A stretch of 43,495 nt of DNA from Limisphaerales bacterium (GCA_044225505.1 JBGAIN010000056.1:1-43495), one strand, 5' to 3'; positions 1 through 43,495 are shown, counted from the first letter of the stretch. The notes: generated from the sequence alone by a model not told the origin. A program made the numbers and translations.

Positions 1-2
1 GA

Positions 3-1364
3 CCGACGGTCCATGATCGACTTTCCCAAGGGACCTTTCTCGAGACGCTGCTTGGACGACGCTCGAGACGATTCGCGGCCGGAATGACCATGCCAGCCGG
101 TCCGTTGGCGTACGTCAGTCGCCATTCGCCTCGACCATTAACGGAAGAAGAAGAAGCGGTGCTGGCGTTCGCCGCCTCGGGGATCACCGGCTACGCCCTC
201 GGGGATCTTTGCTACGCCAAGGGAGAAGGCGGCAACATCATGAATGGCTTTGTTGGCCGCACGATCGGGAGCGGCGACGGCATCCAAGCGGTTGCACTCT
301 GCGTGATTAACGACCGTGGCGCATGGCTGATCAAACGCCCCCGCGAGTTGCAGCCGCAGGAACTGGTCGATTTCATCCGCTTGGCGAAAGAACACGCCTT
401 CACGGAGTTGTATCAGCGCGGGCGTGTTCAGATTAAACAAGGGCGCGCGGCACCTCCACTCGAGCCGGTCTTCAACATTAGCTGCAACCGCTGGTCAGTC
501 TACGCGCCGGGGACCAGTTACTTTTTGCCCATCAACGACTTGAGCTTTCTTTATATCAATGGCCTTCTCGAGATCCTCAACGAGACAACCGGGGCTTACA
601 TCCTGGATGAACGGGCTGGGTTTCGTCCCGCGGGCCTAAAGCATTTCGCACGCAGCCAAGGTGGCCACCTTTACGACGACTCGGCTGCGGGGCGGGTGGC
701 CACGATTGAACTGATCGAACGGCTGGTGACGGAGTTCGTCACGGTCGAGCAAGGCATGATGCACCAGAACCTCGCGCTCATGGCTCAAACCTTGGGGCTT
801 GGTGGCTTTCCGAATTTTGCCAACCACGAGTTTGGATGGTTTCAAGCTCTTGGTTTCCGGATGGGCCAGATGCCCGCGAGCCAGTATTTCGGCGCTGGAA
901 AGTACCTCTCGACGCTCCTATCGCTCCTTGGAAAGGACCGTCCCGTGCCGTATCCGTTAGGCTTGGAGGTCGGAGGCGACACTCTCCTCCGGGCTTACTG
1001 CCCGCCCTACTTTGAGTCTATGGCGGAAGCGGTTCGGGCCGTCGTGGCCGCCAAGACGGCTGCGGTCACCGCGGTGGCGCCGTCTGGTCACTGGCGAGAA
1101 GCGTCTGTGGGGAAAGCGATCCCGGCCGTCAGCGAAGCGGCCGTTCAAGCGACTATCGCTTACTGCGATTACGTCTGGAATCGCTACCATCGGTTCCCTG
1201 CTTACTTGGCTCCGTTTCGCACGGTGGTAGGATTTCAGGCGTGCCATTTGGATGCAGAGTTCTATGACAAATTCTATCGTCCGGACGCGTTGAGCGCCGC
1301 GCAGCGTGAAGATTTCAAGTTTGCCGCGTCCGAATACCCACCCCAATCGCCAGCGCCCGTTTGA
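3..1364 (+). CDS. Nitroreductase-like (FMN-binding fold) hypothetical protein, probably 5'-truncated by the window edge
   Basis: The frame is open upstream of the tracked ATG (84) to the window edge: PTVHDRLSQGTFLETLLGRRSRRFAAGM. It has an RRSxRF-type motif, PLTEEEEAVLAFAASG and QNLALMAQTLGLGG, all typical of nitroreductase/SagB-like proteins. Confidence 0.55.
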   Translation, partial: PTVHDRLSQGTFLETLLGRRSRRFAAGMTMPAGPLAYVSRHSPRPLTEEEEAVLAFAASGITGYALGDLCYAKGEGGNIMNGFVGRTIGSGDGIQAVALCVINDRGAWLIKRPRELQPQELVDFIRLAKEHAFTELYQRGRVQIKQGRAAPPLEPVFNISCNRWSVYAPGTSYFLPINDLSFLYINGLLEILNETTGAYILDERAGFRPAGLKHFARSQGGHLYDDSAAGRVATIELIERLVTEFVTVEQGMMHQNLALMAQTLGLGGFPNFANHEFGWFQALGFRMGQMPASQYFGAGKYLSTLLSLLGKDRPVPYPLGLEVGGDTLLRAYCPPYFESMAEAVRAVVAAKTAAVTAVAPSGHWREASVGKAIPAVSEAAVQATIAYCDYVWNRYHRFPAYLAPFRTVVGFQACHLDAEFYDKFYRPDALSAAQREDFKFAASEYPPQSPAPV

Positions 1365-1393
1365 TTGCGGCGCGTGTCACCATCAGATGGGAT

Positions 1394-2023
1394 TCATCCG
1401 GCGGGGCTAAGCTGCGCCAGCAGATCTTCCTTGGACAGCACCGCAATCAGAACACAGCCCGCTTCGGACCAGTTTTCGCCATGTTCCGATCCCGCGTCCG
1501 CATGGTGAAAGTCGCCTGCGCGAAGGCAATGATTACCGACATGCAGGTCGCCAGAGAGCATATAGATATCCTCGGCGCGACGATGGGCGTGACCGGGATA
1601 GCGCGCCCCCGCCTCGAGCTTTCCTAAGACGACGGCGTAATTGGTCGTTTCGTCGAATGAGAGCAATTTCACGAAGGCGCCGGGGACCCGCAAAGGCAAC
1701 CACCCCGCCCCGGCCGCGTCATGCAGGAAAGCTAAACCACCGGTGGCGGCGGGGACTAACCGCTGGATCGCCTGAGTTGCGCGGTGCCGCGCCTTGGCCT
1801 CGGCGGCCCGGCGCAGAATGACTTCTCTAAGATGCGCAGGCGGCGCCTTTCTCGGCAAGGACTCTGCCAGGCCGTCCGCAACCTGTGAAAACGCACTGGT
1901 TTCCGCACGCACTTCCGCGTCCTGCGCGAGGAGCGCGTCAAATGCGCGGAGATCCTCGCCATCCAGGGCACCCAACGCATGGAGGGGAGCCAGGTTTTTG
2001 AGTTGCGTTCGGTTCTTTTTCAC
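1394..2023 (-). CDS. Anti-sigma factor with C-terminal ChrR-like cupin domain
   Basis: N-terminal anti-sigma helix LAPLHALGALDGEDLRAFDALL; cupin motif YPGHAHRRAEDIYMLSGDL...AGDFHHADAGSEH; directly downstream of an ECF sigma gene. Confidence 0.8.
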   Translation of the reverse strand: MKKNRTQLKNLAPLHALGALDGEDLRAFDALLAQDAEVRAETSAFSQVADGLAESLPRKAPPAHLREVILRRAAEAKARHRATQAIQRLVPAATGGLAFLHDAAGAGWLPLRVPGAFVKLLSFDETTNYAVVLGKLEAGARYPGHAHRRAEDIYMLSGDLHVGNHCLRAGDFHHADAGSEHGENWSEAGCVLIAVLSKEDLLAQLSPAG

Positions 2024-2066
2024 AAATCGGCAAAGCCGTTCGATTCACTGCTGCTGCCCGACAAAA

Positions 2067-2660
2067 TCACAATTGTTGTCCCAGTTCGTTTCTAAGTTTT
2101 AGCATGCCCCGGCGGATTCGCGCCTTGACCGTGCCGAGGGGCTCGTTGAGGACGGTCGCAATTTCGGTTTGCGTGAGTCCATCGAAAAACGCCAGCTCAA
2201 TGGCTCGGCGTTGATCCACCGGCAAGGCATTTAATGCGCCACGCAATAACTCGCCCCGTTCCGTCGCTCGGACGAGCTCGTGAGCCGGCGCGGCGGCGCT
2301 GGGATAGTCTTCCACAGCGTCGGTTTCAGTTTCTTCAACCAAGCGGGCACGGCGTCGCTGCGTTGCTCTCAGCCGATCAATGGCTTTATTTCGAGTCAAC
2401 GTCAGTGCCCAACTGAGCGGACGCCCTTGCGCCGGATCGAACGCGGCGGCTTTGTCCCAAACGAGCAAAAAGACTTCCTGTAAGACATCCTCGGCCTCTT
2501 TGGTATCCTGTAATATTCGGCAGGCCAGGCCAAACAGGGTGGAAGCGTGACGATCGTACCACTCGGCCAAGGCCGCTTGCTCTCCATCAGCGATTCGACC
2601 TAACAGGTCGAGGTCTGAAGGAGACGAACTCTCGCCCACACTTTCAACTCGGTGCGACAT
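2067..2660 (-). CDS. ECF RNA polymerase sigma factor (SigK/RpoE-like)
   Basis: Region 2 AEDVLQEVFLLVW...WALTLTRNKAIDRLR; region 4 LAFFDGLTQTEIATVLNEPLGTVKARIRRGM. Start placed at ATG 2660; alternatives exist up to 2723. Confidence 0.93.
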   Translation of the reverse strand: MSHRVESVGESSSPSDLDLLGRIADGEQAALAEWYDRHASTLFGLACRILQDTKEAEDVLQEVFLLVWDKAAAFDPAQGRPLSWALTLTRNKAIDRLRATQRRRARLVEETETDAVEDYPSAAAPAHELVRATERGELLRGALNALPVDQRRAIELAFFDGLTQTEIATVLNEPLGTVKARIRRGMLKLRNELGQQL

Positions 2661-2775
2661 CAGCACGGGAATACGCGCGGCTCTATGAGCCATTACGGCA
2701 ACCTGCCGTCGATGGAAAGTCATAGCTCAAACTGTCCAGGTTCACAAGCCTTCATCGTGCCCAGTCTAGGATAGC

Positions 2776-2801
2776 TACGCTCGCCGTTGCCGAACGGATG
2801 C
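2776..2801 (-). promoter_or_regulatory. Putative ECF-sigma promoter for the sigma/anti-sigma genes (GCATCC-N16-CGTA)
   Basis: Minus strand reads GCATCC GTTCGGCAACGGCGAG CGTA; mirror copy of the plus-strand motif at 2861. Confidence 0.65.
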
Positions 2802-2860
2802 ATCCCCCGAGAGTTCGCGATGGGCTGGAGCGCTTAACAAAAAAGATTCGCCCGGCAGAT

Positions 2861-2887
2861 GCATCCGTTCCGCCTTTGCGTTCGTTA
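2861..2887 (+). promoter_or_regulatory. Putative ECF-sigma promoter for the DUF4331 cluster (GCATCC-N16-CGTTA)
   Basis: GCATCC GTTCCGCCTTTGCGTT CGTTA, ending about 50 nt upstream of ATG 2940. Confidence 0.65.
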
Positions 2888-2939
2888 TTTCGGTGTAAGC
2901 GAGAGTTCCAAGAAAAACCAAAACCAAAGGATCATTCTC

Positions 2940-4553
2940 ATGAGGATCAAGCAACGTGTGCTCACCCTGGCTGCGACAGGCCTGTTGGCAGCCGGAAACG
3001 GCTTCGCCTCCAGCCATCGCGAAGCCCCATTCATCACGGCGCTGCCGAAACTGGACGGGGCTGACTTCTATATGTTCAACAGCTACGAACCTGGGCGTTC
3101 GAACTTCGTCACGGTCGTGGCCGATTACGTGCCTCTGCAAGATGCGTACGGCGGCCCCAACTATTTTATGATGGAGACCAACGGCGTCTACGAAATCCAC
3201 ATCGATAATTCCGGCGATGCCCAGGAAGATTTGACATTCCAGTTTCAGTTCTCGCGAAACCCGCGTGGTGTTGCCTTGCCCATCGGGCCTGCGGGTAATC
3301 AGAAAACCAACGAAATCCCATTGATCATCGCCGGGCAACTCTCGGCCACGAATAATTCTGCGCTAAATGTTTTGGAGAACTACACCGTCAAACTCATCCG
3401 CGGTAATCGCCGCACCGGCACGATCGCTGATGTTACCAACGCCGCGGATGGTGGAACCGTCTTTACCAAGCCGGTGGATAACATCGGCAACAAGACCCTT
3501 CCGGACTACGACGCCTATGCTAACTCCTATATCTACTCAATCAACATTCCCGGATGCTCTACTCCTGGCAAACTGTTCGTCGGGCAGCGCAAGGATCCAT
3601 TTGCCGTCAATTTGGGCGAGATCTTCGACCTCATCAACTTGAGCAACCCGCTCGGGCCGGTGGATGGCACCAAGGACACGTTGAACGATAAGAATATTAC
3701 AGCGCTCGTCCTGGAACTGCCGAAAGAGTGCCTGGTCAACGGCACGAATTCCGTCATCGCGGCATGGACCACCGCGAGCCGATACGAAGGGACTAACCTG
3801 GTGCAAGTGTCGCGCCTTGGACAACCGTTGGTCAACGAAGTCGTTATTGGACTCAAGGATAAAGATAAGTTCAATGCGAGTGAACCCAAGGATGACGGAC
3901 AGTTCGCCGATTACGTGACCCACCCCACTCTGCCGGCGTTAATCGAGCTCTTGTTCGGAAGCGCTGGCGTCCGTGCCCCGAACGTTTTTCCTCGAACCGA
4001 CCTGGTGACCGTTTTCCTGACAGGAATACCTAACCTGAACATGACTACCGCCGTCGGCGAAATGTTACGCCTGAACACGAGCACCCCGTCGATTCCTGCA
4101 GACCTGCAGAATAACCTGGGTGTCATCGGTGGAGATACTGCCGGATTTCCGAACGGCCGCCGACCTGGCGATGATGTCGTCGACATCGCGCTCCGCGTCG
4201 TCATGGGCAAGCTGCTGACGGAAACAGAAGCGCCGTCCGGCCAACTCCCGTTCACGGACGGCGCTTTCTTAAGCGCCACCACCTTCAAGTCGACCTTTCC
4301 ATACTTGAATTCGCCAATTCCAGGCTCGCCGAACGACCCGTCCATCACCATCACGCTGCAGACCAGCGCGAACGTGCAGGGTCCTTATCGTAATACTCCG
4401 GTGACGTATGAAAGCGCCAACCGGGAACTTTCCGCTCCCAAAGGCGCTAACGACACGTCCTTCTACCGGTTGAAAGCGGACCGCGCTGGGGTGCAATTGG
4501 GGCAACCCGCCGTCCGCGGGGAGCGCGTGGCCATCGGTTTAGGAACGCGCTAG
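2940..4553 (+). CDS. Secreted DUF4331-domain protein with C-terminal FYRL module
   Basis: Signal peptide then SSHREAP; GQRKDPF, QVSRLGQPLVNEVVI and GFPNGRRPGDDVVDIALR motifs characteristic of DUF4331; AAGGA upstream of ATG 2940. Confidence 0.88.
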   Translation: MRIKQRVLTLAATGLLAAGNGFASSHREAPFITALPKLDGADFYMFNSYEPGRSNFVTVVADYVPLQDAYGGPNYFMMETNGVYEIHIDNSGDAQEDLTFQFQFSRNPRGVALPIGPAGNQKTNEIPLIIAGQLSATNNSALNVLENYTVKLIRGNRRTGTIADVTNAADGGTVFTKPVDNIGNKTLPDYDAYANSYIYSINIPGCSTPGKLFVGQRKDPFAVNLGEIFDLINLSNPLGPVDGTKDTLNDKNITALVLELPKECLVNGTNSVIAAWTTASRYEGTNLVQVSRLGQPLVNEVVIGLKDKDKFNASEPKDDGQFADYVTHPTLPALIELLFGSAGVRAPNVFPRTDLVTVFLTGIPNLNMTTAVGEMLRLNTSTPSIPADLQNNLGVIGGDTAGFPNGRRPGDDVVDIALRVVMGKLLTETEAPSGQLPFTDGAFLSATTFKSTFPYLNSPIPGSPNDPSITITLQTSANVQGPYRNTPVTYESANRELSAPKGANDTSFYRLKADRAGVQLGQPAVRGERVAIGLGTR

Positions 4554-4648
4554 GCGCGACGGATGCACGCAAGAGCGTTCCAGGAGCAGGGCGGGTCGAA
4601 GGGGAGTCCGCACGGGTCGACCCGCTCTCTCCACCTCTCACGAAGATT

Positions 4649-4672
4649 CTCTAGTCCAACCTCTAGTCCAAC
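4649..4672. repeat. 12-bp tandem duplication (CTCTAGTCCAAC x2)
   Basis: Directly visible in the intergenic region. Confidence 0.8.
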
Positions 4673-4741
4673 CTTGATCTATGAACGCCATCGCGCCGAC
4701 GCTGCCGAGATCAGCGCGAGTTCCAATCACTTTTTCTGCAG

Positions 4742-5953
4742 ATGAATGCCTTTCGATTCCCATTACAGTCGGACAAATTCAGGTTGGTTGTTGGCATCGT
4801 CTTAACCGTAGCCGCCGTCCACGCCGAACCGTTCGTTCCGACCAACGGCCTGCAAGTGATCGAGCGCCTCGCCAACAGAAGGTCTCAACTCTCCGGTCAA
4901 GCCCCCCATCGCTGGGCCGATCGCTCCCTCGCCGATCGCACCAACGTCGTTCTCGCAGCCCAAACGGCCAAAGCCTACATTGAGCGGAGTCGGGTGGAAG
5001 CGGACCCTCGTCTTTTGGGACGCGCGCAAGCAGCGCTCGCTCCCTGGTGGACAGCCTCTGACGCCCCGGCCGATCTGATCGTCCTGCGCGCGACGATCAA
5101 GCAGAGTCAGCACGAATTCAACGAGGCTCTCGCAGACTTGGACATCGCGGTTCGGTCTGCGCCGGAGAACGCTCAGGCGTGGCTCACTCAAGCCACCGTG
5201 CAAACGGTGCTTGGGCGCTATACCGAAGCCCGCCGCAGTTGCCTTCGATTGGCCCGTCTCGCCCCAGACCTCGTCGCCACCACCGTTGCGGCCAATCTCG
5301 CCGCGGTAACAGGTTCCGCTCACTCGGCGTGCGAGTCTCTGCGTCGCGTGCTCGACCGGTCGAATGGTGCCAGCTCAGCCGAACGGGTCTGGGCTTGGAC
5401 GGTGCTCGGCGAGACCGAGGGGCGCCTTGGACAGTATGATCAGTCAGAGGCGAGCTTTCGTCGGGCACTGGCGCTCGACAGCCAAGACGTTTATGTGCTC
5501 AGCGCGCTCGCGGATCTTCTACTCGAACGGCAACGTCCGCGGGAAGCGATCGAGCTATTGAAAGACAGGACCGACGTGGACGCTCTCCTGCTTCGGCTTG
5601 CACTCTCGGAAGCACAGGCCAATCCGCAATCTCCGACCGTGACTTCGTACGTCAATCGACTTCGAGAACGATTTGAGGCAAATGCGCTTCGGGGCAATCG
5701 AGTCCACCAACGAGAAGAAGCCCGGTTCCGGCTGACCTTGCTGGGAGAACCGGAGAAAGCTCTGCAGCTCGCCCAGGAGAATTGGGAGGTGCAGCGCGAA
5801 CCGGCCGATGTTCGAATTCTGCTTGAGACAGCCCTCGCTGCAAACGCCCAAGCGTCCGCGCAACCCGCTCTCGAGTTTGCCAAGACGAATCATCTCGAGG
5901 ACGTGACGGTGGCTCGTCTCACAGCAAAACTCCTTGAGAAGGCCCGATTATGA
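4742..5953 (+). CDS. Exported tetratricopeptide-repeat protein
   Basis: Signal-like N-terminus (..LTVAAVHA|EP); Ala/Leu-rich helical repeats (PENAQAWLTQATVQTVLGRYTEA); DPRLLGRAQAALAPWW; ALQLAQENWEVQREPAD; ATGA overlap with the next gene. Confidence 0.8.
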   Translation: MNAFRFPLQSDKFRLVVGIVLTVAAVHAEPFVPTNGLQVIERLANRRSQLSGQAPHRWADRSLADRTNVVLAAQTAKAYIERSRVEADPRLLGRAQAALAPWWTASDAPADLIVLRATIKQSQHEFNEALADLDIAVRSAPENAQAWLTQATVQTVLGRYTEARRSCLRLARLAPDLVATTVAANLAAVTGSAHSACESLRRVLDRSNGASSAERVWAWTVLGETEGRLGQYDQSEASFRRALALDSQDVYVLSALADLLLERQRPREAIELLKDRTDVDALLLRLALSEAQANPQSPTVTSYVNRLRERFEANALRGNRVHQREEARFRLTLLGEPEKALQLAQENWEVQREPADVRILLETALAANAQASAQPALEFAKTNHLEDVTVARLTAKLLEKARL

Positions 5954-7116
5954 ATGACCTCAAGCGCTGCCAACACTATTGGAAAAGAGTTTGCCGACTG
6001 GCAGTCCTGGCGTTCTCGGTCATTTTTCCATTCGACCGGGCGTGGGCTCACAAGCCGAGCGACTCATACCTCACGCTGGACCTGAAAGAATCTCCTGCCC
6101 GTTTGGAATGGCACCTGGCTCTCCGTGACCTCGAGGACGTGATCGGTTTGGATAAAGATGGGGACGGAACTATCACCTGGAACGAACTCCACGATGCTGA
6201 ATCCATGCTTGTGGCCTACGCTCAAGCGCATTTGTCGGTGCGTGACGATCGGGCCAATCGAGCACTCCACTTCACTCAACTTCTGGTGGATCGCCATTCG
6301 GATGGCGCCTACGCAGTGCTCCGCTTCGAATGTCCAGGAAAAGAATTCTCCACCACGTTGCACCTCAACTACACGGCCTTCTTTGACGTAGACCCAACAC
6401 ATCGGGGACTGCTGCGAATGGAAACGGCGCTTGGGACGCGCCTGGCCATCTTCGCCCCTGGAGCAAACGCGCAAACTTTCAGTATCTCCACACCGCCAAC
6501 CCCGCGATGGCAAGCGTTCCTGAAGGAAGGGATGTGGCACATCTGGACCGGATACGATCATCTTCTGTTCTTATTGGTCCTGTTGTTGCCCGGCGCGCTA
6601 ACCTGGCGGTGGAGTGAAGGGTGGCAACCGCAACCCCAGACGCGTTCGATTGTTTCAGAGGTGCTTCGGACGGTAACGGCGTTTACGGCGGCGCATTCCG
6701 TCACTTTGACTCTCGCTGCCCTCGACTGGGTTCGCCCTCCCTCTCGAGTTGTTGAAAGTTTGATCGCCGCTTCGATCATTGTGGCTGCAATCAACAACCT
6801 CAGGCCCAGCCTCTCCACGCGGGCCTGGGCCATTGCTTTCGCCTTTGGACTTATCCATGGCTTTGGCTTCGCCAACGCACTGGCCGATCTTGGCTTGCAC
6901 GGGACAGGCCTAGCCCCTGCTCTGCTCGGATTCAACTTAGGCGTCGAGACGGGTCAATTGGCCGTGGTAGGTTTTCTCTTGCCACTGTTTCTGACCCTGC
7001 GACACAAATCATTTTATCGTCGGCAGTTGATGCCGATCGGATCCTTGGCCATTGCCGCGCTAGCGACGACCTGGCTGCTGCAACGCGCCTTGGATATTCG
7101 CGTGCTGCCATTCTAA
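5950..7116 (+). CDS. HupE/UreJ family membrane protein with N-terminal extracytoplasmic domain
   Basis: GMWHIWTGYDHLLFL, TAFTAAHSVTL, FGLIHGFGFA and GFNLGVETGQL transmembrane motifs; AWA|HKPS signal end; EF-hand-like DKDGDGTITWNE. Confidence 0.88.
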   Translation: MNDLKRCQHYWKRVCRLAVLAFSVIFPFDRAWAHKPSDSYLTLDLKESPARLEWHLALRDLEDVIGLDKDGDGTITWNELHDAESMLVAYAQAHLSVRDDRANRALHFTQLLVDRHSDGAYAVLRFECPGKEFSTTLHLNYTAFFDVDPTHRGLLRMETALGTRLAIFAPGANAQTFSISTPPTPRWQAFLKEGMWHIWTGYDHLLFLLVLLLPGALTWRWSEGWQPQPQTRSIVSEVLRTVTAFTAAHSVTLTLAALDWVRPPSRVVESLIAASIIVAAINNLRPSLSTRAWAIAFAFGLIHGFGFANALADLGLHGTGLAPALLGFNLGVETGQLAVVGFLLPLFLTLRHKSFYRRQLMPIGSLAIAALATTWLLQRALDIRVLPF

Positions 7117-7194
7117 AGGCCGCTATTTGAACCCCGTTCGGATTGCCGCCGATTGTGCTTGCCGACGTTCCAACGGGCTTTGTATCAACTGCAC

Positions 7195-8844
7195 GTGATC
7201 AAGTCCGTTTTCCTTTGTCTTAGCGCCACCTTACTTCAAAGCGCATGGCTGCTCGCGCAAAACAGCCTGCCTACCCCGCAGACCCTGATGGTGCCCATGC
7301 GCGATGGGGTCCATCTGGCCACAGACCTTTACCTCCCTGCGGGAACACCTCCGTTTCCGGTGGTATTGATGCGGACACCCTACAACAAAGCCAATGCTGG
7401 AGGAGCTGGCCCCAACACCTCTAAGCTCGGTTACGCAGTCGTCATCCAGGACACCCGAGGCCGATTTGCCTCGGAAGGGGAGAATTTGCCTTTCCATATG
7501 GAGGACAAAGACGGCTTCGACACGGTCGCATGGATTCTGAAACAAGGCTGGTGTAATGGAAAAGTTGGCACGTACGGCGGGTCCGCGCTTGGTATCGCTC
7601 AGCTGCAACTTGCGGGCACCGGCATCGAGGGGCTTGTTTGCCAGCACATTACGGTCGGTGCTCCAAGCTTGTTCCATGATGTCGTCTACACGGGAGGTGC
7701 GTTCCGCAAATCGCTCGTGGAAGACTGGCTAAAGGCCAGCAAGTTTAGCCCGCGCGCCCTCGAGCTGTGGTCGGGCCACGACGGGTATGATCGTTATTGG
7801 ATGGAGCGCGACGCAACGAAGCGCTACGCCAAAGCGAATGTCCCGGCACTGCATATCGGCGGCTATTACGACATTTTTGCGCAAGCGACGATTGACGCGT
7901 ATTTGGGACTGCAAACGCGAGGAGCTCCTGGCGCTCGAGGCACTCAGAAGCTCCTCATGGGCCCCTGGACACACGCCGTCTTAACCGAGAAGGTCGGTGA
8001 CTTGGTTTTTCCCAATGCCAAAGAACCGCCAAATAAGGTCCACGACGCCGCCCGCTGGTGGGAGCGTTACCTCAAAGGCGTTATGAACGGCGTCGATTCA
8101 CTTCCTGCGGTTACCTATTACGTCATGGGCGACGTGAGCGATCCACAAGCCCCTGGAAACGTTTGGCGCACCTCAGACCGTTGGCCACCCGTTCCCACCG
8201 ACTCAGTCCGATGGTACTTGCAGGATGACCAGACTCTGACGCCCTCACGCCCGCACGGCAGTGGTTCGATCACCTATTTGTACGATCCGAAAAAACCGGT
8301 TCCAACGGTCGGCGGATATCAGCTCACGATCCCAGCGGGGCCCAAAGATCAACGCTCCATCGAAGACCGTCCGGACGTCATTGTTTTCTCAAGCGCGCCT
8401 CTGAGCGAGCCGATCGAGGTGACCGGGCAGGTCAACGCCAAGCTTTATATCGCTAGCGACGCCCCAGATACGGACTTCGTCGTCAGACTGTGCGACGTGT
8501 ACCCGGACGGACGATCCTTTAACGTCTGTGAAGGAGTTATCCGGGCGAGGTATCGCCATGACTTCGCTCACGAGGATTTCCTAAAACCCGGACGCATCTA
8601 TCCGCTCGAAGTAGCGCTCTGGTCAACCAGCGTGGTTTTTAACCGCGGCCACCGTTTACGGTTGCACATCACATCCAGTAGTTCGCCAGGCTACGACCCT
8701 AACCCAAATACAGGGGAACCCCTGCGAATGAGCGACCGAACCGTGATCGCCCAAAATACGGTCTATGTGTCCCGACGTTGCCCTTCCTACCTGGAATTGC
8801 CGGTAGCAGACTCCAGGACGGTTTCCAGCTCAGGCAAACCGTGA
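7195..8844 (+). CDS. CocE/NonD family (S15-like) serine hydrolase, probably exported
   Basis: MRDGVHLATDLYLP, RTPY, QDTRGRFASEG, nucleophile GGSALG, GGYYD, GPWTH and a C-terminal PepX-like domain. Start uncertain (GTG 7195 vs TTG 7153). Confidence 0.9.
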   Translation: MIKSVFLCLSATLLQSAWLLAQNSLPTPQTLMVPMRDGVHLATDLYLPAGTPPFPVVLMRTPYNKANAGGAGPNTSKLGYAVVIQDTRGRFASEGENLPFHMEDKDGFDTVAWILKQGWCNGKVGTYGGSALGIAQLQLAGTGIEGLVCQHITVGAPSLFHDVVYTGGAFRKSLVEDWLKASKFSPRALELWSGHDGYDRYWMERDATKRYAKANVPALHIGGYYDIFAQATIDAYLGLQTRGAPGARGTQKLLMGPWTHAVLTEKVGDLVFPNAKEPPNKVHDAARWWERYLKGVMNGVDSLPAVTYYVMGDVSDPQAPGNVWRTSDRWPPVPTDSVRWYLQDDQTLTPSRPHGSGSITYLYDPKKPVPTVGGYQLTIPAGPKDQRSIEDRPDVIVFSSAPLSEPIEVTGQVNAKLYIASDAPDTDFVVRLCDVYPDGRSFNVCEGVIRARYRHDFAHEDFLKPGRIYPLEVALWSTSVVFNRGHRLRLHITSSSSPGYDPNPNTGEPLRMSDRTVIAQNTVYVSRRCPSYLELPVADSRTVSSSGKP

Positions 8845-8964
8845 ACTGGAGCCAGAAGCGGGACGTTTCGTGGAGGGCCAGGACCGATGCCAGAAGCCGA
8901 AAGGGGACCGGGTTGGATCGAGAGCAGGACACTTCAATTGTTTTCTAATCCACGCATGCAGCAA

Positions 8965-8992
8965 TTGACATTGAAGCGTCATCAATCATAAT
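8965..8992 (+). promoter_or_regulatory. Sigma70-type promoter, likely giving a leaderless mRNA for the peroxidase
   Basis: TTGACA-N16-CATAAT, then 6 nt to ATG 8999. Confidence 0.6.
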
Positions 8993-8998
8993 TCGCCC

Positions 8999-9550
8999 AT
9001 GAAATTGATCGCTTTTCTGGTATTGGCGTCCTGCTGTCTGCCGCTGATGGCAACTGCCGCGACTCCGTCTCTGTACGATGTACCGCTCAAGGACATCGAC
9101 GGAAAAGACACTTCTTTGAAAGCCTATAAAGGCCAAGTGCTTTTGATTGTCAATGTGGCGTCCAAGTGCGGCTATACCCCGCAGTACAAGGGACTGGAAG
9201 CTCTGCATCAGAAGTATAAGGATAAGGGATTTCAAGTGCTCGGATTTCCCTGCAACGATTTCGGGGCGCAGGAGCCTGGCTCGAATGCAGAGATTAAGAC
9301 CTTTTGCACTTCGCAATACGCCGTCACCTTCCCGATGTTTGACAAACTCCACGTCAAAGGTGCGGAGCAACATCCCCTCTACACCGCACTCACGGGCAAA
9401 GATTCTCAGTATCCCGGCGATGTGAAATGGAATTTCGGCAAGTTTCTCATCGGCCGTGATGGAAAACTGTTTCAGCGGTTCGACTCGAAAGTGACGCCTG
9501 ACTCTGCTGAACTGACTCATGCGGTAGAAGCCGCGCTCGCCGCCAAGTAA
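8999..9550 (+). CDS. Glutathione peroxidase family protein (Cys-type) with signal peptide
   Basis: NVASKCGYT, LGFPCNDFGAQEPG, KWNFGKFL. Confidence 0.95.
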   Translation: MKLIAFLVLASCCLPLMATAATPSLYDVPLKDIDGKDTSLKAYKGQVLLIVNVASKCGYTPQYKGLEALHQKYKDKGFQVLGFPCNDFGAQEPGSNAEIKTFCTSQYAVTFPMFDKLHVKGAEQHPLYTALTGKDSQYPGDVKWNFGKFLIGRDGKLFQRFDSKVTPDSAELTHAVEAALAAK

Positions 9551-9608
9551 GTCCATCCCACCTAAAGGCGAAAGCCAGGGGTGTTAATGCGGGCCAACTC
9601 ACAATTTT

Positions 9609-9911
9609 ATGGCAAAAGTTAAGCACATCGCTCTTTTGAAGTTCAAAGACGGAACGAGTGAAGACCAGATCCAGGGCATCTTCGACAACATTCTCGACAT
9701 TACCGAGACCATTCCTGGCATCGAAGACTACGTCTCGGGTCCCTATGCAAGTCCGGAAGGATTGAATCAAGGCTACACGCATGGCTTGATCATGACGTTC
9801 GCTGACGCGGCCTCGAGGGACGGTTACCTGGCCCATCCGGACCATGAGCGGGTCAAGTCGGCTTTTCTCCCGAATATTGAATCCCTCTTGGCGTTTGACT
9901 TTGAGGTTTAA
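9609..9911 (+). CDS. Dabb / stress-responsive A/B barrel protein
   Basis: VKHIALLKFK...IPGI...GYTHGLIMTF...YLAHPDH...AFDFE. Confidence 0.9.
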   Translation: MAKVKHIALLKFKDGTSEDQIQGIFDNILDITETIPGIEDYVSGPYASPEGLNQGYTHGLIMTFADAASRDGYLAHPDHERVKSAFLPNIESLLAFDFEV

Positions 9912-10073
9912 CCGACCGGTGGGGTTGTCGGCGTCACGCACCTCGCAATCTCGGGCCGCTACCGGCCGTAGGTCGCTTTGGAAGCAGTGGATGCCTAAGA
10001 CGGCGACCGGCCAAATCAAATCTCCTGGTCGGTTTCACTGGATTTTAGACCGATCGAGCTCCATTATTCTCTC

Positions 10074-10448
10074 ATGAAACTGATTCTATCGACGCATAAC
10101 GTGACGTTGACCAAGGCGATCGAAGACCATGTTCTCAGTCGCTTGGAAAAACTCGCGCATTTGGATCGGTTCGCCATTGATGCCCGCGTGACTCTGGACC
10201 ATGATCACACGCGCATTCCCGAACGGGCCTTTACCTGCTCGATCCGACTGAGCGTGCCTGGCCCCGATTTGTTTGCGGAAGATTCTGAAAGCGACCTTTA
10301 TGCGGCGATTGACGTCGTCAGCAAGAAAATCGAGCAGCAGATTCGCAAGCGCCAAAACAAACACAAAGCGCGAAAGCACACGGAAGCGGCGACCACCAAA
10401 CGCAAACGCCAAGAAGCGCAGTTACAGTCTGACCCGGACGTTTCTTGA
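10074..10448 (+). CDS. hpf: Ribosome hibernation promoting factor / RaiA family
   Basis: NVTLTKAIEDHVLSRLEKL...DLYAAIDVVSKKIEQQIRK. Confidence 0.9.
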   Translation: MKLILSTHNVTLTKAIEDHVLSRLEKLAHLDRFAIDARVTLDHDHTRIPERAFTCSIRLSVPGPDLFAEDSESDLYAAIDVVSKKIEQQIRKRQNKHKARKHTEAATTKRKRQEAQLQSDPDVS

Positions 10449-11785
10449 GTTCGTCTGAGGCTGGGCGAACGCTTGCTCTGTTTCCTGTGGCCGCCCTCCC
10501 TCATCGATCGAACCCTCGAGCCCCTAGCGGGCGCACGCTCTTCCGGGCGCGCGTGGTTTTGCCCGTAGTCACGCCGCCGATCGACGATGGCGCGGTGTTA
10601 GTCGGCGGAAATCAGATATTGCGCGTCGGTCCTTGGAACGATCTTCGGCTGGATGGCACCGGACAGGTATGGGATTTGGGAGAGTCCATTCTCCTGCCCG
10701 GCCTGATTAATGCCCATTGCCACTTGGACTACACGGACATGGTTGGGCAGATCCCTCCTCCCAAGTCGTTCTCCGATTGGATCAAAGCTCTTCTCGCGCT
10801 CAAAGCTCATCGAACCTATTCCGACTACGCCTCGTCCTGGCTGTCGGGAGCGCAAATGCTGCTTCGGCACGGAACGACGACCGTCGCGGATATTGAGGCA
10901 GTCCCGGAACTGTTACCGGATGTGCTTACGACGACGCCCATGCGGGTTTGGTCCTTGATCGAAGTGACCGGAGTCCGAAGCCGGCGCCCAGCCGAGGAGA
11001 TCCTGCAACGCGCAGCCCAGACCATCGCTTCGATTGCCAGCGCAGAGGGTCATCGCGCCGGACTCTCACCTCATGCACCTTACTCCACAACCGGGGAGTT
11101 GTTACGCCTGAGTGCCGAAACGGCGCGGAAGCAACAATGGATCATGGCCACACACGTTGCGGAGTCGGTCGAGGAATCTGAAATGTATCTAGCCGGCAAA
11201 GGTCCGATGTTCGACTGGCTCCAAGGCCAGCGTGATATGTCGGATTGCGCCTGTGGCTCGCCGGTGCAGCATTTGCATCGGAACGGGGTGCTCGGCCCGA
11301 ATTTGCTAGCGATTCACGCCAACTACGTGAGCGAAGACGACGCCAACTTGCTGGGGCACCACGGAACCCACGTTGTCCATTGTCCGCGCAGCCACGCTTA
11401 CTTTCGCCATGCGCCATTTCCGCGCGCTACTCTCACCGCCGCCGGCGTCAACATCTGCCTGGGAACTGACAGTCTCGCTAGCGTTCGGCGGCAACCCAGG
11501 GTAAAACCCGAGCTGAACATGTTCGCGGAAATGCGCACGCTGGCGGACCGAGACGACGGCATTGATGCTGCGGGCATTGTGCGCTTGGCCACCGTGAACG
11601 CGGCGCGGGCGCTGGGTGCGACCGGGCAATTGGGCGAACTCTCCGCCGGTGCTCTCGCCGATCTGATTGCTATCCCGTTCTCTGGCCGAACGTCACTCGC
11701 TTATGAAGCGATCCTCCGCCATCGGACAGAGACGCGCGGCGTTATGATCGACGGCCGTTGGGCCATCGCCCCTGGGTCGGTTTAA
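10445..11785 (+). CDS. Metal-dependent amidohydrolase (MTA/SAH or aminodeoxyfutalosine deaminase-like)
   Basis: PGLINAHCHLDY, LSPHAPYS, THVAES, HCPRS, LGTDSLAS; start uncertain. Confidence 0.85.
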   Translation: MSSSEAGRTLALFPVAALPHRSNPRAPSGRTLFRARVVLPVVTPPIDDGAVLVGGNQILRVGPWNDLRLDGTGQVWDLGESILLPGLINAHCHLDYTDMVGQIPPPKSFSDWIKALLALKAHRTYSDYASSWLSGAQMLLRHGTTTVADIEAVPELLPDVLTTTPMRVWSLIEVTGVRSRRPAEEILQRAAQTIASIASAEGHRAGLSPHAPYSTTGELLRLSAETARKQQWIMATHVAESVEESEMYLAGKGPMFDWLQGQRDMSDCACGSPVQHLHRNGVLGPNLLAIHANYVSEDDANLLGHHGTHVVHCPRSHAYFRHAPFPRATLTAAGVNICLGTDSLASVRRQPRVKPELNMFAEMRTLADRDDGIDAAGIVRLATVNAARALGATGQLGELSAGALADLIAIPFSGRTSLAYEAILRHRTETRGVMIDGRWAIAPGSV

Positions 11786-11820
11786 ACCCGGTATCGGCGC
11801 GCGACGCGTCGATAGTCGCA

Positions 11821-12720
11821 TCAAGAGTTCGCCAAGACTCTGAACCCCTCGTTATCCGCGCTCAACGTCAGCACCGTTGACTCGGGCAAGCGCGATTGCA
11901 TCGCCTCAGCCACCTCCCGTTCACGCGACATCGCCAAGCAGATAATCGCAGAACCAGACCCGCTCAACCACCCTCCGACCGCGCCCGCTTCTTCTCCCGC
12001 ACGGATGACCTGAGTCAGTTCCGGGATCAATTTCTCTCGATACGGTTGATGAACACGATCCTCAAAGCACCCCTTGAGCGACTCGAATTGCCCGGAAGCA
12101 AGCCCGGCAGCAAGCAATGCAGTCCGGTTCAAATTGTGGACCGTGTCGTGCTTGCTGTAACTGTCAGGCAGCAACTTCCGAGCTTCTTTCGTCACGATTC
12201 CAAACTCCGGAATCAAAGTGACAAACCGAGCTTGCGCGCTGACGGGAAAATGCAGGCACCGAACGGAGTTCTGCAACCGGCTCGAGACCGTGAATCCCCC
12301 AAAGATGGCTGGAGATGCATTGTCGGGATGCCCTTCGAGAGTGGTTGCGAGCTCCAAGAGTTGGCCTCGAGCCCAACCGCCTCCGGTCATCGCGTTTAGC
12401 CCAGCTAAAAGTCCCACGCGAACGGTCGAGCTGAACCCGAGTCCACGGGCAATCGGAACGTTTCCACTCAACGAAACTTCCAAACCGAATCGAGCTTGAC
12501 CACTCTCGCAGAAAAACAAATCCACGGCCTCGCGAACCATTGCGGTTGCGCCGGCTAGATGCTCCGGAGGAATGGGAGAAACACAGCGAACTTCCAGATC
12601 AGAGGCCGGCGCCACTCGAACGACGGTATAAAGTCGAAGTGCTAACCCGAGCGTATCAAATCCCGGGCCCAGATTGGAAGTCGAGCACGGGACTTGCACC
12701 GAGGCGGAGTCAAATCGCAT
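11821..12720 (-). CDS. thrB: Homoserine kinase
   Basis: STSNLGPGFDTLGLAL, PIARGLGFSS, EGHPDNASPA, HQPYR, LSGSGSA. Confidence 0.95.
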   Translation of the reverse strand: MRFDSASVQVPCSTSNLGPGFDTLGLALRLYTVVRVAPASDLEVRCVSPIPPEHLAGATAMVREAVDLFFCESGQARFGLEVSLSGNVPIARGLGFSSTVRVGLLAGLNAMTGGGWARGQLLELATTLEGHPDNASPAIFGGFTVSSRLQNSVRCLHFPVSAQARFVTLIPEFGIVTKEARKLLPDSYSKHDTVHNLNRTALLAAGLASGQFESLKGCFEDRVHQPYREKLIPELTQVIRAGEEAGAVGGWLSGSGSAIICLAMSREREVAEAMQSRLPESTVLTLSADNEGFRVLANS

Positions 12721-12761
12721 AACAAAACGTCGCAATAAGGGACGCCTGTGAACGACGAGGG

Positions 12762-13367
12762 TTATCCTTCAAGACCGATTCCGTTCGGGCGCCGCAGCAA
12801 ATCGAAGTGATACAGCGCGACGACCACTAACGAATGGCGCACTCGTCCGGAACGGATGAGATCTGGGATTTGAGAAACCGGCACCAGATGGGTAACGAGA
12901 TCTTCGCAATGATCAAAAACGGTGGAGTGCTTCAGCTCGCATTGCTCAACGAGGACCGTATGGCAACGGTTCTGCATGATCGCGGGATTTGGCAGAATAT
13001 CTCCAATGATCCGCCCGCCTCGTCCTTCATACCCAGTCTCCTCGCGCAATTCCCTCAAGCCTGTGGCTAAGGGGGATGTCTCGCCCGGATCCATCATACC
13101 GCCCGGGATCTCCAGTTCGACCGTTTCTGATCCGTGGCGATACTGCTCGACCATGACCAGTTCGTCTCGCGGTGTCAAAGCGATGACATTGACCCAATCC
13201 ACGCATTCCAACACGTAAAAGTCATGCGCTTCCCCCGTCCGCGGGGACCGGCAAAGATCCGACCGGATGGTGAAGATGCGAAAATCGCCGACCGGTTTGG
13301 AACTGATTTTCGACCAGGGTTGAACGGAATCTGAGTGGAATGAATTTCGCCGCTTTGGGTCGTTCAC
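12762..13367 (-). CDS. Nudix hydrolase (ADP-ribose pyrophosphatase-like)
   Basis: EQYRHG, Nudix box GGMMDPGETSPLATGLRELREETGY; GTG start overlaps the upstream stop (GTGA). Confidence 0.9.
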   Translation of the reverse strand: MNDPKRRNSFHSDSVQPWSKISSKPVGDFRIFTIRSDLCRSPRTGEAHDFYVLECVDWVNVIALTPRDELVMVEQYRHGSETVELEIPGGMMDPGETSPLATGLRELREETGYEGRGGRIIGDILPNPAIMQNRCHTVLVEQCELKHSTVFDHCEDLVTHLVPVSQIPDLIRSGRVRHSLVVVALYHFDLLRRPNGIGLEG

Positions 13368-13561
13368 TGAATGCCTCGTTCTTTCGCAGCCCAACCTTGC
13401 CGCATCAGTTGTAACAGATGCATCATGGCCGTTTCGTAGCTGGTACTTTTTTGGGTGGCAAGCTGGAGCGCGCGTTTGTGCATCTGAGCCGCCATCTCAG
13501 GTGCTTTTGCAGATGGGCACCCCAACGCCACCAACGCGGCTGTCAACTCCGTCAGTTCCAT
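13364..13561 (-). CDS. Small hypothetical protein (65 aa)
   Basis: Fills the gap between co-directional genes, overlaps the Nudix start, and has a helical-looking composition. Confidence 0.65.
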   Translation of the reverse strand: MELTELTAALVALGCPSAKAPEMAAQMHKRALQLATQKSTSYETAMMHLLQLMRQGWAAKERGIQ

Positions 13562-13600
13562 CGCTCGGTCATGAACTCATGACTGCGTCCAAAACACCGG

Positions 13601-14125
13601 TTAAGTTCCAGACTCGGCCGACATAATCTTGACACTCTCTACCCCGACTCGCTTGGTCGGCTTGCTTTTTTCGCCTCCGCGATTTGTGGTAGGGGTATCG
13701 CCGATCTTGGCTAAAACCTCATCCCCCTGGATCAGCTCGCCAAACGCAGTGTATTGCCGGTCCAGAAAACGGGCGTCGCCTAAGCAAATGAAAAACTGGC
13801 TTCCGGCGGAGTCCGGGTTCTGCGAGCGCGCCATAGAGATCACTCCGCGCACATGGGCTCGGTCGCTGAACTCGGCTTTGATCTGGTATCCCGGGCCTCC
13901 CGTTCCCCAGCGATCCTCGGCGCGCGCGTCCTTCGTCAGGGGATCTCCCCCTTGGATCATAAAACCCTTGACGATCCGATGAAACGCCGTGCCATCGTAG
14001 AAGCCCTCGTTCGCGAGCTTCTTAAAATTTTCGACCGTGCGGGGTGCAACGTCACTCCAAAAGCGAATTGTCATTTCGCCCTCGGTCGTTCGGATTACAG
14101 CTGTCTCGTTGGATCTATTGCTCAC
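13601..14125 (-). CDS. Cyclophilin-type peptidyl-prolyl isomerase (cytoplasmic)
   Basis: APRTVENF, FHRIVKGFMIQGGDP, SMARS..SAGSQFFI, YTAFG; AAAGGA before GTG 14125. Confidence 0.93.
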   Translation of the reverse strand: MSNRSNETAVIRTTEGEMTIRFWSDVAPRTVENFKKLANEGFYDGTAFHRIVKGFMIQGGDPLTKDARAEDRWGTGGPGYQIKAEFSDRAHVRGVISMARSQNPDSAGSQFFICLGDARFLDRQYTAFGELIQGDEVLAKIGDTPTTNRGGEKSKPTKRVGVESVKIMSAESGT

Positions 14126-14164
14126 ATTTCCTTTCTTTGTTTTCAAATCCGTCCGTCAACTCGC

Positions 14165-14821
14165 TCACTTGGCAGCACCCGGAACGATCCGGACTGACTC
14201 CACCACGATTCGCGTCTTCGGTTTGCTCGGTTCACCGTTGCGAGAAGGTCCGACAGGCGTCTCACCAATCTTCACGAGAACATCCTCCCCTTTCACTACC
14301 TTGCCAAAGGCGGTATACCGCTTGTCCAAGTGTTCCGCCCGGTCCAAACAAACGAAGAATTGCGAGCCCGCAGTGTCCGCAAATTGCGGACGCGGCATAG
14401 CTCCGAACCGTTCTTGCGGATCTCCGTTTCGAGCCATTGACAAAACACCTCGGACATGAAGGCGATCGTTGAATTCCGCTTTAATCTTGTATCCGGGATC
14501 TCCCGTCCCGTAGGAATCCTCCTTACTTGGATCCTTGGTATTGGGATCCCCGCCCTGGATCATAAATCCTTTGATGATCCGGTGAAACGCCGTTCCATCA
14601 AAAAAACCTTCACGGGCTAGCTTTTTGAAATTCTCGACCGTTTTCGGGGCCACGTCTGGCCAGAACTCAACCACCATTTCCCCCATGGACGTCTTAATCA
14701 CGGCCATTTCGTTGGTCGCACTCGGAGCGGATTTAGGGCTCTCTTCCTTTTTGTCAACCTGGCCAAAGCCAACCCTCGTGCACAAGAGCAAGGCCAAGCC
14801 AAACAGGCAAAGTTTGTTCAT
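14165..14821 (-). CDS. Cyclophilin-type peptidyl-prolyl isomerase with signal peptide
   Basis: Same cyclophilin motifs plus N-terminal MNKLCLFGLALLL... Confidence 0.93.
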   Translation of the reverse strand: MNKLCLFGLALLLCTRVGFGQVDKKEESPKSAPSATNEMAVIKTSMGEMVVEFWPDVAPKTVENFKKLAREGFFDGTAFHRIIKGFMIQGGDPNTKDPSKEDSYGTGDPGYKIKAEFNDRLHVRGVLSMARNGDPQERFGAMPRPQFADTAGSQFFVCLDRAEHLDKRYTAFGKVVKGEDVLVKIGETPVGPSRNGEPSKPKTRIVVESVRIVPGAAK

Positions 14822-14852
14822 CCGACACATCTGCCACGCCCTGGTGCTCTTG

Positions 14853-15953
14853 TCACGCGAAGTTTTCCTCGAACGGAAGCGAGGTAATCGTGGCGAGGCT
14901 CTCGCTTGGACCGACCCGGAGCGTTAATTTTGTTCCCGGAGCATTCACCTCGCGCCGGACGTAAGCCAAGGCCAGGTTGGCGTGAAACCGCAATGAAGTC
15001 ACCGCACTCGTAATGACGCCGACCTCCACCCCGTTGTGCCAGAGAGGGGTGCCTCGCCCGGGAAGTGCCGGCAAGTCGGACGCCAACCGCAATCCGCGGA
15101 GAGCTTTCGCCACCTGCCCGTAAGTTCGGATTCGAGCGATGACCTCCTGCCCAATGTAACATCCTTTGCTGTAACTGATGGCCCGCGCTTCCAGGCCTGC
15201 TTCCGGCGGCAAATTCGTCTCGTCCATGTCGACGCCAAATCGTGGAATTCCAGCTTCGACGCGAGCCAATTCCAACGCCTTCCACCCACAAAAGCGCCCC
15301 CTGGCTGTCAGAACGGAGCTCTGCATCGTGCGCGCCGCCTGTTCGAAGGTCTCGGCAGGGATGAACCAATCGTAACCGGGCATAGCCAGACGCGGATGGT
15401 TCACAAGGTAAGTACTCCCAAACACCGGATCGACCTTGGATAGCACTTGGAATCGCTCCGCGGGCAAAGCAATCCCGACGAGCGCATGCTCCAACACGGC
15501 AGCCGCGTTCGGGCCTTGCACCGACAGAAGGCCGTAATACGGTGCGGCGTCAACAATCTGAACGTCATCCGCGATGATGTATTGATTGAGGCGCTGCTCG
15601 ACCTTTTCCGTAAAACCCGGCTCAAAATCAAGGAGGAGCTCCTCGGCGAGCTGGAATATATTCAGGTCGCTCACCATCTTCCCTTTCGCGGTCACTAAGG
15701 CCGCGTAACATCCGCCGCCCACAGGCAACCTTTTAACGTCGTTCGTCACCTGCCCGTGGAGGAAACGCTGCCGATCCGCGCCCGTCACGCATACTCGCCC
15801 CCGCGGGCTGAAGTCAAACACCCCCGCAGACGTCCGCAACGCTTGATACTCCTCGGAGACGCTCCCATACTGCGCGACAACCTCCATCTCGTTCAGGGCC
15901 TGAAACTCAGCGTTCATCCCGGTGTGGAAGTCGTGTATCAACAGTGGTTTCAT
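14853..15953 (-). CDS. ygfZ: Folate-binding YgfZ/GcvT family protein
   Basis: FLHGQVTND, ARVEAG, and the YgfZ signature KGCYIGQE. Confidence 0.88.
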   Translation of the reverse strand: MKPLLIHDFHTGMNAEFQALNEMEVVAQYGSVSEEYQALRTSAGVFDFSPRGRVCVTGADRQRFLHGQVTNDVKRLPVGGGCYAALVTAKGKMVSDLNIFQLAEELLLDFEPGFTEKVEQRLNQYIIADDVQIVDAAPYYGLLSVQGPNAAAVLEHALVGIALPAERFQVLSKVDPVFGSTYLVNHPRLAMPGYDWFIPAETFEQAARTMQSSVLTARGRFCGWKALELARVEAGIPRFGVDMDETNLPPEAGLEARAISYSKGCYIGQEVIARIRTYGQVAKALRGLRLASDLPALPGRGTPLWHNGVEVGVITSAVTSLRFHANLALAYVRREVNAPGTKLTLRVGPSESLATITSLPFEENFA

Positions 15954-15965
15954 AAACTCAATCCC

Positions 15966-17102
15966 TCATAGAGACAGCGCGGCGCCCGTCGCGGGATCAA
16001 ACCACCGTGCCTCCTTCATTTCATACCTCAACCCTACCGTTTGCCCCACCTCGACCAGGCAAGGCCCCGTCACTCGGAGCACCCAGTCAACTCCCGCCGC
16101 AAACACGCCTACCTGGGTCTCCCAGCCAAGCCTTTCGACAAACGTCACCTGTCCAAGCAGCCCACTCCCGTCCAGAGTCGATTCGCTGCCAGCGTCGGCC
16201 AGATGAATAGCCTCACCACGCAAGCCGAGCACGACGTCTGCCATCTGTGCTGGCCATTTGACATCCGGACTGATCGGCCAGGTGACCGCGGGTTCTCCGG
16301 GATGGCCATTCCCTCCGGGGCAAAAGCGAGCCCTGCCACCTGCCCGCTCAAATTGACCGGCAATGAGATTCATGCCAGGCATTCCGACGAAGTCCGCGAC
16401 GAATAGATTTGCTGGAGCATGATACAGTTCCATGGGGCTACCGATCTGAGCGATCTTGCCGTCCTGTATCACCGCGATCCGGTCGCCCAATGCCATGGCC
16501 TCTCCCTGATCGTGGGTCACGTAGATCAGAGTCACGCCGAGTCGGTCGTGCAGCTTGCGGATCTCGCGACGCATTTGGACTCGCAGGGGCCCATCCAGAT
16601 TGGAGAGTGGTTCATCCATTAAGATCACCTTGGATCCCACGACCAGCGCACGTCCCAACGCCGCGCGCTGACGTTCCCCACCCGAAAGCTCCGCCGGGGA
16701 ACGCTCGAGCAAGCGCTCGATTCCCAACCATTGAGCAACCTCAGCCACTCGACTCTCGATCGCGCCGCGAGCAGTCTTCCGCAAGCGCAACCCCAAAGCC
16801 AGGTTGTCGTGAACCGTCAAGTGAGGGTAGAGCGAATGCTCCTGAAATACGATCGAGACCCCCCGTTCATGCGGAGGAACGCCTGACATCGGCTTCCCCG
16901 CGATGGCGATACTTCCCGCCGATGGCTCGTCCAGCCCGGCGATCAGGCGGAGCAAGGTCGTCTTTCCGGAGCCGGAAGGCCCCACTAACACCACGAACTG
17001 CTGATCCTCCACCTCCAGACTTAAGTCGTGCACAGCAATGACCTCTCGGCCCGAAGGCAGCCGGAAGGTCTTGCGCACCGCCTGGATCGCGACGCCTACC
17101 AT
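15966..17102 (-). CDS. MalK-like sugar ABC transporter ATP-binding protein
   Basis: GPSGSGKTT, LSGGERQR, MDEPLSNLD, YVTHDQ, C-terminal TOBE-like region. Confidence 0.92.
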   Translation of the reverse strand: MVGVAIQAVRKTFRLPSGREVIAVHDLSLEVEDQQFVVLVGPSGSGKTTLLRLIAGLDEPSAGSIAIAGKPMSGVPPHERGVSIVFQEHSLYPHLTVHDNLALGLRLRKTARGAIESRVAEVAQWLGIERLLERSPAELSGGERQRAALGRALVVGSKVILMDEPLSNLDGPLRVQMRREIRKLHDRLGVTLIYVTHDQGEAMALGDRIAVIQDGKIAQIGSPMELYHAPANLFVADFVGMPGMNLIAGQFERAGGRARFCPGGNGHPGEPAVTWPISPDVKWPAQMADVVLGLRGEAIHLADAGSESTLDGSGLLGQVTFVERLGWETQVGVFAAGVDWVLRVTGPCLVEVGQTVGLRYEMKEARWFDPATGAALSL

Positions 17103-17142
17103 GGCGGATCAGTTTGAAAAGGGCGTACGATGTCCGAACATC

Positions 17143-17811
17143 TTAGTCCATCAAGCGCTGCAGTTCTTCCAAGGTGAAGTTCGGCGACTTGCACAGGTTT
17201 AAAATCCGGGCCTCACGTTCGATCACTCGGTCCACCGCTTCGGGAATGCGCGCGGCGATCTCCTCCGGAACGCTCAGAACCCCGTGTTTGTCCGCATGAA
17301 GCAAATCGCCAGAACGAACGACCAATCCTCCCACCTTGACGGGAGTGCCGAAATCGACAAGATCGACGCAGGCGTGAGACACACAGACGCCCTGCGCAAA
17401 GAGATGGTACCTGAGAGCGCGAACTTCATCGAGGTCACGCACGCAGCCGTTCGTGATGACCCCCACGCAGCCCAACCGCCGATGGATCGTTGTCATGACC
17501 TCGCCGATGAATGCTCCTACGCCCGGCGGCGAGTCCATGTCTTGCAGAACCAACACGCGCGGTTCTGGAATCTCCAGCATGTGTTTCCAAAGATCGTAGC
17601 GCGATGCCGGTCGCACGGCAGGCGCTTCTGCCGTGAAGCGCGCCGTCACGGCCCGCCCCACCATCACACCTAAGTCGGGGAAAAGGCAGCGCACTTCGGG
17701 CGACATGAATCCCTGGTTCCGGGGCCGAACATTGAAAAGTTCGATCGCATTCGAAACGGTCGGTGTTGGGATCCCTCGCAGGGCTTCGATAGTTTCTTGG
17801 GTGACGTGCAT
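17143..17811 (-). CDS. RraA-like / HMG aldolase family protein
   Basis: TPTVSNAIE, GRAVT, GEVM, TNGCVRD, GDLLHADKHGV. Confidence 0.88.
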   Translation of the reverse strand: MHVTQETIEALRGIPTPTVSNAIELFNVRPRNQGFMSPEVRCLFPDLGVMVGRAVTARFTAEAPAVRPASRYDLWKHMLEIPEPRVLVLQDMDSPPGVGAFIGEVMTTIHRRLGCVGVITNGCVRDLDEVRALRYHLFAQGVCVSHACVDLVDFGTPVKVGGLVVRSGDLLHADKHGVLSVPEEIAARIPEAVDRVIEREARILNLCKSPNFTLEELQRLMD

Positions 17812-17930
17812 GATCTCAAGTCGGGCTTGATTAACCTTCGTCCGGGTCATTGTCAACGGATCAGCGTACAAAACGCGTGCTTCTTCGCGCTCGGTCGGTA
17901 TCCTGAGCAAAATCTACCACCCGAAGATGC

Positions 17931-19223
17931 ATGAGTACACCGCGGTCTGACGCAGCCGGCGCCAATGCGATTTGCGCAACGCCGTCGATCACGAACCAGC
18001 GGCGCTGGGGCATTGTCTTCCTCCTGTTTCTGGCGTCGATGATAAACTACTTCGATCGCGCCACGATTTCGTTTGCGTTGCCCTACATCTCGGAATCGTT
18101 AGGGCTCGCGCCCACGGCCAAAGGGGTGTTGTTGTCAGCCTTCTTTTGGTCTTACGCCTTGATGCAGATCCCAGTGGGTCTGCTCGCGGACCGGTGCAAC
18201 TTGCGTTGGGTCTATGCGGTGGCCTTTGCGGTGTGGTCCTTTGCTCAGGGCTTAACCGGTTTTGCCAGCAGCCTGGGAATGCTCATTCTCTTTCGGGTGA
18301 TTTTGGGAATTGGCGAAGCCATTTACCTTCCTGGAGGAACCAAGATCGTCAGCTTGTTGTTTCCGTTGTCTGAGCGTGGATTACCCTGTGGCCTGTTCGA
18401 TTTTGGAACACGCACCGGCTTGGTGCTGGAAGGCCTGCTCGTCCCTTGGATGCTCAAAAACTACGGCTGGCGGACAACCTTCGCCATCGTTGGGTTTTCG
18501 GCGTTGGTTTGGCTCATTCCGTGGCTCTGGCTGACCCCGCGGCAAATGCGTGCCCCAGAGAACTCCGCCCCATCTCCTGCAGCTGTGGCGGAAACACCCC
18601 CTTTGAATCCACGGCGTTACCGAGACCTCTTTGGAATTTGCCTCGGTTTCTTTTGTTTCGACTACTACTGGTTCCTGCTGGTTACCTGGTTGCCAGATTA
18701 TTTGGTGACTCAACGTCACCTGACGATCTTGAAAGCGGGGATTTACGCGTCGCTACCGTTTCTGGTCTTTGGACTCAGTCAACCGATCGGCGGTTGGATC
18801 GCTGATCACTTGGTCACGCGCGGCTGGGATCAGACGAAGACTCGCAAAACCATTATTTCATTCGCGTTTTTAACCGGTCTGCTCCTTATCCCGGCAGCGC
18901 ATGCCACCTCTGCGGAAACCGCTTTGGTGCTGATTATGGGCGGCTGCTTGGTCGGACTTTCGACCGCCAATCAACTCGTGATTTTGCAAAGCTGCGCCCC
19001 GCTCCATCAAGTGGGACTTTGGGTTGGCATCTACAACTTCGTCGGCAATCTCGCAGGAGTTCTCGCCCCACTTCTGACGGGGATTCTCATCGAATGGACC
19101 GGATCGTATACGCCCGCTTTTGTTCTCGCCGCACTCATGATCGCGGCTGGGCAACTCTCGTATTGGCTGCTGGTCGGCCCGGTTCGAAGTCAGAACGCCG
19201 TTCTGGCGGTGAAGAGCTCCTAA
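17931..19223 (+). CDS. MFS transporter (anion:cation symporter, sugar-acid type)
   Basis: INYFDRA, SAFFWSYALMQIPVG, RVILGIGEA, YGWR, TWLPDYL; about 12 hydrophobic segments. Confidence 0.92.
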   Translation: MSTPRSDAAGANAICATPSITNQRRWGIVFLLFLASMINYFDRATISFALPYISESLGLAPTAKGVLLSAFFWSYALMQIPVGLLADRCNLRWVYAVAFAVWSFAQGLTGFASSLGMLILFRVILGIGEAIYLPGGTKIVSLLFPLSERGLPCGLFDFGTRTGLVLEGLLVPWMLKNYGWRTTFAIVGFSALVWLIPWLWLTPRQMRAPENSAPSPAAVAETPPLNPRRYRDLFGICLGFFCFDYYWFLLVTWLPDYLVTQRHLTILKAGIYASLPFLVFGLSQPIGGWIADHLVTRGWDQTKTRKTIISFAFLTGLLLIPAAHATSAETALVLIMGGCLVGLSTANQLVILQSCAPLHQVGLWVGIYNFVGNLAGVLAPLLTGILIEWTGSYTPAFVLAALMIAAGQLSYWLLVGPVRSQNAVLAVKSS

Positions 19224-19301
19224 AGGCCGCAACACGCAGCAACGCTGGACCTTGGCCTGCATCCTGGGGGATTTGGACTGACCCACCCTGCCCTTTCCGC
19301 T

Positions 19302-20405
19302 TTAGATCCCCTCGCCCAAGACCGGAGCCAGTTCGTGACGGGCTTCGATCTCCGCGGACATCGGCTCGTTCTCTCCCCGTAAAATGCGATAGCTCTTGAT
19401 GAAGAGCGAGACGGGTTGGCCGTCATGCAGTCCCAGCTGCGAATATTCTTCCTTGGTCATGCGCGCCCGTAACACAAGACCGGACGGCAGCCGCAACTCC
19501 AGCCGCAACATAATTCCCAGAAAGAACGTGTGCGAAAGCACGGCCCGGTACGGATACTGGTTTGGCTCGGGCGACACCTGGACGGCAAACGGCCGAAAAC
19601 CTATCCGCATATGGGCGCCATCGGGCCGTCCCGGCGCGGGAAACGCCAACTCGCCAGCGCGTCCCAAACCTCCTTGCACGACCAGGTCGAGGACATTGAG
19701 AACGCCGATGAATCGCGCCACGAATTCGTTGGCCGGGTCTTCGTAGACGTCGCGGGGGGCACCAATCTGTTCCAAATGTCCGCGGGCCAGAATCACGATC
19801 CGGCTGGAGACTTCCATCGCTTCCTCCTGATCGTGAGTCACGAACAGCGTCGTGACGTTCAAGTCATGATGAAGGCGCACCAGCCAATCCCGAAGCTCCT
19901 GTCGAATTTTGGCATCGACCGCCCCGAAAGGCTCGTCCAGGAGCAAAACGCTAGGTTTCGGCGCCAGCGCCCGCGCGATCGCTACCCGCTGGCGTTGCCC
20001 CCCGGAAAGCTGGTGGGGAAATCGTCGTTCCAACCCTTCCAAGCCAAGCAACTGCAGCAACTCAGCCACGCGCACGTTGATATCAGACTTCGTCCATTTC
20101 TTGATTTTGAGCCCAAACGCAATGTTGCGAAATACGTTCATGGTCTTGAACAGGGCGTAATGCTGGAACACAAAACCGATATTCCGTCGCTGCACAGAGA
20201 CATCGTTGACGCGCTGGCCGCGAATCAAGATGTCACCCTGACTTGGCGATTCCAGGCCCGCAATCATTCGCAACACTGTGGTCTTGCCTCCGCCGCTCGG
20301 CCCGAGCAACCCCAGCAACTCTCCCTCCTTGACGGAAAAGCTGACCTGGCTAACGGCGTCAACCTCGCCGAACCGTTTACTAACGTTTCTTAGTTCAATA
20401 CTCAT
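19302..20405 (-). CDS. cysA: Sulfate ABC transporter ATP-binding protein
   Basis: [39 protein letters not shown]; follows cysW. Confidence 0.93.
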
Positions 20406-21376
20406 GCGTGAGCTTCGGCACCGGATGACGCTGAAGAGACGGCGCTTGCAGGATTGGCTGGCGTGATCGGCCTTAACACGGACGGCTCAGGGATTACGCG
20501 TTGTGCTAATTCTTGTTCCCGTTCCGCCCGCCATTCCAGGAAGGTTTTGAATCCGAGTGTCAGCAACGCAAGGATCGCGAGCAGACTGGCCACCGCAAAC
20601 GCCGCGCTAGCGTTGTATTCGTTGTAGAGCTTTTCAACCCGCAACGGCATGGTTTCCGTCATTCCTGCGATATGCCCGGAAACCACTGACACCGCGCCAA
20701 ACTCTCCCATCGCCCGGGCATTACAGAGAATGACGCCGTAGAGCAAGCCCCACTTGACGCTGGGTAAGGTGACATACCAGAACGCCTGCCACCCGCTTGC
20801 CCCGAGAGTGAGGGCCGCTTGCTCCTGCTCGGTCCCGGTGGCCTGCATCACCGGAATCAACTCGCGCGCGACAAACGGAAAGGTGATGAAGAGCGTTGCC
20901 AGCACGATTCCAGGCAAAGCAAAAATGATTTTGATATCGTGGCCATCCAGCCATTTCCCAAAGAACCCCTGCAATCCGAACAGAACCACAAAGATTAATC
21001 CCGAGACCACCGGAGAAATCGCAAAGGGCAAATCGATCAACGTGATTAAAAGCGCTTTGCCACGAAACTCGAACTTGGCCACAGCCCACGCCGCCGCGAC
21101 GCCGAAGATCAGGTTCAGCGGTACGCTGATCGCCGCCACTGTAAGAGTCAGTCCGATGGCCGACCGGGTATCCGGATCGTTCAGCGCCGCCCAGTAGGCT
21201 CCAACGCCTTTGCTCAAGGCTTGGGCGAAGACGTTGACCAGCGGCAGCAACAGGAAAACAATCGCGAAGGTCAGCCCGATACTGATCAAAGCCCACTTCA
21301 CGAGGCTGGATTCTTCCGAGCCGCGCTGCGAAATGTCGCTGCGCTTGCTCCGAGAAGTTTTTGGAGCGCCCGCCAT
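20402..21376 (-). CDS. cysW: Sulfate ABC transporter permease CysW
   Basis: [50 protein letters not shown]. Confidence 0.95.
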
Positions 21377-21377
21377 A

Positions 21378-22202
21378 CTACTCGTTGAAGCGGCTCGTCC
21401 AGGACTCGAGCCAATTGATCATCGCGAGCAGGAGGAAAGAAATGACGAGCAGCACCACCGCTAAAGCCATGGCCCCGGTATAGTCATACTCTTCCAAGCG
21501 CATCACGATCAAATAGGGGGCAATCTCCGTCTTGAACGGCAAGTTGCCCGAAATGAATACAACGGACCCATATTCCCCAATGGCTCGTGCAAACGCCAAA
21601 GCGAACCCCGTAATCACTGTCGGCAGCAATGTCGGCCCCACAATCTGCGCCAGCGTCCGAAACCGGCTCGCCCCCAACGTGGCCGCAGCTTCCTCGAGAC
21701 TCCGATCCAAATTCTCCAAAACCGGCTGTAACGTTCGCACCACAAACGGCAACCCCACAAACGTTAAGGCGATAACCACCCCTAGCGGCGTGAACGCACC
21801 GTGGATTCCCAACGGAACAAGGTGTTTACCCAACCACCCGTTGGCCGCGAACAGATTCGAAAGCGTCAGGCCCGCCACCGCCGTGGGTAATGCAAAGGGG
21901 AAGTCGACCAATGCGTCCACAAACCGGCGACCCGGAAAATGATAACGCACCAGGACCCACGCCAGAATGGTCCCAAAGACCGCGTTGACTAATGCCGCCA
22001 CGAGCGAGGCACCGAACGTCAGGCGATAGGCGGCCATCGCCCGATCTGTCGTCGCCAGTTTCCACAGGTCTCCCCAGGACATTTCGAAAGCCCGAATAAA
22101 CAAGCCTGCAAGCGGCAAAAGAACCAATGCGCTCAGGTAAAACAGAGTATACCCCAGCGTCAGGCCGAAGCCCGGAAGTGCATTGAATTTTTTATCCGCC
22201 AT
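21378..22202 (-). CDS. cysT: Sulfate ABC transporter permease CysT
   Basis: [48 protein letters not shown]; start at ATG 22202. Confidence 0.95.
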
Positions 22203-22377
22203 GCGCGCGCTGCAAAATACCCGCTCGACCACCCGCCGCACAACCTCAGAAATGGGTCCTCCCAGAAATTCCGGGCGGGCGTGTTCCTTCAGCGCTCCCA
22301 TCTGCGCTACGGCCAGCCCGTCCGCACTGCGGCCGGGTCCGGGGATCGGCTTTACAGGATGAATGACGGGCACAGGT

Positions 22378-23202
22378 CTAGATGTTTTGCGCAATCGCCA
22401 TCACGGATCGGTATTCCGTCAAGATGGATTCAAGCGCCGCGTGGAGAGCCGAAACCTGCAGCGACAGCGGACTCGCGTGCGGCGTCTCCAGGGTAATTTC
22501 AAAGGGCGGTTGCTGCATCCCCGCCGGAGATTGCAGCACCCCATTGTAGCACTCGTAAATAATTCCTTGATCCGCTGCAAACCCGTCGATCTGAGCCTCT
22601 CGGTTCCGCGGGATATATCGTTCGCCTGCGCGCAAGGCAGGTTCCAAAAGGTGCTTGGACAGAACTTCGCCGTTCACGAATCCGTAAAGACCATGGCTCG
22701 TGTCATCGGCGTGCAGATTGACAATGCCATGGAAGGCGTGCGTCCAAATCTCGGTTTCCAGCAGTTGCACCTCAGGCTCTCGCGACCCTCTCCAAAACTC
22801 GCGGTTCAAATCCTTTCCGCTCCGCGAATTCCGGGTGCGATCTTCCCACCCAGTCGGATTGCAGACCGGATAGAAAAACAGAGCATAACCTCTCGCCAAG
22901 TCTGGCTGACGCTCTAACGCCGCGGCCAACTGCGTCAGGGCTAAGGTTCCTTGCGGCTCGTCCCCGTGGATCGTTGCGAACACACCGATTCGTATCGTGT
23001 CTCCGCCGCCGCGGGGTCCCAGGTAAATATATCGCGGCAGTTCGTAACGCTGGCCGGCACTCTCGAAACACCCGAACGGTTTATTGATCAAATGTTCAGA
23101 GTGTTCGGCAATTTCGTCCAAGCCTGCCAGGAACTGGCGTAGCGCTCGTCGCTCAGGCATGACCGAATATCGAGTCTCGTGGGAATGGAGCAAGGTTTTC
23201 AT
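22378..23202 (-). CDS. M14-family zinc metallopeptidase (AstE/AspA/MpaA-like), cytoplasmic
   Basis: IHGDE, NPTG..R.R..DLNREF, NLHAD and TLETP motifs; no signal peptide. Confidence 0.85.
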   Translation of the reverse strand: MKTLLHSHETRYSVMPERRALRQFLAGLDEIAEHSEHLINKPFGCFESAGQRYELPRYIYLGPRGGGDTIRIGVFATIHGDEPQGTLALTQLAAALERQPDLARGYALFFYPVCNPTGWEDRTRNSRSGKDLNREFWRGSREPEVQLLETEIWTHAFHGIVNLHADDTSHGLYGFVNGEVLSKHLLEPALRAGERYIPRNREAQIDGFAADQGIIYECYNGVLQSPAGMQQPPFEITLETPHASPLSLQVSALHAALESILTEYRSVMAIAQNI

Positions 23203-23238
23203 GGTGGAAAAGCGCTTTCGTCAGTCACAGGTCCAATC

Positions 23239-24258
23239 TCAGCGGTTCTGTCGCTGAATCTCGTCAAAGACCCCGCCGTCGTTGAAGTGAGTCTTCTGCG
23301 CCTTCTGCCAGCCGCCAAAGACCTCATCAATGGTGAATAATTCGATCTTCGGAAACACGTTGGCATACTTGGCGGCGGCTTGCGCCGATCGCGGACGGTA
23401 GAAGTTCTTGCCCGCGATCTCCTGTCCCGCTTCCGAATAAAGAAAATCAAGATACGCGCGCGCGACTGTTTCTGTCCCTTTCCGCTTTACGACGCGGTCC
23501 ACGAGCGTGACCGGCGGTTCCGCAAGAATGCTCAAAGACGGGACTACCACCTCGAGCTTGTCCGCTCCAAACTCCTTGACCGCCAAAAAGGCTTCGTTTT
23601 CCCAGGAGATCAGCACATCACCAATCCCACGCTGGACAAATGTCGTGGTCGCTCCGCGAGCCCCGGAGTCCAACACAGGCACGTTCTTATAAAGTTTGCC
23701 GACAAATTCTTTGGCCTTGGCCGCGTCCTGTCCGTAGGTCCGCAAGGCAACCCCCCAGGCCGCGAGGTAATTCCACCGAGCGCCACCCGAAGTCTTTGGA
23801 TTTGGAGTCACCACCGAAAGCCCTGGCTGGATCAGGTCGGCCCAGTCTTTGATGCCTTTCGGGTTCCCTTTGCGAACCAGGAATACGATCGTCGAGGTAT
23901 ACGGCGCACTGTTGTTGGGCAATCGTTTCTGCCAGTCCGACGGAAAGAGCTTTGCCTTTTCCGCGATGGCATCGACATCGAAGGCCAAGGCTAGCGTGAC
24001 CACGTCTGCTTGCAGCCCGTCGATAACCGCCCGGGCCTGTTTACCCGAGCCGCCGTGCGACTGCTGAATAGTGACCGTATCGCCCGTCTTTTCTTTCCAA
24101 GCTTTGCTAAACGCGGCATTGACCTCTTGATACAGCTCGCGCGTGGGATCATAGGAAACGTTCAGTAGCTTCACATCCTTCGCCATCGCCGGTGTCGTCG
24201 CCAATCGGGCGATGATTCCGATACCGAGAATGACGGATTGCCAGTAATTCGGTTTCAT
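23239..24258 (-). CDS. sbp: Sulfate-binding periplasmic protein
   Basis: [59 protein letters not shown]. Confidence 0.96.
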
Positions 24259-24277
24259 GAATGAACTCCTGTTAAGA

Positions 24278-25687
24278 TCAGAATTGAATTTGTGCCCGGG
24301 TAAGAATGGCCTTCTCACCATTGTCCAAAAGTTTGCCGGTGCCTCCCTTGAACTCGGTCTGCTCATAGTTCAACGAGAGCTTTAAATTCCTGTTCGGATA
24401 CCAGTTCAGCCCGATGCCCCACGACGTCGCTTCTTCCGCCGAGCTCGTTGGGTTTGCCAGCAACGGAAAGGCGTCCGGATCAACGGAGAGCTGTCCCACG
24501 CGCGCCGCGAGTTCTAATGCGCCCCAGCCATCGCCATGCAGATTGAACGGGCGCCGCGGAATCACCGGAGCAAAGGAGTTATCCTCGCCCGTCACATAGT
24601 AGGAAGCCGCCACTTGCCACGCCGTATTCACGACTCGGTCATAGGTCCGCCCCCCCGCGTCCCGGTGCACTTGTTGGTCGGAGATCACATACTCGCCAAA
24701 GATCCCGAACGGCCCCAAATAATAATAAGCCTGTGGAGAGATCCGCCAGTGATCGCCGTCTGCCACCACGTTGGCCGTCGACGCATTGGTCCCCACCCCC
24801 GTCCGATAAGCGAAGAAACGCTGCTGCCCAGGCGTCACGAAGGTCCGGAGCGGCCCGTCCTGGTTGCCAAACGTTCCCGCAACCCCAAAGCCCAATCCTC
24901 GCACCGCGGCGATATCGCTATTCTTGAACGGAACGGCGAAGAGGCGCGCCGCCACATCCTTTTCGTCGTCGCCACCTTCAATGTCATTGCTTCCGCCGTC
25001 CTGCACGCCATTAAACACTCCCAGCGCATAACTCAAACGACCGTCCCACAGAGCTCCCTGGACCTGAACACCCACATCACGATTGGGAACCAACTGCGTC
25101 GGAAAACTTCGCTCTTCAAAAAGCAGATTCGCCCCTGACTGTAACCGCTCCAAGCCAACAGGCTCTTTGAACTTGCCGGCTTGCACCTGAAATTCCGGCA
25201 AGAGGCGCGCGTTGAAATAGGCGTCGTAAATCATTCCATTGTTGCTGGTATTATTGCCCGTCCCGGAAGTGTTCGCTCCGAAATCAAGCATCAGCCGGTA
25301 ATCAAACTTCTCATAGACCGTCCCCTCCAGAATGGGCCGGACGCGCCGCATTAGAAACGTGTCGTTTACCGGGAGATGATCCCCCACATACCAACGAGAA
25401 TCGGCCTGGACATAACCGCGGAGCCGTAAGACGAAATTCGTGTCCGCCGACGTAATGCTCAGTCCACTCGCCCCGAGTGAAACCCGCGGTGTCTCTTTGC
25501 TCTTGGCGTCGGCTGTGTCCCGGTCCAACTCCCGGTTACGCTCGAGCACTCGCACTTTTTGATCCAGTTCTTCCACTTTCCTTGTTAGTGCCTTGATGAC
25601 TTCGTCGCGTTCATCCCCCTGAACTCGAACCTCGGTCGTCCAGGCCCCGGCCATGGCAACCGCCAAAATGTATCCGACCCGACGCAT
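24278..25687 (-). CDS. OprO/OprP-like anion-selective outer-membrane porin
   Basis: Signal peptide plus coiled coil, [33 protein letters not shown]-terminal Phe; first gene of the sulfate operon; AAAGGA RBS. Confidence 0.85.
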
Positions 25688-25910
25688 ATGAGTCCTTTGG
25701 TTGAAACTTCCGCTCGTGCGGTCAGTCTGTGGGGTCTGCGTCTTTCACTTCCGAGCAGTTCAAGCTATCGCCCAAATCGCTTCTGCCACTATCGCAACTT
25801 CCCACTGACTCAATCTTGCGGCGCTACCTCAGCGCGCGGCTCTTTGCGAGCGAGATCAATCCGGATCCACCCTCGCTCAGGGCCCTTCATTGCCGACCAC
25901 CTTAGATTGA

Positions 25911-25969
25911 ATCTACAGTAAGTCAATAGATATTTCTTATCTTTCGTAAGTATTTACTCTTCATAGTAA
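25911..25969. promoter_or_regulatory. AT-rich palindromes, putative Rrf2 operator(s)
   Basis: ATCTA-N11-TAGAT (25911-25931) and TTACT-N6-AGTAA (25954-25969) in the divergent porin/Rrf2 intergenic region. Confidence 0.5.
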
Positions 25970-26039
25970 TACAAATACCTATTTCTTCAGTTGTTTGATT
26001 CTTGATTCCCGCACCGTACTTTCTAACGTGGACTCGCGC

Positions 26040-26501
26040 ATGAAACTCTCTCTTCGTGGCGAGTACACGCTCCGAGCGTTGGTGGTGCTGGGTCTGCAGT
26101 ATGGGCCTCAGGTGGTCCCCATTCAAAGGATTTCCCGAGACCAAAACATCCCGAAGCGATTCCTCGAACAAATCCTCAATGATCTCAAATCGGGCCGGTT
26201 CCTCGAAAGCAAACGAGGCGTCTCGGGCGGATACCGCTTGGCACTTGCCCCGGAGAAGATCCCGCTCGCCGCCGTAATTCGACATGTCGAAGGAGCGCTC
26301 GCGCCTGTAAGTTGCGTCAGCGAAAAGTTTTACGACAAATGCACATGTCCCGATGAGAAAACCTGCGGGATTCGCAGCGTGATGAAAGAGGTTCGCGACG
26401 CCATCGTGAGCATCCTCGACAAAGTGACGGTGGCAGACCTTTGTGATCGCGTGCGGCATTTGCAGAAGAACCCGGGCGATGCGAGCGATTTCGAGATCTA
26501 A
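26040..26501 (+). CDS. Rrf2 family transcriptional regulator (CymR/IscR-like) with Cys cluster
   Basis: GEYTLRAL, IPKRFLEQIL, SKRGVSGGYRL, EGALAPVSCVSEKFYDKCTCPDEKTC. Confidence 0.93.
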   Translation: MKLSLRGEYTLRALVVLGLQYGPQVVPIQRISRDQNIPKRFLEQILNDLKSGRFLESKRGVSGGYRLALAPEKIPLAAVIRHVEGALAPVSCVSEKFYDKCTCPDEKTCGIRSVMKEVRDAIVSILDKVTVADLCDRVRHLQKNPGDASDFEI

Positions 26502-26612
26502 ACGGCTGTTTGTCCAACTGCTGCCAGGACCGGTCCGAAATGCAACGTTCCCGCAAAGCACACAGAGCAGCCCGAGCTTGCTGACCTGGTCGCGAGCTTC
26601 TTCTTCCGCACC

Positions 26613-26656
26613 TGACCCACAGGTAACCCACTCGGTAGTGGGTTACCTGTGGGTCA
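26613..26656. repeat. Perfect 20-bp inverted repeat with 4-nt loop
   Basis: TGACCCACAGGTAACCCACT-CGGT-AGTGGGTTACCTGTGGGTCA. Confidence 0.9.
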
Positions 26657-26763
26657 CCAACGGATGAATACTCGGTAAAGGCGCTTTTGACAGGTTGAGA
26701 TTCGCGGTGCGGCGAGGCGGCCTTAATCGTAGCTAACCTGTTCGTACCGAGGCGAATTATATT

Positions 26764-26778
26764 GGGCACGAAAACTGC
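26764..26778 (+). promoter_or_regulatory. Possible sigma54 promoter
   Basis: GGGCACGAAAACTGC, i.e. GG-N10-GC with GGCACG and TGC. Confidence 0.4.
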
Positions 26779-26929
26779 CAACGGCGATTGCGCGGGCTAA
26801 ATGTCTCTTGCGACGGTGACATTTTGTCTCCGGAGTGTGCGACATTTGTCCTAATCGGGATGAAGACGTGCCGCGTTCGGATTGAAAAGCTTCGTTTTGT
26901 GTGAAACGCTAGAAGAGTTGATCGCAGTT

Positions 26930-27175
26930 ATGCCGCTTTACGAATATGAGCTTTGCGACGGGGATTGCGTGGTCTGCGGAGGCAAATTCACTCTCCGCCG
27001 GCCGATCAGCGCCCCTGCCCTGACTCAGTGCCCGCTTTGCAAACGCCCAGTCCGGAAGCTGATTTCAAGTTTCAACTCCCCGGTCCATGCCAAGCCGCTT
27101 TCTGTTTCTGACGCCAAGAAAGCGGGCTTTACCGTTTTGAAACGGTTGGGCAAAGGCGAGTATGAAAAACAATAA
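26930..27175 (+). CDS. FmdB family zinc-ribbon protein
   Basis: MPLYEYE..CVVCG..F...CPLC...VRKLIS. Confidence 0.88.
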   Translation: MPLYEYELCDGDCVVCGGKFTLRRPISAPALTQCPLCKRPVRKLISSFNSPVHAKPLSVSDAKKAGFTVLKRLGKGEYEKQ

Positions 27176-27351
27176 CCTCCTCCGCTAAGGACGCTCGCCT
27201 GCCGCGGCGCGGCGGCGTCCGCCTTGATCCTTCCTAACCTCCAGCGCCGACCAAGCGCCCGGATGCGGACGGGTGCCGATGCCCGGCTCAGGCGTTATCC
27301 CCGATTGAGGAGACGCCTCTCGACGTTACCTTTGACGATACAAGGAACGTT

Positions 27352-28155
27352 ATGAAAACTTTACGAAATCGATATTCACCAGTCCGGCATTTAACCCAAG
27401 GTTTGGTCGCTTCCGTGGCAATCTGGGGAGCTTTCGACTTAAGTGCGGCGGACGCAATCACTCAACTTGGAGACGTCAATCAAGGTTCTACAACGCCGCG
27501 GAGTCATGCCGAACAAGGGACCCACAAGGAGAGTGCTTTTATCAAAGAAGCAGCCAAAGGCGGCCAATCTGAAGTAGTGATGGGCAAGATGGCGGTCGAA
27601 CACGGGCAGAACGAACAGATTAAACAACTTGGCCAGCGCTTAGACCAGGATCATAGCAAGGCCAACCAAGAGTTGATGGAGATCGCGCAGACGCTGGGAG
27701 TCCATGTGCCGATGGCACACAAGAATGATGCGGCGATGAACAAGATCGAGCAAAAGACCGGCGCGGAGTTCGATAAAGCATTTGCCGAACACGCTCTCAC
27801 CGACCACATAAAAGACATTCGCCAGTATCAACAGGCGCTCCAGGATGTGCAGGATCCTAAGCTCAAGGCCTTTATCAGCAAAAGCATTCCAGTGCTCCGA
27901 CAGCATTTGGAATTAGCCCGAGCCGCGGGCCGCGCGGTCGGGGTTGAACAACGGATGCTCAACGCGGCCGATCAGTTTCTTTCGGAACACGGTCACGGCA
28001 CGGTCGGCTCCAGACCGGACAAAGCAAATCGCCAGCAAGGCCTGGGCACAGGACCGAATTCAGAAACCGGCCAGGGAAGCAGTTCGGGAACGAGCGGCAA
28101 CAACCGCGTGACGCCGACGCCGCTGCCAAACCCGGCACCTGCGCCGAACCGATAA
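27352..28155 (+). CDS. Exported DUF4142 (ferritin-like) protein
   Basis: FIKEAAKGGQSEV, DHSKANQEL, GAEFDKAF, DH.KDI, LRQHLELAR; low-complexity C-terminal tail; AAGGA RBS. Confidence 0.85.
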   Translation: MKTLRNRYSPVRHLTQGLVASVAIWGAFDLSAADAITQLGDVNQGSTTPRSHAEQGTHKESAFIKEAAKGGQSEVVMGKMAVEHGQNEQIKQLGQRLDQDHSKANQELMEIAQTLGVHVPMAHKNDAAMNKIEQKTGAEFDKAFAEHALTDHIKDIRQYQQALQDVQDPKLKAFISKSIPVLRQHLELARAAGRAVGVEQRMLNAADQFLSEHGHGTVGSRPDKANRQQGLGTGPNSETGQGSSSGTSGNNRVTPTPLPNPAPAPNR

Positions 28156-28187
28156 CGGTTTGCCTGCCTGAGATCGACGACAGACGG

Positions 28188-28217
28188 ACCGCGCGCCATG
28201 GGCGCGCGGTTTCGTTT
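28188..28217 (+). terminator. Intrinsic terminator after the DUF4142 gene
   Basis: ACCGCGCGCC-ATG-GGCGCGCGGT followed by TTCGTTT. Confidence 0.65.
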
Positions 28218-28283
28218 CCATTGGGCGGTATTAAACTCTGGGAACTCTGTTGGCTCGGCTGACAACGGCAAGCGAACACCCTC

Positions 28284-28829
28284 TCACTCGCCTTTCGACG
28301 AGAACTGATCTTCCTTGTTCTTGAACAAGACATTGAATGTCGTGAGGGAACCGTAGGTGCGGGTGATATACTGCTGCATGTCAAACTTCTCCCCGTCCGT
28401 CAGCTTATCATGCGCGTTGATCTTTTGCTCCAAGACGCGGAGCTGATTGCGAATTCCGACGATCTTATGAAAGAAAACCTCGAGCGGGACCTCCTTCGTT
28501 TGCAGCGTCGGATCGGCGGGGTGCAACACGATTTTGCCTTTGTGCCAGCGCACACCCAGTTCTTCGATGGCAGAGTTGGGGTTTTCCACGCCCAAGCGTT
28601 GCAGCGCGGCCTCGAGTGTAGATTCCACAAACTGTTTCAGGGGAACGGTGAGGCCTTCGACTTGCATGACAGCCTCCGCCGGAGCCACCTCCGCTAGTTC
28701 AGGGTCCACCGTTCGCACCACATTTCCAAACAAGAGCGTGGCATCGACGTTCGAGATCTTTTGCACGATGCCCTCACCATATTGGGGGTGGCGGACTTTC
28801 ATACCGACCGTTAAGTCTTTGATCTTCAT
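28284..28829 (-). CDS. Hypothetical protein with N-terminal SH3/Tudor-like segment
   Basis: VGMKVRHPQYGEGIV N-terminus; helical C-terminus FFHKIVGIRNQLRVLEQKIN...YGSLTTFNVLF. Confidence 0.75.
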   Translation of the reverse strand: MKIKDLTVGMKVRHPQYGEGIVQKISNVDATLLFGNVVRTVDPELAEVAPAEAVMQVEGLTVPLKQFVESTLEAALQRLGVENPNSAIEELGVRWHKGKIVLHPADPTLQTKEVPLEVFFHKIVGIRNQLRVLEQKINAHDKLTDGEKFDMQQYITRTYGSLTTFNVLFKNKEDQFSSKGE

Positions 28830-28972
28830 ACGAATTTTTCCGTTGTTAAATCGTTCCCCGGCAATTCCGCAGGCGCGTCGACGATCCCGCGCGCACCCTT
28901 TGATTTGACATTCGCCAGCAAAAACGCTGGCATGCGCACGAAACGGATGACCACCCCAAGAAACCAAAACGC

Positions 28973-30001
28973 ATGAAAAAGTTCAATGTCGGCGTCGTGG
29001 GCTATGGCTGGGCAGCTGGTGCTCATATCGACGCGATTAACGCTACGACTCTGGCGCAGGTCACAGCAGTTTGCTCGTCGCGCGATTTAGACGCAGCTGC
29101 GCTGTCTGCCCGGCATGGCAGCGCCATCGCATGCGACAAAGAGTTGGACCGTTTGCTAGCTCGCGAAGATCTCCACGCAGTTTCGATTTGCAGTTACCCA
29201 CAGGATCATGTGCGTCATGCCGTCGCCGCCGCGCGCGCGGGAAAACATTTGATCATCGAAAAACCACTCGGCCTTTCCTGGAAGGATTGCTGCGCTGTGC
29301 AGCAAGCGACCGAGAAAGCCGGCGTGCAAACCTGCGTCTGCTTCGAATGCCGCTTCTCCAGTCAGTTCTTGACGATCAAAGCCGTCATTGACCGCGGCTT
29401 GCTCGGACAACTTCACTATGCCGAGGTCGATTACTACCATGGCATCGGACCTTGGTACGGCCAGTTCCGCTGGAACACGCGGAAGAAGGCAGGAGGCAGC
29501 AGTTTATTGTCTGCGGGATGCCACGCCCTGGACGCCCTGCTCCTCTGTCTCGGCTCGGACGTCGAGTCGGTCAGCAGTTACTCGGTGGGGTCCCAGCACG
29601 AGTCTTTTTCGCAGTATGAATACCCGACGACGTCCGTCACCCTCTTGAAGTTCAAGAGCGGGCGGGTCGGAAAGTGCGCCTCGTCGATCGATTGCTTGCA
29701 ACCGTATTACTTTCATACCCATCTGTTGGGCAGTGAGGGTAGCCTTTTGGACAACCGCTTTCATTCCACTCAACTTGGCGGATTAAACAAAGGAAAGTGG
29801 AGCGAATTGGCAATGAAACTACTCGATTCCGGGGATGTATCCGATCACCCGTATCAGACCCAATTCGAGACTTTCTTCCAATCGGTGGAAAAAGGCGAAC
29901 GAATGCCACTCACTTCGCTCCAAGACGCCCTGAAAACCCATCAGGTAATCTTCGCTGCGGACGAATCGGCACGGACGGGCAAACCAGTGAAAGTGCGCTA
30001 A
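28973..30001 (+). CDS. Gfo/Idh/MocA family oxidoreductase
   Basis: VGVVGYGWAA, GKHLIIEKP, GGSSLLSAGCHALD. Confidence 0.93.
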   Translation: MKKFNVGVVGYGWAAGAHIDAINATTLAQVTAVCSSRDLDAAALSARHGSAIACDKELDRLLAREDLHAVSICSYPQDHVRHAVAAARAGKHLIIEKPLGLSWKDCCAVQQATEKAGVQTCVCFECRFSSQFLTIKAVIDRGLLGQLHYAEVDYYHGIGPWYGQFRWNTRKKAGGSSLLSAGCHALDALLLCLGSDVESVSSYSVGSQHESFSQYEYPTTSVTLLKFKSGRVGKCASSIDCLQPYYFHTHLLGSEGSLLDNRFHSTQLGGLNKGKWSELAMKLLDSGDVSDHPYQTQFETFFQSVEKGERMPLTSLQDALKTHQVIFAADESARTGKPVKVR

Positions 30002-31431
30002 GGCACCAACAAGGTGTCGAACCAGAGTTTCGCGGCGAGAAGGGAGATGGGCGCGCACTCCCCATGGCCCGCTGTCGGGATGGGGTTCAATAACTGGACG
30101 TCTTTTACCCGTCGACGGACGAACGTGTCGTAGGCGGTCTGAGAGTTTGCGAAGGCGACATCCTCATCGGCACCGCAATGGTAGAGGCGAACGGGCGCTT
30201 GGGGTGTCCAATCGTAAACATCATTTTCCTGGAGGGCGATGCGGAACGGATGAGCAGGATCCGACTTTAGCGCATTAAGAAACTCCGGCTTAATGAGCGA
30301 AAGGAGGGGCAAACCGGACATAGCCTGGTTGATCTCTGAACTGTCATGCAGCCCGTCCAAAAGTGGAGGCAGCGTGGCATCGTAGGGAGGCACAAAGAGC
30401 TCGGTCAGGGTCGGAACGAATCGGTAAATGCTTTCGAACGCACCTAAGAGATAGAGTAAGTAATACGGGTTTGGCATGGTGCGGCCGGAAAAAAAGTCGG
30501 CCAGCGTCACGCCGGATAAATCGTAAGGTCCAGCCATAGGCGCAACGGCGGTGACCGCAAACTCGTTCGTATGGAAGGTCTCCAATTCGCGGTGAGCCGC
30601 CATGGTTGCGTGGCCCCCTTCGGAATAGCCCATGAGAAAGAGTTGCCCATTGAGCGGCACCGCGTTGCTCGCGCAAAAAGTGCGCACGGCACGCAGCAGA
30701 TCGACGACCGCGGTCGCCTCACTCTTGGCGTGCACGTAAGGGTGCAACCCGGGTGAATCGCCGAGCCCCACGTAGTCCGGCAAGACGGTCACATAACCGT
30801 CCGTGCTCAACGCCACGCCAATGATCCGTTCCAATCCCAGGAACGCCGACGGGACTTCCGATCGAGAGATGATCGTCCCATGTTGGTAACTGACCAAGGC
30901 CGATCGATTGGTCGCATTCTGCGGCCGCACGATTAACCCCGAGGCGACCGTCCGCACGCCGAAGGGGTTGACGGTCTCGTAGAGGAGTTTATCCAAAAGC
31001 ACTCCGTGGCGGACCGGCAACGGCAGTCCCAATTGAGCAAAGACCGCGCGGACGCCGTCTGGCGTGAGAGATGGCAAACTCGTGACGGAAAGAAGCTTGC
31101 CTCGGTCGGCCGAGCGTGGCCCGGCCACGGCCCGATAGAAGCGCGCCTTGCCGCTGGCAAGTCGAGGGTCGATCCAAGAGAGAGAATCAATTGGCCAGAC
31201 GCTGGCTGGAACTGGCCGCCAAGCAGCCGCTGAGCCGAGAACATCGCTGCTCTCGATGGTATAGCTGAAATTCGAACCAAGGTTCGGCCATTGCCAACCC
31301 ACCGCTGCGCCTTCCGTGAGCGGTTGCAGCGTCCAACCTTCGGGGACGGAACTGGTCAAGCTCTCCGCTCCAGCCAAGCGGATCGATGCCACAAGCACGG
31401 CGACTAGGGACTGCAACACAACGGATCGCAT
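29998..31431 (-). CDS. Secreted alpha/beta-hydrolase (secretory lipase-like) with N-terminal FYR module
   Basis: YQHGT, PDYVGLG, nucleophile GYSEGG, AGPYDL, D.DV and a C-terminal His. Confidence 0.88.
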   Translation of the reverse strand: MRSVVLQSLVAVLVASIRLAGAESLTSSVPEGWTLQPLTEGAAVGWQWPNLGSNFSYTIESSDVLGSAAAWRPVPASVWPIDSLSWIDPRLASGKARFYRAVAGPRSADRGKLLSVTSLPSLTPDGVRAVFAQLGLPLPVRHGVLLDKLLYETVNPFGVRTVASGLIVRPQNATNRSALVSYQHGTIISRSEVPSAFLGLERIIGVALSTDGYVTVLPDYVGLGDSPGLHPYVHAKSEATAVVDLLRAVRTFCASNAVPLNGQLFLMGYSEGGHATMAAHRELETFHTNEFAVTAVAPMAGPYDLSGVTLADFFSGRTMPNPYYLLYLLGAFESIYRFVPTLTELFVPPYDATLPPLLDGLHDSSEINQAMSGLPLLSLIKPEFLNALKSDPAHPFRIALQENDVYDWTPQAPVRLYHCGADEDVAFANSQTAYDTFVRRRVKDVQLLNPIPTAGHGECAPISLLAAKLWFDTLLVP

Positions 31432-31539
31432 AACGGCAGCATCGCTCTCCAAGCGGGATTAGCAAAGTCCTTTTCAGAGTCCGACACGTCACTGGGGGGC
31501 AGCAGGGCCCCTTGCTGCAGCTAGAAGTCTACTGAAATA

Positions 31540-31616
31540 GTAGCCGCCGAGGTCCAGGAGGCGGAAAGGAAGGTCCAAAATCGCGAGAAAACCCGCCTCA
31601 TTACTTCGTCGGCTAC
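31540..31616. repeat. GTAG-type REP doublet (inverted pair)
   Basis: GTAGCCGCCGAGGTCCAGGAGGCGG (31540-31564) faces CCGCCTCATTACTTCGTCGGCTAC (31593-31616); each arm begins GTAG on its own strand. Confidence 0.7.
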
Positions 31617-31686
31617 GGATTTCACAACTCCCGCGTCGCTGAGAACGGGGTTGCAATATGCTGGGACGTCTGGCTTCTGTTCCTCA

Positions 31687-32475
31687 ATGGTTAACGCAAA
31701 GTCGGCTTTGGCAATCGCGGCGCATCCCGACGACATCGAATTCGGCATGGCGGGGACTCTCCTGCTCCTGCGAGAAGCAGGCTGGCAAATCCATTATTTA
31801 AACCTCGCCACCGGCAATTGCGGAAGCAACCGTCACAGTTCATCCGAAACCATCAAACGGCGTGGAAAAGAAAGCCGAGCGGCGGCGCGAGTGCTCGGAG
31901 CTCGATATCATCCTCCATTTCTGAACGACCTCGAGATTTTCTATGCGGATCGGCCGCTCCGCAAGCTGGCGGCCATTGTTAGGGCTGTTCAACCATCGTT
32001 GGTGTTGACGCATTCGCCTGAAGATTACATGGAGGATCATACGAATACCTGCCGCTTGGCCGTGACGGCGGCGTTCGCCCGGGGCATGCCGAATTACCGG
32101 ACGCTGCCGTCACGCCCTGCCTTCGACCACGAAGTCACCGTCTACCATGCGATGCCCCACGGACTCTGCGACAGTTTGCGGCGACGTGTCGTTCCCGAAA
32201 TCTTCGTCGACACGTCCACGGTCCAACCGCAGAAACTCGCGGCGCTCGCCTGTCACCAGAGCCAACAGGATTGGCTGGATACAAGCCAGGGAATGAATTC
32301 CTACCTCCAGACCATGGAAGAACTGTCAGCGGCCATCGGAAGCATGTCCAAACGTTTCCGCCACGCCGAAGGGTGGCGTCGGCACTCGCATCTCGGATTC
32401 TGCGCGCCTGACGCCGACCCGCTAACGGCAACGCTTAAAGATCGGGCCTACATCAACCGAGCCTATCGCGTCTAA
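31687..32475 (+). CDS. PIG-L/LmbE family deacetylase
   Basis: AHPDDIEFG, E.R.AARVLGA, THSPEDYMEDH, ACHQSQ, AEG. Confidence 0.92.
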   Translation: MVNAKSALAIAAHPDDIEFGMAGTLLLLREAGWQIHYLNLATGNCGSNRHSSSETIKRRGKESRAAARVLGARYHPPFLNDLEIFYADRPLRKLAAIVRAVQPSLVLTHSPEDYMEDHTNTCRLAVTAAFARGMPNYRTLPSRPAFDHEVTVYHAMPHGLCDSLRRRVVPEIFVDTSTVQPQKLAALACHQSQQDWLDTSQGMNSYLQTMEELSAAIGSMSKRFRHAEGWRRHSHLGFCAPDADPLTATLKDRAYINRAYRV

Positions 32476-32608
32476 CAGCTCTGTAGAGGAGTTTGCACCC
32501 TGGATTGTCCGGAGCGATCACATCAAGCCGAAGCCGCTCGGCGACGGATCGCTGAGAGAGCTTGCTCCGTTGCTCGCAGAATTCCATGGGCAAAGGTCGG
32601 TCGATCGG

Positions 32609-33394
32609 TCAGTTTGAGCCGCCGCCAATCTCAGGCCGAAGCCAGCCGGTGCCGGAATAATACCACTTGGCCGGCTTGAGGCTTTCCACGTGGGAATCAG
32701 TGAACGCAATGTTGCTGCGTTGAACGTGCCGAGCGTGGGGCCCGCCCCAATTCGGATCATCCGCGGTGACGCAGCCCGTGCAGGGAGCGTCCGATCCGGG
32801 ATCTTGAACGATCCAACAGCCAGGTTTTTCCGGCGATTTCGCGGTGACGCACTTATCCGGGTCTTTGCTGTTAATCGGTTTGCAGCCACCGTCCGTCAGG
32901 TAAACCGTCATGGAAGGTCGGTTCACGTCCGTCTCGCGGAGCTGCCGCCACACTTTGCTGTCCCAGGTATCCGGCCAGTCGCAGCCTCCCAAGCGGAAGT
33001 TTGCGGCGTAATTTGAAACGGCTTTGTCTTGCTGATCGCTCGGATAGTTGGCGACCACCTCTTTAAACTTCTTCGTTTTGCTCGGGCAAAGAATCAGATT
33101 GGTCGTTTGCTGGTAAACCTGCAGGAAATTGAACCAGCCTTTGCGAATCACGTTGTTCCCTCGGACTTGAAAGGTGAAACAGTAGCGGCCGTCGTGATCA
33201 TCTGCGTAGAGCCGAGTGGCGATGCCCATCTGGCGCAAGTTATTGATGCAACTGGTCGACTTCCCTTTCTCCTTCGCCCGGGACAGAGCGGGCAAGAGCA
33301 TTCCCGCGAGGATCGCAATAATCGCGATGACAACCAACAGCTCGATGAGCGTAAAACCACGCAAAGACCGGAAACGGGTCCGAACTGGGTTCAT
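32609..33394 (-). CDS. Prepilin-type N-terminal cleavage/methylation protein (DUF1559 / H-X9-DG type)
   Basis: [41 protein letters not shown]-terminal [14 protein letters not shown]. Confidence 0.92.
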
Positions 33395-33518
33395 GACGCG
33401 AGGATACTCCGGAGGAAGCGCAATTCAATTGCAAACGTCGACCGCCACGAGATTCCGTAACCTCAGGCGCGGGAGGCCCAGGTGAGGCATTGGCATCCGA
33501 GCTGCTAACCAAGACGTT

Positions 33519-34283
33519 ATGATGCCGCAGCCAAATCGACCTTTGGTTCCTATCGTGCTCGGGGCACTCTGTCTCTTTCTTGCTGCTGGATTCGCTTATC
33601 GATTCCACACGGCCGCCGCCGAAAAATCGAGGAATGTCGGTGCGATTTGCCATTATTCCAATGCTTGGGCAACAGCCTCGGCCAAGCTTAGGGAGCAAAC
33701 TCTGGTTAATGTTGCGCTGGAACGAGATTTCGCCAATCAAGCGGACGAGATTAGAACCTACTCGAACACCATCGCCCAGGTCGAAGCTGAACTCACGAAA
33801 GTAAACACCGCTGCGCGCGCGGCGGCTGTGACAGCCGCTGCCGATCAAACACGTCGAGACGGCCGAATCAACGAGCTGGAAAGCCAGCGCGACGACATGA
33901 CCAAAAGCATCAACGAACTTCGAGGGTCCATTTCCAGCCTTGAGACACAGATCACGGAAACCGAACATAAACTGGCCACTTCCTCTTCGGACCGAGAATA
34001 CCTTCAAAGCGAGCTAAAACGCCTGCGCTCTGAGAAATCGGAGCTTGAACGCCGCTTTTATGATCTGGCCCTTCTTCGAGACCAGGTCCGCAAGCTACGC
34101 GACGAACTCTCCGTCAGCCGCCGTTTGGAATGGATCCGGCGCGGGCTCTATGGCGACACCAAAGGGGGCGAACAACTTCGGAAGAGTCTGGCGAGCGCTG
34201 CACCAACCCCGAGTTCTTACAGCTTGGATGTTGAAGTCCGCCGAAACGAAAGCGCGAAAATTCTTCCCGCCGGATCTCCCTAG
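33519..34283 (+). CDS. Membrane-anchored coiled-coil protein
   Basis: N-terminal hydrophobic helix followed by long heptad repeats; start uncertain (33519/33522/33543). Confidence 0.75.
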   Translation: MMPQPNRPLVPIVLGALCLFLAAGFAYRFHTAAAEKSRNVGAICHYSNAWATASAKLREQTLVNVALERDFANQADEIRTYSNTIAQVEAELTKVNTAARAAAVTAAADQTRRDGRINELESQRDDMTKSINELRGSISSLETQITETEHKLATSSSDREYLQSELKRLRSEKSELERRFYDLALLRDQVRKLRDELSVSRRLEWIRRGLYGDTKGGEQLRKSLASAAPTPSSYSLDVEVRRNESAKILPAGSP

Positions 34284-34499
34284 ACTTACGGACTGACATT
34301 AACATTCTCTGTCGCGCGGCTGGGTATAAGCCCAGCCGAAACCGCGTTTAGGATCCTTCTTTCATTTCCGAAACTCCGCCCGATTGTCGATTGGAAGCGG
34401 GCACTTGCTGCTGGCAATCTGATGGAGGCGGTCTAAGTTGTCGCCGAAAACGGCGTTCGAGTCGAAGAGACCGCGAAACGGTTGCCTTAATCCCAACCC

Positions 34500-35021
34500 A
34501 TGGACCAAGAGAAAGACGCCGTCGCTGCGCTTTGCCCTAAATGCGGGTTATGCTGCAATGGGGTACTTTTTGCCGATGTCGAGCTGCAAAAGACAGACGC
34601 CCCTCGTCGTCTCGCCGAACTCGGGCTCGCCATTAAAGCCAAAGGCCGGAAGCGCGCATTTTCCCAGCCCTGTCACTGCTTCCAGGCTGGCCTCTGCCAG
34701 ATCTACGCGGAAAGGCCAACGCGTTGCCGGGCGTTCGAGTGTGGAGTGCTCAAACGAGTCGTGGACCAACGGCTGACTCCGGACGCTGCGCTTCGCCTGA
34801 TCAAACAAGCGCAGCAGCTCTCCGACAAAGTTCGCGCCTCGCTGCAAGGTTTGGGCGAACGCAACGACGCCCTTCCTCTGAGCCATCGCTTTCAAAAGGT
34901 CATGGCTGAACCGATCGATCTGAGCGCGGATGAAGCGTTAGTTGATCTGCGCGGCACATTCATGCTGCAGGTCGATCAACTGATGAAGTTCTTGGAGAGA
35001 AACTTTCTCTCGTCGAAGTAG
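34500..35021 (+). CDS. YkgJ family cysteine-cluster (CxxCxxCC) protein
   Basis: CPKCGLCC...PCHC...CQIYAERPTRCRAFEC. Confidence 0.88.
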   Translation: MDQEKDAVAALCPKCGLCCNGVLFADVELQKTDAPRRLAELGLAIKAKGRKRAFSQPCHCFQAGLCQIYAERPTRCRAFECGVLKRVVDQRLTPDAALRLIKQAQQLSDKVRASLQGLGERNDALPLSHRFQKVMAEPIDLSADEALVDLRGTFMLQVDQLMKFLERNFLSSK

Positions 35022-35116
35022 CGAAATGGTAGTCGCCGAGTTTGTTTGAAACCGGCTGGGGCGAGAACCGACACACCGGTGCAGGCATTCGTTCGAGCAC
35101 CCGCGGCAAGTCCGGG

Positions 35117-35698
35117 TCAAACCTCCCGACGATCGATCCACCGTGGAGCTGCCGGCGGCCGAGCTCGATCCATCCAGTTCAGCAAAACCTCAGGATCGTC
35201 TGCGACCTCGAACAGACCACGATCGTGTTGGACGATGAAGCCAGCCTTAGTCGCCATATTTACCTGGGCTAGGAAAGGGTCGTAGAAATGGTTAACATTC
35301 AGGAGCCCACACGGCTTTCGGTGGAGACCTAATTGAGACCAGGTCAGCACCTCGCAGAACTCATCCAGAGTTCCATAACCGCCAGGCAATGCTAGAAAGC
35401 CATCGGCGAAGTCGGCCATCAGAGCCTTCCGCTCGTGCATCGACAAGACAATTCGGAGTTGAGTCAGCCCTTGGTGGGCCAATTCCTTGTCGACTAACGC
35501 TTGTGGAATGATCCCAATCACTTCCCCTCGCCCTGCCAGAACGGCATCGGCCAAAGTCCCCATCAGCCCAACTCGTCCGCCCCCATAGACCAACGCAATT
35601 TTCCGCGCCGCAAGCAATCGGCCCAGTCGACGAGTTTCTTCAGCATAGACGGGGTCCAAGCCCTGACTCGACCCACAAAAGACGCAGAGCCGTTTCAC
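35117..35698 (-). CDS. LOG family nucleotide phosphoribohydrolase
   Basis: CVFCGSS, YGGGRVGLMG, MHERK, PGGYGTLDE; GTG start at 35698. Confidence 0.93.
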   Translation of the reverse strand: MKRLCVFCGSSQGLDPVYAEETRRLGRLLAARKIALVYGGGRVGLMGTLADAVLAGRGEVIGIIPQALVDKELAHQGLTQLRIVLSMHERKALMADFADGFLALPGGYGTLDEFCEVLTWSQLGLHRKPCGLLNVNHFYDPFLAQVNMATKAGFIVQHDRGLFEVADDPEVLLNWMDRARPPAAPRWIDRREV

Positions 35699-35843
35699 AA
35701 ACGGCAGGCTACAATCCAGAACATTCGGGAGGCAAACTGGAAAGAAAGTCTTAAGGATCGAAAGTCCGGGGGCGGGCGAAAGTGGCGCGCATCTCTGCGG
35801 CTCCTCGCTTGGCATCGAAAGGGTTCCCAGGCATTCTCGAGTC

Positions 35844-36290
35844 ATGCCGGTTTTCTACGAATGCCAGCGATGTACAGCGTGTTGCCGCTGGCCTGGTGAA
35901 GTTCGATTGACCGACCTCGAGATCAGCACCCTGGCACTTCATTTCGGCCAGTCCGAGTCGAACTTTATCCAACAGTTCACGCGCTTGACCCGAGACCGTC
36001 AGGGACTCGCCCTAGAAGAAAAGTCGGATGGCTCCTGCGTCTTTCTCAACGGGTCGGACTGCGTCGTGCAAGCGGTGAAACCGCAACAGTGTCGGGACTT
36101 TCCAAATCTATGGAATTTCCCGGGATTTGAGAATTTCTGCCGGGCGATCCCGCGCGTGGTGGATCAAGCCGAGTTTGAAACCAAAGTGAAAGGAGCAACG
36201 CTCCGAACGACTCTGCCCATCCGGACTCCAGGTCCGGATTCTAGAGATACCCATGAACCCAGGCTGGCCGACGCCGACTCGCGCCTTTGA
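35844..36290 (+). CDS. YkgJ family cysteine-cluster protein
   Basis: CQRCTACC...CVFL...C.VQAVKPQQCRDFP. Confidence 0.88.
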   Translation: MPVFYECQRCTACCRWPGEVRLTDLEISTLALHFGQSESNFIQQFTRLTRDRQGLALEEKSDGSCVFLNGSDCVVQAVKPQQCRDFPNLWNFPGFENFCRAIPRVVDQAEFETKVKGATLRTTLPIRTPGPDSRDTHEPRLADADSRL

Positions 36291-36291
36291 C

Positions 36292-36323
36292 AAAAAAGGC
36301 GGACGACAAAGATCGTCCGCCTT
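36292..36323 (-). terminator. Intrinsic terminator of metK-ahcY
   Basis: AAGGCGGACGA-N6-TCGTCCGCCTT preceded by an A run, which is a U tract on the minus strand. Confidence 0.75.
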
Positions 36324-36348
36324 CGCCGTCGAATGTAAGACTCAGCGC

Positions 36349-37785
36349 TTAGTAGCGATAATGCTCGGGCTTGTAAGGGCCGTCCGGCGAAACGCCAATA
36401 TAGTCCGCTTGCTTCTGGCTAAGTTGCGTCAGCTTAACGCCGATCTTCTCCAGGTGAAGTCGAGCCACTTCCTCATCCAGCCGTTTAGGAAGCCGATAGA
36501 CCGCCGGTTTGTAAGTCGCACGATTCTTCCAAAGGTCCATTTGCGCCAACACCTGATTCGTGAACGAATTTGACATCACGAAGCTCGGGTGCCCCTGCGC
36601 GCAGCCCAAGTTCACGAGTCGGCCTTCGGCCAAGAGGAACATCTGCCGGCCATCGGGAAACACGTACTTATCCACCTGAGGTTTGATCTCGATCTTCTTA
36701 ACTCCGGCAGCGGTGTTCAATCGGTCGACCTGAATCTCATTGTCGAAATGGCCGATGTTACAGACGATCGCTTGGTCTTTCATCTTCTGCATGTGCTCCA
36801 GGGTGATGATATCGCAGTTCCCAGTGCACGTGACGTAAATGTCCGCCGTCCCCAACGTGGCTTCAAGGGTGTCGACTTCAAACCCTTCCATCGCGGCTTG
36901 CAGCGCATTGATCGGGTCGATTTCCGTGACGATAACGCGCGCCCCAAAGCCGCGTAGTGAATGAGCCGAGCCTTTGCCGACGTCTCCATATCCGCAAACG
37001 ACAGCAACTTTTCCGGCAATCATGACTCCGGTCGCCCGTTTCAAACCGTCAGCCAGCGACTCGCGACAACCGTAGAGATTGTCGAACTTGGATTTGGTAA
37101 CCGAATCGTTGACGTTGATGGCTGGAACCAGCAGTTTGCCCGCTTCCAACATCTGGTAAAGGCGATGAACCCCAGTGGTGGTCTCCTCAGAAACGCCTCG
37201 CCACTCCTTCACAATCTCGTGCCATCGATATGGGTTCTCGCGATGGATCTCCTTCAGAAGGTCTTTGATAATCTGTTCTTCGCGGCTGCCAGAGGGCGTG
37301 TTCACCCAATCGCTACCGTCTTCCAACTCATACCCTTTGTGGATGAGCAACGTCGCGTCTCCACCATCGTCTACGATGAGTTCCGGACCCTTTCCACCAG
37401 GAAAGCTCAGCGCTTCATAAGTGCACCACCAATATTCTTCCAGCGTTTCACCTTTCCAGGCGAACACGGGAATTCCCTTTTTCGCGATCGCCGCCGCCGC
37501 ATGATCTTGGGTGGAGAAAATGTTGCAACTGGCCCAACGCACCGAAGCGCCAAGCTCCGCCAATGTCTCGATCAGAACCGCGGTCTGGATCGTCATGTGT
37601 AGGGACCCTGTGATCCGGACACCCTGCAACGGTTTGGAGCCGGCTTGCTTTTTTCGGACCGCCATCAGCCCGGGCATTTCCTCCTGCGCCACTTCGATCT
37701 CCTTGCGTCCCCACTCCGCAAGGCTCATGTCTTTGACCTTAAAATCGGCCGCCTTCTTCGCTGTGCTTGTAATGCTGGTGCTCAT
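36349..37785 (-). CDS. ahcY: Adenosylhomocysteinase
   Basis: [64 protein letters not shown] end. Confidence 0.98.
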
Positions 37786-37810
37786 TCGTTGATGTAAAAA
37801 GTTTCCACCG

Positions 37811-38989
37811 TTACTTAACCGCCCGTTTCAACGCAGCGGCTTTGTCCGTTCGTTCCCAGGTAATGCTCGCGAGGTCGTCCACCTTCCCGAAATGGCCATA
37901 GTTCGTCGTCTTGCCATAGATCGGACGGAGGAGATTCAATTGCTTGATGATATCGGCCGGCTTGAAGCTGAACACTTCCTGGACCGCCGCCGTGATTTCC
38001 TCGTCGCTCACTAACCCGGTGCCAAATGTGTCCACGGCCACGGAGACAGGTTGCGGGTAGCCAATCGCATACGCAAATTGAATCTCCGCTCGGCTCGCCA
38101 AGCCTGAGGCAACGATATTCTTGGCAACATAACGCCCCATGTAAGCCGCGCTACGGTCGACTTTGGATGGATCCTTACCGCTAAACGCGCCTCCCCCGTG
38201 CCGTCCCATCCCACCGTAGCTGTCGACGATAATTTTTCGACCGGTCAATCCGGTATCGCCCTGCGGACCGCCCGTAACAAATCGCCCCGTAGGATTGATC
38301 AGAAACTCCGTCTTCCGATCGAGCATATCGCTAGGGAGGACTTTCTTGACAATGTTCTTAATGATGAAATCGCGAATGGTCTTGTGTTTGGCATCCGCGC
38401 TGTGCTGTGTCGAAACGACCACATTCGTGATGCGCACGGGCTTGCCATCTTCATACTGCACCGAGACTTGGCTCTTCGCGTCTGGACGCAGCCACTTCAC
38501 CTCGCCAGCCTTGCGAATCCTCGTCAACTCGCGACCCAGTCGGTGCGCAAACATAATTGGCGAAGGCATGAGCTCGGGCGTCTCGTCACAGGCATAACCG
38601 AACATTAAGCCTTGATCCCCTGCCCCCTGTTCGTCGGTCGCTTTGCCTTCCGCTGCCTTTGCGTCAACCCCTTGCGCGATATCCGGGCTCTGCGAAGTGA
38701 TGACGTTCATCACGAACACTTTATCGGCATGAAAGACATCGTCCTCGTGGACGTACCCGATGTCGCGAATGGTCTGGCGCACGATCGCGTTGTAGTTCGG
38801 CGTGGCTCGAGTCGTAATCTCACCACCAACTACCACGATGTTGCTCTTGGCGTAAGTCTCGCAAGCCACTCGGCTACGCGGATCCTCACTCAGGCAGGCA
38901 TCCAGGACCGCGTCTGAAATGGTATCACAGACTTTGTCCGGATGGCCCTCGCCAACGGACTCCGACGAAAAAATGAAGTTTCTGCTCAT
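37811..38989 (-). CDS. metK: S-adenosylmethionine synthetase
   Basis: [47 protein letters not shown]. Confidence 0.98.
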
Positions 38990-39048
38990 GTAGTTTAGGA
39001 TTGGCGCAACTGGAGAGGCAAACTCACATATTGACGCATCAGGATGGG

Positions 39049-39077
39049 AAGATATATACATACCTCGTGTTCGTCAA
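39049..39077 (-). promoter_or_regulatory. Sigma70-type metK promoter
   Basis: Minus strand TTGACG-N17-TATCTT. Confidence 0.55.
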
Positions 39078-39098
39078 CACAAAAGCGCGCCGCCCGTC

Positions 39099-40040
39099 AT
39101 GTCTACTCCAACCCCTGACGTCCTGAAAATCCTCCGAGCCTTGGCGGATTCGACACGGCTACGCATCCTGGCGTTGCTCGACCGCGTCGAACTCTCCGTG
39201 CAGGAAATGCAGGAGATCACCAGCCTAGGCCAGTCTCGGATCTCGACGAACCTTGGGCTACTGCAAGAGGCTGGGCTTCTCGAATCACGGCGGGAGGGAA
39301 AGCGAACTTTCTACAAACTAAATTCTCAAGCGGCGTCGGCGGTGAAGGAAGCAATGCATTTGGCGGTGCGCGGCGCGCACGAGATGCCCGAGTACTCGCA
39401 AGACCGATTGAACCGGAAGCGAATTATCGCCCGACGGACGGAACAGCAGAAAATTTACTTTGATCAAGTTGCAGGCAGGTTTGATCGCAGTTACGGGCCG
39501 GGCCGTTCGTGGCAAGCGTTTGGCCAACTCCTCCTAAGGATTCTTCCGCCATTGGTGATTGCGGACTTGGGTTCGGGAGAAGGGCTGATCAGCGAACTCT
39601 TGGCGCGGAGGGCTAAACGAGTGATCGCGGTCGACAACTCGGAGAAGATGGTCTCATTCGGTACGCACAAGGTGAGTCAGATCGGCCTGAAAAATCTCGA
39701 GTTCCGGTTCGGAGATTTGGAAGATCCCCCCATTGACGCAGAAAGTGTTGATTTGGCGATCCTGAGCCAAGCGCTGCACCACGCTTCGGACCCGGCGCGC
39801 GCTATCCGTAGCGCGCACCGAATCTTGGTTCCTGGTGGTCACATCATGATCCTGGACCTCTTGCAGCATACCTTTCACCAGGCGCACGAGCTTTATGGAG
39901 ATCGCTGGCTCGGGTTCTCGGCCGGCGACCTCCACGGCAGGTAGGAAGCTGCCGGTTTCAAACAAATCGAGGTCGGCACGGTTAGCCGCGAGGAGCAAGC
40001 GCCCAATTTCGAAACGATCCTAGCTGAAGGAACCAAGTAG
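39099..40040 (+). pseudogene. sahR: SahR-type ArsR + SAM-methyltransferase-fold regulator interrupted by an in-frame TAG at 39942-39944 (real lesion or sequence error)
   Basis: ArsR HTH (LADSTRLRIL...QSRIS..L..L...GLL.SRREG), methyltransferase motif ADLGSGEG, SQALHH. The frame continues past the TAG as EAAGFKQIEVGTVSREEQAPNFETILAEGTK* to 40040. Divergent from metK-ahcY. Confidence 0.75.
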
Positions 40041-40097
40041 CCAAGGGCGGAGCGCGCAATCCGAAAACCGCTTTCACCCGATTTTTGCTCACGATAC

Positions 40098-40874
40098 TCA
40101 GATCTGTGAGAACGGGGCCGGTTCGAGAAAGTGATTCGAAATTTTCGATACCGTGTCTGCGTACTGAGGATCGGACGACATCTTCTTCCAGGTCGGGTGT
40201 TTACCGAACGCTTCCCAGTGGGCTTTATGCGCGTCTCGATTCTCGGCAGAGAGCATGTAGGTCAGGTGGGGCAATCCGCTTCCTGCCAAAGCCTGGCCAA
40301 AAAATATAGGCCCCAAACCCACTTCGCGCATGACATCGATTTCGCCATCGTTGAACATGTCGACCTTTTTCAAGGCCTTAGACTCGCTGTAGCTTTCGTA
40401 AGTTCGAAGTTCGAACACCCGTGATCTTTTCTCCACTGAATAGGAAGGCAATTCAAGCTTTGGAATGCCTGCGAAAGCACGCAGCAGCCAGGTGTCAATG
40501 CGTTCGTAGGCTGGCTTCGACTTGGGTGTCGCGAGATACTCGGCGGCGGCGGCCTGATACTCGGAATCTGTACGCCATTTGGCAGGAACACTAGCGAACG
40601 CGTCTAAGCTAGCATAAGGGATAAGGACGTAAACCGATGGATCCTGCTTAAGATCCGTCTCAAGAAAAACGCCGACGGTCTTGATCCCCGATCGATTCAG
40701 CGCTGGAAGCGCTGCCTTGGCGAGATAGTTATGGAGGAGTGTTGGGTCCCCGCCGGGTTTCAATCGGTAAACCCGAAGTTGATAATATTCCTGCGCCGCT
40801 TTCGGTTCCGCAGCCGACACCGAAGCAATGGCCGACGAGACGAGCGCAGTTTTGAGGAATTCCCTTCGTTTCAT
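40098..40874 (-). CDS. NIPSNAP family protein with Tat signal
   Basis: MKRREFLK twin-arginine motif; two NIPSNAP-like halves (YYQLRVYR; FELRTYES...LTYML). Confidence 0.85.
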   Translation of the reverse strand: MKRREFLKTALVSSAIASVSAAEPKAAQEYYQLRVYRLKPGGDPTLLHNYLAKAALPALNRSGIKTVGVFLETDLKQDPSVYVLIPYASLDAFASVPAKWRTDSEYQAAAAEYLATPKSKPAYERIDTWLLRAFAGIPKLELPSYSVEKRSRVFELRTYESYSESKALKKVDMFNDGEIDVMREVGLGPIFFGQALAGSGLPHLTYMLSAENRDAHKAHWEAFGKHPTWKKMSSDPQYADTVSKISNHFLEPAPFSQI

Positions 40875-40924
40875 AGAGAGTTAGGTTGGAGCGAAACCAG
40901 GTTGCCCGTTTGGTCGATCGGCGC

Positions 40925-40948
40925 CATGGCACAATCCATTGTGCCATG
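40925..40948. promoter_or_regulatory. Perfect palindrome, putative operator
   Basis: CATGGCACAAT-CC-ATTGTGCCATG, 50 nt upstream of the NIPSNAP start. Confidence 0.5.
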
Positions 40949-41346
40949 CACAAGACCAAGCGTTAGGCAATGTCTGAGTTTCACAGGGAAATTAACTTGG
41001 CCTTAAGCTAGGAGAGCGTCGCGGAGAACGCGACGAAAATCCGATCGCGGATTCAAATCAATGCCAACGGGCGATGTCTCGAGGCTGGCGAAGTCGTCAC
41101 GTTGCGGGGACGAGAAACTCGGCTTGCGATCTGAGTCACTTCTAACTTCGATAGCACGCTTCTGAGTCATTATGGCACAAACTCATAGTAGCAGTCTAGG
41201 TTTCCCTAGAGTAGGTTTCTTCGACGCTTGGTGGAGATTAAGACGTTTCGAATCCCTGCTTGGCCGCTCAAAGTCAGCAACTTACCGGGACATGTATCTG
41301 AGGACCCGCGAAAGCCGTTTCGTCTAGGCACCGAGCGCAGACACAA

Positions 41347-41362
41347 CGGCATTGTCGTTGCT
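41347..41362 (+). promoter_or_regulatory. Possible sigma54 promoter of clpB
   Basis: CGGCATTGTCGTTGCT (GG-N10-GC with TTGC), about 35 nt before ATG 41397. Confidence 0.4.
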
Positions 41363-41396
41363 CAGACGCGAGGGGGGACGACGTTTAAACACTTTT

Positions 41397-43495
41397 ATGG
41401 ATCTGAACAAATTAACAGAGAAAGCTCAGGCAGCTCTTCAAGAAGCGCAGAGCATCGCAACACGGCACCAGCATCAGGCCGTAGATGTCGAGCACCTAAT
41501 GCTGGGTCTATTGAAACAAGAAAATGGCTTGGTCCCTCGCCTCCTGGAGAAAACACACGTTTCAGCCGATCTGACCGCCGCAAAAACCGAAGAGGAATTG
41601 TCAAAGCTCCCGCGCGTGTCCGGGGACACCAGCATGAGCAGCGGGGTCTACGTTACCCAGCGTTTGAATCAACTCCTTGTCCGGGCGCACGATGAAGCGA
41701 AGCGTCTTAAGGACGAATATGTCAGCGTCGAACACTTGGTCCTGGCGATGTTTGAGCAACCGAGCTCATCGCCGATAGGCCGGATCTTCAAAGCGCAAAA
41801 CATTCGACGTGACGATTTCCTTACGGCATTGACGGAGGTCCGGGGAAACCAGCGCGTTACCAGTGCGAATCCCGAAGCCACGTATGAGGCGTTGGAAAAA
41901 TACGGCCGTGATCTGACCAAGCTGGCCCTCCAAAACCGGCTGGATCCAGTGATTGGACGCGACGCCGAGATTCGACGCTCCGTTCAGGTCCTGTCGCGCC
42001 GAACCAAGAACAATCCCGTCCTCATTGGTGAACCTGGCGTTGGCAAGACCGCCATCGTCGAAGGGTTAGCACGCCGGATCATTGCGGGAGATATCCCAGA
42101 GAGTCTGCGCGACAAAAAGATCGTCGCGCTCGACATGGGGGCGCTCATCGCTGGAGCGAAGTACCGTGGGGAGTTCGAGGAGCGCCTCAAAGCGGTTTTG
42201 CAGGAAGTCACAAAAGCGGCGGGTCAGGTCATCCTTTTCATCGACGAAATTCATACCGTGGTTGGCGCGGGAAAGGCCGAGGGATCCATGGATGCCGGGA
42301 ATATGCTCAAGCCGATGCTGGCCCGGGGCGAACTGCATTGTATCGGGGCCACGACCTTGGACGAGTACCGGAAATACATCGAAAAAGACGCGGCTCTGGA
42401 GAGACGCTTCCAACCCGTTCTCGTCAATGAACCGACCGTGGAAGATACAATTTCGATCCTACGCGGACTACGGGAGCGCTACGAATTGCACCACGGCGTG
42501 CGTATTCAAGACGCGGCATTGGTCGCCGCCGCGCAATTGTCACATCGTTATATTTCAGATCGGTTTCTTCCCGACAAAGCAATCGACCTGGTGGATGAGG
42601 CAGCCGCAAAGCTACGGACCGAGCTGGAGAGCATGCCAGAAGAGTTGGAGGGGCTCGAGCGCCGCATAGTGCAACTGGAGATCGAGCGCGAAGCTTTGCG
42701 GAAGGAGCGTGATCCCGCCTCCAAAGAACGTTTGGCTCTACTGGAAAAAGAACTCGGCGATCAAAAGGCATCCCGCGACGCACTGAAAGCACAGTGGGAA
42801 AGCGAGAAGAATGTGATTGGCGACATCCAGAAGCTTCGGGAGGCTCTTGAGGTCTCCCGCAACGAAATGGAACAAGCTCAGCGCCGTAATGACTTAACTC
42901 GAGTCGCTGAGTTCAAGTACGGTCGAGTTCCCACGCTCGAAGCCCAATTGCGAGACCTCGAACTTAAAGCGGCGAACAAAGGAGACTCCCATCTCCTACA
43001 GGAAGAAGTGACAGCGGACGAGGTCGCTGCAGTCGTGTCACGCTGGACGGGCATTCCGCTCTCCCGCCTAATGGAAGGCGAGAAGGAGAAACTATTGCGG
43101 TTGGACGATATCCTTCATCAGAGGGTCATTGGTCAAAACGAAGCGGTCCAAGCCGTGGCGGACGCCGTCATTCGTGCTCGCTCCGGACTCAAGGATCCCA
43201 AGCGGCCCATTGGATCGTTTATCTTTTTGGGTCCGACAGGCGTCGGCAAAACGGAACTCGCGCGAGCATTGGCCGAATCTTTGTTCGATTCCGAAGAGAA
43301 CATGGTGCGAATCGACATGAGCGAATACATGGAACGGCATGCGGTCGCGCGCCTCATTGGAGCTCCCCCGGGCTATGTGGGTTACGAAGAGGGGGGGCAA
43401 CTCACGGAAGCGGTCCGGCGCAAGCCTTATTCGGTATTATTGTTCGACGAAATCGAAAAGGCACATCATGACGTTTTTAATGTCCTTCTCCAAAT
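41397..43495 (+). CDS. clpB: ATP-dependent chaperone ClpB, 3'-truncated by the window edge (absent from the ORF track)
   Basis: [39 protein letters not shown], coiled-coil middle domain, [30 protein letters not shown]. Confidence 0.97.

Follow-up and report, generated by a model that had tools for sequence, protein, structure and literature searches.

A DUF4331-TPR-HupE/UreJ-2 module with a divergent ECF sigma/anti-sigma pair: a candidate nickel or copper loading system for an exported protein

Organisation of the locus

The window, a 43,495-nucleotide stretch of DNA from a Limisphaerales bacterium, was analysed by direct sequence reading and profile searches, which confirmed five module genes at positions 1394-7116 (Table 1). 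As the initial annotation had described, a sigma/anti-sigma pair is divergent from the genes for DUF4331, an exported TPR protein and a HupE/UreJ-type permease, and direct reading placed the ATGA overlap between the TPR and permease genes at 5950-5953. A small lipoprotein common to most relatives is not encoded between DUF4331 and the TPR gene here (4553-4742), and no Rfam family was found in the six loci examined. The first ORF of the contig is conserved, has an RRSRRF motif that we take to be nitroreductase-like, and is present in 3 of 151 genomes of the class; in L006, L008, L009, G105 and G141 a homologue lies beside the module or beside the sigma/anti-sigma genes. Its place next to these genes is specific to the lineage, and it is at most a candidate member of the module. 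RNA-library contigs (four runs from two studies) contained parts of the sigma and DUF4331 genes and one piece of the TPR gene at low depth; such contigs carry neither strand nor level, DNA may be present, and they were not counted as evidence.

Table 1. Features at the module locus, in positions of the window
Feature	Position	Strand	Remarks
ORF	3..1364	+	no Pfam/NCBIfam family; N-terminal RRSRRF motif; open to contig start
Anti-sigma	1394..2023	-	Cupin_7, E 2.9e-14
ECF sigma	2067..2723	-	tentatively SigK-like (ECF19/18 type)
Predicted autoregulatory promoter	2776..2801 (written 2801-2776)	-	GCATCC-N16-CGTA
Predicted DUF4331-TPR-HupE operon promoter	2861..2886	+	GCATCC-N16-CGTT
DUF4331	2940..4553	+	E 1.1e-139
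DUF4331 signal peptide	2940-3008	+	mature start SSHREAP at 3009
DUF4331 C-terminal tail, mature residues 445-514	4341..4550	+	putative surface-sorting domain
Exported TPR protein	4742..5953	+	DUF4331 peptide binding predicted by complex model
Anglerase-permease (HupE_UreJ_2)	5950..7116	+	E 1.5e-48
Ang-1-fold domain of permease, mature His1, EF-hand-like loop	6049-6504	+	

The sigma factor, its cupin anti-sigma and the predicted regulon

The sigma factor gave its best NCBIfam matches to PRK12519 (181 against a cut-off of 222 bits) and SigK PRK09646 (168 against 226), both under the cut-off, and is tentatively assigned to the SigK-like sigmas of ECF19/18 type. No other close copy occurs in the genome, the next paralogue being 33% identical (E 1.6e-14). 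Region 4 is without a Cys pair, and the last 75 residues contain no Cys. The anti-sigma is soluble; its N-terminal anti-sigma domain is without the HxxxCxxC zinc motif, and no Cys occurs before residue 166. It scored 53.2 bits against PF12973 (cut-off 27) and, at 36.6 against 124.5 bits, fell far under the cut-off of the ChrR model TIGR02451. The HAH..E..H pattern claimed for the cupin was found as the ChrR-like ligands H145, H147, E151 and H181; in an alignment read by eye, 13 of 14 cupin anti-sigmas, that of the window among them, retain all four. The initial proposal that the cupin may sense metal was not supported. Across the survey the anti-sigma over the module is of the membrane RskA type in 17/57 loci and a cupin in 11/57, in a count that includes three sigmas (L064, L066 and L069) that look unrelated in type (5 Cys). 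The regulator is of a known kind.

Matching promoters pointing both ways had also been annotated, and two divergent sites of ECF18/19 type are present. With a PWM built without the window, the DUF4331 promoter scored 20.7 bits and the sigma promoter 18.5 bits. The pattern with a 16-nucleotide spacer was found upstream of DUF4331 in 49/75 relatives, compared to at most 6 of 75 with any other spacer and a mean of 0.4 (maximum 3) in 200 shuffles, the pattern having been drawn from the same upstream regions in which it was counted. It equals the ECF18 consensus given by Casas-Pastor et al. (2021, PMC7826278), and the same site precedes the sigma gene in 11 related loci. Genome-wide, the strict pattern occurs 9 times, compared to 3-8 times with other spacers, and single matches in coding regions were therefore rejected.

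The best site in the genome (25.2 bits) lies on another contig, where it follows nikR and stands ahead of an operon for a TonB receptor, TonB, ExbBD and HupE. Within the class, this receptor gene has the site in front of it in 2/2 genomes with DUF4331 and in 0/10 without it (Fisher p 0.015, for genomes that are related and not independent). The promoter also occurs at Ferritin_2, both in this genome and in locus L039, and Ferritin_2 adjoins the sigma gene in G112. These computed promoters suggest a small regulon of four operons: sigma, DUF4331-TPR-HupE/UreJ-2, receptor-TonB-ExbBD-HupE/UreJ and Ferritin_2, the last two on other contigs.

Such a regulon might respond to light, to envelope stress or to the oxidants singlet oxygen and peroxide, with DUF4331, the anglerase and Ferritin_2 sequestering redox-active Cu, Ni or Fe outside the cytoplasm and the permease acting as an exporter. 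ChrR cupins are described as sensors of singlet oxygen and (organic) peroxide in the supplement of PMC7826278, and the ECF18 members named in that paper include the light-induced LitS and RpoP (Ni/Co resistance). The Ferritin_2 sites point the same way, as does a Streptomyces locus in which the best model of the permease, under its cut-off, is the Ni/Co efflux family PRK10019. The co-regulated TonB-energised receptor is an importer, however, and suits detoxification poorly; we regard a stress-defence sink as quite improbable.

The anglerase-permease and the nickel context

The N-terminal domain of the permease is an Ig-like beta-sandwich of the Ang-1 fold, and the C-terminal permease domain matched PF13795 at 164.9 bits (cut-off 24.5). 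The canonical family PF04955 stayed below its cut-off (20.2 vs 23 bits), and with the PF04955 protein of this genome the H-x5-DH stretch alone aligned (E 0.09). This motif is important in canonical HupE/UreJ nickel permeases; here it lies in the first helix (H197, D203 and H204) and is present in 45/45 relatives. The mature His1 and transmembrane His motifs proposed earlier are both well conserved: H197, D203, H204, H249, E269, H303 and E333 are kept in 44-45 of 45 relatives, and His1, which follows A-x-A (AWA/HKPS, a cleavage site read from this pattern rather than by SignalP), is kept in 43/45 and invariant in 42 aligned anglerase domains. The EF-hand-like loop held in part, as its strict pattern occurs in 15-17 of 45 relatives but its Pfam score of 16.5 bits lies under the cut-off of 25.4. 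The permease is of a known kind, and Cu/Ni binding at its His1 is predicted.

A gene-neighbourhood survey revealed the conserved co-occurrence expected of a module, with the TPR gene in 47/62 and HupE/UreJ-2 in 40/62 related loci. HupE/UreJ-2 is missing from 22/62, and an anglerase-permease, the TonB receptor or DUF4198 is present in 57/62. The module is also present in Marinobacter adhaerens HP15. DUF4198, which binds Ni with a Kd of 18 nM (Franco Cairo et al. 2025, PMC12537917), occupies the TPR slot in 10/62 loci, none of which has a TPR gene; the SSH start of DUF4331 persists in these loci, and the TPR family occurs elsewhere in 2 of the 10 genomes. In Acinetobacter loci without the permease the TPR protein begins A/HPKH, and the Streptomyces locus uses a His1-NicO fusion. 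Every substitute in the TPR/permease slot has an N-terminal His or a connection to Ni.

The TonB receptor of the genome, presumably of the Bll6948 family, is 38-49% identical to those adjoining DUF4331, and its family lies near DUF4331 in 22/80 loci. It shares 47% identity with a receptor on pHG1, 4.4 kb from hoxN, and 45% with a Methylomagnum receptor that immediately follows nikR. The window contains no hydrogenase or urease gene, as had been stated, but nickel clients are encoded elsewhere in the genome, with matches to the large subunit of [NiFe]-hydrogenase on three contigs, urease and three LarA-like genes. A NiSOD search gave no match, nor did its control, and carries no weight. The genome also has two canonical HupE/UreJ genes. 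The anglerase fold and the Ni-context partners support the metal theme of the initial annotation, and nickel is somewhat more likely than copper.

DUF4331 and its predicted complex with the TPR protein

The predicted mature SSH N-terminus of DUF4331 was matched in 77/81 DUF4331 ORFs of related loci; all 77 have SSH, after Ala in 74. Of the four misses, two were truncated ORFs, one reads SSHRES and one could not be parsed. X-X-H is kept in 103/150 distant representatives of a family that comprises 4,501 clusters at 50% identity (E up to 0.001). An ATCUN site consists of a free NH2-X-X-His end with no Pro at positions 1-2, and holds Cu(II) or Ni(II) in square-planar 4N coordination. NH2-SSH follows this sequence rule, from which we infer an ATCUN-type Ni(II)/Cu(II) site at NH2-Ser-Ser-His.

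The DUF4331 core is a beta-sandwich with large conserved insertions, and 89/442 positions are at least 90% conserved among 148 sequences, most of them far from the N-terminus. It bears a weak and tentative resemblance to CBM74 (Sas6, PDB 7UWU) and CBM9 in the CBM74/CBM9/DOMON-like superfamily (7% identity, rmsd 4.4), with no sequence-profile match to either, and differs from them by an added helical subdomain and the SSH start. The tail is homologous to the C-terminal domain of many exported proteins in this genome (hhalign 94.7%), its motif lying at the C-end of 64 ORFs compared to 0.3 expected, and is a putative lineage-specific surface-sorting domain. In Adhaeribacter DUF4331 carries a T9SS tail, and in other lineages a small lipoprotein or a tail of T9SS or sortase type would place the protein.

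The TPR protein had been proposed as an adaptor, and structure prediction with DUF4331 supported such a role. The model placed the mature N-terminus of DUF4331 (SSHREAP, residues 1-12) in the TPR groove with an ipSAE of 0.75, compared to 0.00 for the best control; the ipSAE mark was reached by 116/157 solved complexes and 2/215 mismatched pairs in a calibration that is only roughly valid with the alignments made for this analysis. The runs share at least 76% of contacts, with a partner pLDDT of at least 86. Invariant TPR residues at the interface are Q93, H96, W189, H294, R296, E297, Q323 and E325 (mature numbering). Among the 58 interface residues of 375 are 8 of the 14 invariant ones (hypergeometric p 3e-4), an enrichment that is not independent of the model, which was fed the same alignment. 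The TPR protein is predicted to grip the DUF4331 N-terminal peptide on invariant His, Glu and Gln residues.

A TPR secretion chaperone might instead read SSHREAP as a docking tag, with DUF4331 as a CBM74/CBM9-type glycan-binding surface protein and the metal genes merely co-regulated. However, SSH is kept in 8 genomes in which the TPR family was not found (MAGs whose completeness is not given), and the replacements in the TPR and permease slots have the His or Ni links described above. A role without metal appears highly improbable.

Discussion

The initial annotation cast DUF4331 as an extracytoplasmic metal-capture protein. The TPR protein is predicted to bind its N-terminal peptide and DUF4331 carries a putative sorting tail, so it is better read as a client than as a periplasmic capture protein. 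We tentatively favour, at a little under an even chance, that DUF4331 is an exported Ni/Cu protein of ATCUN type, and that the TPR protein and the permease load it. The cupin anti-sigma would release the sigma factor, and the freed sigma would transcribe its own operon and the other three of the predicted regulon. DUF4331 would be exported and cleaved to expose its free NH2-Ser-Ser-His end. In the model the TPR protein, as a loading chaperone, would hold this peptide in its groove against conserved His, Glu and Gln residues, and the His1 anglerase domain on the permease would donate the metal, supplied to it by the outer-membrane receptor or by the permease itself. Loaded DUF4331 would then be placed at the cell surface through its tail. 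Our guess is that it has an oxidative or ligand-binding role there on its CBM9/CBM74-like scaffold.

The main rival, close to the initial annotation, is scavenging and import, in which DUF4331 is an extracytoplasmic Ni/Cu trap whose N-terminal metal is stripped by the TPR protein and passed through the anglerase-permease to hydrogenase, urease or LarA. The same complex model fits, import is the role proposed in the anglerase paper (PMC12537917), the co-regulated operon beside nikR is an uptake set, and the genome has nickel clients. However, a single metal site hardly calls for a core of 440 residues in which 89 positions are highly conserved, and a DUF4331 beyond the outer membrane, as the tails here and in Adhaeribacter suggest, would meet a periplasmic TPR protein in transit only. 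The two canonical HupE/UreJ genes and the 22 loci without HupE/UreJ-2 also argue against it, and we consider it somewhat unlikely. If true, the locus would still represent a Ni/Cu uptake system of several proteins that is controlled by an ECF sigma and has not been described.

If DUF4331 is a client, the module would represent a new way in which exported proteins are metalated and possibly serve a new surface Ni/Cu enzyme, with a spread over Proteobacteria, Verrucomicrobiota, Planctomycetota, Bacteroidota and Actinomycetota. A bolder and, in our judgement, unlikely version casts DUF4331 as a Ni- or Cu-ATCUN metalloenzyme that is widespread and located at the cell surface, a functional X-X-His analogue of the histidine-brace oxidases on a CBM9/CBM74-like scaffold, with its own metal-insertion pathway made up of a TPR clamp and supply by an anglerase-permease, DUF4198 or His1-NicO. 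Anglerases, described in 2025 with a proposed role and not known to have a client or regulator, would then gain a client, and a new class of extracytoplasmic metallochaperone would be added. The earlier claim of an undescribed system stands for the pairing of DUF4331 with the TPR protein and for the entire module; the regulator and permease are of known kinds. The literature searched (subscription journals and bioRxiv supplements being outside its scope) contained no main-text mention of DUF4331 and, among the papers listed, no description of the module.

Comparison with known systems

In Casas-Pastor et al. (2021, PMC7826278), ECF19 includes SigK/RskA and ECF18 the RpoT, LitS and RpoP sigma systems. 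The window resembles these groups in its tentatively SigK-like sigma, an anti-sigma at +1 and the GCATCC/CGTA promoter, and fasciclin and DUF4394 are targets there. In ECF18 systems region 4 of the sigma contains two Cys and the anti-sigma is an RskA-like membrane protein, in contrast to the absent Cys and the cupin here; ECF19s19 has a soluble ChrR-like cupin anti-sigma, as in the window. In the supplement of the paper, DUF4331 is listed among the contexts of ECF18s13 and ECF214s1 with no function given, and the searched part has no HupE match. RpoE-ChrR (ECF11) shares a soluble anti-sigma with an HxH/E/H cupin, but the N-terminal zinc motif is missing from the window's anti-sigma, and the ECF11 -35 element is GTGATC rather than GCATCC.

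The permease has the architecture of the anglerase-permeases Ang-1/Ang-2::HupE/UreJ-2 (Franco Cairo et al. 2025, PMC12537917; PDB 9GCE). The abstract, introduction and results of that paper mention no DUF4331, TPR partner or ECF control, and the searched part of its supplement no PF14224. Compared to RbAng-1a, the anglerase domain is 12% identical and has the added EF-hand-like loop.

Maturation cassettes such as the NiSOD Ni-hook with SodX and Ni permeases, CopC/CopD and the nos accessory genes serve metal sites at a processed N-terminus, with a permease and a chaperone dedicated to the client and placed next to it. A link to them in sequence or fold was not found, and the module differs in its X-X-His rather than His1 site and in the TPR protein as the predicted loading partner.

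Gene content and conservation of the DUF4331 module

The five genes reported in the initial annotation are present on the window, with the TPR and HupE/UreJ-2 genes overlapping by ATGA, and Pfam and NCBIfam confirmed all five labels. HupE/UreJ-2 (PF13795) is a permease fused to a His1 anglerase domain, a fold established computationally. DUF4331 and PF13795 each occur once in the genome (9.0 Mb, 95%-complete), and the named close relatives are Verrucomicrobiota.

Coordinates of the module and of features discussed in the text
Feature	Location	Strand	Remark
RRSRRF ORF	window 3-1364	+	453+ aa
Cupin anti-sigma	window 1394-2023	-	
Sigma	window 2067-2723	-	
DUF4331	window 2940-4553	+	
GC-rich hairpin	window 4588-4628		-22.8 kcal/mol (no shuffle control)
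Tandem duplication	window 4649-4672		12 nt
TPR	window 4742-5953	+	
HupE/UreJ-2	window 5950-7116	+	
CocE/NonD hydrolase, glutathione peroxidase	window 7153-9911	+	after operon
nikR-receptor region	C115:17515-27528 (L083 3516-13529)		same genome (G000); coiled-coil ORF between ExbBD and HupE/UreJ-like pair
Ferritin_2 region	L084 6472-9049		C222:68382 onward
Exported proteins	L118 2612-4399; L119 1946-2623		upstream of receptor in genomes G105, G015

Conservation was assessed on 80 loci, the best among 562 confirmed in GTDB (51-71% identity), a set hence biased to close relatives. Sequence extends 3.5 kb or more downstream at 62 of them; TPR was found at 47 of these, the permease at 40 and both at 39, so the co-occurrence is conserved. 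A one-family TonB receptor was present at 20/62 and DUF4198 at 10/62; 57/62 had one or more of the permease, the receptor and DUF4198. Among the 57 loci with both flanks, 31 had a sigma gene (three of these sigmas look unrelated), and the anti-sigma was RskA-type at 17 and a cupin at 11. Because the more common arrangement is a sigma with a Cys pair in region 4 under an RskA-type anti-sigma, metal sensing by the cupin is possible but lineage-specific at best. The exact five-gene set was found at six loci, and DUF4331 is patchy within the class (7/151 genomes of a class-wide sample). DUF692/MNIO (MbnB/TglH/ChrH) genes lie no more than a few kb from DUF4331 at 4/80 loci (L064, L066, L069, L082).

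A hairpin and a tandem duplication separate the DUF4331 and TPR genes; the hairpin may raise DUF4331 mRNA above that of the downstream genes. None of the 80 related loci showed the CocE/NonD hydrolase gene that follows the operon. The ORF with an N-terminal RRSRRF motif had no Pfam, NCBIfam or PDB match. Its family accompanies the sigma/anti-sigma pair in Verrucomicrobiota, including one genome (G141) in which DUF4331 was not found, and possibly belongs to the signal pathway.

Promoters and regulon

The pattern [ACT]ATCC-N16-CGT[AT], derived from the same upstream regions, precedes DUF4331 at 49/75 loci (other spacers, at most 6; shuffles, 0.4). It equals the ECF18 consensus in PMC13492112 (Table 4) and in the PMC7826278 supplement; the latter also gives a soluble ChrR-like cupin for ECF19s19 and lists DUF4331 in the company of ECF18s13 and ECF214s1. 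With the window left out of its construction, a PWM gave 99 genome sites above 13 bits. Both window sites ranked in the top eight (20.7 and 18.5 bits), in line with the matching promoters proposed in both directions. Two other top-eight sites are C115:20701 (25.2 bits, the genome's best) and C222:68382 (21.2 bits), and the remaining four lie inside or at the start of ORFs. No close paralogue of the sigma was found in the genome.

Downstream of C222:68382 lies a Ferritin_2 gene with a twin-arginine-like leader, accompanied by a beta-propeller-like gene. On the 5' side of C115:20701 are a ZnuA/ABC-3 transporter and nikR, and on the 3' side a small His-containing ORF, TonB receptor, TonB, ExbB, ExbD and two PF04955 HupE/UreJ-like genes. 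Across the related loci, sites of this promoter type also precede sigma (11), fasciclin (2), Ferritin_2, DUF3034, DUF4198 and receptor genes, a split TPR-HupE operon, and DUF4394 (G081). The regulon therefore combines uptake genes of nickel context and general envelope genes of the ECF18/19 kind. We consider it improbable that the module is a stress sink.

TonB receptor and nickel context

The C115 receptor shares 38-49% identity with receptors beside DUF4331 (22/80 loci), 47% with the pHG1 receptor close to hoxN and 45% with a Methylomagnum receptor directly 3' of nikR. Among the 12 receptor-bearing genomes of the 151 sampled from the class, a site above 15 bits precedes the receptor in 2/2 with DUF4331 and 0/10 without (p 0.015, kin not being independent). 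However, receptor and DUF4331 are mostly found apart in the class, and nikR is not adjacent to the receptor in three genomes (G105, G015, G135), which counts against an obligate link. [NiFe]-hydrogenase, urease and LarA-like genes lie elsewhere in the genome. That the module scavenges metal and imports it is the main alternative to our best reading, though less likely than not. In G105 and G015, the exported proteins encoded upstream of the receptor gene have predicted mature Gln-His-Ile or His1 starts, and pilin-like N-methyl genes adjoin them.

Predicted pairing of TPR and DUF4331

The TPR-DUF4331 complex model scored 0.75 against 0.00 for the best control, with contact agreement of at least 76% and partner pLDDT of at least 86. 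The mark for this score, reached by 116/157 solved complexes and 2/215 mismatches, is rough for our self-made alignments, and TPR-peptide likeness may inflate the score. In the model, DUF4331 residues 1-12, 15, 277-283 and 307-318 lie within the TPR groove, and 8/14 invariant TPR residues, including H96, H294, E297 and E325, are at the interface. The model thus supports binding of the DUF4331 N-terminal peptide in the TPR groove. In a non-metal reading, the predicted mature N-terminal SSH would be a docking tag. At ten loci, however, DUF4198 takes the TPR slot, none has TPR, and SSH is kept; the TPR family occurs elsewhere in 2/10 of these genomes (MAGs, completeness unstated). Judging from these sequences, the motif is therefore more than a docking tag, and we regard the non-metal reading as very improbable.

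Acinetobacter loci without the permease carry a His1-bearing TPR, and Streptomyces has a His1-NicO fusion. The Acinetobacter TPR has a mature His-Pro-Lys-His start (L061, L062, L064, L066, L067, L069, L074, L076); these loci lack HupE/UreJ-2 and have the receptor and a TonB-like gene.

Our best, still tentative, reading is that DUF4331 is a client loaded with metal: its N-terminus would bind metal in ATCUN fashion, TPR and the anglerase would load it, and DUF4331 would be displayed at the surface. The metal would somewhat more likely be Ni than Cu.

DUF4331 tail and comparison with known systems

A small acidic lipoprotein is encoded 3' of DUF4331 at 54/77 loci with enough sequence (three more by a relaxed pattern). 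None of the 7 loci, probably kin, with a DUF4331 tail of at least 74 residues has it; the window's tail is also of this length. The lipoprotein (L007-L082) is unannotated, of ~70-100 aa with repeated E-P motifs, and two tested had no Pfam match. Homology of the tail is established by sequence comparison. In the genome, a C-terminal domain of ~45 residues closes 64 long ORFs when a strict motif is required and ~208 when an HMM is used; neither Pfam nor NCBIfam matched the copy in the window. This domain is a candidate sorting signal of Verrucomicrobiota.

Outside subscription journals and bioRxiv supplements, the literature searched yielded no account of the module or of what DUF4331 does. The regulator and permease are of known kinds, and we conclude that the module is real and conserved, an extracytoplasmic metal-handling variant undescribed in that literature.
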